DNA from: a virus
Taxonomy: Duplodnaviria; Heunggongvirae; Uroviricota; Caudoviricetes
DNA length: 9,206 nucleotides
Direction: 5' to 3' (one strand)
Virus record (IMG/VR): IMGVR_UViG_2534681940_000023
Coordinates: 1-9,206 of that record
The notes below the pieces were generated by a model that saw only the letters and a list, made by a program, of their open reading frames with translations, was not told where the DNA came from and ran no database searches. Of this stretch, positions 1-9,206 are shown one piece after another (positions within the stretch are counted from its first letter, which is position 1; every line of letters starts with the position of its first letter). The translations under genes were made by a program, and so were the position numbers.

Positions 1-108
1 AGGACACGCCCCTGCATAAACAGGGGCATCAGCTCTGAACCTGGCCTGAACAATACGATCCCCATACGCGGGGCAATTTCAGGGGTCAGTAGTGCTCTCA
101 CGGTCACC

Positions 109-918
109 TCAATGAACGGTATCGAGCAGCTTTAACAGCTCAGGGAATCGGGATTCGAAGAAATGCGGCTGCGTCTCGCGCGGATTTGCGGGACTGGTGA
201 TGTTCTTGCCGAACATGCAGCCTTTCGCTGTCAGCGACCAGAATTTTTTGATGTTGTTAATCGCGGTACGGCTGTATCGTTCGCGCTGCTCGACGATCCC
301 CAGCTTCACCATCTGGTGATATGCCTGATTAGCTGTCAGGCGGATACCATACTGCTTCAGCAGTGCACTCAGTGACAGCGTGGGACGGCTTGAGCCATCA
401 GGCGCGTCAGCAGGAGCATCAATGGCATAGCGCGGTGCCAGATTCGGTAAGCCAACAGCCTCCTGGAGTTTCTGACAGGCACCAAGCACTGAAGAGTTAG
501 ACAGGTTTAACTCCCGGCGCATAAAGTCCAGCAGAATCACGCCAGCCTGCATCTTGTCAGCAGCCTGCCCGGATAATTTTTCCGGTGCGCTGGTTACCAT
601 ATCGAAAGTACGGATCACCTTCAGATGGAATGACGGGCTGATCCACATTGCATAGGCATACACCAGTTCCTTGCAGACATACGTTCCCCGTTCATTTCCC
701 CCATGAATCACACTCACCGGGTCAACACCCAAATTCTGGGTGTTGGTCAATTCATGAACAAGCTCAGCAGTCTGTTGGCTGGAAAGAAACTTTCCTGGCT
801 CCTTGGTTCTGGCATTTGCACCAGATGCTACTGCTGCGCGATGCAGATCGTTCAGGCTGTAACGCCCATAAGCATCACGACGAACTTCAATACCATCAAT
901 GACCATCAGATTATTCAT
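109..918 (-). CDS. KilA-N domain protein (Bro/antirepressor-like), 269 aa; start moved to internal ATG at 918
   Basis: N-terminal region (GTYVCKELVYAYAMWISPSFHLKVIRTF) matches the KilA-N DNA-binding domain pattern. GAGGAG Shine-Dalgarno sits 7 nt upstream of the ATG at 918; the track ORF start at 1020 would overlap rusA and has no RBS. Confidence 0.8.
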   Translation of the reverse strand: MNNLMVIDGIEVRRDAYGRYSLNDLHRAAVASGANARTKEPGKFLSSQQTAELVHELTNTQNLGVDPVSVIHGGNERGTYVCKELVYAYAMWISPSFHLKVIRTFDMVTSAPEKLSGQAADKMQAGVILLDFMRRELNLSNSSVLGACQKLQEAVGLPNLAPRYAIDAPADAPDGSSRPTLSLSALLKQYGIRLTANQAYHQMVKLGIVEQRERYSRTAINNIKKFWSLTAKGCMFGKNITSPANPRETQPHFFESRFPELLKLLDTVH

Positions 919-937
919 ACTTCGTTTCTCCTCTTGA

Positions 938-1327
938 TCAGGCGGCTGCACCCGCCGTTTTCTCGTACTTACTGATAGTGATCTCGACCTTCCCTCCCGG
1001 GATAACCGGTCCCCACTCAACCAGCATTCTTTTCACCTGACTGTCGTCTTCCCACACACCCGCATGGGTCAGGGCGTCAAACAGCGCCTTGTTATAGTTG
1101 TCCAGATCGCGGATCCGGTTATCCGGCGGAAACAACACGATCTCCACTGAAGCAGGTGCCGACGTTGGTTTCGGCAGACGACGTAACTGCTCAACTATTG
1201 CTGCACACGCCGCGCTCTGGAATTTGCGCCCCGCCGCGCTTATCAGGCTCTTACCTGCAAACGCCCCTTTGTTGGGGTGTCGCCAGTACGTGTTCACGCT
1301 GGGCGGAAAAGGCAGGATCAGCTTCAT
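938..1327 (-). CDS. rusA: RusA Holliday-junction resolvase (crossover junction endodeoxyribonuclease)
   Basis: 129 aa; the RIRDLDNYNKALFDALT acidic motif and overall pattern fit the RusA family. Start ATG overlaps the upstream gene's stop as ATGA. Confidence 0.85.
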   Translation of the reverse strand: MKLILPFPPSVNTYWRHPNKGAFAGKSLISAAGRKFQSAACAAIVEQLRRLPKPTSAPASVEIVLFPPDNRIRDLDNYNKALFDALTHAGVWEDDSQVKRMLVEWGPVIPGGKVEITISKYEKTAGAAA

Positions 1328-1650
1328 ACTTTCAGGCCCCTCTCATGTAACCAGTGGGTTGCACGCAGCCTTGCGTTTTCCTCACCGGCAAGCAGTGCGC
1401 GGATAATCCCGACCGCCTCGCTGTCGTCGTCCTTCACCGCGGTATGAAGCGTTATCCCCCGGGCCACGCCACGCTTTATCGTGATGACGCCTTTTTTCTC
1501 CAGTGCGCGAAGATGCTCCACCGCTGCATTCACCGAACGGTATCCCAGCATGGTTGCCACCTCCTGATTGGTTGGCGGGAAGCCACGTTCTTTCTGATAA
1601 GAAATCAGCATATCCAACACCTGCTGCTGGCATTGAGTTAACGTCGTCAT
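1324..1650 (-). CDS. LexA-like N-terminal winged-helix DNA-binding protein (no peptidase domain)
   Basis: 108 aa; QQQVLDMLISYQKERGFPPTNQEVATMLGYRSVNAAVEHLRALEKKGVI resembles the LexA DNA-binding domain. ATGA overlap with the Dam gene stop. Confidence 0.6.
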   Translation of the reverse strand: MTTLTQCQQQVLDMLISYQKERGFPPTNQEVATMLGYRSVNAAVEHLRALEKKGVITIKRGVARGITLHTAVKDDDSEAVGIIRALLAGEENARLRATHWLHERGLKV

Positions 1651-2300
1651 GCCGCCATCTCCCTTACCAGTTTTTCTGCCTGCTGGCGAACCTGCGCCAG
1701 AAAGGCCTCACCACATGCCTCAAGTTCATCGCGCCCGATGTAGCTGATTGCCGGTCCCTTCCAGGTCTTGTCGAAAACAGCAATAGCACCAGCGAAGAAA
1801 GCGCCTGTCGGCACCTGCTTCTCATCCTTCGGGATAAACCAGGCAGGCAGTTCAAAACCAATACGCCCGCGAATAAAAGCAATATGATCTGCATCTTCCG
1901 GCCACCACACTTCGCTGGTGGCAGCTTTGATCAGGAAAACATAGCGCCCGCCTTTATCACGCATGGCACTGGCATGCTTCATGATGTAACGCATGCCGGT
2001 GATGTATTGCCCCTCATGCTGACTGGCGCGGCTGTATGGGGGATTACCAAAGGCAGCACCTTTAAGCTCCGCAAGACGTTCTGACCAGTCATGCGCCAGC
2101 GCGTTGTCTTCCGCCGTGTAATACGCGGCACATTTGGCGTTATCACCGTCAGTGAACAGATCCAGAACAAACGGACCAAACAAGGTGTTAATTCCCCAGA
2201 AAATGTTGTCCGGCGTGCGCCACTGATCGCCCACTTCCTTCAGTTCATGGGCTGGTTTGTTCCGCAGTTCTACCAGCGCCTGGCAATATTTATTACTCAT
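1647..2300 (-). CDS. Phage-type DNA N6-adenine methyltransferase (Dam family)
   Basis: 217 aa; NPPY catalytic motif (GNPPYS) and the FVLDLFTDGDNAKCAAYYTAEDNALAHDW region are typical of phage Dam methyltransferases. Confidence 0.8.
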   Translation of the reverse strand: MSNKYCQALVELRNKPAHELKEVGDQWRTPDNIFWGINTLFGPFVLDLFTDGDNAKCAAYYTAEDNALAHDWSERLAELKGAAFGNPPYSRASQHEGQYITGMRYIMKHASAMRDKGGRYVFLIKAATSEVWWPEDADHIAFIRGRIGFELPAWFIPKDEKQVPTGAFFAGAIAVFDKTWKGPAISYIGRDELEACGEAFLAQVRQQAEKLVREMAA

Positions 2301-2392
2301 TAAGCCCCCACGTAAAAAGCATCCGCAATGTCTCCGGAAGTACAGCCCGGATGGGCTTCAATGAATTTCTGAACGTCATTTAACAGACTCAT
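2300..2392 (-). CDS. Hypothetical small protein (30 aa, MSLLNDVQKFIEAHPGCTSGDIADAFYVGA)
   Basis: Not in the ORF track (too short). ATG at 2392 is preceded by a GGGGGTG SD-like sequence; its TAA stop overlaps the Dam ATG by 1 nt (TAATG). It exactly fills the gap between the O-like and Dam genes. Confidence 0.3.
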   Translation of the reverse strand: MSLLNDVQKFIEAHPGCTSGDIADAFYVGA

Positions 2393-2394
2393 GA

Positions 2395-3375
2395 TCACCC
2401 CCTGAATCCTGCCGGGATCTGGCTGTAGTCCACGTTGTCGTAACTGGCTTTGAAGTACGGGTCTTCACGTTTTTCTATGTGCGTGCTGACGGACGGCGAT
2501 AAGCGCAGGGAAAGCTCATCCCATTTTTCCCGCAACTTCGACGGGCTGAGCACGTTACGGCACCAGAACGGATCGCGGCTGACGCGGCTGTACATCTCGC
2601 AGATTTGTTTGTGAGTACGACCATCCTGCACACACATCAGGCGAATTTCGTTTGCCCATGCTGTCCAGTTCGGTTCTTTGGGACGAACCACCTCGCCGTC
2701 ACATTCGGCGGCCTGCTCGTACAGGGCGATGATTTTTTTCCAGAGCCACTGTGCGCAGGTCAAATCATCCTGCGTTCCCCACTGGCGCTTTTTAGGGCTG
2801 AATACAACCGCATCAGGATGGCGAGTTAAAAACTCCTGTTCAGCCGTTTGCGTGTCCGGTTGCGAAGCGTCCGGACGAGAAGAGGTTTTATTCTCTGTAG
2901 TAATCTCTGTTGTATTCTCTGTAAGATCGAAATTGGTTTTCCCTTCTCCGCGGCGAGGGGTTTCCCGTGTCCGCTGTGAAGGCTTTCCCTCCTCCGCGAA
3001 ATTGGGTTTTACAGTTTCCCGAAAACGGGTTTCCCCATTTCGGGAAAACTGATTGTTTTCATTGATAAGTTCATTAAGGCGCTCACAATCTATACGGTAG
3101 AACATTTTGTGCTCAAGACGCTTGTTGGTTTCAACCAAAATGCCTCTGGACACAAGATGCTTACGCGCTACAGCCTGTTGTTCAAATGTAAGTCCGGTTT
3201 CGTGTTGTATCTCTTCACGCGTTTTATGTACGCCTTCCGCTGCATGTGCTTTATCCTGCCAGTAAAAAATCTGACCAAAGAAAATAACAGCGTGCGGACT
3301 TCCCATGTATTTAACGAGCCCAGGGTAATAAGCAACCGGATGCCCAAAATCGAGCAGAAGATCAGACGGACGCAT
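2395..3375 (-). CDS. Replication initiation protein, O-like N-terminal region with DnaT-like C-terminal domain
   Basis: Central linker is encoded by iteron DNA, as in lambda O. The C-terminus ...YSQIPAGFRG resembles the C-terminal end of E. coli DnaT as I recall it. Likely start is ATG 3375 (GGGAGG SD 5 nt upstream); the track start at 3381 is GTG. Confidence 0.75.
   Translation of the reverse strand: MRPSDLLLDFGHPVAYYPGLVKYMGSPHAVIFFGQIFYWQDKAHAAEGVHKTREEIQHETGLTFEQQAVARKHLVSRGILVETNKRLEHKMFYRIDCERLNELINENNQFSRNGETRFRETVKPNFAEEGKPSQRTRETPRRGEGKTNFDLTENTTEITTENKTSSRPDASQPDTQTAEQEFLTRHPDAVVFSPKKRQWGTQDDLTCAQWLWKKIIALYEQAAECDGEVVRPKEPNWTAWANEIRLMCVQDGRTHKQICEMYSRVSRDPFWCRNVLSPSKLREKWDELSLRLSPSVSTHIEKREDPYFKASYDNVDYSQIPAGFRG
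2890..3050. repeat. Putative replication origin iterons inside the initiator gene
   Basis: Three 12-bp-period repeats with CTCTGT core (2893, 2905, 2917), then five ~23-bp-period repeats GG(G/C)TTTCCC..CCGCG starting 2935, 2957, 2981, 3004, 3027, including the palindrome CCCGAAAACGGG at 3018..3029. Confidence 0.6.
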
Positions 3376-3595
3376 AGCCACCTCCCAGACGCTTAAACAT
3401 TTTCCCGGACTGAAAAGCCACCAGCGGATAACTCAGGGTATGAGTACGCCCCTGAACCTGACAGACAACCTTCTGGCTTTCTGTGTTGACCAGACAAACC
3501 CGCAGAACGTGACCGTTGCTGGTGGTGAACCACTGCCCCACACGGGGGCAGTGGTTGTATCGGTGATACAGAGAATTCACAACACGACGAATCAT
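3362..3595 (-). CDS. Hypothetical protein (77 aa)
   Basis: ATG start overlaps the upstream stop as ATGA; its 3' end overlaps the O-like start. No recognisable family. Confidence 0.5.
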   Translation of the reverse strand: MIRRVVNSLYHRYNHCPRVGQWFTTSNGHVLRVCLVNTESQKVVCQVQGRTHTLSYPLVAFQSGKMFKRLGGGYASV

Positions 3596-3786
3596 GGACG
3601 CACCTCCGCCGTTGTGATGTATTTAACCGGGCTGCCTTTCATTGCGATGATTTCACACATCTCCGCTGCTTTACGTTCCGCTGTTTTCCTGGATTTATAG
3701 CGGCGGTGCCAAACAGACGTATCCGTGCGAACTGATACATCGTTTCTGTATTCCGTAGTGGAGATGATGATTTCGTAACTAATCAT
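3592..3786 (-). CDS. Hypothetical protein (64 aa)
   Basis: ATG start overlaps the Rha stop as ATGA (translational coupling). No recognisable family. Confidence 0.5.
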
Positions 3787-4346
3787 GGGCGTACCTCCTT
3801 GTCAGAACCATTCAGCCTGGAATCAACAAGTGCAGCACCAAAAACAGCATCACCTACACGGTCGTACAGTTTGCCAGCCAGCGGAGATTCAACAGCCTTA
3901 AGCATGGGATAAAGCTGGCTTCTCCAGATTTGATGGATTTCACGCAAATGCAGGTATACGCCTCTGGCGTTTTGTGCGACAGATGACATCTCAGCCGCAC
4001 CAGCTCCTGATAAGCTCCTCTCCATCTGGTTAAAGGCATTGATGTATGCCTCTTTGAACCGGGCGGCACGCTTGCCAGTGAAGCCCATAGCAAGGAATGC
4101 GAAGCCGTCGCGGGTGATTTGATAGCAGGGAAGTTTGCGAGTACCGCCGTTGGGCTGGCGTACCAAAATTGATGTCTCCGCAAAATTGCGGGCACAAAAC
4201 TCTGGAGAACAATCCAAAATGCGGATCTTTTTCAGAACATCGTCATGACGTTTAGAGAAGAAGTCAGCAACAGCCAAAGAAGATGTAACAGCCTGACCAT
4301 CAACGATGGCAATTTCAGGTTGAGAGAGAGTTGGGAAAGTAGTCAT
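3783..4346 (-). CDS. rha: Phage regulatory protein Rha (187 aa); C-terminal part of the 553-aa track ORF
   Basis: [32 protein letters not shown] is the Rha N-terminal domain signature, and it starts about 10 residues after the ATG at 4346, as in typical Rha proteins. AGGGG lies 9 nt upstream. Confidence 0.8.
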
Positions 4347-4638
4347 GGTGACAGCCCCTATGTTGAATTCAAAGAACTCACCACATGGGACGCCAATCAC
4401 AGAGGTGGTGAGACGTACAGGGTTGGCGTAACCGGTCAACATAGAACCCGGCGCATCTTGCGATGCCCCTGCACGCCCCACCATAATTTGGACGTAGCAA
4501 TGCTCATGATACGAAAAGACCGCATGAGCGCGGTTATGCTCTATATTGAATTCCAGGACGCCAATCCCGACACCCGCTTTATAAGGTGCCTGAACAGTGT
4601 AACGTCCCGAAATTGAGGAATCAATGTTTTGATAAAAT

Positions 4639-5031
4639 TCAGCGATTAGACGCTTCTTTTCTACCCATATTAACTTTGAACAAGAGCTCCATACGACGAG
4701 TCCAGACACCACGTTCTTTGAGTTGTGCTCTGGCTTCTTCGCGCTCAGATACGGAAGTTCTGACAATACGATTTCCAGCCAGATTGCGGCGATATTCTCC
4801 AAACGCGACTGACTGAAGGTATGCAGCGGAGCTTTTGTACTGATAGATGGCTCTTCGAAGGCTGTTTTTATATTCCTTAGGTATATGTCCGAGATCGGCA
4901 AAAAGCTCATGAACGATATCGTGAACAAGCGGAACAACTTTGTATGGAATAACAAAGAAGCTTTCTGGATAGCGTTCAGCCAATACTTTAATGATTTCTT
5001 TATTTGCAAGATGCCTTGCTTTTCTTCCCAT
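4639..5031 (-). CDS. ProQ/FinO-domain RNA-binding protein (130 aa)
   Basis: [17 protein letters not shown]...[18 protein letters not shown]...GNRIV...EEARAQLKE parallels the ProQ N-terminal FinO-like domain (KEVIAFLAERFP...LRSALRLYTSSWRYLYGV...EHARKQLEE, from memory). GGAG SD about 10 nt upstream of the ATG. Confidence 0.75.
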
Positions 5032-5091
5032 ATACCATTCTCCATTACTCCAGATATCAGAATGATATATCCAGGTTCAAGCAGTTCAAGC

Positions 5092-5444
5092 TTATGCTGG
5101 TGCTTCGCACTCAACAAAATCACGACGAAACAACCACAGCGGGCTGAAGCATTCATGCGGATAACCATCACGCAGGTAAATAACCCGCTGTGTTTCCGGT
5201 TCCCAACGAATGACTCTGACGGGCACTCCGTAGTGATCTTTGAACCAGCGGTTAACTTGTTGCAAAGGACTGTCTCCTTCTGCCGGTTGAAATCACCCAC
5301 AGCCCACTCTGCAAATCTGTGGGTTACAATTTCCCTGTCACCTGGTACATTCACTGCATAGCAATACTCCACCTTCGCTTTTCCACCCGGTACAGGAAGC
5401 GCAATCAGTTGCGAGCGACGGTAGTGTGTTGTTAAACTGTTCAT
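5092..5444 (-). pseudogene. Frameshifted gene of unknown function: N-terminal 50-60 aa in one frame, C-terminal 57 aa in the -1 frame
   Basis: ATG 5444 is ATGA-coupled to the upstream gene and encodes a protein-like [52 protein letters not shown], after which that frame turns low-complexity. The -1 frame from about 5292 to the TAA at 5092..5094 encodes [56 protein letters not shown]. Confidence 0.45.
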
Positions 5445-6082
5445 GCGTTAGTTTCTCCACAACCAGAAGCAATCGACGCCACGACGCCCGGAGCTGCACA
5501 CTCGCGGGCGTTACTCTTTTCCGGCGCACAAAAAACACGAAATAACAGTGTTAAATGCTCCTTCCACTTCGCCATTACTTGGTAGCTGTTCTCTTCGATT
5601 TGCTCACGCTCAGCCTGGTCAATAACTCCATCAGCAGTTGCCTTGCGTAAGTACTGGGAATGCTTGCCAATCCATTCTATTGACTCCATCAGCCGCTGAT
5701 TAATGTCACCATTGTCAATGTCATCAATGACCACCAGCGGCACAAACACCCCATTACTACGACGGGCTATTGCATCCGTTACATGCCTGGTACCACTGGC
5801 ATCCTGTAAAACCATGGCCCACTCAAGTGGAAAAATTTGATCCCCACCGCTACGCAGTCTGTTATGCAATTGATCTTTTGCTGGGGTGATATCATCAGAT
5901 TTATACAAACCAAGAATTTCTGCTGCTTCCTCATAGCCATGAGGTAAATCAGCAATCGTTCTTCGTATTGCTGCCACCAGCCATGCTGGTTGCTTATCAA
6001 CTTTCCATTCAGGTTCTTTACCCACGTTTAAGCCCTCATATCTGTGGTTTCTGTAAATCGATTTATCCATTAGATTTTTCAT
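5441..6082 (-). CDS. Phage regulatory protein in the CII/YdaT position (213 aa); function assignment tentative
   Basis: Sits immediately downstream of cro-like and upstream of the replication genes; the AAEILGL segment looks helix-turn-helix-like. Start taken at ATG 6082 (alternatives 6070 or the track's 6139, which would overlap cro by 77 nt). Confidence 0.5.
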
Positions 6083-6263
6083 AAAGCTCAGGTTTAAATG
6101 GCAACCGTCCGCAAGTTCTATATGCAGCCTCTGCTGCACGTCCTTTTGGAATTAACTGGCCAGGACGGTTTCGCCACTGATAAACGGCTTCAGTTGTTAT
6201 GCCGAAAAAAGCAGCAACTTTCTCAATGCTGCCGAAGTAGCTTTCGATATCGTCAGTCGTCAT
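6063..6263 (-). CDS. cro: Cro-like HTH transcriptional regulator (66 aa)
   Basis: Small HTH protein (SIEKVAAFFGITTEAVYQWRNR) divergent from the cI-like gene; GGAGGG SD upstream of ATG 6263. Confidence 0.75.
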   Translation of the reverse strand: MTTDDIESYFGSIEKVAAFFGITTEAVYQWRNRPGQLIPKGRAAEAAYRTCGRLPFKPELYEKSNG

Positions 6264-6360
6264 ATGCCCTCCAAACTAAGTTTTATTAGATGTTAATTAT
6301 CAATCTATCTTAGGTCAATAAAAACTAAGATTACTTAGTAATTAAAGAAATGGTGCTCCT
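6264..6360. promoter_or_regulatory. Divergent promoter/operator region (OR-like) between cro and cI
   Basis: AT-rich 97-bp intergenic region with two 16-bp operator-like sites, ACTAAGttttATTAGA (6275..6290) and the palindrome ACTAAGattaCTTAGT (6324..6339). Minus-strand TTGACC-17-TAACAT is a candidate PR. Confidence 0.6.
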
Positions 6361-6987
6361 ATGGAAACGGTTGGTCAGCGTATAAAAGCTCTGAGAAGAG
6401 TTACCAGAACGTCCCAGAAAGAATTGGGTAAATTTTGTGGAGTAAGTGACGTTGCTGTGGGGTACTGGGAGAAAGACATCAATGTCCCTGGTGGGGAAGC
6501 ACTTTCAAAATTAGCGAAGTTCTTCAATACGTCAATAGATTACATTCTTTATGGTGCGGAGTTTGAAGGCAAACTCGTCACAAACATGCGCAGAGTTCCT
6601 GTAATCTCGTGGGTTCAGGCTGGGCAGTTTACTGAGTGCAGGACAGCAGAAGTGTTTAGTGAAGTAGACAAGTGGGTAGATACATCATTAAAGATTGGTG
6701 ATAACTCATTTGCATTGGAGGTTAAAGGCGACTCCATGACTAACCCTAACGGCCTCCCAACAATACCAGAAGGCGCAACAGTGATTGTAGATCCTGATGC
6801 AGAACCCCGGCATGGAAAAATAGTCATCGCTAGACTTGATGGAACAAACGAAGCCACAGTAAAAAAATTAGTTATCGATGGCCCTCAAAAGTTTTTAGTG
6901 CCATTAAATCCCCGGTACCCCAACATTCCGATCAATGGTAATTGCCTCATCATTGGTGTAGTCAAAGGAGTTCAATACGAACTCTAG
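6361..6987 (+). CDS. cI-like prophage repressor, HTH N-terminal domain with S24 (LexA-like) autopeptidase C-terminal domain
   Basis: 208 aa; N-terminal HTH; Ala87-Gly88 candidate cleavage site (VQAG); Ser125 in GDSM and Lys168/169 (VKKL) match the S24 catalytic dyad. Confidence 0.9.
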   Translation: METVGQRIKALRRVTRTSQKELGKFCGVSDVAVGYWEKDINVPGGEALSKLAKFFNTSIDYILYGAEFEGKLVTNMRRVPVISWVQAGQFTECRTAEVFSEVDKWVDTSLKIGDNSFALEVKGDSMTNPNGLPTIPEGATVIVDPDAEPRHGKIVIARLDGTNEATVKKLVIDGPQKFLVPLNPRYPNIPINGNCLIIGVVKGVQYEL

Positions 6988-7004
6988 CCCCCCTTTTCTC
7001 TAAC

Positions 7005-7075
7005 CAAAACACCGAACTAAGAAAAGTTTGGTGTTTTCTCTTGCCATCAAAACTAAGTTAAGTTAGATTTTATAT
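7005..7075 (+). promoter_or_regulatory. OL/PL-like operator-promoter region downstream of cI
   Basis: Two more ACTAAG-N4-NTTNGN sites (7016..7031, 7052..7067). Candidate promoter TTGCCA (7041..7046), 17-nt spacer, TAGATT (7064..7069), overlapped by the second site. 8-bp inverted repeat AAAACACC/GGTGTTTT (7005..7012, 7029..7036). Confidence 0.5.
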
Positions 7076-7164
7076 CAAAGATAACGAACAGGCAGGACGC
7101 CCACGAAGTAGCCGACGGTGGCGTATGAATGACCGGATGATTCGCGCATGGCAGGAGAGTGAAT

Positions 7165-7533
7165 ATGGATGGCAGTATCGACAACCAACGAGATGCCTGG
7201 CTTGTGGTGATTGAAGCAGCAAAAACTGCATTAAGCCAAGTTGAAAGCAGTAACTACAGAACAGTTAAACAAATGGCTTTGGGCTCTATTATCTATGCCT
7301 TTGAAAGGCTGGACTTTGATTTTGAAGCAACGAGTATTCTGTCAGAACAACATGAAAAAATGAATAGAGAAGACGCCGCAGCCTATATCGGCGTAGAAGC
7401 GCAAACCTTAGCTAATTGGGCTAGCACAGGAAAAGTTCGAATACCTTTTTTAAAAATCGGTAGAAAGGTTATTTACCTAAAAAGTGATCTTGATGCCTAT
7501 CTTGCCTCATCGAAGGCAAATACCACCAAGTAG
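7165..7533 (+). CDS. HTH (AlpA/excisionase-like HTH_17-type) DNA-binding protein, 122 aa; first gene of the leftward-type early operon
   Basis: C-terminal REDAAAYIGVEAQTLANWASTGKVRIPFLKIGRKVIYLKSDLDAYL resembles an AlpA/Xis-type HTH. AGGAGA SD 6 nt upstream of ATG 7165 (the track start at 7159 is GTG). Confidence 0.6.
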   Translation: MDGSIDNQRDAWLVVIEAAKTALSQVESSNYRTVKQMALGSIIYAFERLDFDFEATSILSEQHEKMNREDAAAYIGVEAQTLANWASTGKVRIPFLKIGRKVIYLKSDLDAYLASSKANTTK

Positions 7534-7739
7534 CTCACGTACCTACCACCTCGCCTGATGTGGCTAAAAGCAGGCACATAACAGCTAAGTATTTTCAACC
7601 AGAGAGAATCCTTAGCGTTGTGGTGAATGCGGCTCAGCGCACGCGGGTTAAGGTTGAGACTGACAGTCGACCTTCTGTGGATACCCACCCGCCTGGTGTG
7701 CAACCTTCGCCAGGCACCGGGAGGCACCCGGCACCACAA

Positions 7740-7799
7740 CAGCCACTGCTTTGGCGGTACCAGTTTGTACACTTGCTTCCGGCTGGTACCGCTCTTTTT
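7740..7799 (+). ncRNA. dicF: DicF-like small RNA (candidate)
   Basis: GCTTTGGCGGTACCAGTTTGTAC... closely resembles the core of E. coli DicF (GTTTGGCGGTATCAGTTTTAC..., from memory) and ends in an intrinsic terminator. The 5' end is not determinable from sequence. Confidence 0.45.
7754..7799 (+). terminator. Rho-independent terminator of the DicF-like sRNA
   Basis: 10-bp GC-rich stem GCGGTACCAG (7754..7763) pairing with CTGGTACCGC (7783..7792), 19-nt loop, then TCTTTTT (7793..7799). Confidence 0.6.
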
Positions 7800-7888
7800 A
7801 CAAAACAGAGAAGAGCATCACCGGACGACGGGCTCATAACCCAATCCACCCGGGCGGCTGCCACCGCAGGTGCTCTTCTCTGTTTTGT
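7800..7888 (+). repeat. 18-bp perfect inverted repeat (ACAAAACAGAGAAGAGCA / TGCTCTTCTCTGTTTTGT) with 53-nt spacer; candidate long RNA hairpin
   Basis: Left arm 7800..7817 is the exact reverse complement of right arm 7871..7888. The stem can extend with G-U pairs into the terminator U-tract. It lies 35-50 nt upstream of the RBS of the next gene. Confidence 0.8.
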
Positions 7889-7936
7889 GGAGAAACCAAC
7901 CGACCTTGCAGGGTCGATATGATGAGGAGCAGCAAA

Positions 7937-8299
7937 ATGGCTAGCGAACGCAGTACTGATGTGCAGGCATTTATCGGGGAGCTGGACGGCGGCGTATTTG
8001 AAACCAAAATCGGCGCTGTTCTCAGTGAAGTCGCTTCAGGTGTGATGAACACGAAAACCAAAGGGAAGGTCTCGCTCAACCTGGAAATCGAACCGTTTGA
8101 TGAGAACCGTGTGAAAATAAAACACAAACTCTCATATGTTCGTCCGACTAACCGCGGGAAAATTTCCGAAGAAGACACCACCGAAACGCCGATGTATGTC
8201 AATCGCGGTGGTCGCCTGACTATTCTGCAGGAAGACCAGGGACAATTACTGACTCTTGCCGGTGAACCTGACGGAAAACTCCGCGCAGCAGGTCATTAA
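7937..8299 (+). CDS. Hypothetical protein, 120 aa (YfdP-like, by size and context)
   Basis: GAGGAG SD 7 nt upstream of ATG 7937; the track ORF start at 7751 runs through the sRNA and hairpin and is rejected. Identity with CPS-53 prophage YfdP is from recollection of size and gene order only. Confidence 0.6.
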   Translation: MASERSTDVQAFIGELDGGVFETKIGAVLSEVASGVMNTKTKGKVSLNLEIEPFDENRVKIKHKLSYVRPTNRGKISEEDTTETPMYVNRGGRLTILQEDQGQLLTLAGEPDGKLRAAGH

Positions 8300-8364
8300 T
8301 ATCGTTCTTAATTAACTGATTATTTATCTCATCACTGAATATCCTTATATAGTGAGGACTTATT

Positions 8365-9189
8365 ATGTCTCAGAACTTAGACGCAACCGCAATTAATCAA
8401 ATCCATGCCCTTATTTCTGCTCAGGGTGTTAATGAAATTATTAGTAAGATTGGTGCCGATGCTGTGGCATTGCCTGAGAATTTCCGCATTCATGATCTGG
8501 AAAAATTTAATTTAAATCGCTTCCGTTTCCGTGGTGCGCTTTCCACTGCCAGCATCGATGACTTTACCCGTTATTCTAAAGATCTTGCAGATGAAGGCAC
8601 CCGCTGCTTTATCGATGCCGATAATATGCGTGCCGTCAGTGTGCTTAACCTGGGTACTATTGATGAACCAGGTCACGCAGATAACACCGCCACTCTCAAA
8701 CTGAAAAAGACAGCACCGTTCTCTGCTCTGTTGTCTGTTAATGGCGAGCGTAACTCCCAAAAGTCACTGGCAGAATGGATTGAAGACTGGGCCGACTACC
8801 TTGTGGGCTTTGATGCTAATGGTGACGCCATTCAGGCAACCAAAGCGGCTGCGGCGATCCGTAAAATCACAATTGAAGCGAACCAGACCGCTGATTTTGA
8901 AGACAATGACTTCAGCGGCAAACGCTCCCTGATGGAGTCTGTCGAAGCGAAGACCAAAGACATTATGCCAGTGGCATTTGAATTTAAATGCGTTCCGTTT
9001 GAAGGCCTGAAAGAACGTCCGTTTAAATTACGCCTCAGCATTATCACTGGCGATCGTCCTGTACTGGTTCTGCGCATTATTCAGCTGGAAGCGGTGCAGG
9101 AAGAAATGGCTAACGAATTTCGTGATCTGCTTGTTGAGAAATTTAAAGACAGCAAAGTAGAAACCTTTATTGGTACTTTCACCGCCTGA
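8365..9189 (+). CDS. Hypothetical protein, 274 aa (YfdQ-like, DUF2303-type, by size and context)
   Basis: GTGAGGA SD upstream of ATG 8365; clean protein-like 274-aa ORF. Identity with CPS-53 prophage YfdQ is from recollection of size and gene order only. Confidence 0.7.
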
Positions 9190-9206
9190 TTTCATTACTG
9201 CAAATG

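What the first reader, a model, noticed from the sequence alone, without database searches (positions are those of the whole stretch)
2395..3375. Replication module is an O-like initiator fused to a DnaT-like C-terminus, with no helicase-loader gene nearby
In lambda, O is followed by P, and many lambdoids carry a DnaC-like loader. Here the initiator is followed only by a 30-aa ORF and Dam. The C-terminus ends ...SQIPAGFRG, resembling the end of host primosomal protein DnaT. This suggests the phage recruits the host DnaB helicase through the host primosome/DnaC route rather than its own loader.
Basis: partly seen in the sequence, partly recalled or inferred. Interest (0 to 1): 0.5.

Follow-up and report, generated by a model that had tools for sequence, protein, structure and literature searches.

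The report
Lambda-O-like initiator carrying DnaT's tail
A prophage replication-initiator gene of the lambda O type ends in the same short peptide as the host restart protein DnaT; across hundreds of phages that peptide goes with DnaC-type helicase loaders or with no phage loader at all, never with lambda P, which gives a testable idea of how this phage, and DnaT itself, hand over the DnaB helicase.

Summary
ORF 2395-3375 (-) encodes a 326-aa initiator ending SQIPAGFRG; E. coli DnaT ends SQIPPGFRG. No helicase or loader gene lies in the window, or is annotated in a 42.9-kb relative with the same C-terminal half.

The last ~150 aa are not DnaT-like. Residues ~176-297 are the lambda O C-terminal domain (family profile vs lambda O, E=8e-51). 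Only the disordered tail matches DnaT, and no DnaT-domain signal exists (Pfam none; hhalign 0.1% without the tail). The N-terminal part is a winged helix, and iteron-like repeats sit in its own linker-coding DNA.

Tail type tracks loader type:
- O-domain proteins with Trp-rich tails were followed by a lambda-P homologue in 37/37 genome loci.
- IPxGFRG-tailed ones had P in 0 of 13 (DnaC homologue 2, nothing 11).
- Of 184 viral ORFs with the tail, in seven or more domain architectures, 25 had an adjacent DnaC homologue; none had P or DnaB.
- Of 79 viral DnaC homologues, 65 follow a gene ending [IV]PxGF[RK]G.
- K-12 has two such pairs: dnaT-dnaC and ydaU-ydaV.

Best reading (inferred, untested): the tail is a portable adaptor for DnaC-type loading, and this phage uses host DnaB-DnaC. 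New variant of a known kind.

The parts
2395..3375 (-). Replication initiator gene (326 aa from ATG 3375; a GTG at 3381 would add 2 aa; stop codon at 2395-2397)
   Evidence: ORF list. phrog_391 'replication initiation O-like' at 5.6e-82. Identical 326-aa protein in E. coli on 107 contigs. Annotated 'Primosomal protein I', 'DNA replication protein O' or 'replication protein' in related phage records.
3040..3369 (-). N-terminal winged-helix DNA-binding domain (residues ~5-114 in the 328-aa numbering), the presumed origin-recognition module
   Evidence: AF2 model with helix/strand pattern H29-44, E51-53, H55-62, H66-78, E82-89, E92-97, H99-114 and pLDDT 73-90. Weak Foldseek matches to winged-helix proteins, including DnaD N-domain 2v79 and RepA_N initiators 5kbj, 4pql and 4pt7, at E 0.06-0.4. 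No Pfam hit, PF04492 included. This part is unrelated to the N-terminal 149 aa of mEp460_4F5's initiator, although the C-terminal 177 aa are 97% identical.
2935..3051 (.). Iteron-like array inside the gene: GGNTTTCCC-type units phased at 23 bp (2935, 2958, 2981, 3027; a weaker unit seen by eye near 3004), plus an imperfect palindrome at 3012-3051. Candidate origin.
   Evidence: Repeat families D1, D2 and D3 and inverted repeats I2 and I3. GGGAAAMC occurs 4 times in the window, all within 2936-3049, against 0.64 expected. The position, in linker-coding DNA just after the DNA-binding domain, parallels the annotated lambda ori iterons inside O. Binding is not tested.
2885..2924 (.). A/T-rich 12-bp tandem repeats (TATTCTCTGTAG x3) next to the iterons, encoding TENTTEITTENK. 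Candidate unwinding element. The mosaic breakpoint with mEp460_4F5 is at ~2928.
   Evidence: Repeat families D4 and D5. BLASTN breakpoint at window 2928.
2857..3039 (-). Disordered low-complexity linker (residues ~115-175)
   Evidence: AF2 pLDDT 26-34 over residues 111-175. Variable in length and sequence among homologues.
2491..2856 (-). Lambda-O-type C-terminal helical domain (residues ~176-297)
2398..2490 (-). Disordered C-terminal tail (residues 298-328) ending in the DnaT-type peptide SQIPAGFRG (2398-2424)
   Evidence: 8/9 identity to the end of DnaT. Low pLDDT: below 50 for residues 298-316 and 326-328 in the full-length model, and 60-80 in the domain model. Motif conserved in homologues and in DnaT. 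The identical tail REDPYFKASYDNVDYSQIPAGFRG occurs on proteins with a different preceding domain, the mEp460 type.
2300..2392 (-). 30-aa remnant of a PerC-like gene. It occupies the slot directly after the initiator, where lambda has P.
   Evidence: phrog_1324 and phrog_23071. A 395-bp in-frame internal deletion relative to the 162-aa gene of mEp460_4F5. The full-length gene follows the initiator in nearly all of 80 related contigs.
1647..2300 (-). Dam-type N6-adenine methyltransferase, the next gene downstream (not a loader)
   Evidence: PF05869 at 1e-45.
3362..3786 (-). [quoted passage not shown] Too small to be P- or DnaC-type loaders, but their role is unknown.
   Evidence: phrog_1153 and phrog_7046, both of unknown function; no Pfam or NCBIfam hit.

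Best explanation
The gene encodes a modular lambda-O-type phage replication initiator.

- Its N-terminal winged helix presumably binds the iteron-like repeats that lie inside its own coding sequence.
- A disordered linker follows, then the conserved lambda-O C-terminal domain.
- The protein ends in a disordered tail carrying the peptide [IV]-P-x-G-F-R-G-COOH, which is also the end of the host restart protein DnaT.

I propose that this tail is a portable docking peptide that couples an origin- or fork-bound protein to DnaC-type helicase loading, that is, to the DnaB6-DnaC6 complex through a surface on DnaC or on DnaB in that complex. In lambda the Trp-rich O tail and the P loader would play the same pairing. 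Because this phage encodes neither P nor a DnaC homologue, its initiator would recruit the host DnaB-DnaC complex directly and so imitate what DnaT does at restart forks.

Shown: the domain anatomy, the tail identity, the absence of a loader gene, and the genomic tail-to-loader association. Inferred: iteron binding, the physical partner of the tail, and the dependence on host dnaC.
For: 1. Anatomy. The O-type C-terminal domain scores E=8.4e-51 against lambda O, and phrog_391 scores 5.6e-82. The AF2 models show a winged-helix domain, a disordered linker, a helical C-terminal domain at pLDDT 90, and a disordered tail. Iteron-like 23-bp-phased repeats and A/T-rich repeats lie in the linker-coding DNA, as in lambda. 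N-terminal domain plus iterons swap as one unit and C-terminal domain plus tail as another.

2. Tail. It is 8/9 identical to the end of DnaT, and up to ~21 residues match in relatives. It is conserved in DnaT of Enterobacteriaceae.

3. No loader. None in the window. None is annotated in the 42.9-kb phage mEp460_4F5, whose initiator shares the same C-terminal 177 aa at 97%. None in 80 IMG/VR contigs with the same C-terminal domain.

4. Tail type tracks loader type in 77 loci from GTDB species-representative genomes plus the window. WxxEAW tails: 26/26 with a lambda-P homologue directly downstream. NTDW tails (lambda O type): 11/11. GFRG-type tails: 0/13 with P, 2 with a DnaC homologue, 11 with none. 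Downstream genes in the 'none' cases are PerC-like, Dam, MT-A70, ParB-HTH and DUF1627. C-terminal domain cores with W-tails (72-75% identity to the window's core) are closer to the window than other GFRG-tailed cores (57-70%), so tails were exchanged independently of the domain.

5. The tail is portable. DNA-pattern scans found 184 informative viral ORFs ending IPxGFRG, on seven or more domain architectures counting the window's own: lambda-O C-terminal domain, HTH_36 with an unknown C-terminal domain, Phg_2220_C, true DnaT domain, DUF1376 with DnaT domain, DUF1376 alone, and Phage_rep_O with a YdaU-like C-terminal domain. Of these 184, 25 had a DnaC homologue at -4 to +6 nt, none had lambda P and none had DnaB.

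6. Inverse test. Of 79 viral DnaC homologues, 65 are immediately preceded by a gene ending [IV]PxGF[RK]G, and 8 more by one ending IPxGF(T/V)G. Of 79 lambda-type P genes, 79 are preceded by an NTDW tail.

7. E. coli K-12 has two such pairs. dnaT-dnaC has a 2-nt gap. Rac ydaU-ydaV has a 6-nt gap, YdaU ends ...VNTVSLPDSAIPPGFRG, and YdaV is 50% identical to DnaC.

8. Literature. How DnaT recruits DnaB/DnaC is unknown, and DnaT residues 154-179 are absent from the crystal structure and from the cryo-EM models, whose DnaT C-terminal-domain units were built from that crystal structure (PMC13377028, PMC4132743, PMC11087952).
Against: - There is no binding or genetic evidence. [quoted passage not shown]
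- The authors of the preprimosome structure favour the DnaT N-terminal domain as the DnaB/DnaC recruiter (PMC13377028). The phage protein has nothing like that domain.
- The genomic associations are not phylogenetically independent. The viral DnaC homologues sampled are all ~50% identical to E. coli DnaC and may descend from one ancestral 'X-tail + DnaC' module. The 80 lambda-P loci are nearly identical to each other.
- Most tail-bearing ORFs (159 of 184) have no DnaC nearby. The partner could therefore be any conserved host factor.
- My loader detection used only three references (E. coli DnaC, E. coli DnaB and lambda P), so other helicase types would be missed outside the window.
- Removing DnaT residues 154-179 weakens ssDNA binding 2.7-fold (PMC4132743). 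This gives the tail region an alternative role.
- The prophage may be defective, given the PerC-like deletion.
- Two small upstream ORFs have unknown function.
Confidence: 0.55

Rival explanations
1. Primosome route. The tail docks the initiator onto PriA or PriB, so that the host PriA-PriB-DnaT primosome assembles at the phage origin and then loads DnaB through DnaT and DnaC.
For: DnaT works inside the PriA/PriB/DnaT complex, and its C-terminal domain contacts PriA (PMC13377028). The tail's partner is unknown. Most tail-bearing phage modules have no loader of their own. RAST calls the protein 'Primosomal protein I'.
Against: In the preprimosome models the DnaT C-terminal-domain units were built from the 84-153 crystal structure, and no density is described for residues 154-179. 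PriA contact is made by the folded C-terminal domain and PriB contact by the acidic linker. The phage protein has neither of these. This route does not explain why the tail is so tightly linked to phage-encoded DnaC homologues and excluded from P-type modules.
Confidence: 0.15
2. The tail is a nucleic-acid-binding or self-association element that improves ssDNA binding and cooperativity of whatever domain precedes it. It is not a protein-docking peptide, and helicase recruitment happens by another surface or another host route.
For: DnaT 84-179 binds dT30 with an apparent Kd of 9.9 uM, against 27 uM for DnaT 84-153, and with a higher Hill coefficient (PMC4132743). The motif contains Arg and Phe.
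Against: The effect is small and involves 26 residues, not the motif specifically. The tail sits on seven or more domain architectures. Its presence depends on loader type, which a generic DNA-binding tail would not predict. Strict placement at the free C-terminus is typical of docking peptides (general knowledge).
Confidence: 0.1
3. The phage does have a helicase-delivery factor that went unrecognised, or it initiates by a loader-independent route. Candidates are the 64-aa and 77-aa ORFs upstream, the PerC-like protein in intact relatives, or a gene elsewhere in the prophage. A loader-independent route could be transcription- or recombination-driven. In either case the tail is incidental to loading.
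For: Two adjacent ORFs have unknown function. Only 9.2 kb is visible here. Another loaderless O-domain class with a different tail (IWQQAAEQ..., in Proteus and Providencia) exists, so being loaderless does not require this tail.
Against: The complete 42.9-kb relative has no annotated helicase, loader or primase. The PerC-like gene is deleted here and absent in other GFRG-tailed loci. The small ORFs are not conserved next to other tail-bearing initiators. The motif is under evident purifying selection in loaderless modules.
Confidence: 0.12
4. Relic. The tail was inherited or recombined from an ancestral 'dnaT-like tail + dnaC' module and persists here without function after loss of the phage dnaC.
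For: Tail and DnaC homologue are adjacent with host-like spacing in several lineages, so co-transfer is plausible. The window prophage shows decay, in the PerC-like deletion.
Against: The seven motif positions stay fixed while x and the flanks vary, across hundreds of loaderless contigs and many sequence groups. A functionless disordered tail would decay or be truncated.
Confidence: 0.05

Closest known systems
Bacteriophage lambda O protein (with its partner P)
   Same: Homologous C-terminal domain: the family profile hits lambda O residues 168-286 at E=8.4e-51. Same overall plan of an N-terminal DNA-binding domain, a linker and the C-terminal domain. Repeats lie inside the gene's own linker-coding DNA next to an A/T-rich stretch. 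Modular exchange of N- and C-terminal halves. Same position in the early-right operon after cro- and cII-like genes.
   Different: The N-terminal domain is not the Pfam Phage_rep_O domain. No P gene follows. The tail is IPAGFRG instead of lambda O's ...DLTNTDWIYGVDL. The C-terminal domain has an insertion, EQAAECDGEVVRPKE, relative to lambda O.
E. coli DnaT (primosomal protein I)
   Same: The C-terminal peptide SQIP(A/P)GFRG sits at the free C-terminus. The tail region is disordered or unresolved in both (PMC4132743 and PMC13377028). Both are presumed to act upstream of DnaB/DnaC loading.
   Different: No DnaT DNA-binding domain. No similarity to the DnaT N-terminal part in pairwise BLASTP. 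Not adjacent to a dnaC gene. DnaT is targeted by PriA/PriB to forks, whereas this protein is presumably targeted to a specific origin.
Rac prophage YdaU-YdaV of E. coli K-12
   Same: YdaU is a phage initiator-like protein ending ...VNTVSLPDSAIPPGFRG. It shows the same use of the DnaT-type tail on a non-DnaT protein in a lambdoid early operon.
   Different: YdaU has a DUF1376 N-terminal domain and a different C-terminal domain. It is followed after 6 nt by its own DnaC paralogue, YdaV, at 50% identity. The window phage has no such gene.
DopC/DopE (domesticated lambda O/P; Brezellec et al. 2017, PMC5509034)
   Same: A precedent for an O-like N-terminus combined with DnaT-derived C-terminal sequence.
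   Different: By HHpred, DopC carries the folded DnaT C-terminal domain (2ru8) in place of the O C-terminal domain, and it is paired with a P-type loader. It is thought to be no longer an initiator. The window protein keeps the O C-terminal domain and has only the tail. Whether DopC has the IPxGFRG tail was not tested.
DnaD-like domains and replisome organisers of Firmicutes and their phages (B. subtilis DnaD, SPP1 G38P/G39P)

Membership tests
Lambda O-type replication initiators | C-terminal O domain (the part of lambda O that works with P) | tested here: met
   A profile of 119 homologues hits lambda O residues 168-286 at E=8.4e-51. phrog_391 and phrog_9773, both 'replication initiation O-like', score 5.6e-82 and 9.5e-69.
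Lambda O-type replication initiators | N-terminal Phage_rep_O DNA-binding domain (PF04492) | tested here: not met
   No Pfam hit at E<=10. The domain is a winged helix of another type. Ten of 89 family members do carry PF04492; others carry HTH_36, DUF1376 or DnaD_N.
Lambda O-type replication initiators | Origin (iterons plus an A/T-rich region) inside the initiator gene | tested here: inconclusive
   Four to five repeats phased at 23 bp at 2935-3051 and A/T-rich 12-bp repeats at 2885-2924, in the linker-coding region. The layout resembles lambda's. Neither binding nor origin activity can be tested here.
Lambda O-type replication initiators | Partner P-type loader gene immediately downstream | tested here: not met
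   The downstream genes are a PerC-like remnant and Dam. No lambda-P homologue in 80 related contigs or after any of 13 GFRG-tailed loci.
DnaT (primosomal protein I, PF17948) | DnaT three-helix ssDNA-binding C-terminal domain | tested here: not met
DnaT (primosomal protein I, PF17948) | N-terminal oligomerisation domain and acidic PriB-binding linker | tested here: not met
   Pairwise BLASTP finds nothing beyond the tail apart from a 23-residue, 35%-identity stretch that is not significant. The N-terminus is a winged helix. The linker is Thr/Glu/Arg-rich and is not the DnaT acidic linker. PriB binding itself cannot be tested here.
DnaT (primosomal protein I, PF17948) | C-terminal tail ...PDxxIPxGFRG-COOH | tested here: met
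   SQIPAGFRG against SQIPPGFRG. Tail conservation across DnaT.
DnaT-tail-bearing phage initiators (grouping proposed here, not an established family) | Initiator-like protein ending [IV]PxGF[RK]G at the free C-terminus, in a module with a DnaC homologue or with no loader, and never with a P-type loader | tested here: met
   Tail present. No loader in the window. Group behaviour documented.
DnaD-like / replisome-organiser proteins | DnaD_N-type winged helix plus a DnaD-like (DDBH2) C-terminal domain | tested here: inconclusive

The most novel reading that the evidence does not exclude
The peptide [IV]PxGFRG-COOH is the missing DnaB-DnaC recruitment element of DnaT. Temperate phages of Enterobacterales move it as a cassette onto otherwise unrelated initiators, including lambda-O-type ones. 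Trp-rich tails such as lambda O's NTDWIYGVDL would be the equivalent adaptor for P-type loaders.

If so, initiator tails form a loader-specific 'address code'. Loaderless phages such as this one would replicate by mimicking DnaT's tail to capture the host DnaB6-DnaC6 complex. The host dnaT-dnaC operon may itself descend from such a phage 'tail-bearing initiator + DnaC' module.
Probability: 0.4. Interest if true: 0.85.

Novelty: new variant of a known kind. Interest (0 to 1): 0.66.

Why it matters
Three points, all resting on an inferred partner for the tail.

1. Replication restart. How the PriA/PriB/DnaT preprimosome recruits DnaB/DnaC is an acknowledged open question (PMC13377028, PMC11087952). 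DnaT's last ~26 residues have never been seen in a structure, and I found no paper assigning them a function. The phage comparison singles out a 7-residue peptide, which makes the question testable with a peptide pull-down and a tail deletion.

2. Loaderless phages. The reading explains how a large, medically relevant group of lambdoid phages can replicate with one replication protein and no loader. The group includes mEp460/SfV/cdtI-like phages and the Stx 'Eru6'-type phage Stx2a_WGPS2, which was among the window's matches. The paper that defines the Eru types says nothing is known about the proteins involved in their replication (PMC8951638).

3. Lambda itself. The conserved O C-terminal domain persists in modules with no P gene. 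That suggests the O tail, rather than the folded domain, is the loader-specific element. This is a prediction for the still unresolved O-P contact.

If the tail turns out not to bind the DnaB-DnaC complex, the finding shrinks to a well-documented mosaic initiator with a curious shared tail.

Tried and rejected
- Deep homology between the lambda-O C-terminal domain and the DnaT C-terminal domain: the helix patterns look similar by eye, but the profiles give no support. Dropped.
- Foldseek with the full-length model returned only winged-helix matches to the N-terminal domain, so a domain-only model was needed.
- The profile search of PDB with alignment A2 was dominated by the N-terminal domains and was uninformative for the C-terminal domain.
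- The third homologue search, with a DnaT-domain profile, was meant to learn whether DnaT relatives in DciA-type (non-DnaC) bacteria or DopC lack the tail. It returned only Enterobacteriaceae DnaT. No answer.
- The first attempt to scan genome contigs with the broad alignment failed for lack of a conserved pattern. It was redone with a narrower alignment.
- The lambda-P inverse scan returned only near-identical lambda-type P genes. It is consistent but adds little diversity.
- Literature searches for the motif, for YdaU/YdaV with DnaT, and for 'DnaT-like' found nothing relevant. This is absence from the searchable library only; many subscription-journal papers on DnaT (for example Fujiyama et al. 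2014, FEBS J) could not be read.
- Invariance of DnaC Ala84, the site of dnaC1331, among nine DnaC homologues is noted but too weak to use. About a quarter of all positions are invariant.
Full report
**1. What is at the coordinates**

The window is the immunity and early-right region of an mEp460/SfV/cdtI-like lambdoid prophage of E. coli. The best match is Escherichia virus mEp460_4F5 at 98% identity over 76% of the window.

The genes read leftwards on the minus strand from the divergent cI-like repressor (6361-6987, +):
- a cro-like gene (6063-6263)
- a cII-like gene (5441-6139)
- a stretch with Ash/Rha and ProQ/FinO-like reading frames (3783-5444)
- two small ORFs of unknown function (3592-3786 and 3362-3595)
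- the gene in question (2395-3381 from a GTG, 3375 from the ATG)
- a 30-aa ORF (2300-2392)
- Dam (1647-2300)
- a LexA-DNA-binding-domain protein (1324-1650)
- RusA (938-1327)
- a KilA-N protein (109-1020)

The 326-aa product from the ATG is present unchanged in E. coli on 107 contigs.

**2. The observation**

The protein ends ...YDNVDYSQIPAGFRG. DnaT, read from E. coli K-12, ends ...[13 protein letters not shown]. This is 8 of 9 identical residues at both free C-termini.

The peptide [IV]PxGFRG is kept in homologues whose neighbouring residues vary and in DnaT across Enterobacteriaceae. In 56%-identical relatives the similarity to DnaT runs for about 21 residues. It is real and not a chance match.

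The gene is followed by a 30-aa ORF and Dam, as stated. The short ORF is what is left of a 162-aa PerC-like gene after a 395-bp in-frame deletion. Nothing in the window matches a helicase, loader or primase family.

The complete 42.9-kb genome of mEp460_4F5 has an initiator that shares the window protein's C-terminal 177 aa at 97% identity but has an unrelated N-terminal half. That genome has no annotated helicase, loader or primase gene. In 80 viral contigs with a near-identical C-terminal half, no ORF within 6 kb on the initiator's strand resembles DnaC, DnaB or lambda P.

**3. Anatomy of the protein**

AlphaFold2 with a 26-sequence alignment gives four parts:
- a winged-helix domain, residues ~5-114
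- a disordered linker, residues 111-175
- a helical domain, residues ~181-297
- a low-confidence tail

A domain-only model with 89 sequences reaches pLDDT 90.

The N-terminal domain has no Pfam match. It resembles winged-helix initiator and DnaD_N domains only weakly.

The key result concerns the C-terminal domain. The family is large: 2626 clusters at 50% identity with E<=1e-3. A profile of it hits lambda O residues 168-286 at E=8.4e-51. So this is the standard lambda O C-terminal domain, for which no Pfam model hit.

In family members this domain is joined to HTH_36, Phage_rep_O, DUF1376, DnaD_N and other N-terminal domains. Compared with mEp460_4F5, the window protein shares the C-terminal 177 residues at 97% but has an unrelated N-terminal 149 residues. 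The DNA breakpoint is at 2928.

Immediately on the N-terminal side of that breakpoint lie 23-bp-phased GGNTTTCCC repeats (2935-3051). On the other side lie three A/T-rich 12-bp repeats (2885-2924). This is the lambda arrangement of iterons plus an A/T-rich region inside the O gene. I infer, but cannot show, that this is the origin and that the N-terminal domain plus iterons form the specificity unit.

**4. Is the C-terminus DnaT-like?**

Only the tail is.
- Pfam's DnaT domain (PF17948) and NCBIfam give nothing even at E<=10.
- hhalign between the family and DnaT alignments gives 7.9% probability, falling to 0.1% when the tails are removed.
- Foldseek on PDB with the domain model finds nothing at E<=0.001.

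The same tools readily detect genuine DnaT domains in other phage proteins. The tail resemblance stands.

**5. What the tail goes with**

Members of the O-domain family carry alternative tails:
- [IV]PxGFRG
- Trp-rich tails such as HWNSPEAWENTL
- the lambda O type, D-x-NTDW-x-G-x
- in Proteus and Providencia, a longer ...IWQQAAEQ... end

*Genome loci.* In 77 loci from GTDB species-representative genomes plus the window, I classified the tail and searched the adjacent ORFs with E. coli DnaC, E. coli DnaB and lambda P.

| Tail class | Loci | Lambda-P homologue directly downstream | DnaC homologue | None |
|---|---|---|---|---|
| WxxEAW | 26 | 26 | 0 | 0 |
| NTDW (lambda O type) | 11 | 11 | 0 | 0 |
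| GFRG type | 13 | 0 | 2 | 11 |
| IWQQ type | 21 | 0 | 0 | 21 |

Seven further loci had other tails: four with a lambda-P homologue and three with none.

In the loaderless GFRG-type and IWQQ-type loci whose downstream ORFs I scanned, those genes are PerC-like, methyltransferases, ParB-HTH proteins, DUF1627 and KilA-N. Domain cores with Trp-rich tails are closer to the window's core (72-75% identity) than other GFRG-tailed cores are (57-70%). So tails have been exchanged independently of the domain. On a neighbour-joining tree of the core, the loader state changes at least 8 times while the rule holds.

*The tail outside the O-domain family.* DNA-pattern scans of IMG/VR for ...IPxGFRG-stop returned 214 ORFs of usable length, of which 184 had enough downstream sequence to judge. 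They fall into dozens of sequence groups, and fewer than half carry the O domain (48 of 116 in the first scan).

Pfam shows several architectures:
- HTH_36/DnaD_N with an unknown C-terminal domain (the mEp460 type, which has the window's exact 24-residue tail)
- Phg_2220_C
- a true DnaT domain
- DUF1376 with a DnaT domain
- DUF1376 alone (YdaU)
- Phage_rep_O with a YdaU-like C-terminal domain

Of the 184, 25 have a DnaC homologue starting -4 to +6 nt from their stop codon. None has lambda P or DnaB nearby, and 159 have none of the three.

*Inverse tests.* Of 79 viral DnaC homologues with an upstream gene in view, 65 are preceded by a gene ending [IV]PxGF[RK]G and 8 more by one ending IPxGF(T/V)G. 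All 79 lambda-type P genes sampled are preceded by an NTDW tail, though these were nearly identical sequences.

*E. coli K-12 itself.* It holds two instances. dnaT-dnaC has a 2-nt gap. In the Rac prophage, ydaU-ydaV has a 6-nt gap, YdaU ends ...VNTVSLPDSAIPPGFRG, and YdaV is 50% identical to DnaC.

**6. Mechanism proposed**

Shown:
- the modular anatomy
- the tail identity
- the absence of a phage loader
- a strong genomic rule that the IPxGFRG tail accompanies DnaC-type loaders or no phage loader, and that Trp-rich tails accompany P

Inferred: the tail is a free-C-terminus docking peptide that couples the DNA-bound protein to DnaC-type loading of DnaB. The window phage has no DnaC or P of its own, so it would capture the host DnaB6-DnaC6 complex in this way.

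This fits the literature:
- DnaT residues 154-179 are missing from the crystal structure. The cryo-EM models used that crystal structure for their DnaT C-terminal-domain units, so the tail is not modelled in contact with PriA or PriB (PMC4132743, PMC13377028).

It competes with the published suggestion that the DnaT N-terminal domain recruits DnaB/DnaC. The phage proteins lack that domain but keep the tail next to DnaC genes. I take this as an argument for the tail, not as proof.

It also implies that the folded O domain, retained in modules with no P gene, has a role other than P binding, such as origin complex assembly or DNA melting. This last point is inference only.

**7. Limits**
- The associations are genomic and partly non-independent.
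- Loader detection outside the window used three reference proteins.
- Most tail-bearing modules have no DnaC nearby, so another conserved host factor (PriA, PriB, PriC, SSB, or DnaB alone) cannot be excluded as the partner.
- A modest ssDNA-binding contribution of DnaT 154-179 is on record.
- The prophage may be defective.
- I could not run a complex prediction, nor learn whether DnaT relatives in bacteria without DnaC lack the tail.

**8. Comparison and novelty**

By its C-terminal domain and layout, the protein is a member of the lambda-O-type initiators. It fails two classical features: the PF04492 N-domain and a P partner. It is not a DnaT-family member, because the defining domain was tested and is absent.

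The resemblance to DnaT has been picked up by automatic annotation ('Primosomal protein I'). A related chimera, DopC (O-like N-terminus plus DnaT C-terminal domain), is published (PMC5509034).

I found no paper that mentions the tail motif, its portability, or its link to DnaC-type loaders. The paper that defines the Stx-phage 'Eru' replication types states that nothing is known about the proteins involved in their replication (PMC8951638).

Noticed in passing
window 2300-2392 (-): The 30-aa ORF after the initiator is a PerC-like gene with a 395-bp in-frame internal deletion. It keeps the first 26 and last 4 codons of the 162-aa gene of mEp460_4F5. The full gene follows the initiator, with a 4-base overlap, in nearly all related contigs.
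   Followed up: yes
window 3783-5444 (-), overlapping 4639-5031 (-): A 553-aa ORF joins a phrog_1170-like N-terminus (aa 1-108) to Ash + Rha domains (aa ~263-552). Its middle is overlapped, on the same strand in another frame, by a 130-aa ProQ/FinO-family ORF (PF04352, 1e-13). The real gene structure is unclear: three genes, a fusion, or a frameshift. A ProQ/FinO-like gene in a lambdoid early operon is unusual.
   Followed up: no
L285:3620-5230 (E. coli K-12 Rac prophage) and L003:4239-5518 (dnaT-dnaC): YdaU (DUF1376) ends ...VNTVSLPDSAIPPGFRG, like DnaT, and is followed by the DnaC paralogue YdaV. Phage modules of the L209 type (DnaT domain + tail, then a DnaC homologue 2 nt downstream) mirror the host dnaT-dnaC operon. 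This suggests the operon descends from a phage replication module.
   Followed up: partly
L112-L130, L139, L141, L148, L157-L161 (Proteus, Providencia, Morganella, Edwardsiella, Sodalis, Acerihabitans prophages): A further class of lambda-O-domain initiators (350-390 aa) has a longer C-terminal extension ending ...W(A/R)GIWQQAAEQAA.... It also lacks any P, DnaC or DnaB gene nearby; Dam or other methylases, or KilA-N, follow. This is a second, unexplained loaderless solution.
   Followed up: partly
L437, L439, L448, L479 (IMG/VR contigs): A minority of genes immediately upstream of phage DnaC homologues end in (E/Q)QFI(P/S)EDF. This acidic/aromatic tail is reminiscent of the SSB C-terminal tail rather than the DnaT-type tail. 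Others end IPDGFTG or IPGGFVG.
   Followed up: no
L353 (IMG/VR contig): One 289-aa protein carries the tail twice in tandem: ...PDKQIPAGFRG-ARQERDINQISEPDSTIPPGFRG.
   Followed up: no
window 1324-1650 (-): A 108-aa protein consists of a LexA DNA-binding domain (PF01726, 3e-19) without the S24 peptidase domain. It is conserved between Dam and RusA in this phage group and could act as an uncleavable LexA mimic. RAST mislabels it as LexA.
   Followed up: no
window 1-2750 versus 5750-7500: G+C falls from 0.52-0.58 in the nin-like region and initiator C-terminal half to 0.41-0.47 around the immunity region. The initiator gene itself drops from 0.54 (C-terminal half) to 0.46-0.48 (N-terminal half). 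This is consistent with the mosaic junction at ~2928.
   Followed up: partly
alignment A5 (DnaC, YdaV and seven phage DnaC homologues): DnaC Ala84 is invariant in all nine homologues that sit next to tail-bearing genes. Its A84Y change (dnaC1331) specifically blocks PriA/PriB/DnaT-dependent loading in vitro (PMC11087952). About a quarter of all positions are invariant at this divergence, so this is only a lead.
   Followed up: no

Follow-up and report, generated by a model that had tools for sequence, protein, structure and literature searches.

A probable prophage replication origin of lambda-like design, built from 23-bp iterons and conserved 12-mers inside an O-like initiator gene

The replication origin of phage lambda, oriLambda, is located inside the initiator gene O and consists of four 18-bp iterons and a 38-bp AT-rich tract (PMC3349717; PMC7466680). 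The Stx phages 933W and P27 possess six-iteron origins which are kin of this design. Another replication type, Eru7, is reportedly the most widespread one among European Stx phages; its replication proteins are uncharacterised and its origin is undescribed (PMC8951638), and nothing was known of the replication proteins of such phages in the papers defining the Eru types (PMC8044961, PMC8951638). Here, a stretch of phage DNA of 9,206 nucleotides, referred to as the window, was analyzed. Two repeat families lying within an O-like gene of this window had been predicted to form an origin arranged as in lambda with distinct iterons.

The O-like gene is located in an early-right operon of lambdoid type. 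In order, cI (6361-6987, plus strand), cro, a CII/YmfL-like gene, Rha/Ash and two small ORFs precede the O-like gene, which, as in lambda, is transcribed from the cro-side early promoter. On its 3' side, genes encoding a Dam methyltransferase, a LexA-DBD protein, RusA and a KilA-N protein are located. Directly downstream of the O-like gene, where the Dam methyltransferase gene follows, no gene for a P-like loader or helicase was found; nor was a P, DnaC or DnaB gene found after it, which distinguishes the window from lambda, where P follows. The exact 328-aa protein (P0017) is present on 107 E. coli contigs. It matched the PHROG families 391 and 9773 annotated as 'replication initiation O-like' with E-values of 6e-82 and 1e-68, respectively, and neither the whole protein nor either half gave a match to Pfam or NCBIfam at E-values up to 10. 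The gene and its protein domains are arranged as follows.

2395..3381, minus strand: O-like replication initiator gene from the ORF list, 328 aa, stop codon included
3052..3381, minus strand: N-terminal domain, residues 1-110, predicted winged helix, presumed iteron-binding domain
2506..2904, minus strand: region of homology to the lambda O C-domain, residues 160-292 aligned with lambda 150-270
2398..2424, minus strand: C-terminal tail SQIPAGFRG, identical at 8/9 positions to the C-terminal end of E. coli DnaT

An AlphaFold2 model of the O-like protein was computed from a 20-sequence alignment. The N-domain was modeled with confidence at residues ~15-110, residues 111-175 were predicted to be disordered (pLDDT 24-36), and a helical C-domain was predicted at residues 176-297 with a pLDDT of about 87-97. 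The disordered segment is encoded by the iterons and the 12-mers; the peptide quoted in the original prediction as a repeat-encoded linker corresponds to residues 116-166 and is compositionally biased as well as predicted to be disordered. BLASTP against lambda O aligned the C-terminal part only (35% identity, E 1e-25). The C-domains of the two proteins are homologous, whereas no sequence relation to Phage_rep_O was detected for the N-domain, which did not match the corresponding Pfam model PF04492 even at E<=10. A Foldseek search against the PDB returned nothing at E<=0.001; all top matches were generic winged-helix proteins, hence only the fold class is supported. A sequence search of the PDB gave one match, at chance level.

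The C-terminal tail of the protein differs from that of lambda O, ending in the DnaT-like SQIPAGFRG. DnaT (primosomal protein I) is the name given to relatives in some annotations; this identification was rejected, as only the nine-residue tail is alike, and among PDB sequences at E<=1 no DnaT chain was found. A preprimosome paper of 2026 contained no information on a tail of this type. The tail is a lead, not evidence, for a link to helicase recruitment.

Within the linker-coding part of the gene the following repeats were located.

2935-3049, minus strand: array of five 23-bp units inside the O-like gene
3027..3049, minus strand: iteron 1, GTTTTCCCGAAATGGGGAAACCC, PWM score 28.9 bits
3004..3026, minus strand: iteron 2, GTTTTCGGGAAACTGTAAAACCC, PWM score 20.8 bits
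2981..3003, minus strand: iteron 3, AATTTCGCGGAGGAGGGAAAGCC, PWM score 23.6 bits
2958..2980, minus strand: iteron 4, TTCACAGCGGACACGGGAAACCC, the most degenerate unit, PWM score 16.7 bits
2935..2957, minus strand: iteron 5, CTCGCCGCGGAGAAGGGAAAACC, PWM score 23.0 bits
2923..2934, minus strand: terminal half iteron, AATTTCGATCTT, with the left half-site TTCG kept and GATC at 2925-2928
2887..2922, minus strand: three 12-mers, ACAGAGAATACA, ACAGAGATTACT and ACAGAGAATAAA, 31% GC, presumed unwinding element

Both repeat families were found at the place where they had been predicted, the shorter one as three units with a 12-bp period at 2887-2922 (self-match 0.79) and the longer one as five copies of 23 bp. 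The latter count proved right: a PWM trained on 40 units from relatives only, with the window and its close kin left out, picked exactly five sites in the window, all on the minus strand and scoring 16.7-28.9 bits. The array itself contains a few additional matches of lower score, overlapping or antisense, and outside it no site above 8 bits was found on either strand of the whole window, promoter regions included. The self-alignment that had been suggested as a check gave a period-23 self-match of 0.646 for 2935-3053. This value exceeded those of 5000/5000 dinucleotide shuffles (mean 0.351, maximum 0.477) and is the top periodic signal of the entire 9.2-kb window. For the 23-bp family, Tandem Repeats Finder reported 2.7 copies at 2938-2998 and a second repeat search three copies plus degenerate ones. 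Of the 13 TTTCCC/GGGAAA hexamers in the window, six are located inside 2938-3047, and the dyad CCCGAAAACGGG named in the original prediction is present at 3018-3029. Degeneracy affects iterons 2 and 4, and the symmetry of the dyads is imperfect. Neither a DnaA box nor an IHF core was found near the array. The half iteron AATTTCGATCTT, absent from the original description, bridges the 23-bp array and the 12-mers; in most lineages listed, an equivalent element, TTCGATC or TTCGTTAA, likewise adjoins the 12-mers. The five units together with the half unit (2923-3049) encode the predicted-disordered residues ~111-153.

Relatives of the N-domain were then compared at the DNA level. A protein search with the N-domain only yielded 16 proteins, most of them truncated, which served as seed for locus scans. 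In total, 109 loci with N-domains 47-98% identical to that of the window were fetched, 64 of them distinct, from Enterobacterales, Burkholderiales, Pasteurellales and Arsenophonus. In 62/64 distinct loci, the stretch separating the N-domain from the first 12-mer had a best period of exactly 23 bp, with arrays of one to ~10 units. Each unit is an imperfect 18-bp dyad, CC-N3-TTCGCGAA-N3-GG (core TTCG|CGAA), followed by a 5-bp A-tract. Since each 23-bp step shifts the frame, successive units use all three reading frames and encode different peptides; the unit consensus ntntTCGcGAAnnnGGgAAAcCC is nevertheless identical in each of frames 0, 1 and 2, which indicates that the constraint acts on the DNA. 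A TTCG..GAA-like core recurs across lineages, whereas the outer arms and the right half are lineage-specific: the arms are GGGAAACCC in E. coli and Serratia, TGCGGAAAGCGC in Burkholderia, CCATCTC/GAGATGG in Paraburkholderia and ACATTC/GAATGT in Pasteurellaceae. The N-domain family comprises 3714 cluster representatives (50% identity) at E<=1e-3 and is without a Pfam model. An upstream 77-aa ORF was considered as an alternative iteron binder and rejected: it is absent from the 58 loci of the 47-84% lineages, including those with GGGAAA iterons. Since this ORF is confined to the 96-99% lineage, the N-domain is the sole protein always linked to the iterons.

The 12-mers were recovered by Tandem Repeats Finder (2892-2923, period 12, 2.7 copies, 85% matches) and by the second repeat search (three copies at 2889-2924). 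Their period-12 self-match of 0.79 was reached by 2/5000 dinucleotide shuffles at any period from 6 to 17. With 36 bp and 31% GC, the zone is short and no more than moderately rich in A and T. Within the O-like gene, no other stretch of 30-50 bp has so low a stability (nearest-neighbour dG -44.6 kcal/mol per 40 bp as compared to a window mean of -54.9, sd 4.2), but lower stability still was found for several intergenic parts of the window. With respect to transcription, the zone lies directly 3' of the iterons and aligns with the AT-rich region of lambda at the same position in the gene.

Among relatives, one to five 12-mer copies were found. The motif ACAGAGATTAC is kept from E. coli to Burkholderia, the Pasteurellaceae form being ACACTAGATTAC, and motif density was 485-fold higher in the linker than elsewhere (72 loci). 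Codons of the 12-mers have a GC3 of 0.25 in every lineage, as compared to 0.68-0.90 for the N-domain in Burkholderiales. In Enterobacterales and Burkholderiales the reading frame through the 12-mers is always the one that gives T-E-I/N-T, and a T[EK][ITNS]T peptide occurs in the linker of 90 of the 134 best N-domain family representatives. The units of Pasteurellaceae are 13 bp apart; hence, their copies are read in different frames. The TACAGAGATTAC-type 12-mer accompanies three different N-domain classes and is common to at least three initiator specificity classes in prophages of Beta- and Gammaproteobacteria. Conservation, GC3, the change of frame and density point to a constraint at the DNA level; the encoded TEITTE peptide may have a protein-level role as well. 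Literature searches for the 12-mer or iteron sequences, or for this type of origin, returned nothing relevant.

Judged by sequence identity, the O-like gene is a chimera in which an N-domain with iterons and 12-mers of the Eru7 Stx type is joined to a C-domain of the YfdO type known from mEp460, SfIV and CPS-53. With megablast, 'Eru7' Stx phages matched region 2889-3607 at 96.7% identity; region 2315-2928 is 99% identical to the L112/mEp460_4F5 type (L112 being an E. coli prophage), and the C-terminal half shows 97-98% DNA identity to SfIV, SfII and mEp460. The overlap of the two regions defines one further feature.

2889..2928, no strand: recombination joint, 40 bp common to both parental types, comprising 12-mers and GATC

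Four classes of N-domain were found on this one C-domain, each with its own repeat type. Besides that of the window, these are the N-domain of L112 (third class, P0032 type) with six 23-bp units GGTCAAAaTG and 12-mers identical to those of the window, that of L113 (P0029 type) with seven 23-bp units GCAAAC.AGAATGCGG and variant copies of the 12-mers, and that of SfIV (HTH_36) with 15-bp units CCGTCAAAATCTGAC and no 12-mers. Conversely, at least eight unrelated C-terminal modules were found behind the same cassette of N-domain, iterons and 12-mers. Relatives with other C-modules carry different, longer downstream ORFs, some of which look helicase- or loader-like by eye. Depending on the phage, the module junction precedes or follows the 12-mers.

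Comparison with the closest described systems reveals both likeness and difference. As in lambda, 933W and P27, the repeats occupy the central part of the initiator gene and separate the DNA-binding N-domain from the recruitment C-domain. Lambda and the window both possess dyad-symmetric repeat arrays followed by an AT-rich tract, which is 38 bp long in lambda and 36 bp in the window. The lambda iterons start 20, 24 and 23 bp apart, whereas the five of the window are spaced exactly 23 bp; the iteron sequences are unrelated, and where lambda has a simple A-rich run as its AT-rich tract, the window has a 12-mer repeat conserved in sequence. The predicted likeness to lambda stands for the architecture and the C-domain, but does not extend to a PF04492 N-domain or to a P-like gene downstream. 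The type represented by SfIV, SfII, mEp460 and YfdO of K-12 CPS-53 shares the C-terminal half and the position of the repeats in the gene, and its gene is also 'solo', i.e. without a downstream helicase or loader gene; unlike the window, it has a Pfam HTH_36 N-domain, 15-bp repeats CCGTCAAAATCTGAC and no 12-mers. The Eru7 Stx phages (for instance LC567818 and LC567819) share 97-99% identity with the window over N-domain, five iterons and 12-mers, and a Rha/Ash gene is located upstream, as in the window. These phages differ by having four to five 12-mer copies and an unrelated C-domain, followed by two genes annotated 'DNA helicase' and 'replication protein'. No sequence similarity was found to the RepA_N plasmid initiators of Gram-positive bacteria or to replisome organisers of the SPP1 G38P/DnaD-like type, hosts and C-domains differ as well, and the repeats are of unrelated architecture; the O-like protein belongs to neither the RepA_N nor the DnaD-like Pfam families.

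By analogy with lambda (PMC7466680, PMC3349717), region 2887-3049 is most probably the origin from which the prophage replicates, located within the gene of its own initiator. The lambda-like location of an origin with distinct iterons, as originally predicted, is supported by this comparison, and what could be computed from it with respect to position, linker, register and linkage to the N-domain was borne out. We infer that binding, melting, helicase recruitment and the start of replication would all take place at 2887-3049. Dimers of the winged-helix N-domain would bind the five 23-bp iterons, and one further subunit may occupy the terminal half-site. The resulting nucleoprotein complex would strain the adjacent 36-bp stretch of TACAGAGATTAC-type 12-mers (31% GC) until it melts, and the lambda-O-type C-domain would then bring the host helicase. 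Since genes for P, DnaC or DnaB are lacking behind the O-like gene, recruitment would have to be direct or to involve a host factor. As in lambda, transcripts running rightward from the cro-side promoter would traverse the origin.

Alternatively, the iterons may be initiator sites serving regulation, i.e. autoregulation, titration, handcuffing or exclusion of related phages, with the true origin elsewhere. Plasmid iterons are known to have such double roles in replication and regulation. Cloned lambda iterons by themselves inhibit lambda replication (PMC3349717), and the 9.2 kb of phage DNA visible leave room for another origin. However, the layout of iterons, AT-rich zone and lambda-type C-domain matches oriLambda, the least stable segment of the gene directly adjoins the array, and the lack of any iteron match above 8 bits elsewhere in the window holds for the promoter regions as well. 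Moreover, a regulatory role would add to the origin role rather than replace it, and we regard a purely regulatory array as quite unlikely. It is improbable, to a slightly lesser degree, that the 12-mers are not an unwinding element but a boundary promoting the exchange of N- and C-modules, or a conserved peptide (TEITTENK). The crossover that made the O-like gene falls inside the 12-mers, and the junctions on either side of them in other phages also suit a boundary; the constant T-E-I/N-T frame in Enterobacterales and Burkholderiales and the frequency of T[EK][ITNS]T in the family would suit a peptide. Against the peptide, codons ending in A or T persist in hosts with a GC3 of 0.7-0.9, the Pasteurellaceae copies preserve the DNA motif but are read first as TLDY and next as YTRLH, and the segment is predicted to be disordered. 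Instability and alignment with the AT-rich region of lambda argue for unwinding, with which a recombination role is compatible. The 12-mers thus read as an unwinding element that is at the same time a homology patch for module exchange.

Two further explanations dispense with an initiator binding site. The dyads might act in the mRNA, forming a structure that controls translation or decay of the initiator message. Sense-strand RNA of 2880-3060 indeed folds at z = -4.46 versus shuffles, but any array of palindromes is expected to fold strongly, the sense-strand hairpins are without a T-run and no Rfam family was found in the region. A terminator-like hairpin was called at 3030-3047, though on the antisense strand; it was the sole such call and occurred at chance frequency, and a terminator or attenuator reading of the dyads was therefore rejected. 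Furthermore, units within a lineage keep the sequence of their half-sites beyond what complementarity demands, which points to protein recognition of duplex DNA, so that we consider an action in the mRNA very improbable. Even less credit is given to the view that the repeats are a by-product of a low-complexity linker generated by replication slippage and without function at the DNA level. A compositionally biased segment predicted to be disordered (pLDDT 24-36), and a 12-mer copy number varying from one to five among relatives, would be expected from slippage. The 23-bp period is not a multiple of three, however, and one DNA consensus in three frames with differing peptides largely refutes this view; the 23-bp register in 62/64 loci spans Beta- and Gammaproteobacteria, the units are dyad-symmetric, and the repeat sequence switches with the N-domain class.

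The proposed origin follows the familiar lambda design with a different DNA-binding domain and different sites; no new mechanism is involved. The conserved 12-mer and the arrangement without P are the features worth following. It is conceivable, though rather doubtful, that the TACAGAGATTAC 12-mer is a sequence-specific origin element, i.e. a site for ssDNA binding or helicase loading comparable to DnaA-trios or the 13-mers of oriC, and that solo O proteins load the DnaB-DnaC complex of the host directly without P via the tail shared with DnaT.

Apparently, the large N-domain family shares one origin design of 23-bp dyad iterons and conserved 12-mers, and thereby provides natural specificity swaps for the question of how winged-helix initiators read iterons. 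The O-like gene furthermore is a clear case of an origin element that doubles as crossover point for module exchange. With the prediction of the origin and of its binding sites, replication of the Eru7 Stx phages becomes directly testable; in Stx phages, replication is tied to toxin production on induction.

The exact replication initiator protein encoded by the O-like gene (P0017) is on record for 107 E. coli contigs. A search for at least 80% of the gene (2395-3381) in one piece returned none of the 5426 complete RefSeq E. coli genomes and no phage record; each half of the gene is very common separately, and 3571 of these genomes match at least part of it.

Relatives of the initiator gene were compared within the repeats. 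Three copies of the 12-mer are present in the window, five in loci L092 and L054, four in L064 and most loci of the Shiga-toxin phage type, and one in L019 and L016; even close relatives differ in copy number. A 1-nt deletion within the iteron zone breaks the reading frame in L079 and L081, and the proteins P0006, P0007, and P0010 look frame-shifted downstream of the repeats. Furthermore, a distinct 9-bp tandem repeat (TACCCCCCT, four copies) directly follows the 13-bp-spaced units in Aggregatibacter and Haemophilus relatives (L029, offsets about 137-172 past the N-domain; L018 similar).

The following features were located at the end of the initiator and in its surroundings:

1324-1650 (-), 108-aa protein whose sole domain is the LexA DNA-binding domain (Pfam, E 3e-19)
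2398-2424 (-), tail SQIPAGFRG at the end of the initiator
about 3783-4658, Rha/Ash gene, real extent
4401-4488 (-), C4 antisense RNA (Rfam, 80 bits)
4513-4589 (-), isrK Hfq-binding sRNA (Rfam, 54 bits)
4639-5031 (-), 130-aa ORF, RNA-chaperone domain of the ProQ/FinO type (Pfam, E 1e-13)

At eight of its nine positions, the initiator tail is identical to the C-terminus of E. coli DnaT. This DnaT-like tail is probably what leads some pipelines to label relatives "primosomal protein I"; the same C-domain also occurs in several relatives with other endings (GWENTL, GWRDVL).

In the E. coli prophage L112 and in SfIV, a PerC-family gene of about 495 bp separates the O-like gene from dam. The window lacks this gene: about 395 bp are absent, with the joint at 2315 (region about 2300-2395), and only a 4-codon remnant (ATGAGTCTGTTAA) was found, overlapping the O stop codon. 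The LexA-type gene, whose product has no S24 peptidase domain, lies between dam and rusA, and gene order is identical in L112 and L113.

The C4 and isrK genes lie immediately upstream of the Rha/Ash gene, an arrangement resembling the P1 immI-like c4/antirepressor control module. A 553-aa ORF (3783-5444) from a mechanical ORF listing was therefore rejected as a read-through artefact in favor of the shorter Rha/Ash gene. The ProQ/FinO ORF adjoins the two sRNA genes in a frame other than that of the spurious ORF.

Additionally, the initiator module, with a C-terminal module of 244 aa, was found on at least 10 separate contigs of one genome of Candidatus Arsenophonus triatominarum (L021-L031), which suggests that this symbiont carries many copies of one prophage-like element.

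Follow-up and report, generated by a model that had tools for sequence, protein, structure and literature searches.

Among the FinO-domain proteins, FinO and FopA act as chaperones for antisense RNAs of plasmids, and ProQ and RocC are regulators encoded by the chromosome. To our knowledge, no RNA partner has been assigned to the catalogued FinO-domain proteins of phages, nor has any protein cofactor been reported for the P1 immI and Gifsy-1 isrK systems. In FinO-FinP-traJ of F-like plasmids and FopA-Inc-repZ of pCol1B9, a mobile element encodes a FinO-domain protein and a structured antisense RNA, as is the case at the locus described here. The antisense RNA of these systems stops translation of a master-switch gene by loop-loop pairing, and the proteins read a hairpin and its 3' tail, not a sequence (PMC9977716). 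The same review of the FinO/ProQ family places phage-encoded homologs in a heterogeneous branch, with none described functionally (PMC9977716). In the immI operon of P1 (c4-icd-ant), c4 RNA represses the production of Ant proteins (PMC8546580), and the isrK-orf45-anrP locus of Gifsy-1 has the architecture of the RNA module reported below (PMC4825925).

We analysed a stretch of 9,206 nucleotides of viral DNA (the window). On its minus strand, a gene for a FinO-domain protein is followed by an RNA module with the same parts as P1 immI and Gifsy-1 isrK-orf45-anrP (PMC8546580, PMC4825925). The locus differs from those two in that a FinO-domain gene precedes the module, whereas none is described there. 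It differs from FinO-FinP and FopA-Inc in lying in a prophage and in having a C4/IsrK-class RNA with two-site (a/b) recognition and an antirepressor-type target. A FinO protein of a mobile element paired with an antisense RNA is thus an arrangement of a known kind; the linkage to C4 in a prophage is what appears to be new. We consider it probable, with appreciable room for doubt, that the FinO protein is a cis-encoded, accessory and dedicated chaperone of the adjacent immI/IsrK-type antisense switch.

The FinO-domain gene and its product

The genes and signals around the FinO ORF are the following.

6063-6263, minus strand: Cro
5441-6139, minus strand: YmfL/CII-like gene
5092-5265, minus strand: DUF4222 gene (Pfam PF13973, 63.2 bits)
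5062-5089, minus strand: promoter-like TTGAAC-16-TATCAT between the DUF4222 gene and the FinO ORF (consensus match only)
5040-5043, minus strand: GGAG Shine-Dalgarno sequence, 8 nt 5' of the FinO ATG (read from the sequence)
4639-5031, minus strand: FinO ORF, 130 aa, ATG to TGA (ORF call)
4641-4639, minus strand: stop codon of the FinO ORF (sequence)
3783-4346, minus strand: Rha-family regulator/antirepressor-type gene, 187 aa from the ATG at 4346 (Pfam Phage_pRha, 95 bits; PHROG 821)
Residues of the FinO protein: a single FinO domain (approximately 10-107), then W110, which is conserved, and a C-terminal helix of basic character (112-128)

Along the minus strand, Cro is followed in turn by YmfL/CII-like, DUF4222, FinO ORF, isrK leader, C4 RNA and Rha. 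The first-pass annotation had put the FinO gene between the CII-position regulator and Rha, which is roughly right, but the DUF4222 gene and the RNA module also intervene. The DUF4222 gene is the constant upstream neighbor of the FinO gene in the Escherichia copies. A start resembling that of orf45 is found at 4484, inside C4 and in frame with Rha. A 553-aa ORF (3783-5444) was considered as a real protein and rejected, as it consists of Rha plus an open frame across the C4 RNA, the leader and the FinO and DUF4222 genes. The calling of "Ash family" and over-long "Rha" proteins over non-coding RNAs is a recurrent annotation error.

In the HMM search that the first-pass annotation had suggested, the product of the FinO ORF matched the ProQ/FinO family (Pfam PF04352) with 51.7 bits and an E-value of 1e-13 over residues 10-107 (profile positions 4-99 of 109); the gathering score is 27. 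Judged by its sequence, the 130-aa protein is a member of the PF04352 domain family and an ortholog of neither ProQ nor FinO, because its scores are far under both NCBIfam equivalog cut-offs (41.7 bits against 127 for ProQ, NF003434; 18.4 bits against 136 for FinO, NF010317). The linker and the Tudor-like C-terminal domain of ProQ are absent, and beyond the domain the chain has no more than a short helix before its end at residue 130. In comparison with FinO, the prophage protein is a bare domain with a short basic C-terminal helix and without the long N-terminal helix. The plasmid tra-region context of FinO is also absent, as all 14 E. coli copies lie in chromosomal prophages. The domain call itself is not new; the RefSeq name of the protein is already "ProQ/FINO family protein" (WP_038813125.1).

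The AlphaFold2 model, calculated from a 19-sequence family alignment, has a mean pLDDT of 92.2 and shows the helices and a hairpin at 80-91. When it was compared with the PDB using Foldseek, the top 26 matches were all FinO-domain structures (probability 1.00, TM up to 0.80), and no other structure matched better than an E-value of about 3. The top fold matches are RocC, Lpp1663, NMB1681 and FinO (7rgt/7rgu with TM of approximately 0.65-0.8; 6s10; 3mw6). The FinO domain of RocC, Lpp1663 and NMB1681 are of similar size and fold and conserve the Tyr/Arg pocket for the 3' end. They differ from the prophage protein in sequence (16-27% identity) and in being chromosomal, with RNA partners that are trans-encoded or global. 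By sequence, the nearest solved structure is the N-terminal domain of E. coli ProQ (5nb9, E 9e-6), followed by the Legionella ProQ homolog (6s10) and RocC. Enterobacterial ProQ is a chromosomal global regulator, whereas the protein described here is prophage-encoded and locus-linked. The FinO/ProQ-like domain that the first-pass annotation had read in the 130-aa protein is confirmed by the profile score, the confident model and the fold matches.

Mutagenesis of ProQ showed that RNA binding depends critically on K54, R58, Y70, L71 and R80 (PMC7192607). Their equivalents in HMMER alignments are K55, R59, Y71, L72 and R81, so that all five are common to both proteins. In the crystal structure of RocC with RocR, a pocket formed by Tyr87 and Arg97 holds the 3'-terminal nucleotide, Arg75 contacts the RNA backbone, and the β-turn residue Gly52 shapes the pocket (PMC9674577). 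The equivalents of Y87, R97 and R75 are present as Y71, R81 and R59. In the subfamily alignment Y71 is invariant, and P34, L35, Y65, G86, A100, R101 and W110 show no or almost no variation. The near-universal β-turn glycine (G37 of ProQ, G52 of RocC) is Asp38 here. This position is Gly, Asp, Asn or Lys across the subfamily, and the AlphaFold2 model has Asp38 capping the N-terminus of helix 39-47. The equivalents of R32, K35 and R69 of ProQ are not basic. As far as sequence comparison goes, the loss of the glycine and of these three basic residues weighs against a dedicated chaperone.

The isrK-C4 RNA module

A complete module of the P1-immI/Gifsy-1-IsrK type lies on the strand of the FinO gene, starting 50 nt past its stop. 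Its parts are as follows.

4596-4624, minus strand: PisrK-like sigma-70 promoter, TTGATT-17-TACACT, 15 nt past the FinO stop (sequence)
4513-4589, minus strand: isrK-type leader (Rfam RF01394, 54.1 bits, GA 50)
4558-4564, minus strand: leader b1 site (pairing with C4)
4538-4549, minus strand: leader a1 site (pairing with C4)
4519-4534, minus strand: leader intrinsic terminator, a stem and a CUUUUC tail (sequence)
4401-4488, minus strand: C4-type antisense RNA (Rfam RF01695, 80.1 bits, GA 45)
4390-4396, minus strand: b2 target site, complementary to b' of C4 and a repeat of b1
4356-4366, minus strand: a2 target site, complementary to a' of C4 and a repeat of a1

The transcription start of the PisrK-like promoter is predicted at approximately 4589. 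The leader has two hairpins, and a weak Rfam match to c4-a1b1 was seen at 4550-4602. C4 starts about 150 nt past the FinO stop codon and is made of a 17-bp closing stem, two inner hairpins, the sites a' (4436-4447) and b' (4423-4429), and a 3' CCACC tail. Its fold has an energy of -46 kcal/mol (z -5.1). The a2 site overlies the Shine-Dalgarno sequence AGGGG of Rha. The duplex of leader and C4 has an energy of -59.9 kcal/mol, compared with -42.8 ± 4.7 kcal/mol in shuffled sequences, and none of 300 shuffles was as good. The RNA module has a working base-pairing logic. All the marks of a P1 immI/IsrK-type locus are found in the window: a C4 match with its fold, a/b complementarity, and an antirepressor-type gene next. 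The assignment of Rha as antirepressor-type is made by family and is putative.

The first-pass annotation had also described a DicF-like sRNA and a long hairpin in this prophage. The Rfam search gave no DicF match at E ≤ 1 in the whole window, and what was read as a long hairpin may correspond to the closing stem of C4 (17 bp; C4 at 4401-4488). The candidate partner of the FinO protein is then the adjacent immI/IsrK-type antirepressor switch, and not DicF or host sRNAs generally, because isrK and C4 are immediately downstream and this arrangement is kept in 10 of 12 lineages (see below).

The leader terminator at 4519-4534 is the first terminator past the FinO stop codon, and ProQ is known for protecting the 3' ends of mRNAs (PMC12086684). 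The FinO protein might then bind the leader terminator only as the 3' end of its own mRNA, with no help to the pairing of C4 with its targets. Such a role leaves unexplained why the downstream unit is a C4-class antisense switch and not any terminator. In an Acinetobacter lineage, moreover, the terminator is approximately 500 nt away, past a separate promoter. We regard protection of its own mRNA alone as very unlikely, and a dedicated chaperone of the switch as the better account.

Distribution and conserved linkage to C4-class RNAs

The FinO gene was found in 14 of 5,426 complete E. coli genomes. All these copies are chromosomal, lie in prophages, and are 97.5% identical. The isrK-C4 stretch is present in at least 1,356 of the same genomes, and about 99% of the E. 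coli isrK-C4 modules are without a FinO gene. The gene is dispensable for the switch, because at least 1,356 E. coli genomes have the module and only 14 have the gene; P1 and Gifsy-1 also work without it. In an E. coli prophage lacking the FinO gene, the DUF4222 gene adjoins the RNA module directly. The lambdoid phage mEp460_4F5 is 98% identical to the window over 76% of the window length, and a single 112-aa gene replaces the whole DUF4222-FinO-leader-C4-Rha block.

An exhaustive HMMER search gave approximately 20 clusters of single-domain relatives with 124-131 aa. Genomic context was obtained through exact-protein look-ups for 12 lineages; identity between any two of them does not exceed 51%, and its median is 30%. 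Ten of the 12 have a C4-class RNA on the strand of the FinO gene, downstream of it. These are listed with identity to the window protein, source, RNA and the gene that follows.

Window group, 97-100%: Escherichia, lambdoid; isrK and C4 (two tandem units in L005); Rha
P0002, 51%: Salmonella, P2-like prophage beside cpxRA; c4-a1b1/isrK and C4; Derepression-family gene
P0005, 41%: metagenome; isrK-like and C4; contig ends
P0012, 37%: metagenome; a1b1/isrK; contig ends
P0008, 36%: metagenome; C4; Bro-N
P0010, 34%: Acinetobacter, P2-like prophage; C4; 101-aa ORF overlapping C4
P0006, 35%: Salmonella, lambdoid; two sRNA-Xcc1 units; ORF6N
P0009, 38%: metagenome; sRNA-Xcc1; Bro-N
P0011, 31%: metagenome; sRNA-Xcc1; AntA
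P0018, 29%: metagenome; weak isrK and C4; Rha

The lineages with a module span Escherichia, Salmonella, Acinetobacter and metagenomes, and both lambdoid and P2-like backbones. In eight of the nine cases that could be measured, the distance from the FinO stop to the RNA is 97-160 nt. Every lineage with a module has a promoter of the TTGAC. type at or just past the FinO stop, and an intrinsic terminator separates this promoter from the C4-class RNA. The effector gene after the RNA varies and belongs to five antirepressor-type families (Rha, Derepression, ORF6N, Bro-N and AntA). Matches to sRNA-Xcc1 were counted as C4-class because they have in common with C4 a closing stem, two hairpins, a CCACC-type tail and the position between terminator and antirepressor; this grouping is architectural, homology is not proven, and no C4-model match overlaps them. 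Treating them as unrelated RNAs was set aside given this common layout and position. The identity matrix showed no clear pattern between protein clades and RNA type (C4 or Xcc1).

No RNA module was present in two of the 12 lineages, one from Xenorhabdus (L002) and one on a short contig (L019). The Xenorhabdus copy adjoins HigBA-like genes and IS fragments. As a control, a 196-aa FinO protein outside the subfamily has housekeeping genes as neighbors and no C4-class RNA nearby. Chance placement of the FinO gene beside a C4-class RNA is not credible, as illustrated by a rough binomial estimate (P of approximately 4e-14) that assumes one such RNA per 10-kb locus and independence of lineages which are not truly independent.

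In the window and in the lineages L007, L020 and L017, C4 positions of approximately 42-53 and 57-66 pair with the leader and with sites just 5' of the effector AUG. The a'/b', a1/b1 and a2/b2 sequences are entirely different in each of these four, that is, they show compensatory co-variation among three partners. A protein factor common to these lineages must therefore read the architecture and not the a/b sequence. FinO domains are known to read RNA structure (PMC9674577). In the Acinetobacter lineage (L017), the same promoter/operator block of 34 nt stands 5' of the FinO gene and again 5' of the leader. This duplication was rejected as a general feature; the window has no such repeat, and in L015 it is marginal (11 nt). 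Feedback of C4 on the FinO gene was likewise rejected: in the five lineages inspected, the 160 nt 5' of the FinO ATG contain no site complementary to a'/b'.

The suggestion in the first-pass annotation that the phage encodes a chaperone for its sRNAs gains from the order of FinO gene then C4 in 10 of 12 lineages, while the DicF context in which it was put fails. A broader role would make the adjacency meaningless: the protein could be a general-purpose RNA-binding "moron" with host or other-prophage RNAs as targets, as a mimic or competitor of ProQ. Minimal FinO-domain proteins can bind globally, for example Neisseria ProQ (PMC9977716), and the gene is a rare accessory insertion (14 of 5,426 genomes). 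It may have its own promoter; the promoter-like site at 5062-5089 showed no conservation across the other lineages. The Xenorhabdus and L019 copies are without an RNA module, and in strain GB089 a single FinO gene accompanies three isrK-C4 modules, which makes action in trans possible. However, a random position is hard to reconcile with what is seen in 10 of 12 lineages of about 30% identity, where the gene lies 97-160 nt 5' of a C4-class RNA and backbones and effectors change (the rough P of about 4e-14 holds under the assumptions given above). We judge a general-purpose role unlikely.

Adjacency could instead result from mosaic cassette co-inheritance of a protein with a non-RNA or vestigial role. 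Relative to mEp460_4F5, the DUF4222-FinO-RNA-Rha block is one replaceable cassette, and several surface basic residues and the β-turn glycine have been lost. Against this, the ORFs are intact in approximately 20 clusters, the pocket Tyr and Arg are invariant or nearly so, and the fold is predicted with confidence. Effector genes have also been swapped with the FinO-RNA adjacency kept. Such hitch-hiking of the gene therefore appears highly improbable, and we retain a dedicated chaperone of the C4 switch as the best explanation.

A search with tblastn using the FinO protein found no homolog among 50,697 phage records (P1 included) at E 1e-5. In the plasmid search, the only match was a true proQ (36% identity), and scans of viral contigs with P0002, P0003 and P0005 and a metagenome scan gave no matches. 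FinO-fold proteins of other phages are present in BFVD. Those of Sinorhizobium phage phiM9, Aeromonas phage 4_4572, Salmonella phage 7-11 and Escherichia phage SU7 are FinO/ProQ-domain proteins of the same fold (E 1e-6 to 1e-3), but with identities of 11-30% they were undetected by tblastn. These four are mostly virulent phages. A phage-borne FinO domain is thus not new in itself. What appears to be new is a conserved module of a minimal FinO-domain gene, a promoter with a terminated leader, a C4-class RNA and an antirepressor-type gene, in phages of different types from distant hosts. A full-text literature search that covered few subscription-journal papers turned up no study connecting FinO-domain proteins with C4-type RNAs, and this absence is not proof.

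A candidate cofactor of prophage immunity RNAs

The proposed mechanism builds on the domain, the fold, the retained contact residues, the pairing logic of the RNAs and the conserved linkage. We infer that the protein binds RNA, which RNA it would bind, and what the effect might be, as follows. By analogy with RocC-RocR, FinO-FinP and FopA-Inc, the FinO protein would clamp a hairpin and its 3' tail. The most likely binding site would be the leader terminator hairpin with its 3' tail, and the FinO mRNA would end at this terminator too if transcripts from PR or from a FinO promoter stop there. An alternative site would be the closing stem of C4 and its tail. The identity of the ligand is uncertain because C4 is a processed RNA without a U-tail. 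Binding would stabilize the RNA and speed up loop-loop pairing of the leader or target sites with C4. This would set the threshold for Rha translation and so affect the stability of lysogeny and immunity. The effect could go in either direction, that is, tighter repression of Rha by C4 or stronger activation of the IsrK type.

The intrinsic terminator in every module is a canonical ligand of FinO domains and supports a role as chaperone. The Hfq independence of IsrK action (PMC4825925) and the presence of IsrK among the ProQ-associated prophage sRNAs of Salmonella (PMC5391140) also support it. The linkage, conserved in sequence comparisons despite swapped effectors, backbones and hosts, and the 34-nt block repeated in Acinetobacter point the same way. 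The two lineages without an RNA module weigh against it, and so does the absence of the gene from P1, Gifsy-1 and about 99% of the E. coli modules. The FinO gene is upstream of the leader promoter and so outside the leader transcript, which we also count against it. Part of the conserved adjacency could reflect inheritance as a mosaic block.

A wider reading is more tentative, and we hold it as possible but somewhat doubtful. The prophage FinO subfamily (approximately 125-131 aa) may be an unrecognized class of cofactors for immunity RNAs of the C4/IsrK/sRNA-Xcc1 type. Its members would read the architecture of the terminator or closing stem, the a/b sequences would give each phage its immunity specificity, and action in trans would be possible. 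If this is true, the plasmid FinO-FinP paradigm would extend to the lysis-lysogeny control of phages. The protein of one prophage could act in trans on co-resident C4 modules and compete with host ProQ, and several prophages sharing a cell would then have coupled induction thresholds.

In P1 and Gifsy-1, antirepressors are under the control of immunity RNAs of the C4/IsrK type. At least a quarter of the complete E. coli genomes contain the isrK-C4 module. The genetic pairing of FinO gene and C4 yields a concrete and cheaply testable hypothesis, which involves one protein, two RNAs of approximately 80 nt and a translational read-out. It bears on how RNA-based immunity switches of phages are tuned and on why host ProQ associates with prophage sRNAs.

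A FinO block with reading frames called across its RNAs

Outside one block, phage mEp460_4F5 and the window are 98% identical. The block lies between a YmfL/CII-like gene and a replication gene, and as a whole it takes the place of a single 112-aa gene (L029, 4026-4364). The window features considered here are as follows.

3362..5441: replaced block, with DUF4222, FinO, leader, C4, Rha and two small ORFs (phrog_7046; DUF4222-like phrog_1153)
3783..5444 (-): 553-aa open frame, from Rha through the C4 RNA, isrK leader, FinO gene and DUF4222 gene
4484..4482 (-): orf45-type ATG, inside the C4 5' arm
7599..7801 (+): sub-threshold STnc100-like match, region leftward of the cI-like repressor

The 553-aa frame was rejected as a protein; spanning both RNAs and the FinO and DUF4222 genes, it is an open-frame artefact. 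Across leader/C4 RNAs, PGAP often annotates a 285-287-aa 'Rha' or 'ash family protein'. When translated, window 4347..4646 (-) matches Pfam Phage_ASH (PF10554) with 41 bits; thus, at least part of the family signal here is translated leader/C4 RNA, the orf45 region.

The orf45-type ATG shares its frame with Rha, and no stop intervenes. This makes a 233-aa orf45-Rha fusion, starting within C4, possible. Such a product would resemble the fusion noted in Shigella dysenteriae (PMC4825925).

Neighbours in other lineages and other small RNAs

In Xenorhabdus (L002, 4055-4661 and 4992-5372), a homolog with 44% identity and a closely matching C-terminal tail adjoins HigB/HigA-like genes and IS fragments. 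No C4-class RNA was found beside it, and this copy may be decayed or relocated. Elsewhere, in a metagenomic lineage (L015, 679-4589), the FinO-leader-C4 unit divergently adjoins genes for typical components of anti-phage defence (GmrSD_N and AAA_15/AAA_21).

In the Salmonella lambdoid prophage carrying P0006, a homolog of the FinO protein, we identified a strong match to isrJ (RF01393; 101.7 bits) directly after the Q antiterminator gene (L011 10134-10208; L012 9192-9266). The STnc100-like match in the window, at 36.3 bits (E 4e-5), lies below the family's gathering score of 47.

A putative shared operator block and repeated isrK-C4 modules

An Acinetobacter P2-like prophage (L017) carries a 34-nt block, AGTGAATCACTATCTTGACATAGTGGCACACTAT, in two identical copies (about 4934-4967 and about 5790-5823), one 5' of the FinO gene and the other 5' of the leader/C4 unit. 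Its -35 box sits within an inverted repeat, and the longest match in shuffled sequence was 13 nt. The shared block suggests that a single operator co-regulates the two units.

The module itself can be repeated. A viral contig (L005) carries two tandem isrK-C4 units 3' of the FinO gene, within 4443-5000.

4443-4519 and 4818-4893: isrK elements
4544-4631 and 4910-5000: C4 RNAs

On the E. coli GB089 chromosome (H31; L001), the isrK-C4 stretch is matched at three places, compared with one FinO gene. It is therefore conceivable that a FinO protein acts in trans, serving modules carried by other prophages in the same cell.

What the first reader, a model, noticed from the sequence alone, without database searches (positions are those of the whole stretch)
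5092..5444. Gene split by an apparent frameshift, hidden inside the artefactual 553-aa ORF
The N-terminal ~55 aa (frame of ATG 5444) and the C-terminal 57 aa (-1 frame, ending at TAA 5092) both look like real protein, while the continuation of each frame across the other does not. The switch lies near 5265..5292. No canonical X-XXY-YYZ slippery heptamer is present, so a mutational frameshift (decaying gene) or a sequencing error is more likely than programmed frameshifting. Alternatively the C-terminal part is an independent 57-aa gene starting at TTG 5265, which has AAGGAG 8 nt upstream.
Basis: seen in the sequence. Interest (0 to 1): 0.4.

Follow-up and report, generated by a model that had tools for sequence, protein, structure and literature searches.

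The report
Two overlapping small phage genes
The apparent "frameshifted gene" is really two small prophage genes read in different frames: the counterpart of the E. coli e14 division-inhibitor gene ymfM, and a DUF4222 gene that starts inside it. This leaves open which of the two proteins actually blocks cell division.

Summary
The preferred interpretation (mutational frameshift or sequencing error) is not supported.

The window is a 9.2-kb E. coli DEC4C prophage contig, and 5092-5444 is the homolog of e14 ymfM.

- **Frame A (ATG 5444):** it overlaps the ymfL-like stop as ATGA and encodes a conserved ~52-60-aa domain. pN/pS is 0.23-0.47, against about 1 in the other frames. This domain also exists as a stand-alone 58-68-aa protein in other Enterobacterales.
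- **The -1 frame (TTG 5265 to TAA 5092):** this is an intact DUF4222 gene with its own AAGGAG Shine-Dalgarno site. Relatives have ATG at exactly this position. pN/pS is 0.16, and the predicted fold is a confident SH3-like barrel.
- **No frameshift signal:** there is no indel relative to about 2,000 E. coli genomes, no slippery heptamer and no stimulatory RNA structure.

In enterobacterial relatives, frame A reads on through DUF4222 for 52-54 codons, and stop codons are specifically avoided there. I infer a selected overlapping gene pair, with frame A corresponding to the 112-aa YmfM of K-12.

In this window, recombination inside DUF4222 removed the usual frame-A stop. The ORF therefore runs to 553 aa across the ProQ/FinO gene and the isrK and C4 RNA genes into the Rha gene.

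All published ymfM constructs I found carry both ORFs.

The parts
5441..6025 (-). YmfL-like (Phage_CP76/CII family) gene. Its TGA stop (5443-5441) overlaps the ATG of the next ORF.
   Evidence: Pfam PF06892, 28 bits. PGAP annotates the 585-nt homolog in L001 and L003. The GCATGAACA overlap was read directly.
5262..5444 (-). Frame A, the ymfM frame: a conserved small-protein domain (core codons 1-52, linker to codon 61). Codon 61 (TGC, 5264-5262) sits where the Morganella relatives whose DUF4222 start is ATGAAA have a TGA stop.
   Evidence: PHROG 20047 (63-aa profile) E = 1.2e-42 and PHROG 1170 (112 aa) E = 3.1e-35. pN/pS 0.40-0.47 in frame A against 1.0-1.3 in the other frames. Stand-alone 58-68-aa homologs exist. 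98.9% identical to K-12 ymfM.
5274..5279 (-). Shine-Dalgarno sequence AAGGAG for DUF4222, 8 nt upstream of TTG 5265.
   Evidence: Read directly. GGAG-type motifs lie upstream of the DUF4222 start in most sampled lineages.
5092..5265 (-). DUF4222 gene: 57 aa, TTG start, TAA stop 5094-5092, in the -1 frame relative to ATG 5444.
   Evidence: PF13973, 63.2 bits. PHROG 1343 E = 2e-34. An identical 57-aa protein occurs on 119 contigs and is named DUF4222 by NCBI. pN/pS 0.16. AlphaFold2 pLDDT 91.7, a small beta-barrel that begins at residue 2.
5293..5295 (-). TGA stop in the DUF4222 frame. It closes that frame upstream, so any frame switch would have to fall within 5292..5266.
   Evidence: Read directly.
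5138..5205 (.). Recombination interval inside DUF4222. Sequence to the right (5600..5138) is e14-like. Sequence to the left (5205..4600) matches the DUF4222-ProQ-Ash/Rha module of strains such as 06-00048.
   Evidence: Megablast split: query positions 1-463 and 396-1001, with no record covering 80% or more of the query. Supported by alignment A1.
3783..5444 (-). The 553-aa composite ORF, deposited as EHU99037.1. It is frame A running on without a stop through DUF4222 and ProQ (+1 frame of both), through the isrK and C4 RNA genes, and into the Rha gene in frame.
   Evidence: In relatives frame A normally stops at DUF4222 codon 53-55, giving 109-114 aa.
4639..5031 (-). ProQ/FinO-family gene (130 aa). 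It is in the same frame as DUF4222 and so out of frame with the 553-aa ORF.
   Evidence: PF04352, 51.7 bits. Frame arithmetic. PGAP annotation in relatives.
4401..4589 (-). isrK (4513-4589) and C4 antisense RNA (4401-4488) genes, both lying inside the 553-aa ORF.
   Evidence: Rfam RF01394, 54.1 bits (gathering 50), and RF01695, 80.1 bits (gathering 45).
3783..4346 (-). Rha-family antirepressor-type gene. The likely true start is ATG 4346, in frame with the 553-aa ORF.
   Evidence: PF09669, 92.5-95.2 bits, beginning at ORF residue 387. ATG position.

Best explanation
There is no frameshifted gene here. The region holds two separately initiated coding sequences of the early (cro-side) operon of an e14-like lambdoid prophage.

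**1. The ymfM-type ORF (frame A).** It starts at ATG 5444 and is translationally coupled to the ymfL-like gene through an ATGA overlap. Its first ~52-60 residues are a conserved small-protein domain that elsewhere exists on its own.

**2. The DUF4222 gene.** This is a 57-aa SH3-like beta-barrel protein. It is translated by internal initiation at TTG 5265, behind its own AAGGAG, in the -1 frame.

In enterobacterial relatives the first ORF has no stop at the junction: TGC sits where Morganella relatives have TGA. It reads on through DUF4222 in the +1 frame for 52-54 codons to a conserved stop. This gives the ~112-aa protein annotated as YmfM in K-12.

The amino-acid sequence of that tail is free to vary. 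Stop codons in it are nevertheless avoided, so I infer that the overlap is maintained by selection. That would make this an out-of-frame overlapping gene pair, analogous in layout to lambda Rz/Rz1.

In this particular contig, recombination within DUF4222 (5138-5205) brought in a 3' half from another phage module that lacks the frame-A stop. Frame A therefore stays open for 553 codons. I regard that long ORF as a by-product rather than a designed product.

By orthology with e14 ymfM (sfiC), one or both polypeptides probably block FtsZ-ring formation after prophage induction.

**Shown:** the coding status of both frames, the independent start of DUF4222, the absence of an indel or slippery site, the mosaic junction, and the codon pattern at stop-risk sites.
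**Inferred:** that selection causes that codon pattern, translation of both frames in vivo, the function, and the fate of the 553-aa ORF.
For: **Not an error or a decaying gene**
- There is no indel relative to K-12 and other E. coli.
- The N-terminal part is present at 95% identity or more in 2,015 E. coli records.
- The exact 553/554-aa ORF occurs on 35 contigs.

**Frame A is coding**
- pN/pS is 0.40-0.47 (0.23 in stand-alone homologs), against 0.9-1.7 in the other frames.
- A second, diverged N-domain type gives 0.38 against 1.29 and 1.62.
- Stand-alone homologs with their own stop exist. A profile search finds two length classes, roughly 58-68 aa and 111-118 aa.

**DUF4222 is a separate gene**
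- Pfam gives 63.2 bits and pN/pS is 0.16.
- ATG replaces TTG at the same position in Phytobacter, Atlantibacter and Citrobacter. All 56 unique IMG/VR sequences have ATG, GTG or TTG there; a GGAG-type motif precedes it in most, but a few junctions are weak.
- PGAP uses the same start.
- The gene also occurs behind Lar or Rha genes.
- AlphaFold2 predicts an autonomous fold with pLDDT 91.7.

**The overlap appears to be maintained**
- The +1 frame is open for 52-54 codons in all 56 unique DUF4222 sequences listed; the two added sequences that carry the other 3' half (this window and L002) are open for longer.
- The 13-17 lineages separated by pS of 0.4-0.5 or more each have P(open) of 0.035-0.17 under codon resampling.
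- The three columns where a purine would create a frame-A stop have 0 of 61 purine-ending codons. All 16 control columns have them, 44.5% overall.
- The xTA codon that makes the frame-A stop at DUF codon 53 is present in 15 of 19 cluster representatives, across Ile, Val and Leu.
- In Morganellaceae the upstream ORF has its own stop, and the +1 frame of DUF4222 carries 2-5 stops in the 46 Morganella-type sequences. Three very divergent sequences there (L236-L238) have at most one, near the end.
- A different DUF4222 subfamily (L242) shows the same overlap, with a 114-aa frame-A ORF.

**The 553-aa ORF is a by-product**
- The megablast match is split.
- The ORF crosses ProQ (Pfam), isrK and C4 (Rfam).
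Against: - The frame-A tail shows no amino-acid constraint. pN/pS is 3.0, and synonymous divergence in the DUF frame (0.62) is not lower than in the non-overlapping N-domain (0.54). The tail could therefore be a tolerated read-through.
- The stop-avoidance tests treat lineages and columns as partly independent, and no formal phylogenetic model was fitted.
- Part of the conservation of the A at DUF codon 53 could instead reflect a GAGG ribosome-binding site for the downstream gene.
- In one lineage (P0046; its cluster is recorded on 44 contigs) the upstream ORF is in the same frame as DUF4222 and gives a 109-aa ORF. In-frame fusions therefore do exist.
- The AlphaFold2 model of the N-domain is poor (pLDDT 53.5).
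- No expression data were available for either frame.
- The recombinant without the normal frame-A stop survives on 35 contigs, so termination at the usual site is not essential.
Confidence: 0.78

Rival explanations
1. Two independent genes, with the frame-A continuation across DUF4222 being a mere read-through. On this view a stop was lost (TGA to TGC at the junction), the tail has no function, and its openness reflects shared ancestry and codon habits rather than selection.
For: The tail sequence is unconstrained: frame A pN/pS is 3.0, and DUF-frame pS (0.62) is not depressed. The tail length changes freely when recombination or deletion occurs: 75 and 78 aa in L010 and L011, and 553 aa here. 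Stand-alone N-domain proteins do without a tail. A single sequence has a 7-8% chance of an open +1 frame.
Against: All 61 unique sequences and 13-17 deep lineages are open. The three risk columns have 0 of 61 purine-ending codons, while all 16 control columns have them. The stop position is conserved across Ile, Val and Leu codons. The same layout occurs over a different DUF4222 subfamily. The Morganellaceae clade shows no such avoidance.
Confidence: 0.15
2. Programmed -1 ribosomal frameshifting joins the N-terminal domain to DUF4222 and produces a fusion protein of about 115 aa.
For: The two conserved coding segments abut in a -1 relationship in many lineages. In-frame proteins of about 107-119 aa exist in databases. 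T_TTC (5292) and A_AAG (5241) tetramers are present in frame A.
Against: Frame A contains no X_XXY_YYZ heptamer. The linker sequences share no slippery motif across lineages, and the two tetramers are not conserved. The RNA fold of 5200-5310 has z = -0.66. DUF4222 has its own conserved start codon, usually with a Shine-Dalgarno-like motif, and folds autonomously from residue 2. The near-identical in-frame database proteins are single-contig variants that switch frame at different places. Frameshifting would not explain why frame A stays open for 52 further codons.
Confidence: 0.04
3. A single ancestral gene of about 115 aa was broken by a 1-nt indel (a decaying gene), or the contig carries a sequencing error.
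For: The layout looks like a frameshift, and one lineage has an in-frame 109-aa ORF.
Against: The layout is identical, with no indel, in K-12 and thousands of genomes. Both halves remain under purifying selection in lineages that differ at about half of their synonymous sites. Both halves exist as separate genes elsewhere. The DUF4222 start codon and, in most lineages, its Shine-Dalgarno-like motif are conserved. In the in-frame lineage the N-part is strongly diverged, and its relative P0114 carries extra frame switches.
Confidence: 0.03

Closest known systems
E. coli K-12 e14 prophage ymfM (b1148), 'cell division inhibitor YmfM' (SfiC); Ansari et al., bioRxiv 10.1101/2020.11.19.390815
   Same: Same position directly after ymfL, with the same ATGA overlap. 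The 179-nt N-terminal part is 98.9% identical. The annotated K-12 frame is the window's frame A. K-12 also carries the unannotated DUF4222 ORF in the -1 frame.
   Different: K-12 frame A stops after 112 aa, whereas here it runs to 553 aa because the 3' half of DUF4222 comes from another module. The K-12 DUF4222 is 59 aa with a different C-terminus. The function was tested only in K-12, and only with constructs that carry both ORFs.
Pfam PF13973 (DUF4222) / PHROG 1343
   Same: The 57-aa ORF matches over 49 of 53 profile positions at 63.2 bits. PGAP names identical proteins DUF4222.
   Different: Nothing structural differs. The function of the family is unknown. Here, and in all e14-like loci, the gene lies inside another ORF in a different frame, which the family description does not record.
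PHROG 20047 (63-aa profile): the stand-alone small-protein family found after cII-like genes
   Same: Residues 1-61 of frame A match it at E = 1.2e-42. Stand-alone members have the same position and the same MNSLT/MSNLT start at the stop of the upstream gene.
   Different: Stand-alone members end after 58-68 aa with their own stop. Here the stop is absent and the ORF continues into DUF4222.
Phage lambda Rz/Rz1 (a gene embedded out of frame in another gene; comparison from my own knowledge)
   Same: Two proteins are read from the same DNA in different frames. The inner gene has its own ribosome-binding site inside the outer gene.
   Different: The proteins and functions are unrelated. In K-12-type loci DUF4222 extends 20 nt beyond the frame-A stop, so this is a partial overlap of 160 nt rather than full embedding. 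The outer tail shows only stop avoidance, with no sequence conservation.
dnaX / IS-element type programmed -1 frameshift sites (comparison from my own knowledge)
   Same: The two coding segments stand in a -1 relationship.
   Different: There is no slippery heptamer, no stimulatory structure and no conserved motif.

Membership tests
DUF4222 (PF13973) | Match to the Pfam HMM above the gathering score | tested here: met
   63.2 bits against a cut-off of 27, E = 1.6e-17, residues 2-52.
DUF4222 (PF13973) | Intact, independently startable ORF of family-typical length (about 57-85 aa) | tested here: met
   57 aa with TTG plus AAGGAG. Relatives have ATG at the same position. An identical protein is found on 119 contigs.
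e14 ymfM ortholog (K-12 b1148) | Sequence identity and position directly after ymfL | tested here: met
   98.9% nucleotide identity over 179 nt, with the same ATGA overlap with ymfL.
e14 ymfM ortholog (K-12 b1148) | ORF of about 112 aa ending at the conserved stop inside DUF4222 | tested here: not met
   The stop is absent and the ORF is 553 aa, because the 3' half of DUF4222 has been replaced.
e14 ymfM ortholog (K-12 b1148) | Expression blocks Z-ring formation and causes filamentation | not testable with these tools
   Shown only for K-12 clones that contain both ORFs.
Stand-alone N-domain family (PHROG 20047) | Profile match over the whole 63-aa model | tested here: met
   E = 1.2e-42, profile positions 1-61 of 63.
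Stand-alone N-domain family (PHROG 20047) | Own stop codon after about 58-68 aa | tested here: not met
   TGC (5264-5262) sits at the position of the Morganella TGA, and the ORF continues.
Programmed -1 ribosomal frameshift site | Slippery X_XXY_YYZ heptamer in the zero frame within the overlap | tested here: not met
   None anywhere in 5444..5092.
Programmed -1 ribosomal frameshift site | Stimulatory downstream RNA structure | tested here: not met
   MFE z-score of -0.66 for 5200-5310.
Programmed -1 ribosomal frameshift site | Conservation of the shift site across homologs | tested here: not met
   Linker sequences differ in every lineage.
Frameshifted pseudogene | An indel relative to intact homologs, with relaxed constraint afterwards | tested here: not met
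   No indel against K-12 and other E. coli. Both parts remain under purifying selection.
Out-of-frame overlapping (dual-coding) phage gene pair | Both frames show evidence of selection over the shared bases | tested here: inconclusive
   The DUF frame gives pN/pS of 0.16. Frame A shows only stop avoidance (0 of 61 at the risk columns, against purine-ending codons in all 16 control columns) and a conserved stop position. It shows no amino-acid constraint.
Out-of-frame overlapping (dual-coding) phage gene pair | Both products are made in vivo | not testable with these tools
   No ribosome-profiling or proteomic data were available.

The most novel reading that the evidence does not exclude
The locus known as ymfM/sfiC would be a conserved dual-coding unit. 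An outer protein of about 112 aa would have its C-terminal half overprinted on the gene for a DUF4222 beta-barrel protein. The DUF4222 protein, rather than (or together with) the annotated YmfM, would then be the SOS-inducible inhibitor of FtsZ-ring formation. The stop-free outer frame would be kept by selection for a reason not yet known, for example control of DUF4222 initiation by ribosomes that pass over its start.
Probability: 0.3. Interest if true: 0.6.

Novelty: new variant of a known kind. Interest (0 to 1): 0.45.

Why it matters
- **Annotation conflict.** K-12 annotates only the 112-aa frame as 'cell division inhibitor YmfM'. In the RefSeq records examined here, PGAP mostly annotates only DUF4222. 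GenBank also holds the 553-aa composite as a protein. The comparative data indicate that the first two are real and the third is a by-product.
- **Attribution of the phenotype.** The clones I could check (the pBAD24-ymfM clone and the 2013 library clone) contain both ORFs, and the 2018 UTI89 screen resolved only the ymfN-ymfK region. Assigning the SfiC phenotype to the annotated YmfM polypeptide is therefore untested.
- **The question is directly testable.** A single base change, TGC to TGT at the junction, is silent in frame A. It turns DUF4222 codon 2 (CAA here, CGA in K-12) into a stop.
- **A clean natural example.** Different clades keep the upstream small gene's stop (Morganellaceae) or lack it (the e14-like Enterobacteriaceae clade). 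Only the second group shows stop-codon avoidance in the overprinted frame.

Tried and rejected
- **Search with an artificial N-domain+DUF4222 fusion.** It returned about 10 near-full-length in-frame proteins. The ones close to e14 (P0001-P0006) are single-contig entries that switch frame at different points. I take them to be indel variants or assembly errors, not an ancestral intact gene.
- **The P0046 lineage.** Here the upstream ORF really is in frame. Its N-part is strongly diverged, however, and its relative P0114 has further frame switches.
- **Frameshift signals.** A heptamer scan, an RNA fold and a terminator/promoter scan showed nothing specific to the junction.
- **Structure of the N-domain.** Confidence was too low (pLDDT 53.5) to use.
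- **Fold searches with the DUF4222 model.** PDB and viral models gave only weak, generic SH3/Tudor/KOW/DUF1653-like barrel matches (E of 0.002 or worse) and no functional lead.
- **NCBIfam.** No family matched either protein.
- **The stop-free +1 frame of ProQ.** I tried to test it in diverged relatives. Only near-identical loci exist in IMG/VR and none in the phage collection, so this stays unexplained.
- **Literature.** No paper in the held library discusses the two frames of ymfM.

Full report
**Context**

The window is the complete 9,206-nt contig of E. coli DEC4C. Its 553-aa ORF is deposited as EHU99037.1.

The contig carries the early region of an e14-like lambdoid prophage. A LexA/cI-type repressor lies on the plus strand (6361-6987). 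The minus strand carries, in order:
- cro (6063-6263);
- a YmfL/CII-like gene (5441-6025);
- the flagged region;
- a ProQ/FinO gene (4639-5031);
- the isrK and C4 RNA genes;
- a Rha-family gene, followed by replication and other early genes.

**Checking the observation**

All the coordinates are right.
- ATG 5444 overlaps the TGA of the ymfL-like gene.
- The ORF from TTG 5265 to TAA 5092 is in the -1 frame and matches Pfam DUF4222 at 63.2 bits.
- AAGGAG lies 8 nt upstream of that TTG.
- The DUF frame is closed upstream by TGA 5295-5293.
- Frame A contains no X_XXY_YYZ heptamer anywhere between 5444 and 5092.

**What the region corresponds to**

Megablast against complete E. coli genomes splits the region in two. 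Positions 5600-5138 match e14-like prophages (YmfL plus DUF4222). Positions 5205-4600 match a DUF4222-ProQ-Ash/Rha module found behind unrelated genes. The window is therefore a recombinant, with the junction inside DUF4222.

In K-12 the homologous stretch is ymfM (b1148), annotated as a 112-aa 'cell division inhibitor'. Its frame is the window's frame A. PGAP annotates other E. coli differently. It calls only the DUF4222 ORF, starting at the position of TTG 5265, and leaves 175 nt after ymfL empty.

The window, K-12 and two further strains align across the junction without any indel. The 179-nt N-terminal part occurs at 95% identity or more in 2,015 E. coli records. A sequencing error or a private mutation is thereby excluded.

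**Is the N-terminal part coding, and is it a separate gene?**

A scan of species-representative genomes found 15 loci.
- In Erwinia, Klebsiella spallanzanii, Izhakiella, Scandinavium and Mixta, the domain is a 65-aa ORF with its own stop and no DUF4222 behind it.
- In Morganella it is 63 aa, and its TGA overlaps the ATG of a DUF4222 gene.

Nei-Gojobori proportions over codons 2-51 give pN/pS of 0.40-0.47 in frame A (0.23 among the stand-alone genes). The other two frames give 0.9-1.7.

A protein search with a stand-alone member found 61-68-aa proteins in Raoultella, Klebsiella aerogenes, Lelliottia, Salmonella, Erwinia, Enterobacter and Cedecea. A profile search of 1.8 billion representatives found 77 clusters in two main length classes, roughly 58-68 aa and 111-118 aa.

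PHROGs holds both forms: family 20047 with a 63-aa profile and family 1170 with a 112-aa profile.

**Is DUF4222 a separate gene?**

- Its frame gives pN/pS of 0.16 over the overlap, against 3.0 for frame A.
- Phytobacter, Atlantibacter and Citrobacter relatives have ATG exactly where the window has TTG, preceded by GGAG-type motifs.
- All 56 unique IMG/VR sequences have ATG, GTG or TTG there. Most also have a Shine-Dalgarno-like motif, though a few junctions are weak.
- The gene also occurs behind Lar or Rha genes.
- AlphaFold2 gives a compact five-strand barrel plus a short helix that starts at residue 2, with pLDDT 91.7. Only weak SH3/Tudor/KOW-like matches were found.

**Frameshifting and decay**

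A search with an artificial fusion protein did return in-frame proteins of 102-119 aa. The ones close to e14 are single-contig entries that change frame at different positions. I read them as indel variants or errors.

One lineage (P0046; its cluster is recorded on 44 contigs) has the upstream ORF genuinely in frame with DUF4222. Its N-part is strongly diverged, and a relative shows further frame switches.

The linker has no conserved slippery motif. Its predicted RNA structure is unremarkable, with z = -0.66.

**An unexpected result: frame A is kept open**

In all 56 unique DUF4222 sequences from IMG/VR, the +1 frame (frame A) is open for 52-54 codons from the DUF start. It then stops at the same place. 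Each of the 17 representative loci I translated has an upstream ORF in frame A that begins at the stop of the cII-like gene. These include two strongly diverged N-domain types. One of those types is itself coding in frame A, with pN/pS of 0.38 against 1.29 and 1.62.

Several tests address whether this openness could be chance.
- Resampling synonymous codons gives P(open) of 0.035-0.17 per lineage. There are 13-17 lineages separated by pS of 0.4-0.5 or more, and all are open.
- Within the same alignment of 61 unique sequences (the IMG/VR set plus K-12-type, Atlantibacter, Citrobacter, L002 and the window), three columns are positions where a purine at the third base would create a frame-A stop. 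These have 0 of 61 purine-ending codons. All 16 control degenerate columns have them, 44.5% overall.
- At DUF codon 53 the xTA that forms the frame-A stop is kept in 15 of 19 cluster representatives, across Ile, Val and Leu.
- In Morganellaceae the upstream ORF has its own stop, and the +1 frame of DUF4222 holds 2-5 stops in the 46 Morganella-type sequences. Three very divergent sequences in that set have at most one.
- A locus with a different DUF4222 subfamily shows the same overlap, with a 114-aa frame-A ORF.

Against a functional tail, synonymous divergence in the DUF frame (0.62) is not reduced relative to the non-overlapping N-domain (0.54). Only the openness of the tail appears constrained, not its sequence.

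I infer a selected out-of-frame overlap. This inference is weaker than the rest, because no tree-based model was fitted.

**The 553-aa ORF**

The imported 3' half of DUF4222 lacks the usual frame-A stop. Frame A therefore continues through the ProQ/FinO gene in its +1 frame and across isrK and C4, and it reaches the Rha gene in frame.

The same frame is already open from just upstream of DUF4222 to the end of the Ash gene in the donor-type module (a 433-aa ORF in L002). The chance of an open +1 frame across ProQ is about 0.009 by codon resampling. I could not test this in diverged relatives.

**Function**

The e14 ortholog region causes filamentation by blocking Z-ring formation. The pBAD24-ymfM clone and library clone D1-8E contain both ORFs. 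The UTI89 screen resolved only the whole ymfN-ymfK region. Which polypeptide acts is therefore open.

**Verdict**

- The frameshift or decay reading is rejected.
- The independent-gene reading is confirmed, and is extended to a probable overlapping gene pair.
- The 553-aa ORF is a recombination by-product.

Noticed in passing
window 4401-4602 (-): Complete C4 antisense RNA (4401-4488, 80.1 bits) and isrK (4513-4589, 54.1 bits), plus a weak a1/b1 target-like hit (4550-4602). All lie just upstream of the Rha-family gene (ATG 4346). The arrangement resembles a P1/P7 immI-like or Gifsy-1 isrK-like antirepressor control module.
   Followed up: partly
window 4317-4601 (-): The Pfam Phage_ASH (PF10554) match, at residues 282-376 of the 553-aa ORF, falls on the isrK and C4 RNA genes. 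PGAP annotates 'ash family protein' or a long Rha gene over this stretch in relatives (L002 2063-2731, L100 3063-3926). The Ash 'protein family' may therefore partly be a translation of conserved RNA genes.
   Followed up: partly
window 4639-5031 (-): A ProQ/FinO-domain gene sits directly upstream of the antisense RNA genes, making it a candidate dedicated RNA chaperone for that system. Its +1 frame is free of stops over 130 codons (P about 0.009 by codon resampling). This is why the 553-aa ORF, and a 433-aa ORF in L002, can exist. No diverged relatives were available for a test.
   Followed up: partly
L008 (Phytobacter sp. V91) about 2680-2860; L028 (IMG/VR E. coli prophage): DUF4222 carries a nonsense codon at Trp7 in two unrelated prophages, while the overlapping frame-A ORF stays intact (113 and 112 aa). 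This could reflect counter-selection of a toxic DUF4222, or it could be chance.
   Followed up: no
L239/L240 1501-1830; protein P0114 (Salmonella phage 118970_sal3): This is a lineage in which the upstream ORF is in the same frame as DUF4222, giving a 109-aa ORF (its cluster is recorded on 44 contigs). The related phage protein, named 'putative antirepressor', switches frames twice within the DUF4222 N-terminus.
   Followed up: partly
window 3783-5444 (-); proteins P0121, P0122: The composite ORF is in GenBank as a hypothetical protein (EHU99037.1). A 554-aa relative found on 33 contigs is named 'immunity protein'. Both look like over-long gene calls.
   Followed up: partly
window 1324-1650 (-): A 108-aa ORF whose N-terminus reads like a LexA-type winged-helix DNA-binding domain (MTTLTQCQQQVLDMLISYQKERGFPPTNQEVATMLGYRSVNAAVEHLRALEKKGVI...) and which has no peptidase domain. 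It lies between the methyltransferase gene and a RusA-like gene. This rests on reading the sequence only and was not tested.
   Followed up: no
window 7599-7801 (+): A sub-threshold Rfam match to sRNA STnc100 (36.3 bits, gathering score 47, E = 4e-5) in a GC-rich stretch to the right of the repressor gene.
   Followed up: no

What the first reader, a model, noticed from the sequence alone, without database searches (positions are those of the whole stretch)
7165..7533. First gene after the OL/PL-like promoter is an HTH_17/AlpA-like protein, not an N-type antiterminator
In lambda and P22 the first leftward early gene is N (gene 24), with an arginine-rich RNA-binding motif. This 122-aa protein has no arginine-rich N-terminus and instead carries a C-terminal AlpA/excisionase-like HTH. 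The phage may use a different early regulatory logic, or the protein may be a repressor-adjacent accessory (exclusion or regulatory) factor.
Basis: partly seen in the sequence, partly recalled or inferred. Interest (0 to 1): 0.45.

Follow-up and report, generated by a model that had tools for sequence, protein, structure and literature searches.

The report
Rare accessory DNA-binding gene behind PL
The first gene after this phage's leftward early promoter is a real but rare add-on gene for a two-part DNA-binding protein, not a replacement for the lambda N regulator; it sits in a swap-in slot, and its DNA-binding half most resembles the master regulators of phage satellites.

Summary
Bases 7165-7533 encode a 122-aa protein with a Shine-Dalgarno site. 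It is the first gene after a cI-controlled PL/OL-like promoter. Its C-terminal half is an HTH_17 winged helix, and it has no arginine-rich motif.

The gene is not this phage group's answer to N. It is a 395-bp cassette (7146-7540) in a hypervariable slot between two conserved non-coding elements. About a third of complete E. coli genomes carry the slot's leader; 8 of 5426 carry this gene. Relatives with the same flanks carry unrelated genes there.

The protein has two conserved domains. The N-terminal helical hairpin has almost no relatives. The C-terminal DNA-binding domain is 51-60% identical to the 67-73-aa HTH_17 proteins just downstream of the integrase in PICI/cf-PICI/P4-like satellites.

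Best reading: an early, PL-expressed, probably dimeric DNA-binding regulator acting in trans on AlpA/Xis-type sites of another mobile element. That last step is inference.

The N-less design belongs to the whole phage group. It comes with an unannotated leader RNA (7083-7146) with strong covariation and a downstream STnc100/PasD-like RNA ending in a terminator.

The parts
7006..7037 (+). cI terminator hairpin (13-bp arms) followed by a T-rich run
   Evidence: Inverted repeat I7 and the sequence itself. SfV has a terminator annotated at the equivalent place.
7041..7069 (+). PL-like promoter: TTGCCA, 17 nt, TAGATT
   Evidence: Promoter scan. It overlaps the OL operator.
7052..7066 (+). OL operator ACTAAGTTAAGTTAG; a weaker copy lies at 7016-7030
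   Evidence: It repeats the OR sites at 6275 and 6324. There are 5 matches against 0.31 expected, all at OR or OL.
7083..7146 (+). Conserved structured leader RNA of the PL transcript. P1 pairs 7083-7088 with 7141-7146. An invariant 24-nt core reads CAGGCAGGACGCCCACGAAGUAGC. The P2 hairpin pairs 7115-7119 with 7132-7136.
   Evidence: 33 distinct variants: 93% of cells paired and 10 of 11 pairs with compensatory changes, against <=42% paired in slid controls. Model R1 scores 79 bits here and finds no second copy. There is no Rfam hit.
7146..7540 (+). Swap-in cassette: exactly this gene with its SD, bounded by sequence conserved in relatives
   Evidence: Alignment with SfV and 689R6. Megablast coverage breaks at these points.
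7153..7157 (+). Shine-Dalgarno AGGAG, 7 nt before the ATG
   Evidence: Sequence; conserved in Citrobacter.
7165..7533 (+). CDS for the 122-aa two-domain protein
7171..7308 (+). N-terminal domain: two helices (residues 3-24 and 34-48), acidic, family-specific
   Evidence: AF2 models, pLDDT about 60. Motif conserved at 50-53% overall identity. Only 4 hits among 1.84 billion representatives.
7357..7527 (+). C-terminal HTH_17 / excisionase-fold winged helix (residues 65-121)
   Evidence: Pfam. AF2 pLDDT 80-92. Foldseek top hit RdfS, rmsd 1.1 A over 51 columns.
7541..7936 (+). Conserved non-coding 3' flank of the slot, called 'ymfH' or hypothetical protein in some genomes
   Evidence: Present in 2809 of 5426 E. 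coli genomes. No codon periodicity (80/79/80 variable sites) and indels of 1, 4, 5 and 7 nt.
7599..7801 (+). STnc100/PasD-like RNA ending in a terminator hairpin (7754-7792) and a U-run
   Evidence: Rfam RF02076, 36.3 bits, below the gathering score of 47, E=4.5e-6, full-length alignment. Inverted repeat I17.
7937..8299 (+). yfdP, the first conserved protein gene of the leftward operon
   Evidence: PHROG 204; annotated yfdP in relatives.

Best explanation
Shown:
- The gene is an optional cargo cassette. It is the first cistron of the cI-repressed PL transcript, so it should be made immediately after induction or infection and not in the lysogen.
- Its product has a conserved family-specific N-terminal helical hairpin, a short flexible linker, and a C-terminal winged helix of the excisionase / MerR-like (HTH_17) fold.
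- It is not an N analogue. It is very probably not the phage's own excisionase or an essential part of the early circuit.

Inferred:
- The N-domain makes the protein dimeric or oligomeric. The winged helix then binds specific DNA as a regulator or architectural factor.
- The recognition helix and wing (QTLANWAxTG...KxGRKVIYL) are nearly invariant between this protein and the 67-73-aa HTH_17 proteins that sit just downstream of the integrase in PICI/cf-PICI/P4-like satellites. That is the position of the satellite master regulator AlpA. The likeliest target is therefore the same kind of site on a co-resident satellite or island.
- The phage would then either trigger or, more plausibly for the phage, block that element's AlpA/Xis-dependent switch early in lytic growth. 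P2 Cox acting on satellite P4 is the precedent.

Confidence by layer: about 0.85 for 'accessory early DNA-binding protein, not the antiterminator'; about 0.3 for 'target is a satellite or other mobile element'.
For: Cargo status:
- Precise cassette between conserved flanks.
- 8 of 5426 E. coli genomes carry it, against 1841 with the leader and 2809 with the 3' flank.
- 1 of 50,697 phage records carries it, and 0 of 108 leader-bearing IMG/VR contigs, whose slots hold 47 clusters of first ORFs.
- It occurs with at least 4 different immunity modules.

Early expression: the only predicted promoter is the operator-overlapped PL.

Two real domains.

Fold: RdfS, Xis, BldC, RacA, TerS DNA-binding domain and P2 Cox.

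Link to satellites:
- 51-60% identity over the C-terminal half.
- All 8 short homologues whose context was read lie in the order P4-type integrase, sometimes a ~200-313-aa ORF, HTH_17, primase-helicase (often with a small divergent gene in between), several with their own capsid genes.
- No other phage record has this DNA-binding domain.
- A second prophage type carries the same domain (74% identical) fused to an unrelated N-domain, again in its leftward operon.

Literature:
- AlpA downstream of int is the master regulator of Gram-negative PICIs and is switched on by the helper phage (PMC11773190).
- Xis/AlpA cross-talk between a phage and a PICI has been shown experimentally (PMC11773190).

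Not the phage's own directionality factor: separate candidates lie next to the attachment end, a PrtN-family gene in L024 and Exc + int in L148.
Against: - No binding site was identified.
- The inverted repeat TATC(A/C)CCG-N18-CGGTGATA upstream of the satellite genes is missing from three of the satellites and has no clean copy in the 42.9-kb phage. It may be an RNA hairpin rather than an operator.
- No satellite of this clade was detected at DNA level in E. coli, and co-occurrence was not tested.
- The satellite proteins are HTH_17 proteins in the AlpA position. They are not shown to be AlpA.
- Dimerisation by the N-domain is a guess from a model with pLDDT about 60.
- Similarity of 51-60% does not guarantee the same DNA specificity.
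- cf-PICIs are reported not to harm their helpers, which weakens the motive for an anti-satellite factor.
Confidence: 0.4

Rival explanations
1. It is a DNA-loaded processive antiterminator or activator, like Pseudomonas AlpA or lambdoid Q. It would act on its own PL operon and let RNA polymerase read through the terminator at 7754-7801 into yfdP and beyond, a functional stand-in for N.
For: It holds the N position, with a terminator-like hairpin plus U-run about 220 nt downstream. No promoter is predicted before yfdP. HTH proteins of the wider AlpA class can be antiterminators (my knowledge: Pena et al. 2021; Wen et al. 2022, not read here).
Against: The same leader, terminator region and yfdPQR operon occur in thousands of prophages that lack this gene and carry unrelated cargo. 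There is no PF05930 hit and no sequence match to any solved AlpA chain, even with a profile. The extra domain is N-terminal, not a C-terminal polymerase-contacting tail.
Confidence: 0.12
2. It is a repressor-type regulator aimed at the host or at competing phages. It would shut down a host promoter or a rival phage's promoter during lytic growth.
For: It is a DNA-binding protein with a likely dimerisation domain. PL operons are rich in host-takeover genes (established knowledge for lambda). The slot holds diverse accessory genes, some reverse-oriented.
Against: Exclusion genes are normally expressed in the lysogen, but this gene lies behind the operator-controlled PL and a strong cI terminator. 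The nearest relatives of the DNA-binding domain are all satellite-borne, not phage or host regulators.
Confidence: 0.2
3. It is an extra excisionase or recombination directionality factor for this phage's own integrase.
For: The excisionase fold is the best structural match (RdfS, Pukovnik Xis, Tn916 Xis). PHROG 66 'excisionase and transcriptional regulator' matches at E=5.8e-8.
Against: It lies about 7 kb from the integrase in mEp460_4F5. Carriers use different integrases and have their own candidates (PrtN family, Exc) next to int. Most relatives with the same integration modules lack it. TIGR01764 is below its cut-off.
Confidence: 0.08
4. Only the 57-aa C-terminal product (PGAP's call, from Met66) is made, and the upstream 65 codons are untranslated leader.
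For: PGAP annotates the 174-nt version in several genomes. The stand-alone homologues are 67-73 aa.
Against: The SD is at ATG 7165 and none precedes Met66. The frame is kept across E. coli, Citrobacter and Ewingella, with an N-terminal motif as conserved as the HTH.
Confidence: 0.05

Closest known systems
HTH_17 proteins just downstream of the P4-type integrase in PICI / cf-PICI / P4-like satellites (the position of the master regulator AlpA)
   Same: 51-60% identity over residues ~60-122. The recognition helix and wing are nearly invariant. Same Pfam family.
   Different: They are 67-73 aa and single-domain, satellite-borne and linked to an integrase. This protein has an extra conserved 55-aa N-domain, is phage-borne, and sits in the PL operon far from int.
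Excisionases / directionality factors of the MerR-like winged-helix fold (RdfS 8dgl, Pukovnik Xis 4j2n, Tn916 Xis 1y6u)
   Same: The fold of the C-terminal domain: RdfS rmsd 1.1 A over 51 columns at 33% identity.
   Different: Sequence matches are below threshold (E about 0.1). It is not next to an integrase, it has an added N-domain, and the carriers have other candidates.
P2 Cox
   Same: It is the first gene of the early lytic operon and an excisionase-fold DNA binder, and Cox also acts in trans on a satellite (it activates P4 PLL; my knowledge). There is a weak structural match to 4lhf (rank 43).
   Different: Cox is single-domain, essential for the P2 switch and for excision, and universal in P2-like phages. 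This gene is optional and rare, and Cro fills the switch role here.
Lambda N / P22 gp24
   Same: Only the map position: first gene after PL, upstream of a terminator.
   Different: N is basic, disordered and RNA-binding through an arginine-rich motif at boxB. This protein is folded, acidic at the N-terminus and DNA-binding. No boxA is present.
Pseudomonas aeruginosa AlpA (Q-like antiterminator)
   Same: A small HTH protein of the broad AlpA/Xis class that controls read-through (my knowledge).
   Different: No PF05930 hit or PDB sequence match. The domain order differs. It is dispensable in relatives.
HK022 Nun / put arrangement
   Same: A lambdoid phage whose PL-proximal gene is not N and whose antitermination does not need N (my knowledge). 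Here too a conserved structured RNA follows PL.
   Different: Model R1 of the leader finds nothing in the HK022 early region. The architecture (closing helix, invariant core, one hairpin) differs from the two adjacent put stem-loops. Any function of the leader is untested.

Membership tests
Lambda N-type antiterminators | N-terminal arginine-rich RNA-binding motif in a small, basic, largely disordered protein | tested here: not met
   1 Arg in the first 25 residues; N-half pI 4.5 and whole protein pI 5.8; predicted as helices plus a winged helix.
Lambda N-type antiterminators | Profile match to an N family | tested here: not met
   No N family in Pfam at E<=1 or in PHROGs at E<=0.01.
Lambda N-type antiterminators | nut site (boxA plus a boxB hairpin with a GNRA-like pentaloop) in the leader, and a second one in the PR operon | tested here: not met
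   boxA matches are no more than chance, and none lies in the leader. The leader is a different, single-copy structure.
HTH_17 (PF12728) | Score above Pfam's gathering cut-off | tested here: met
   37.2 bits against 27, residues 69-115.
HTH_17 (PF12728) | Winged-helix (beta-alpha-alpha-beta-beta-alpha) excisionase / MerR-like fold | tested here: met
   AF2 elements E65-67, H68-75, H79-88, E96-98, E101-105, H106-121 with pLDDT 80-92; Foldseek hits.
Phage_AlpA (PF05930) / AlpA regulators | Profile match to PF05930 | tested here: not met
   No hit at E<=1.
Phage_AlpA (PF05930) / AlpA regulators | Location next to the integrase of an island or satellite, where it activates that element's cycle | tested here: not met
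   The gene is the first PL cistron of a complete lambdoid phage, about 7 kb from int. Only its short homologues hold the AlpA position. Activity is not testable here.
Excisionase / RDF (TIGR01764 'excise') | Score above the model's cut-off | tested here: not met
   22.1 bits against 28.8.
Excisionase / RDF (TIGR01764 'excise') | Genetic linkage to the cognate integrase, as the sole directionality factor of the element | tested here: not met
   Carriers have PrtN-family or Exc genes at the int end. The gene is absent from most relatives.
Excisionase / RDF (TIGR01764 'excise') | Binds att arm sites and stimulates excision | not testable with these tools
   Needs biochemistry or genetics.
MADS defence protein MAD1 | Score above the NCBIfam equivalog cut-off, and a MADS gene neighbourhood | tested here: not met
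   24.8 bits against 80. PADLOC gives a weak hit only. No defence genes lie nearby.
Moron-like cargo of a phage hypervariable slot | Gene-sized replacement between conserved flanks, patchy distribution, independent of the backbone and immunity type | tested here: met
   It lacks its own promoter and terminator, so it is cargo in an operon rather than a classic autonomous moron.

The most novel reading that the evidence does not exclude
The phage has captured the DNA-binding module of a satellite master regulator (the AlpA-position HTH_17 of PICI/cf-PICI-type elements) and fused it to a new oligomerisation or effector domain. Made in the first minutes after induction, the protein would occupy the satellite's AlpA/Xis sites. 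It would act either as a decoy that stops the satellite from excising, or as the long-sought helper signal that switches alpA on. A second prophage lineage carrying the same DNA-binding module on an unrelated N-domain (P0018) would be an independent instance of the same strategy.
Probability: 0.15. Interest if true: 0.7.

Novelty: new variant of a known kind. Interest (0 to 1): 0.4.

Why it matters
How helper phages switch on alpA in Gram-negative PICIs is not described in the papers read here, which say only that the helper activates it. No phage countermeasure that targets a satellite's regulator came up in this work.

A phage early protein carrying a satellite-type DNA-binding domain is a concrete, cheap-to-test candidate for either role. 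If the link to satellites fails, this is simply one more uncharacterised accessory HTH protein.

The work also shows that the 'missing N' belongs to a very common prophage group. In that group, PL is followed by a conserved structured leader RNA, a cargo slot, and a conserved RNA-plus-terminator region. This layout makes it directly testable how these phages get past their early terminators.

Tried and rejected
- N-like function: rejected on composition, fold, profiles and the absence of nut elements.
- The phage's own excisionase: rejected on location and on the presence of other candidates.
- Defence protein (MAD1): the hits are far below cut-off and the context is wrong.
- Relatives of the N-domain: a search of 1.84 billion representatives gave only family members, one unaligned 1605-aa entry and one chance repeat-protein hit. 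There is no similarity to any satellite-encoded protein. Foldseek against PDB and BFVD gave nothing beyond the HTH domain. AFDB50 was unavailable.
- Solved-structure relatives by sequence: none significant, even with a profile.
- Binding-site hunt: the inverted repeat TATC(A/C)CCG-N18-CGGTGATA sits upstream of five satellite HTH_17 genes. It is absent from three others, and there is no convincing copy in the window or the whole phage. This is inconclusive.
- E. coli satellites with a related gene: none detectable at DNA level.
- The 120-aa ORF 7560-7922 ('ymfH'-like): rejected as coding.
- HK022 put as the identity of the leader: no match with model R1. No paper contains the leader's core sequence.
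- A single-sequence fold of the leader was not better than shuffles (z=0.3). The evidence for its structure comes from covariation only.

Full report
**Where the window comes from.** The 9.2-kb window is the immunity and early region of a lambdoid temperate phage. Bases 6900-8400, which span the finding, are 99% identical to Escherichia virus mEp460_4F5. They are related in patches to SfV, SfII, SfIV, mEp460, prophage e14 and CPS-53-like prophages. Reading on the + strand:
- a CII-like gene at 5441-6139 (-);
- a P22_Cro-type cro at 6063-6263 (-);
- the OR region;
- a LexA-like cI (HTH_3 + Peptidase_S24) at 6361-6987 (+);
- the finding;
- yfdP at 7937-8299 and yfdQ at 8365-9189.

The leftward operon therefore runs on the + strand.

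**Checking the observation.**
- cI ends in a 13-bp hairpin with a T-rich run (7006-7037).
- A promoter-like site follows: TTGCCA, 17 nt, TAGATT at 7041-7069.
- The operator ACTAAGTTAAGTTAG (7052-7066) lies between its hexamers. The motif ACTAAG-N5-TTAG occurs five times in the window, only at OR and here, against 0.31 expected.
- The ORF 7165-7533 has AGGAG 7 nt upstream and encodes 122 aa.
- Pfam places HTH_17 on residues 69-115, at 37.2 bits against a cut-off of 27.
- The N-terminus is acidic with one arginine in 25 residues.

**Is the 122-aa frame real?** PGAP often calls only the last 57 codons. The long frame is the better call for four reasons:
- No SD precedes Met66.
- E. coli and Citrobacter copies keep the frame. 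In codons 1-65 they differ by 7 synonymous and 7 non-synonymous codon changes, with most differences at third positions.
- A search of 1.84 billion representative proteins with residues 1-65 found a 120-aa homologue. It and its relatives, one from Ewingella, are only 50-53% identical overall but keep AWLxVxExAxxALxxxESxNYxTxxQMALGSIIxAF as well as they keep the HTH.
- Two AlphaFold runs agree on helices 3-24 and 34-48 (pLDDT about 60), a low-confidence linker at about 55-61, and a confident winged helix at 65-121.

**What the C-terminal domain is.** Foldseek against the PDB puts the ICE excisionase RdfS first (rmsd 1.1 A, 33% identity). RacA, BldC, small-terminase DNA-binding domains, Pukovnik and Tn916 Xis, MerR-type regulators and, further down, P2 Cox follow. 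Sequence searches of the PDB give nothing significant, even with a profile. Other family matches:
- PF05930 (Phage_AlpA): no match.
- TIGR01764 'excise': below cut-off.
- MAD1: far below cut-off.

The protein is therefore a member of HTH_17. It is not a demonstrable member of the AlpA or excisionase families.

**The gene is cargo in a swap-in slot.** Aligning the window with SfV and phage 689R6 shows the following:
- The promoter and operators differ with immunity type.
- About 60 nt after them is conserved.
- The sequence then diverges completely from 7146 to 7540.
- About 400 nt up to yfdP is again nearly identical.

In that slot SfV has orf33 (99 aa), 689R6 has a 68-aa gene plus a reverse 144-aa gene, and e14 has ymfJ and ymfI. 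The counts are:

| Feature | Where counted | Found |
|---|---|---|
| This gene | complete E. coli genomes | 8 of 5426 |
| This gene | phage records | 1 of 50,697 |
| 3' flank 7541-7936 | complete E. coli genomes | 2809 of 5426 |
| Leader | complete E. coli genomes | 1841 of 5426 |
| This gene | leader-bearing IMG/VR contigs | 0 of 108 |

The first ORFs after the leader in those 108 contigs fall into 47 clusters. Many of the short ones are probably not genes, but none is related to this protein.

The gene occurs behind at least four different repressor/operator sets:
- window type: L004, L005, L024;
- e14/SfV type: L006;
- a Citrobacter type: L007;
- the Ewingella/metagenome type: L020, L148.

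It is always upstream of yfdP. A protein this rare, in a slot whose flanks and downstream operon are shared by thousands of prophages, cannot be the group's substitute for N.

**Relatives of the DNA-binding half.** Apart from full-length copies in E. coli and Citrobacter, the hits are 67-73-aa single-domain proteins (51-60% identity) from Klebsiella, Salmonella, Pantoea, Yersinia, Xenorhabdus, Serratia and others. I read the context of eight of them:
- All lie downstream of a P4-type integrase (Arm-DNA-bind_3), sometimes with a 200-313-aa ORF in between.
- All lie upstream of small ORFs (often including a small divergent gene) and a D5/Pox_D5- or Toprim-type primase-helicase.
- Several elements also carry capsid, protease or decoration genes.

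This is the layout of PICI, capsid-forming PICI and P4-like satellites, whose regulatory module is an AlpA, MerR or Stl homologue (PMC10085698). [quoted passage not shown] It is the master regulator, autoregulates positively, and is switched on by the helper phage (bioRxiv 10.1101/2022.09.08.507074; PMC11773190). The latter paper also shows Xis/AlpA cross-talk between a phage and a PICI.

Helix 79-88 and the wing 96-105 are almost invariant between the phage protein and the satellite proteins. By analogy with solved Xis-fold complexes (my inference), these are the DNA-contacting parts.

A 160-aa protein (P0018) has the same domain at 74% identity on an unrelated N-terminal domain. It lies in the leftward operon of a Rac-like prophage.

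**Mechanism.** Shown: early, cI-controlled expression; two conserved domains; an excisionase-fold DNA binder; optional cargo.

Inferred: the helical hairpin oligomerises the protein, and the winged helix binds sites like those of the satellite proteins. The protein would thus act in trans on another mobile element rather than on the phage's own circuit. I favour interference or cross-regulation with satellites (about 0.3).

The rivals, and why each is less likely:
- *Q/AlpA-like antiterminator for PL:* it is dispensable in relatives.
- *Repressor aimed at host or rival phages:* the relatives of the DNA-binding domain are satellite-borne.
- *Second excisionase:* the carriers have PrtN-family or Exc genes at the int end.
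- *Short product only:* the N-domain is conserved and has the SD.

I could not find a binding site.

**The 'different early logic' belongs to the phage group.** The conserved 64 nt after PL (7083-7146) form a closing helix P1, an invariant 24-nt core and a hairpin P2.
- In 33 distinct variants, 93% of cells pair and 10 of 11 pairs show compensatory changes. Registers slid by 1-3 columns give at most 42% pairing.
- The element is in ST64B, SfII, SfV, SfIV, phiNP, ZF40, YeP1-3, SPN3UB, mEp237 and in Providencia and Aeromonas phages, and is never annotated as RNA.
- It has no Rfam match and no twin in the window. It has no counterpart in the HK022 early region. Its core sequence appears in no searchable paper.
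- In the window the cassette junction cuts the 3' strand of P1, leaving 4 of 6 pairs.

Downstream, 7541-7936 is non-coding, with no codon periodicity and frame-breaking indels. It contains a sub-threshold but full-length match to STnc100, a prophage sRNA related to PasD. That match ends in a hairpin and U-run at 7754-7801.

The immediate-early transcript is thus leader, then cargo, then sRNA-like 3' region and terminator. How polymerase reaches yfdP is open. A cis-acting role for the leader is a hypothesis, not a result.

**Verdict.** The protein is a new two-domain variant within a known class (HTH_17 / excisionase-fold DNA binders). Interest is moderate and rests on the untested link to satellites. 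The by-products, the leader RNA and the slot architecture, may be worth as much as the gene itself.

Noticed in passing
window 7083-7146 (+): Unannotated, widely conserved structured RNA at the 5' end of the PL transcript. It has helix P1, an invariant core CAGGCAGGACGCCCACGAAGUAGC, and hairpin P2 with loop GGCRYAYGAAKN. 10 of 11 pairs show compensatory changes. It is present in 1841 of 5426 E. coli genomes and in many enterobacterial phages, plus Providencia and Aeromonas phages. It is not in Rfam and its core sequence appears in no searchable paper. It is a candidate cis regulator of an N-less early operon.
   Followed up: yes
window 7599-7801 (+), within the conserved non-coding 7541-7936: Full-length but sub-threshold match to the prophage sRNA family STnc100 (36.3 bits, gathering score 47), ending in a terminator hairpin at 7754-7792 plus a U-run. 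A 25-bp inverted repeat follows at 7800-7888. The region is annotated as the protein YmfH or 'hypothetical' in many genomes but shows no coding signature.
   Followed up: partly
window 3783-5031 (-): A P1-type antisense-RNA immunity module sits inside the rightward operon: a ProQ/FinO-family protein (4639-5031), isrK (4513-4589, 54 bits), C4 antisense RNA (4401-4488, 80 bits) and a Rha-family regulator (3783-4343). The 553-aa ORF 3783-5444 in the ORF list spans this module and is probably not one gene. mEp460_4F5's annotated gene map shows no such module at this place. A phage ProQ-like RNA chaperone next to C4/isrK is unusual.
   Followed up: partly
window 1324-1650 (-): 108-aa protein made only of a LexA DNA-binding domain, with no S24 cleavage domain. 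It is conserved in SfV (orf42) and relatives. It may be a non-cleavable LexA mimic encoded in the replication/nin region.
   Followed up: no
L011/L012/L017/L018/L019, position 5964-5997 (37 nt upstream of the satellite HTH_17 start codon): Conserved inverted repeat TATC(A/C)CCG-N18-CGGTGATA whose right arm overlaps the SD and start of the satellite gene. It could be an autoregulatory operator or a translation-blocking RNA hairpin. It is absent from L145-L147.
   Followed up: partly
L015 6001-6483 (protein P0018): A Rac-like prophage carries, in its leftward operon, a 160-aa protein with the same HTH_17 module (74% identical) on an unrelated ~100-aa N-terminal domain. This suggests the DNA-binding module is shuffled among phage early proteins.
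   Followed up: partly
L007 3921-4802 (Citrobacter prophage): A reverse-oriented 293-aa gene (weak BRCT hit) is inserted between cI and PL. This is a second cargo site next to the one studied.
   Followed up: no
protein P0017 (176 aa, E. coli): An in-frame fusion of the first ~50 residues of this protein to the C-terminal part of YfdQ. It looks like a deletion spanning the HTH domain, the non-coding region and yfdP. P0011 is a frameshifted 130-aa variant. Both are signs of occasional decay of the gene.
   Followed up: no

Follow-up and report, generated by a model that had tools for sequence, protein, structure and literature searches.

The untranslated spacer at 7534–7936 of the window (the whole 9,206-nucleotide stretch of DNA analysed, from IMG/VR record IMGVR_UViG_2534681940_000023) was found to be occupied by a divergent, operon-embedded variant of the STnc100/PasD family of small RNAs, which is followed by an intrinsic terminator of the DicF type. 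Its structures, its place in the family and its genomic surroundings were observed directly and are described below, with the coordinates collected in Table 1. As to what the element does, we lean towards reading it as a small RNA module, embedded in the operon and made on prophage induction, that also provides the first terminator of the early-left operon. The window copy is not a DicF cell-division inhibitor.

Table 1. Features of the immunity region and of the RNA module, with positions in the window
Feature	Position	Strand	Basis or remark
P22-Cro-like gene	6063-6263	-	Pfam
Operator-like repeats AAACTAAG...TTAG	6273-6345		between cro-like and cI-like genes
cI-like repressor gene	6361-6987	+	Pfam
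O_L-like operators, second site of AAACTAAG...TTAG	7015-7073	+	repeat
P_L-like sigma-70 promoter, TTGCCA-17-TAGATT	7041-7069	+	overlaps the 7015-7073 repeat
HTH_17-domain gene, 124 aa	7159-7533	+	Pfam HTH_17, 37.1 bits
Leader hairpin, shortened version of the long hairpin	7577-7622	+	fold, z = -2.5
STnc100/PasD-type structured domain, ~125 nt, pseudoknotted, multi-hairpin	7617-7740	+	Rfam STnc100 and covariation
P0 outer helix, GTTGTGGTG with CACCACAAC	7617-7625 with 7732-7740	+	
Junction AAU	7626-7628	+	
P1 region	7628-7647	+	
Pseudoknot, AAGGTTG with CAACCTT, 7 bp	7650-7656 with 7701-7707	+	
P3	7691-7696 with 7710-7715	+	
P4, loop AGGCA	7717-7721 with 7727-7731	+	adjoins 3' strand of P0
Single-stranded linker AGCCACTGCTTT	7741-7752	+	putative seed
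DicF-type intrinsic terminator, tL1 position	7753-7799	+	inverted repeat, fold
Long hairpin, 25-nt arms, conserved apical motif CGGGCTCATAACCCAATC at 7829-7846	7800-7888	+	inverted repeat
TTGTGGAGAAACC, probable degenerate start of a lost second domain	7885-7897	+	cf. ...TTTCTGTTGTGGTGAATGCGG
Small hairpin	7901-7916	+	fold
yfdP ribosome-binding site GAGGAG	7924-7929	+	

A non-coding spacer in a lambda-like immunity region

The window covers the immunity region of a lambda-like phage, in which a cI-like repressor gene is flanked by two sets of operator-like repeats. The P_L-like promoter that overlaps the second of these sets was the sole sigma-70-like match on the + strand in a promoter scan and is the likely source of transcription through the spacer. 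The RNA module lies ~540 nt downstream of this promoter, between the first gene of the early-left operon and yfdP/yfdQ. That first gene encodes an HTH_17-domain protein, for which a PDB sequence search gave no significant match, and is context only, being outside the RNA module. The spacer extends from its stop (7533) to the ATG of yfdP, which was placed at 7937 rather than 7938 (PHROG phrog_204 match, 169 bits).

The region 7450–8000 is 99.6% identical to Escherichia virus mEp460_4F5, and ~1,160 complete E. coli genomes contain at least 80% of the query. The K-12 prophage CPS-53 was considered as an annotated reference copy and set aside, being without the module and matching only in the 28 nt before yfdP. 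Two relatives were checked for their flanking genes: L007, which belongs to the same subfamily as the window copy, and L047, which is 74% identical overall. The HTH_17 gene is replaced by a reverse-oriented 164-aa membrane ORF in L007 and by other genes in L047; despite these differing upstream genes, the module is conserved from ~7545 to ~7900 and is followed by yfdP and yfdQ in both.

The GC content is 0.52–0.585 over 7500–7900, compared with 0.385–0.475 in the flanks. A Pfam search with the ORFs of the spacer gave no match, and comparison with PHROG gave only partial matches to families of unknown function (phrog_33599, E 2.7e-18, 37 of 62 profile positions; phrog_3651, E 6.3e-27, 41 of 162). 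Frame, length and fusion partner of these ORFs differ in L007 and L047. ARAGORN found no tRNA or tmRNA in the window or in L047. The view of the sequence-only reading, an account of this DNA made without database searches, that this is a GC-rich non-coding stretch of ~400 bp with no credible ORF was thus borne out. Folding of 7595–7805 (z = -2.7) and of 7796–7945 (z = -5.2) was beyond chance, and the stretch is a real, structured, non-coding element.

An STnc100/PasD-type domain with a pseudoknot

In a permissive Rfam scan of 7450–8000, the STnc100 model (RF02076) matched 7599–7801 over model positions 1–206 with 36.3 bits (E 2.5e-6; E 4.1e-5 over the whole window), a score below the Rfam gathering score of 47 bits. 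The PasD1 and PasD2 loci likewise fall below this cut-off (37.7 and 41.4 bits, respectively), and L007 reaches 43.1 bits. A search pattern, GGTGAAT ... CCNGGAGGCACCNGGCAC, was built from the two most striking motifs of the window; the motif pair was found in more than 120 viral contigs, yielding 83 distinct cores. These cores have a common architecture, consisting of an outer helix (P0), an AAU junction, P1, a hypervariable middle, P3, and P4 adjoining the 3' strand of P0. The strand following P1 pairs with the loop of P3 throughout the family, through many unrelated sequences, in a pseudoknot that was defined in the present analysis and is not mentioned in PMC8550237 or PMC5331693.

In 33 diverse relatives, P0, P1 and P4 were 98% paired, compared with 41–48% in slid registers, and this value was reached by none of 500 shuffles; several invariant motifs, GGUGAAU and P4 in part among them, are fixed by the search pattern and cannot, on that account, be counted as separate evidence. 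The informative covariation, unconstrained by the pattern, lies in the three outer pairs of P0 and in the free position of the P4 stem, which changes from G-C to U-A in dicB-type copies. For the pseudoknot, an initial non-cognate control was confounded by shared CCAG/CUGG cores, and stricter tests were used instead; because the registers of P3 and the pseudoknot shift by +/-1 column between subfamilies in the MAFFT alignment, these were register-free shuffle and permutation tests. The mean Watson-Crick run was 5.97 between cognate strands and 4.28 between permuted partners (z = 12.6; no permutation out of 5000 reached the cognate value), and a pseudoknot of at least 6 bp could be formed by 59% of cognate and 4.9% of non-cognate pairs. 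The domain is nearly invariant in L047, where the local hairpin preferred by minimum-free-energy folding is weakened and the pseudoknot partner is intact.

The window copy has the outer helix with its GGUGAAU junction, the terminal CCGGG-AGGCA-CCCGG hairpin (7717–7731) at the 3' strand of that helix, and a linker (7741–7752) followed by an intrinsic terminator (7753–7799), a layout common to most copies of the family. Its P1 pairs imperfectly, the covariance-model alignment showing two non-standard pairs, and a promoter scan of 7100–7620 found no sigma-70 promoter of its own at the outer helix. The hairpins to which the sequence-only reading had drawn attention (GCCTGG 7691–7696 with CCAGGC 7710–7715, and CCGGG 7717–7721 with CCCGG 7727–7731) are present as described. 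They had been listed as several hairpins beside a DicF-like RNA, however, and in this they were undervalued: far from incidental, they are part of the main element of the spacer, the one with the full-length, sub-threshold STnc100 match.

The family is represented by RNAs that have been characterized. STnc100 and PasD are held to be of common ancestry (preprint 10.64898/2026.05.13.724894). PasD1 and PasD2 of EPEC are RNAs of 172–173 nt, detected by Northern blot with one shared probe; Hfq stabilises them, RIL-seq has given targets, and it is to the linker/3' end that both the predicted seed, UGUGAG, and the RIL-seq chimeras map (PMC8550237). In EDL933, 11 STnc100 copies are transcribed, one of them Northern-positive (PMC5331693). 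The PasD1 and PasD2 loci have P0, P1, P3 and a perfect 7-bp pseudoknot (AAUGAUC with GAUCAUU) and are without P4. In PasD1, P0 begins at the published 5' end of the RNA and is preceded by a TTGACT-17-TTAAAA promoter. An ATTGAC-N17 promoter of their own, predicted to start transcription at P0, is present in about half of the canonical copies, and canonical copies often stand in tandem arrays of 2–5 units after phage tRNA genes.

Relation of the terminator to DicF

The terminator that follows the domain lies inside an untranslated stretch of a repressor-controlled early-left operon of the dicB/immC type. It has perfect 10-bp arms (7754–7763 and 7783–7792) followed by CTCTTTTT ending at 7799 and a folding energy of -21.2 kcal/mol, in keeping with the strong intrinsic terminator of the sequence-only reading. 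In all, the stem comprises 10–13 bp and the loop 19 nt, and the tail, CUCUUUUU, has only 5 U. A simple terminator scan missed the structure because of the length of this loop.

The likeness to DicF does not extend beyond the terminator's 5' arm, where TTTGGCGGTACCAGTTT (7750–7766) is identical to K-12 DicF at 16 of 17 positions and to a natural DicF variant in L087 at all 17. Natural intermediates from other prophages score 39.1, 38.1 and 29.2 bits with the Rfam DicF model (RF00039; gathering score 48 bits); TGCTGTGTGTAGTCCTGGCGG is found both in them and in the linker and terminator of the subfamily to which the window copy belongs. This arm and DicF-type terminators are homologous. The covariance search that the sequence-only reading had itself proposed as a check failed, however: the DicF model gave no match at E<=10 on 7450–8000 (551 nt), nothing at the gathering score or at E<=1 over the whole window, and no match for L007; as positive controls, K-12 DicF and L087 scored 76.7 and 70.5 bits, respectively. 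The DicF-like core proposed at 7740–7799 therefore holds as far as the 5' arm and the position in the operon are concerned and fails with the covariance model and with the loop that pairs with ftsZ.

The sequence-only reading had noted a different loop, and in the alignment the DicF loop and 3' arm, UUUUACUCCGUGACUGCUCUGCCGCC, are indeed replaced by UUUGUACACUUGCUUCCGGCUGGUACCGC in the window copy. It is the 3' region of DicF that pairs with the ribosome-binding site of ftsZ (PMC5069750). The duplex energy of the window copy with ftsZ was no better than that of shuffles (z = +0.2), in an unconstrained RNAduplex comparison so crude that true DicF sequences reached only z = -1.0 and -1.7. No sign of the ftsZ targeting that the sequence-only reading had brought up was seen, and this RNA is expected neither to pair with ftsZ as DicF does nor to inhibit cell division in the manner of DicF. 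The leading DicF-like TTT is specific to the window, its closest relatives being without it, and in L047 the terminator at the equivalent position is of unrelated sequence, which argues that selection acts on having a terminator rather than on the DicF sequence.

Linker, flanking hairpins and a recurring unit

The linker, at 12 nt, is short and is the most variable part of the module, with TTTATGCTGTGTGTAGTCCT in its place in close relatives. It is the counterpart of the segment with the seed in PasD and of the seed at the 5' end of DicF, and by analogy with both it is the putative seed of the window copy.

The domain and terminator are framed by two related hairpins. Upstream, the 3' arm of the leader hairpin overlaps the 5' strand of P0, and its ACATAACAGCTAAG, kept in all relatives of the window type, resembles the ACAAAACAGAGAAG found at 7800. 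Downstream, the long hairpin (fold of 7800–7889, dG -46.6 kcal/mol) shows one compensatory change, from G-C to A-U, in L047. A hairpin with the same apical motif lies directly 5' of STnc100-like domains in five other contigs (L026 and L130–L133), and in L026 it comes after another DicF-type terminator. By analogy with DicF, the long hairpin is a candidate RNase III processing site for transcripts that read through the terminator. The sequence TTGTGGAGAAACC at its end is comparable with the ...TTTCTGTTGTGGTGAATGCGG that comes after the equivalent hairpin in L130 and L133 and, from this likeness, is probably the decayed start of a second STnc100-like domain.

The recurring unit thus consists of a hairpin, the domain, a variable linker and a DicF-type terminator; in the window, one such unit is complete and only the stub of another is present. 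The same unit explains the spacer between dicF and dicB in prophage Qin. Every dicB-type copy of the domain stands directly after DicF or a DicF variant, and the Rfam scan gives sub-threshold STnc100 matches of 28–36 bits at these copies. The Qin domain has an outer helix of 22–25 bp (z = -5.4), and the published RNase III end of the 72-nt DicF maps inside this helix.

Discussion

Under the reading that we favour, the unit, which is common among lambda-like prophages and made up of the leader hairpin, the pseudoknotted domain, the short variable linker, the DicF-type terminator and the long hairpin, would be transcribed upon induction or infection from the P_L-like promoter; the sequence features of the promoter region suggest repression by CI. 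Most transcripts would stop at 7799, as predicted from the structure of the terminator, so that the region would act as the first early-left terminator and restrain yfdP and yfdQ. Since the window copy is without the promoter of the stand-alone members, a discrete RNA would depend on processing, probably in the AU-rich leader near 7590–7616, from which a stable RNA of ~185–205 nt would result. We infer its processing, Hfq binding and action in trans from PasD and DicF: it would consist of a folded 5' domain that protects it, the linker as an exposed segment, and the terminator hairpin with an Hfq-binding U-tail, and it would pair with targets through the linker as PasD does. For transcripts reading through the terminator, cleavage within the long hairpin may be expected, as in the 72-nt DicF made by RNase III. 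Simple Hfq-dependent base-pairing RNAs do not usually have a conserved domain with a pseudoknot, and the model of pairing in trans leaves this domain unexplained. The sub-threshold STnc100 score, the imperfect P1, the tail with 5 U and the short linker also count against this reading.

Of the alternatives, a role in cis only has to be considered most seriously, although we regard it as rather unlikely. The module would then be a terminator of the tL1 type, together with structures for processing and stability that set the expression of yfdP and yfdQ, and the short RNA would be a by-product without targets. Such a role would fit a copy that has no promoter of its own, stands between genes of an operon and travels with yfdP and yfdQ, and it would fit the replacement of the terminator sequence in L047 with its position kept; the dicB-type copies, too, lie in the 5' UTR of dicB with no terminator after them. 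It does not account for a domain of ~125 nt that is far more conserved than a terminator requires and is common to stand-alone, promoter-driven, Hfq-bound RNAs, nor for a variation of the linker that resembles that of sRNA seeds. It is improbable that the domain is a sensor in the manner of a riboswitch, or a binding site for RNA polymerase or another protein, and so decides the use of the adjacent terminator. The layout is that of an attenuator, with a promoter and operon, a complex pseudoknotted domain with invariant junction bases, and a terminator; AAGGUUG has two alternative partners (7672–7679 and 7701–7707), and the leader hairpin competes with P0. By eye, however, no anti-terminator pairing is conserved across subfamilies, whose linkers and terminators are unrelated, and L047 keeps the pseudoknot and weakens the local alternative hairpin. 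PasD accumulates in the terminated form, and the window gave no match to any Rfam riboswitch. A riboswitch-style anti-terminator pairing was seen by eye in one subtype only and is likely a coincidence.

More improbable still is a processive antiterminator like the put sites of HK022 (mechanism described in PMC9378689), by which RNA polymerase would read through 7799 and later terminators without N. The domain does lie between P_L and a terminator that follows it directly, the N position shows no evident N-like gene, and the operon's first gene is exchangeable, but the promoter-bearing members of the family terminate right after the domain and accumulate as RNAs of ~173 nt, the opposite of antitermination, and many copies lie in late regions controlled by Q. 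There is no sequence similarity to putL or putR, and the part of the rightward operon inside the window has no further copy. This candidate was rejected on the further ground that the HK022 immunity region is without the motifs of the window. That the module is a functional DicF orthologue, repressing translation of ftsZ and thereby blocking division of the cell, is very improbable indeed: the 16–17 of 17 matching nucleotides of the 5' arm, the same operon position and the link to the same STnc100-like domain as dicF are outweighed by a DicF model that is silent at E<=10 and yet finds its positive controls, by the replaced ftsZ-pairing 3'/loop region, by a ftsZ duplex of z = +0.2 in a crude test with true DicF only at -1 to -1.7, and by the missing TTT and the different terminator among relatives. 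The least probable reading is that the spacer encodes a small protein, in the 120-aa ORF of the + strand or the 76-aa or 91-aa ORFs of the minus strand. Hypothetical proteins are annotated there in some phage records, and phrog_33599 and phrog_3651 were matched, but these partial matches are to families built from gene calls; with no Pfam match and with ORFs that are not kept in L007 and L047, conservation tracks the RNA helices instead, with compensatory changes.

A broader reading, offered tentatively and in our view rather doubtful, is that the 5' domain common to STnc100, PasD and the window copy defines a distinct class of RNA that binds a host or phage factor, and that DicF and STnc100 are pieces of one ancestral repeat unit. 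Besides its pseudoknot, the domain has a terminal hairpin that would stack on the closing helix as the T-arm does on the acceptor stem of tRNA, and it could bind a factor rather than merely protect a base-pairing RNA. In such a history, lambda-like phages would duplicate and truncate the unit and re-seed it by exchanging linkers, with DicF as the piece made up of linker and terminator.

At least ~1,160 complete E. coli genomes, and many phages, carry the module without annotation. Hypothetical proteins are sometimes called in its place, and such false genes can be removed once the module is recognised. The STnc100/PasD family is already known and the window copy is a common one; what is gained is an extension of the family beyond the reach of the curated model and into the early operons of lambda-like phages. 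DicF and STnc100/PasD, treated separately so far, are joined as neighbours in one repeat unit, and the helix of the Qin domain would explain in structural terms why the 72-nt DicF has its known RNase III end. Should the domain with the pseudoknot prove to be functional in itself, it would be a widespread and unstudied phage RNA element.

Comparison with known systems

HK022 putL and putR resemble the module in being structured RNAs that lie upstream of terminators in early leftward transcription of a lambda-like phage. The put-type sequence, with its two-stem fold of ~70 nt, was not recognised in the window, no structural similarity is evident, the window has a single copy, and the STnc100/PasD relatives terminate immediately after the domain.

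Among the closest known systems is STnc100 (RF02076), with PasD1/PasD2 of EPEC E2348/69 and EcOnc13 of EHEC. Both this family and the window copy are prophage-borne and align end to end with the model, with an outer helix closing a multi-hairpin domain that starts with GGUGAAU and continues through P1, the pseudoknot that joins the strand after P1 to the loop of P3, the CCGGG-AGGCA-CCCGG hairpin, the linker and the terminator. The window copy differs in scoring below the cut-off (36.3 against 47 bits) and in having no promoter of its own. Its place is the early-left operon, whereas STnc100 is found in the late region near Q, tRNA genes or stx. It also has a P1 of the GCGGCUCAGCGCACGCGG type and a DicF-type terminator that is followed by the long hairpin.

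DicF (RF00039) of prophage Qin is likewise an RNA at a terminator, within a long untranslated stretch of a repressor-controlled early-left operon; in the Qin order dicA, ydfABC, dicF, dicB, the position of dicF is that of the window module. The two have the TTTGGCGGTAYCAGTTT arm in common, and both are physically linked to an STnc100-like domain. The 5' end of DicF is made by RNase E and its 3' end by termination or RNase III, and DicF binds Hfq (PMC5069750); the same biogenesis, processing together with termination or RNase III cleavage, would be expected by analogy for the window copy. The order is reversed, however, the domain preceding the terminator in the window and following it in Qin, and the predicted RNA of the window is ~4 times longer, with the ftsZ-pairing loop and 3' arm replaced and no match to the DicF model. 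No earlier description appears to exist of the pseudoknotted fold, of the architecture of the repeat unit or of the physical linkage of DicF to STnc100.

STnc100-type domains and the non-coding module

STnc100 units were found in tandem arrays of 2–5 copies each in comparison contigs, among them L014, L090, and L027 (table). Every unit in these arrays has its own terminator and many have their own promoter, with neighbouring copies differing in the middle section and in the pseudoknot sequence. Phage tRNA genes lie immediately upstream of the arrays in L014, L027, and L006. In L047, a relative of the window module, T-arm-like GGTTCGATTCC and GTCCGTTCAATTCGGAC can be seen immediately 5' of the STnc100-type domain; no tRNA was called at these sequences by ARAGORN, and they may be relics of either a tRNA or an attachment site.

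An un-annotated STnc100-like domain was also noted in the dicF–dicB spacer of K-12 Qin (L002), which is the dicB 5' UTR. The outer helix of this domain is 22–25 bp; our mapping places within it the 3' end published for the 72-nt DicF form, which is generated by RNase III.

The apical motif of the long hairpin, CGGG(A)CTCATAACCCAATC, is shared by the window, L026, and L130–L133 and is kept even where the stem sequence is completely different. Because it is conserved across unrelated stems, sequence comparison suggests that the motif has a function of its own, e.g. a protein or RNA contact. Translations of the non-coding module gave only partial matches to phrog_33599 and phrog_3651, families whose seeds were probably mis-called ORFs from phage annotations.

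Coordinates of features in the window and comparison contigs
Feature	Sequence	Position	Strand	Bits
Translated stretch with PHROG matches	window	7560–7922	+	
Translated stretch with PHROG matches	window	7634–7864	-	
Apical motif	window	7829–7846		
Apical motif	L026	10129–10147		
STnc100 array	L014	2265–3380	-	
STnc100 array	L090	4349–5513	+	
STnc100 array	L027	3121–3798	+	
T-arm-like sequences	L047	7060–7160		
STnc100-like domain	L002	3447–3590		
AAACTAAG-N-TTAG, operator-like, four copies	window	6273–6345, 7015–7073		
HTH_17 protein gene	window	7159–7533	+	
164-aa membrane protein gene	L007	7308–7802	-	
C4 antisense RNA and isrK	window	4401–4589	-	80.1 (C4), 54.1 (isrK)
553-aa open frame	window	3783–5444	-	

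Operators and flanking operons

The four copies of the operator-like repeat AAACTAAG-N-TTAG define O_R and O_L of this immunity type, and the P_L-like promoter is overlapped by the O_L copies. The first gene of the early-left operon ('N position') encodes an HTH_17 protein, for which a PDB sequence search found no close solved relative; in L007, a phage with the same cI, a reverse-oriented gene for a 164-aa membrane protein replaces it.

C4 antisense RNA and isrK are arranged head to tail, both inside the 553-aa open frame. The Pfam 'Ash' match of this frame (aa 282–376) coincides exactly with the two RNA genes and may represent their translation; it is followed by a Rha anti-repressor domain. 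Together, the C4/isrK/Rha set looks like a module of the P1 immI / Gifsy isrK-anrP type situated in the rightward operon.

Follow-up and report, generated by a model that had tools for sequence, protein, structure and literature searches.

The two genes at positions 7,937 to 9,189 of the analysed DNA were identified as yfdP and yfdQ, a standard copy of an already known and very common phage gene pair and not a new kind of element. Both are genuine genes rather than chance ORFs, and they form one unit which was never split in the loci examined. Neither protein displays a recognisable fold, YfdQ has a homologue solved with 36 identical chains, and the pair is repeatedly found next to genes of DNA and nucleotide metabolism. 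A function as an accessory module of phage recombination or replication is tentatively preferred here.

The whole stretch of DNA (9,206 nucleotides, hereafter the window) corresponds to the immunity and early region of a lambdoid E. coli prophage, as revealed by Pfam analysis of its ORFs (Table 1). On the plus strand, the gene for the CI repressor is followed by an HTH_17 gene, about 400 nt of non-coding structured leader, yfdP and yfdQ. The early-left position given to the pair in the initial annotation was thus correct, as were the two ORFs of 120 and 274 codons, each preceded by a strong ribosome-binding site.

Table 1. Features of the window.
Feature	Position	Strand	Details
KilA-N protein gene		-	Pfam
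RusA gene		-	Pfam
LexA-DNA-binding-domain protein	1324-1650	-	108 aa; located between Dam and RusA
Dam gene		-	Pfam
Replication protein	2395-3381	-	328 aa; replication-initiator position; no Pfam match
Ash/Rha antirepressor region	3783-5444	-	553-aa ORF; Pfam Ash and Rha only, residues 282-476
CII(CP76)-like ORF	5441-6139	-	232 aa; CP76 match only at residues 105-191
Cro ORF	6063-6263	-	Pfam
S24 CI repressor	6361-6987	+	Pfam
HTH_17 protein (excisionase/MerR-like)	7159-7533	+	124 aa; between cI and leader
Structured leader	7599-7917	+	STnc100-like RNA with terminator-like hairpin, hairpin with 25-bp stem, short hairpin before ribosome-binding site
yfdP ribosome-binding site	7921-7936	+	GAGGAG, 7-nt spacer to ATG
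yfdP	7937-8299	+	ATG start, 120 aa, stop included; Pfam PF27127, PHROG 204
yfdP-yfdQ spacer	8300-8364	+	65 nt, A+T-rich; contains yfdQ ribosome-binding site GAGGA, 6-nt spacer to ATG
yfdQ	8365-9189	+	ATG start, 274 aa; DUF2303/PF10065, PHROG 210

Several observations were made on the remaining genes of the window. The 108-aa protein consists of the LexA DNA-binding domain alone, without the S24 peptidase part, and may be a non-cleavable LexA mimic. The 328-aa replication protein is named 'Primosomal protein I' in phage mEp460_4F5 and is not followed by a helicase-loader gene, which agrees with the single-gene replication module of phage LLS (PMC12315714). On the minus strand, C4 antisense RNA (80 bits) and isrK RNA (54 bits) were both detected above threshold at 4401-4589, within the 5' part of the 553-aa Ash/Rha ORF. 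This ORF is probably over-extended, and the C4/isrK/Ash/Rha region resembles a c4-antirepressor immunity module of P1/P7 type that has been inserted into the lambdoid early-right region; phage mEp460_4F5 does not carry this insert. In its listed extent, the CII-like ORF shares 77 nt with the Cro ORF, and the true start of the former is probably located further downstream. The 124-aa HTH_17 protein gave a weak PADLOC match to mad1 of the 'mads' system (E 6e-5).

The identity of both proteins was established by profile searches. YfdQ matched Pfam DUF2303 (PF10065) with an E value of 6e-93 and 311.4 bits (cut-off 26.6), in an alignment running from end to end (residues 7-272 on profile positions 2-269 of 269), and PHROG 210 with an E value of 6e-120. 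YfdP matched PHROG 204 (E 1.2e-49). Its assignment to PF27127, the family named YfdP, was taken from the precomputed annotation of the 99%-identical cluster P0121 ('protein YfdP'), a direct search of a Pfam copy without this model having given 0 matches, and NCBIfam contained no model matching either protein. Identity is about 99% for YfdP with its RefSeq counterpart and for YfdQ with the best-matching cluster. At the DNA level, positions 7500-9206 matched 3046 of 5426 complete E. coli genomes (RefSeq), at up to six places per genome, where the genes are annotated as yfdP and yfdQ. The same DNA is shared with phages mEp460_4F5 (98.4% identity), SfV and SfIV (both around 97%; overall range 96.7-98.4%), and several Stx2-converting phages also match it. 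The resemblance to yfdP/yfdQ (DUF2303) of CPS-53, which the initial annotation had pointed out, was therefore right, since the matching E. coli DNA bears these names and since the families, the gene order and the sizes all agree. The similarity and HMM searches which it had suggested thus led to two known families, YfdP and DUF2303, and to no strong homology with proteins of established function.

Both ORFs were intact in all 80 related loci of IMG/VR, and purifying selection was evident from the pooled pN/pS ratios calculated against the window sequence (0.03 for yfdP and 0.02 for yfdQ), values which have a downward bias, as protein identity had served to rank the loci. The IMG/VR scan returned near-identical E. 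coli copies only, and a more diverse alignment (A3) contained no stretch conserved enough for genome scanning. Stronger evidence that the genes are real is provided by distant homologues with 25-45% protein identity in phages of Xanthomonas, Pseudomonas/Stutzerimonas, Vibrio, Thalassomonas, Psychrobacter and Acinetobacter. The length of YfdQ barely varies between E. coli and Acinetobacter (269-285 aa). The antisense ORF at 7834-8202 is a shadow of yfdP.

The association of the two genes turned out to be strict. In all of 11 diverse phages, yfdQ is directly preceded on its own strand by the gene for a YfdP homologue (HMM E values from 1e-23 to 1e-62), and 15-63 nt separate the two. The survey was extended by HMM scoring of all ORFs at the loci with a complete YfdQ ORF, and YfdP was found directly upstream of YfdQ in 79 of these 79 loci, representing about 75 bacterial species. 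The window displays the same arrangement, with a spacer of 65 nt. Among E. coli prophages, the mosaic unit is composed of a leader of about 240-440 bp, yfdP, yfdQ and usually yfdR.

The 'sRNA/hairpin module' which had been noticed ahead of the pair is real. The region 7599-7801 gave an STnc100-like match of 36 bits, below the Rfam threshold of 47 (E 4e-6 for the region), and the 3' end of this RNA is a terminator-like hairpin with a U-run. It is followed by a hairpin with a perfect 25-bp stem at about 7795-7892 and by a third one at 7900-7917. Folding of positions 7740-7936 gave a z-score of -7.0. The leader, in part, co-travels with yfdPQ in other E. coli prophages, and may serve the early-left transcript as a terminator or antiterminator.

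Usable single-chain models of both proteins were produced with AlphaFold2. YfdP (pLDDT 81.5) was predicted as two helices packed on a three-stranded antiparallel sheet, followed by a flexible tail. The motif P70-T71-x-R73-G74-K75 is located at the tip of a hairpin; among 12 diverse phages, P70, R73 and G74 never change, T71 hardly ever does and K75 is variable. The model of YfdQ reached a pLDDT of 77 and includes a poorly defined loop at residues 176-198, which is among the most conserved sequence of the protein despite the low model confidence. Alignments of 12 and 20 diverse homologues revealed T61, Y70, F82, G97, H104, L113, R166, L215, A249, F252 and G270 as invariant residues of YfdQ, and all family-invariant residues are present in the protein of the window. 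Both proteins are acidic and contain no enzymatic motifs; YfdQ has a pI of about 5, and Arg, His, Tyr and Thr predominate among its conserved positions.

The structure prediction and structural-homology search which had also been proposed gave no recognisable known fold for either protein. Against fold libraries which did not contain the entry 9o7m, Foldseek returned no solved structure at E ≤ 0.001 for the model of YfdQ, and no convincing neighbour was obtained for either model. No similarity, in sequence or in fold, was detected to any annealing protein, SSB, nuclease or DNA-binding fold. Some specific candidates were also considered. A paralogous relationship of YfdP with a domain of YfdQ was rejected (hhalign probability 0.15%), and YfdP did not display the fold that defines the DNABII proteins HU and IHF, namely a helical body with beta-ribbon arms. 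Neither sequence nor fold placed the pair among the single-strand annealing proteins (SSAPs: RecT, Erf, Rad52/Redbeta). The YfdP family comprises 569 clusters at 50% identity, of which the best 150 are, almost without exception, proteins of about 110-130 aa that stand alone; no informative domain fusion was found, the apparent fusion P0395 being a chimeric call.

One solved relative of YfdQ was identified. A profile search of the PDB with the broad YfdQ alignment gave 9o7m ('YfdQ Protein') as the sole match, an entry with 36 identical chains of one 274-aa sequence. YfdQ of the window aligned with it over residues 16-273 (E 8e-45 with the single protein, 2e-94 with the family profile), with a BLAST identity of about 38%. 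The structure thus shows the homologue either in a very large assembly or, at the least, as 36 copies within one asymmetric unit, and YfdQ of the window may be oligomeric as well. The corresponding search with YfdP returned no relative, only spurious matches to AcrB (E about 0.03-0.1). The sequence of 9o7m is 98.8% identical to YfdQ of Xanthomonas phage MET23-P3, a CP2-like podophage. For the capsid of MET23-P3 the PDB holds homologues only, none from this phage, and neither its Erf protein nor the ORF adjoining yfdQ gave a PDB match, so that 9o7m does not belong to a virion study of that phage. In the literature search, no paper mentioning the code 9o7m or PF10065 was found.

The gene neighbourhood provides the chief new evidence on the pair. 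Genes for SSAPs, exonucleases and SSB lie beside it in at least five lineages, and the recombination families involved differ between independent lineages. The order is Kil-Gam-RecT-Exo-SSB-P-Q in Stx phage VT2phi_272, Erf-YqaJ exonuclease-DnaQ-like-P-Q-SSB in Vibrio podophage 64E30.1, Erf-RecE-like-P-Q in Thalassomonas BA3, P-Q-ORF-Erf-exonuclease-SSB in Xanthomonas CP2 and MET23-P3, RecT-YqaJ/gp5.9 fusion-P-Q in a Pontibacterium genome and YqaJ-P-Q in Kistimonas; in Burkholderia phage JC1, RecT and YqaJ are encoded a few genes away from the DUF2303 gene (PMC9144972). Neighbours were also clustered over four genes on each side at 76 mostly enterobacterial loci. Downstream, a YfdR-like HD phosphohydrolase was present in 48 of the 76, mostly as the very next gene, and a Rv2179c-like DEDD 3'-5' exonuclease in 22, while the upstream families were S24 repressor, Cro and CII-like proteins. 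Taken together, the recombination, HD and DEDD neighbours place the pair in the company of DNA and nucleotide metabolism, both its enzymes and its binding proteins. MET23-P3, a record without annotated integrase, carries the pair as well. Some adjacency to Rec genes is to be expected by chance because early-left operons are short, and many carriers, including the closest relatives of the window, have no Rec genes near the pair.

Additional features were observed at some of these loci. In the Pontibacterium metagenome-assembled genome (L172:3029-4612, plus strand), the protein encoded directly between RecT and YfdP-YfdQ is 528 aa long and combines an N-terminal YqaJ exonuclease (residues 13-147) with a C-terminal domain resembling the RecBCD inhibitor gp5.9 of T7 (PF25708, residues 486-521, E 2e-13). 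The YfdP homologues of MET23-P3 (L094:28717-29091, minus strand) and of Vibrio phage vB_ValP_FGH (L091:3566-3973, plus strand) are annotated as 'translation elongation factor', a label for which the latter record cites ACLAME 760 and which has no sequence support. Right after yfdQ in CP2, ORF36 (L001:3933-5468, plus strand; 511 aa) gave a sub-threshold match to DUF1351 (26.3 vs 27.8 bits). A large gene follows yfdQ also in MET23-P3 (401 aa) and in a metagenomic contig (L093, at least 387 aa), and ORF36 of CP2 may be a lineage-specific third partner.

The literature search revealed no established function for yfdP or yfdQ, as the initial annotation had stated: the genes 'have no known function' according to a recent study (PMC12315714, 2025), and the role of YfdQ was described as unclear earlier (PMC4776307, 2016). 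Experimental data on the pair nevertheless exist. Noguchi and Katayama reported that multicopy yfdQ, when combined with yfdR plus yfdS or yfdT, inhibits initiation at oriC, both in vivo and in extracts, that yfdQ is required for this effect and yfdP dispensable, and that YfdR binds DnaA domain I at the site used by DnaB and DiaA (PMC4776307). In pull-downs, YfdQ bound strongly to neither YfdR nor DnaA, deletion of yfdQRST left initiation unaffected, and the authors allowed that the inhibition is possibly an artefact of overexpression (PMC4776307). Reports cited in the same paper attribute a raised sensitivity to MMS and H2O2 to the deletion of yfdQ. In a study on phage LLS in Genome Research, the pair was regarded as unlikely to encode hidden recombinases because some phages possess it together with a full Rec module (PMC12315714). 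LLS itself carries the pair, and its growth was linked by the authors to a RecBCD-promoted, Chi-rich, recombination-dependent mode; the phages closest to the window have an O-like replication gene only and no helicase loader (PMC12315714). According to a preprint, overproduction of YfdQ triggers plaques of phage SW1 in a CPS-53-dependent manner (bioRxiv 10.1101/413146). In phage JC1, the DUF2303 protein gp10 was detected by mass spectrometry in CsCl-purified virions with five unique peptides, and an association with DNA or a protection of DNA ends was proposed (PMC9144972). Finally, the yfdPQ operon of E. coli K-12 is transcribed, and the host regulator SrsR binds to the upstream spacer (PMC9181523).

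All these elements are tentatively brought together in the following reading. yfdP and yfdQ would form an obligate two-gene phage module, transcribed early as part of the leftward operon, behind a leader rich in terminators. YfdQ would assemble into a large homo-oligomer, acting on DNA intermediates or on the proteins which process them, such as SSB, annealing protein or exonuclease, or host DnaA/DnaB via YfdR. YfdP would be a small partner or adaptor in possible contact with YfdQ, working through the conserved P-T-x-R-G-K hairpin tip, and either protein may bind DNA or nucleoprotein. An accessory role in recombination or replication is favoured by the recurrence of annealing-protein, exonuclease, SSB, HD and DEDD neighbours across unrelated lineages, by the strict pairing and the 36 chains of 9o7m, by the replication and DNA-damage phenotypes together with the co-purification of the JC1 homologue with virions and DNA, and by the deep, length-constant conservation with an Arg/His/Tyr-rich conserved set in an acidic protein. 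Against it stand the lack of likeness, in fold or sequence, to DNA-binding families, the pull-down results and the dispensability of yfdP in the initiation assay (PMC4776307), the argument against hidden recombinases (PMC12315714), and the chance adjacency and Rec-less carriers mentioned above.

Among the alternatives, an anti-defence or host-takeover module which does not act on DNA appears rather unlikely, though it is the most probable of them. There, the target that the YfdQ oligomer sequesters or blocks would be an immune or housekeeping factor of the host, or else a nucleotide signal, and the adjoining HD phosphohydrolase and DEDD exonuclease, frequent as they are, might degrade such signals. 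The acidic character of both proteins and their lack of enzymatic motifs suit this explanation, and so does the early operon shared with inhibitors of host nucleases, Gam in VT2phi_272 and the gp5.9-like domain in Pontibacterium. The module is moreover non-essential and not universal among lambdoid phages (PMC12315714), and overproduced YfdQ altered the behaviour of another phage, SW1 (bioRxiv 10.1101/413146). However, E. coli and Xanthomonas share 38-45% identity and the same 274 aa, a depth of conservation and a constancy of length that are unusual in a counter-defence protein, the pairing is strict, and every Xanthomonas/Xylella CP2-like phage record among the matches listed has a YfdQ match. 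No defence family of PADLOC-DB v2 matched YfdP or YfdQ at E ≤ 1, in a library made of defence rather than anti-defence proteins. The initial annotation had proposed the pair as candidates for a defence or anti-defence function. Of this proposal the anti-defence part is kept as a rival, and an accessory role in DNA metabolism fits somewhat better because of the empty PADLOC search, the integrase-less record and the neighbours of recombination and nucleotide metabolism. As for defence or superinfection exclusion expressed by the prophage in the lysogen, it is the least probable of the explanations considered, hardly to be expected: the pair adjoins the immunity region, a frequent site of exclusion genes, and the K-12 operon is transcribed and bound by SrsR (PMC9181523), but the genes lie behind a terminator-like, highly structured leader, gave no PADLOC match, and occur within recombination modules as well as in a phage record lacking an annotated integrase.

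The experiments of Noguchi and Katayama suggest a shut-off of host replication, in which YfdQ helps YfdR and YfdS or YfdT to block DnaA-dependent initiation at oriC and thereby frees DnaB and replication resources for the phage. The requirement for yfdQ in the multicopy assays and the binding of YfdR to DnaA domain I (PMC4776307) speak for it, together with the position of yfdR after yfdQ in 48 of the 76 enterobacterial loci, the mosaic unit formed by yfdP, yfdQ and yfdR, and the replication module of the phages nearest to the window, with its O-like gene and no helicase loader (PMC12315714). This explanation is nonetheless improbable: yfdP is not needed, the yfdQRST deletion had no effect on initiation and the inhibition may come from overexpression (PMC4776307), and the sampled phages of Vibrio, Xanthomonas, Psychrobacter and Acinetobacter have YfdPQ with no YfdR-like gene nearby. 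A DNA-associated protein which is packaged with the genome, or accompanies it, and shields it during entry, as proposed for T4 gp2, is very improbable. The five peptides of gp10 in purified JC1 virions and the DNA-end protection proposed from them (PMC9144972) are a single proteomic observation of low score, a megadalton oligomer could simply co-purify, and in every phage examined the gene is located in an early operon, far from the virion genes. Inhibition of RecBCD in the manner of Gam or T7 gp5.9 was also considered; no Pfam match supports it, and it is unlikely because both Gam and a gp5.9-like domain are encoded alongside the pair and because phages reported to depend on RecBCD carry the pair (LLS, PMC12315714).

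With the accessory role in recombination or replication retained as the tentative preference, its consequences can be considered. Over half of the complete E. coli genomes match the yfdPQ DNA, and at least eight further genera have phages with homologues. If this role holds true, the pair would add a missing component to the models of lambdoid replication and recombination, especially for phages without a Rec module or helicase loader. In a more far-reaching and rather doubtful version, YfdQ would found a new structural class of megadalton DNA-associated accessory proteins with a fold unrelated to OB-fold SSBs or Rad52-like annealing proteins and with YfdP as obligate adaptor. The pair would then supply a step required for the use of host RecBCD or DnaA-DnaB by lambdoid phages in which a canonical Rec module or helicase loader is missing. 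To the known gene pair, the present analysis adds the strict P-Q pairing, counts for the DNA-metabolism genes around it, the lack of any known fold and a pointer to the 36-chain structure.

Phage recombination modules include a number of accessory genes, such as those for lambda Gam and Orf, P22 Abc1/Abc2 and Arf, and T7 gp5.9. These share the niche of the pair, as they encode small non-enzymatic proteins in early operons beside annealing protein, exonuclease and SSB, but none of them is similar to YfdPQ in sequence or fold. The SSAPs (RecT/Redbeta, Erf, Rad52-like) share the neighbourhood of YfdPQ, and they form large oligomers, as the single solved YfdQ homologue appears to do. This homologue, known here only as the 36 identical chains of 9o7m, is full-length with the same 274 aa as YfdQ of the window and about 38% identity at the BLAST level, and its phage also encodes a YfdP homologue directly upstream. 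The closest known systems are those of CPS-53 (KpLE1) of E. coli K-12, mEp460_4F5, SfV (orf32/orf31), SfIV and ST64B (sb37/sb36), which have the same families in the same order, sizes and early-left position as the window. Upstream of the pair, the window keeps its immunity region intact (cI, cro, cII-like), while in K-12 yfdO lies beside yfdP; otherwise nothing material differs between them.
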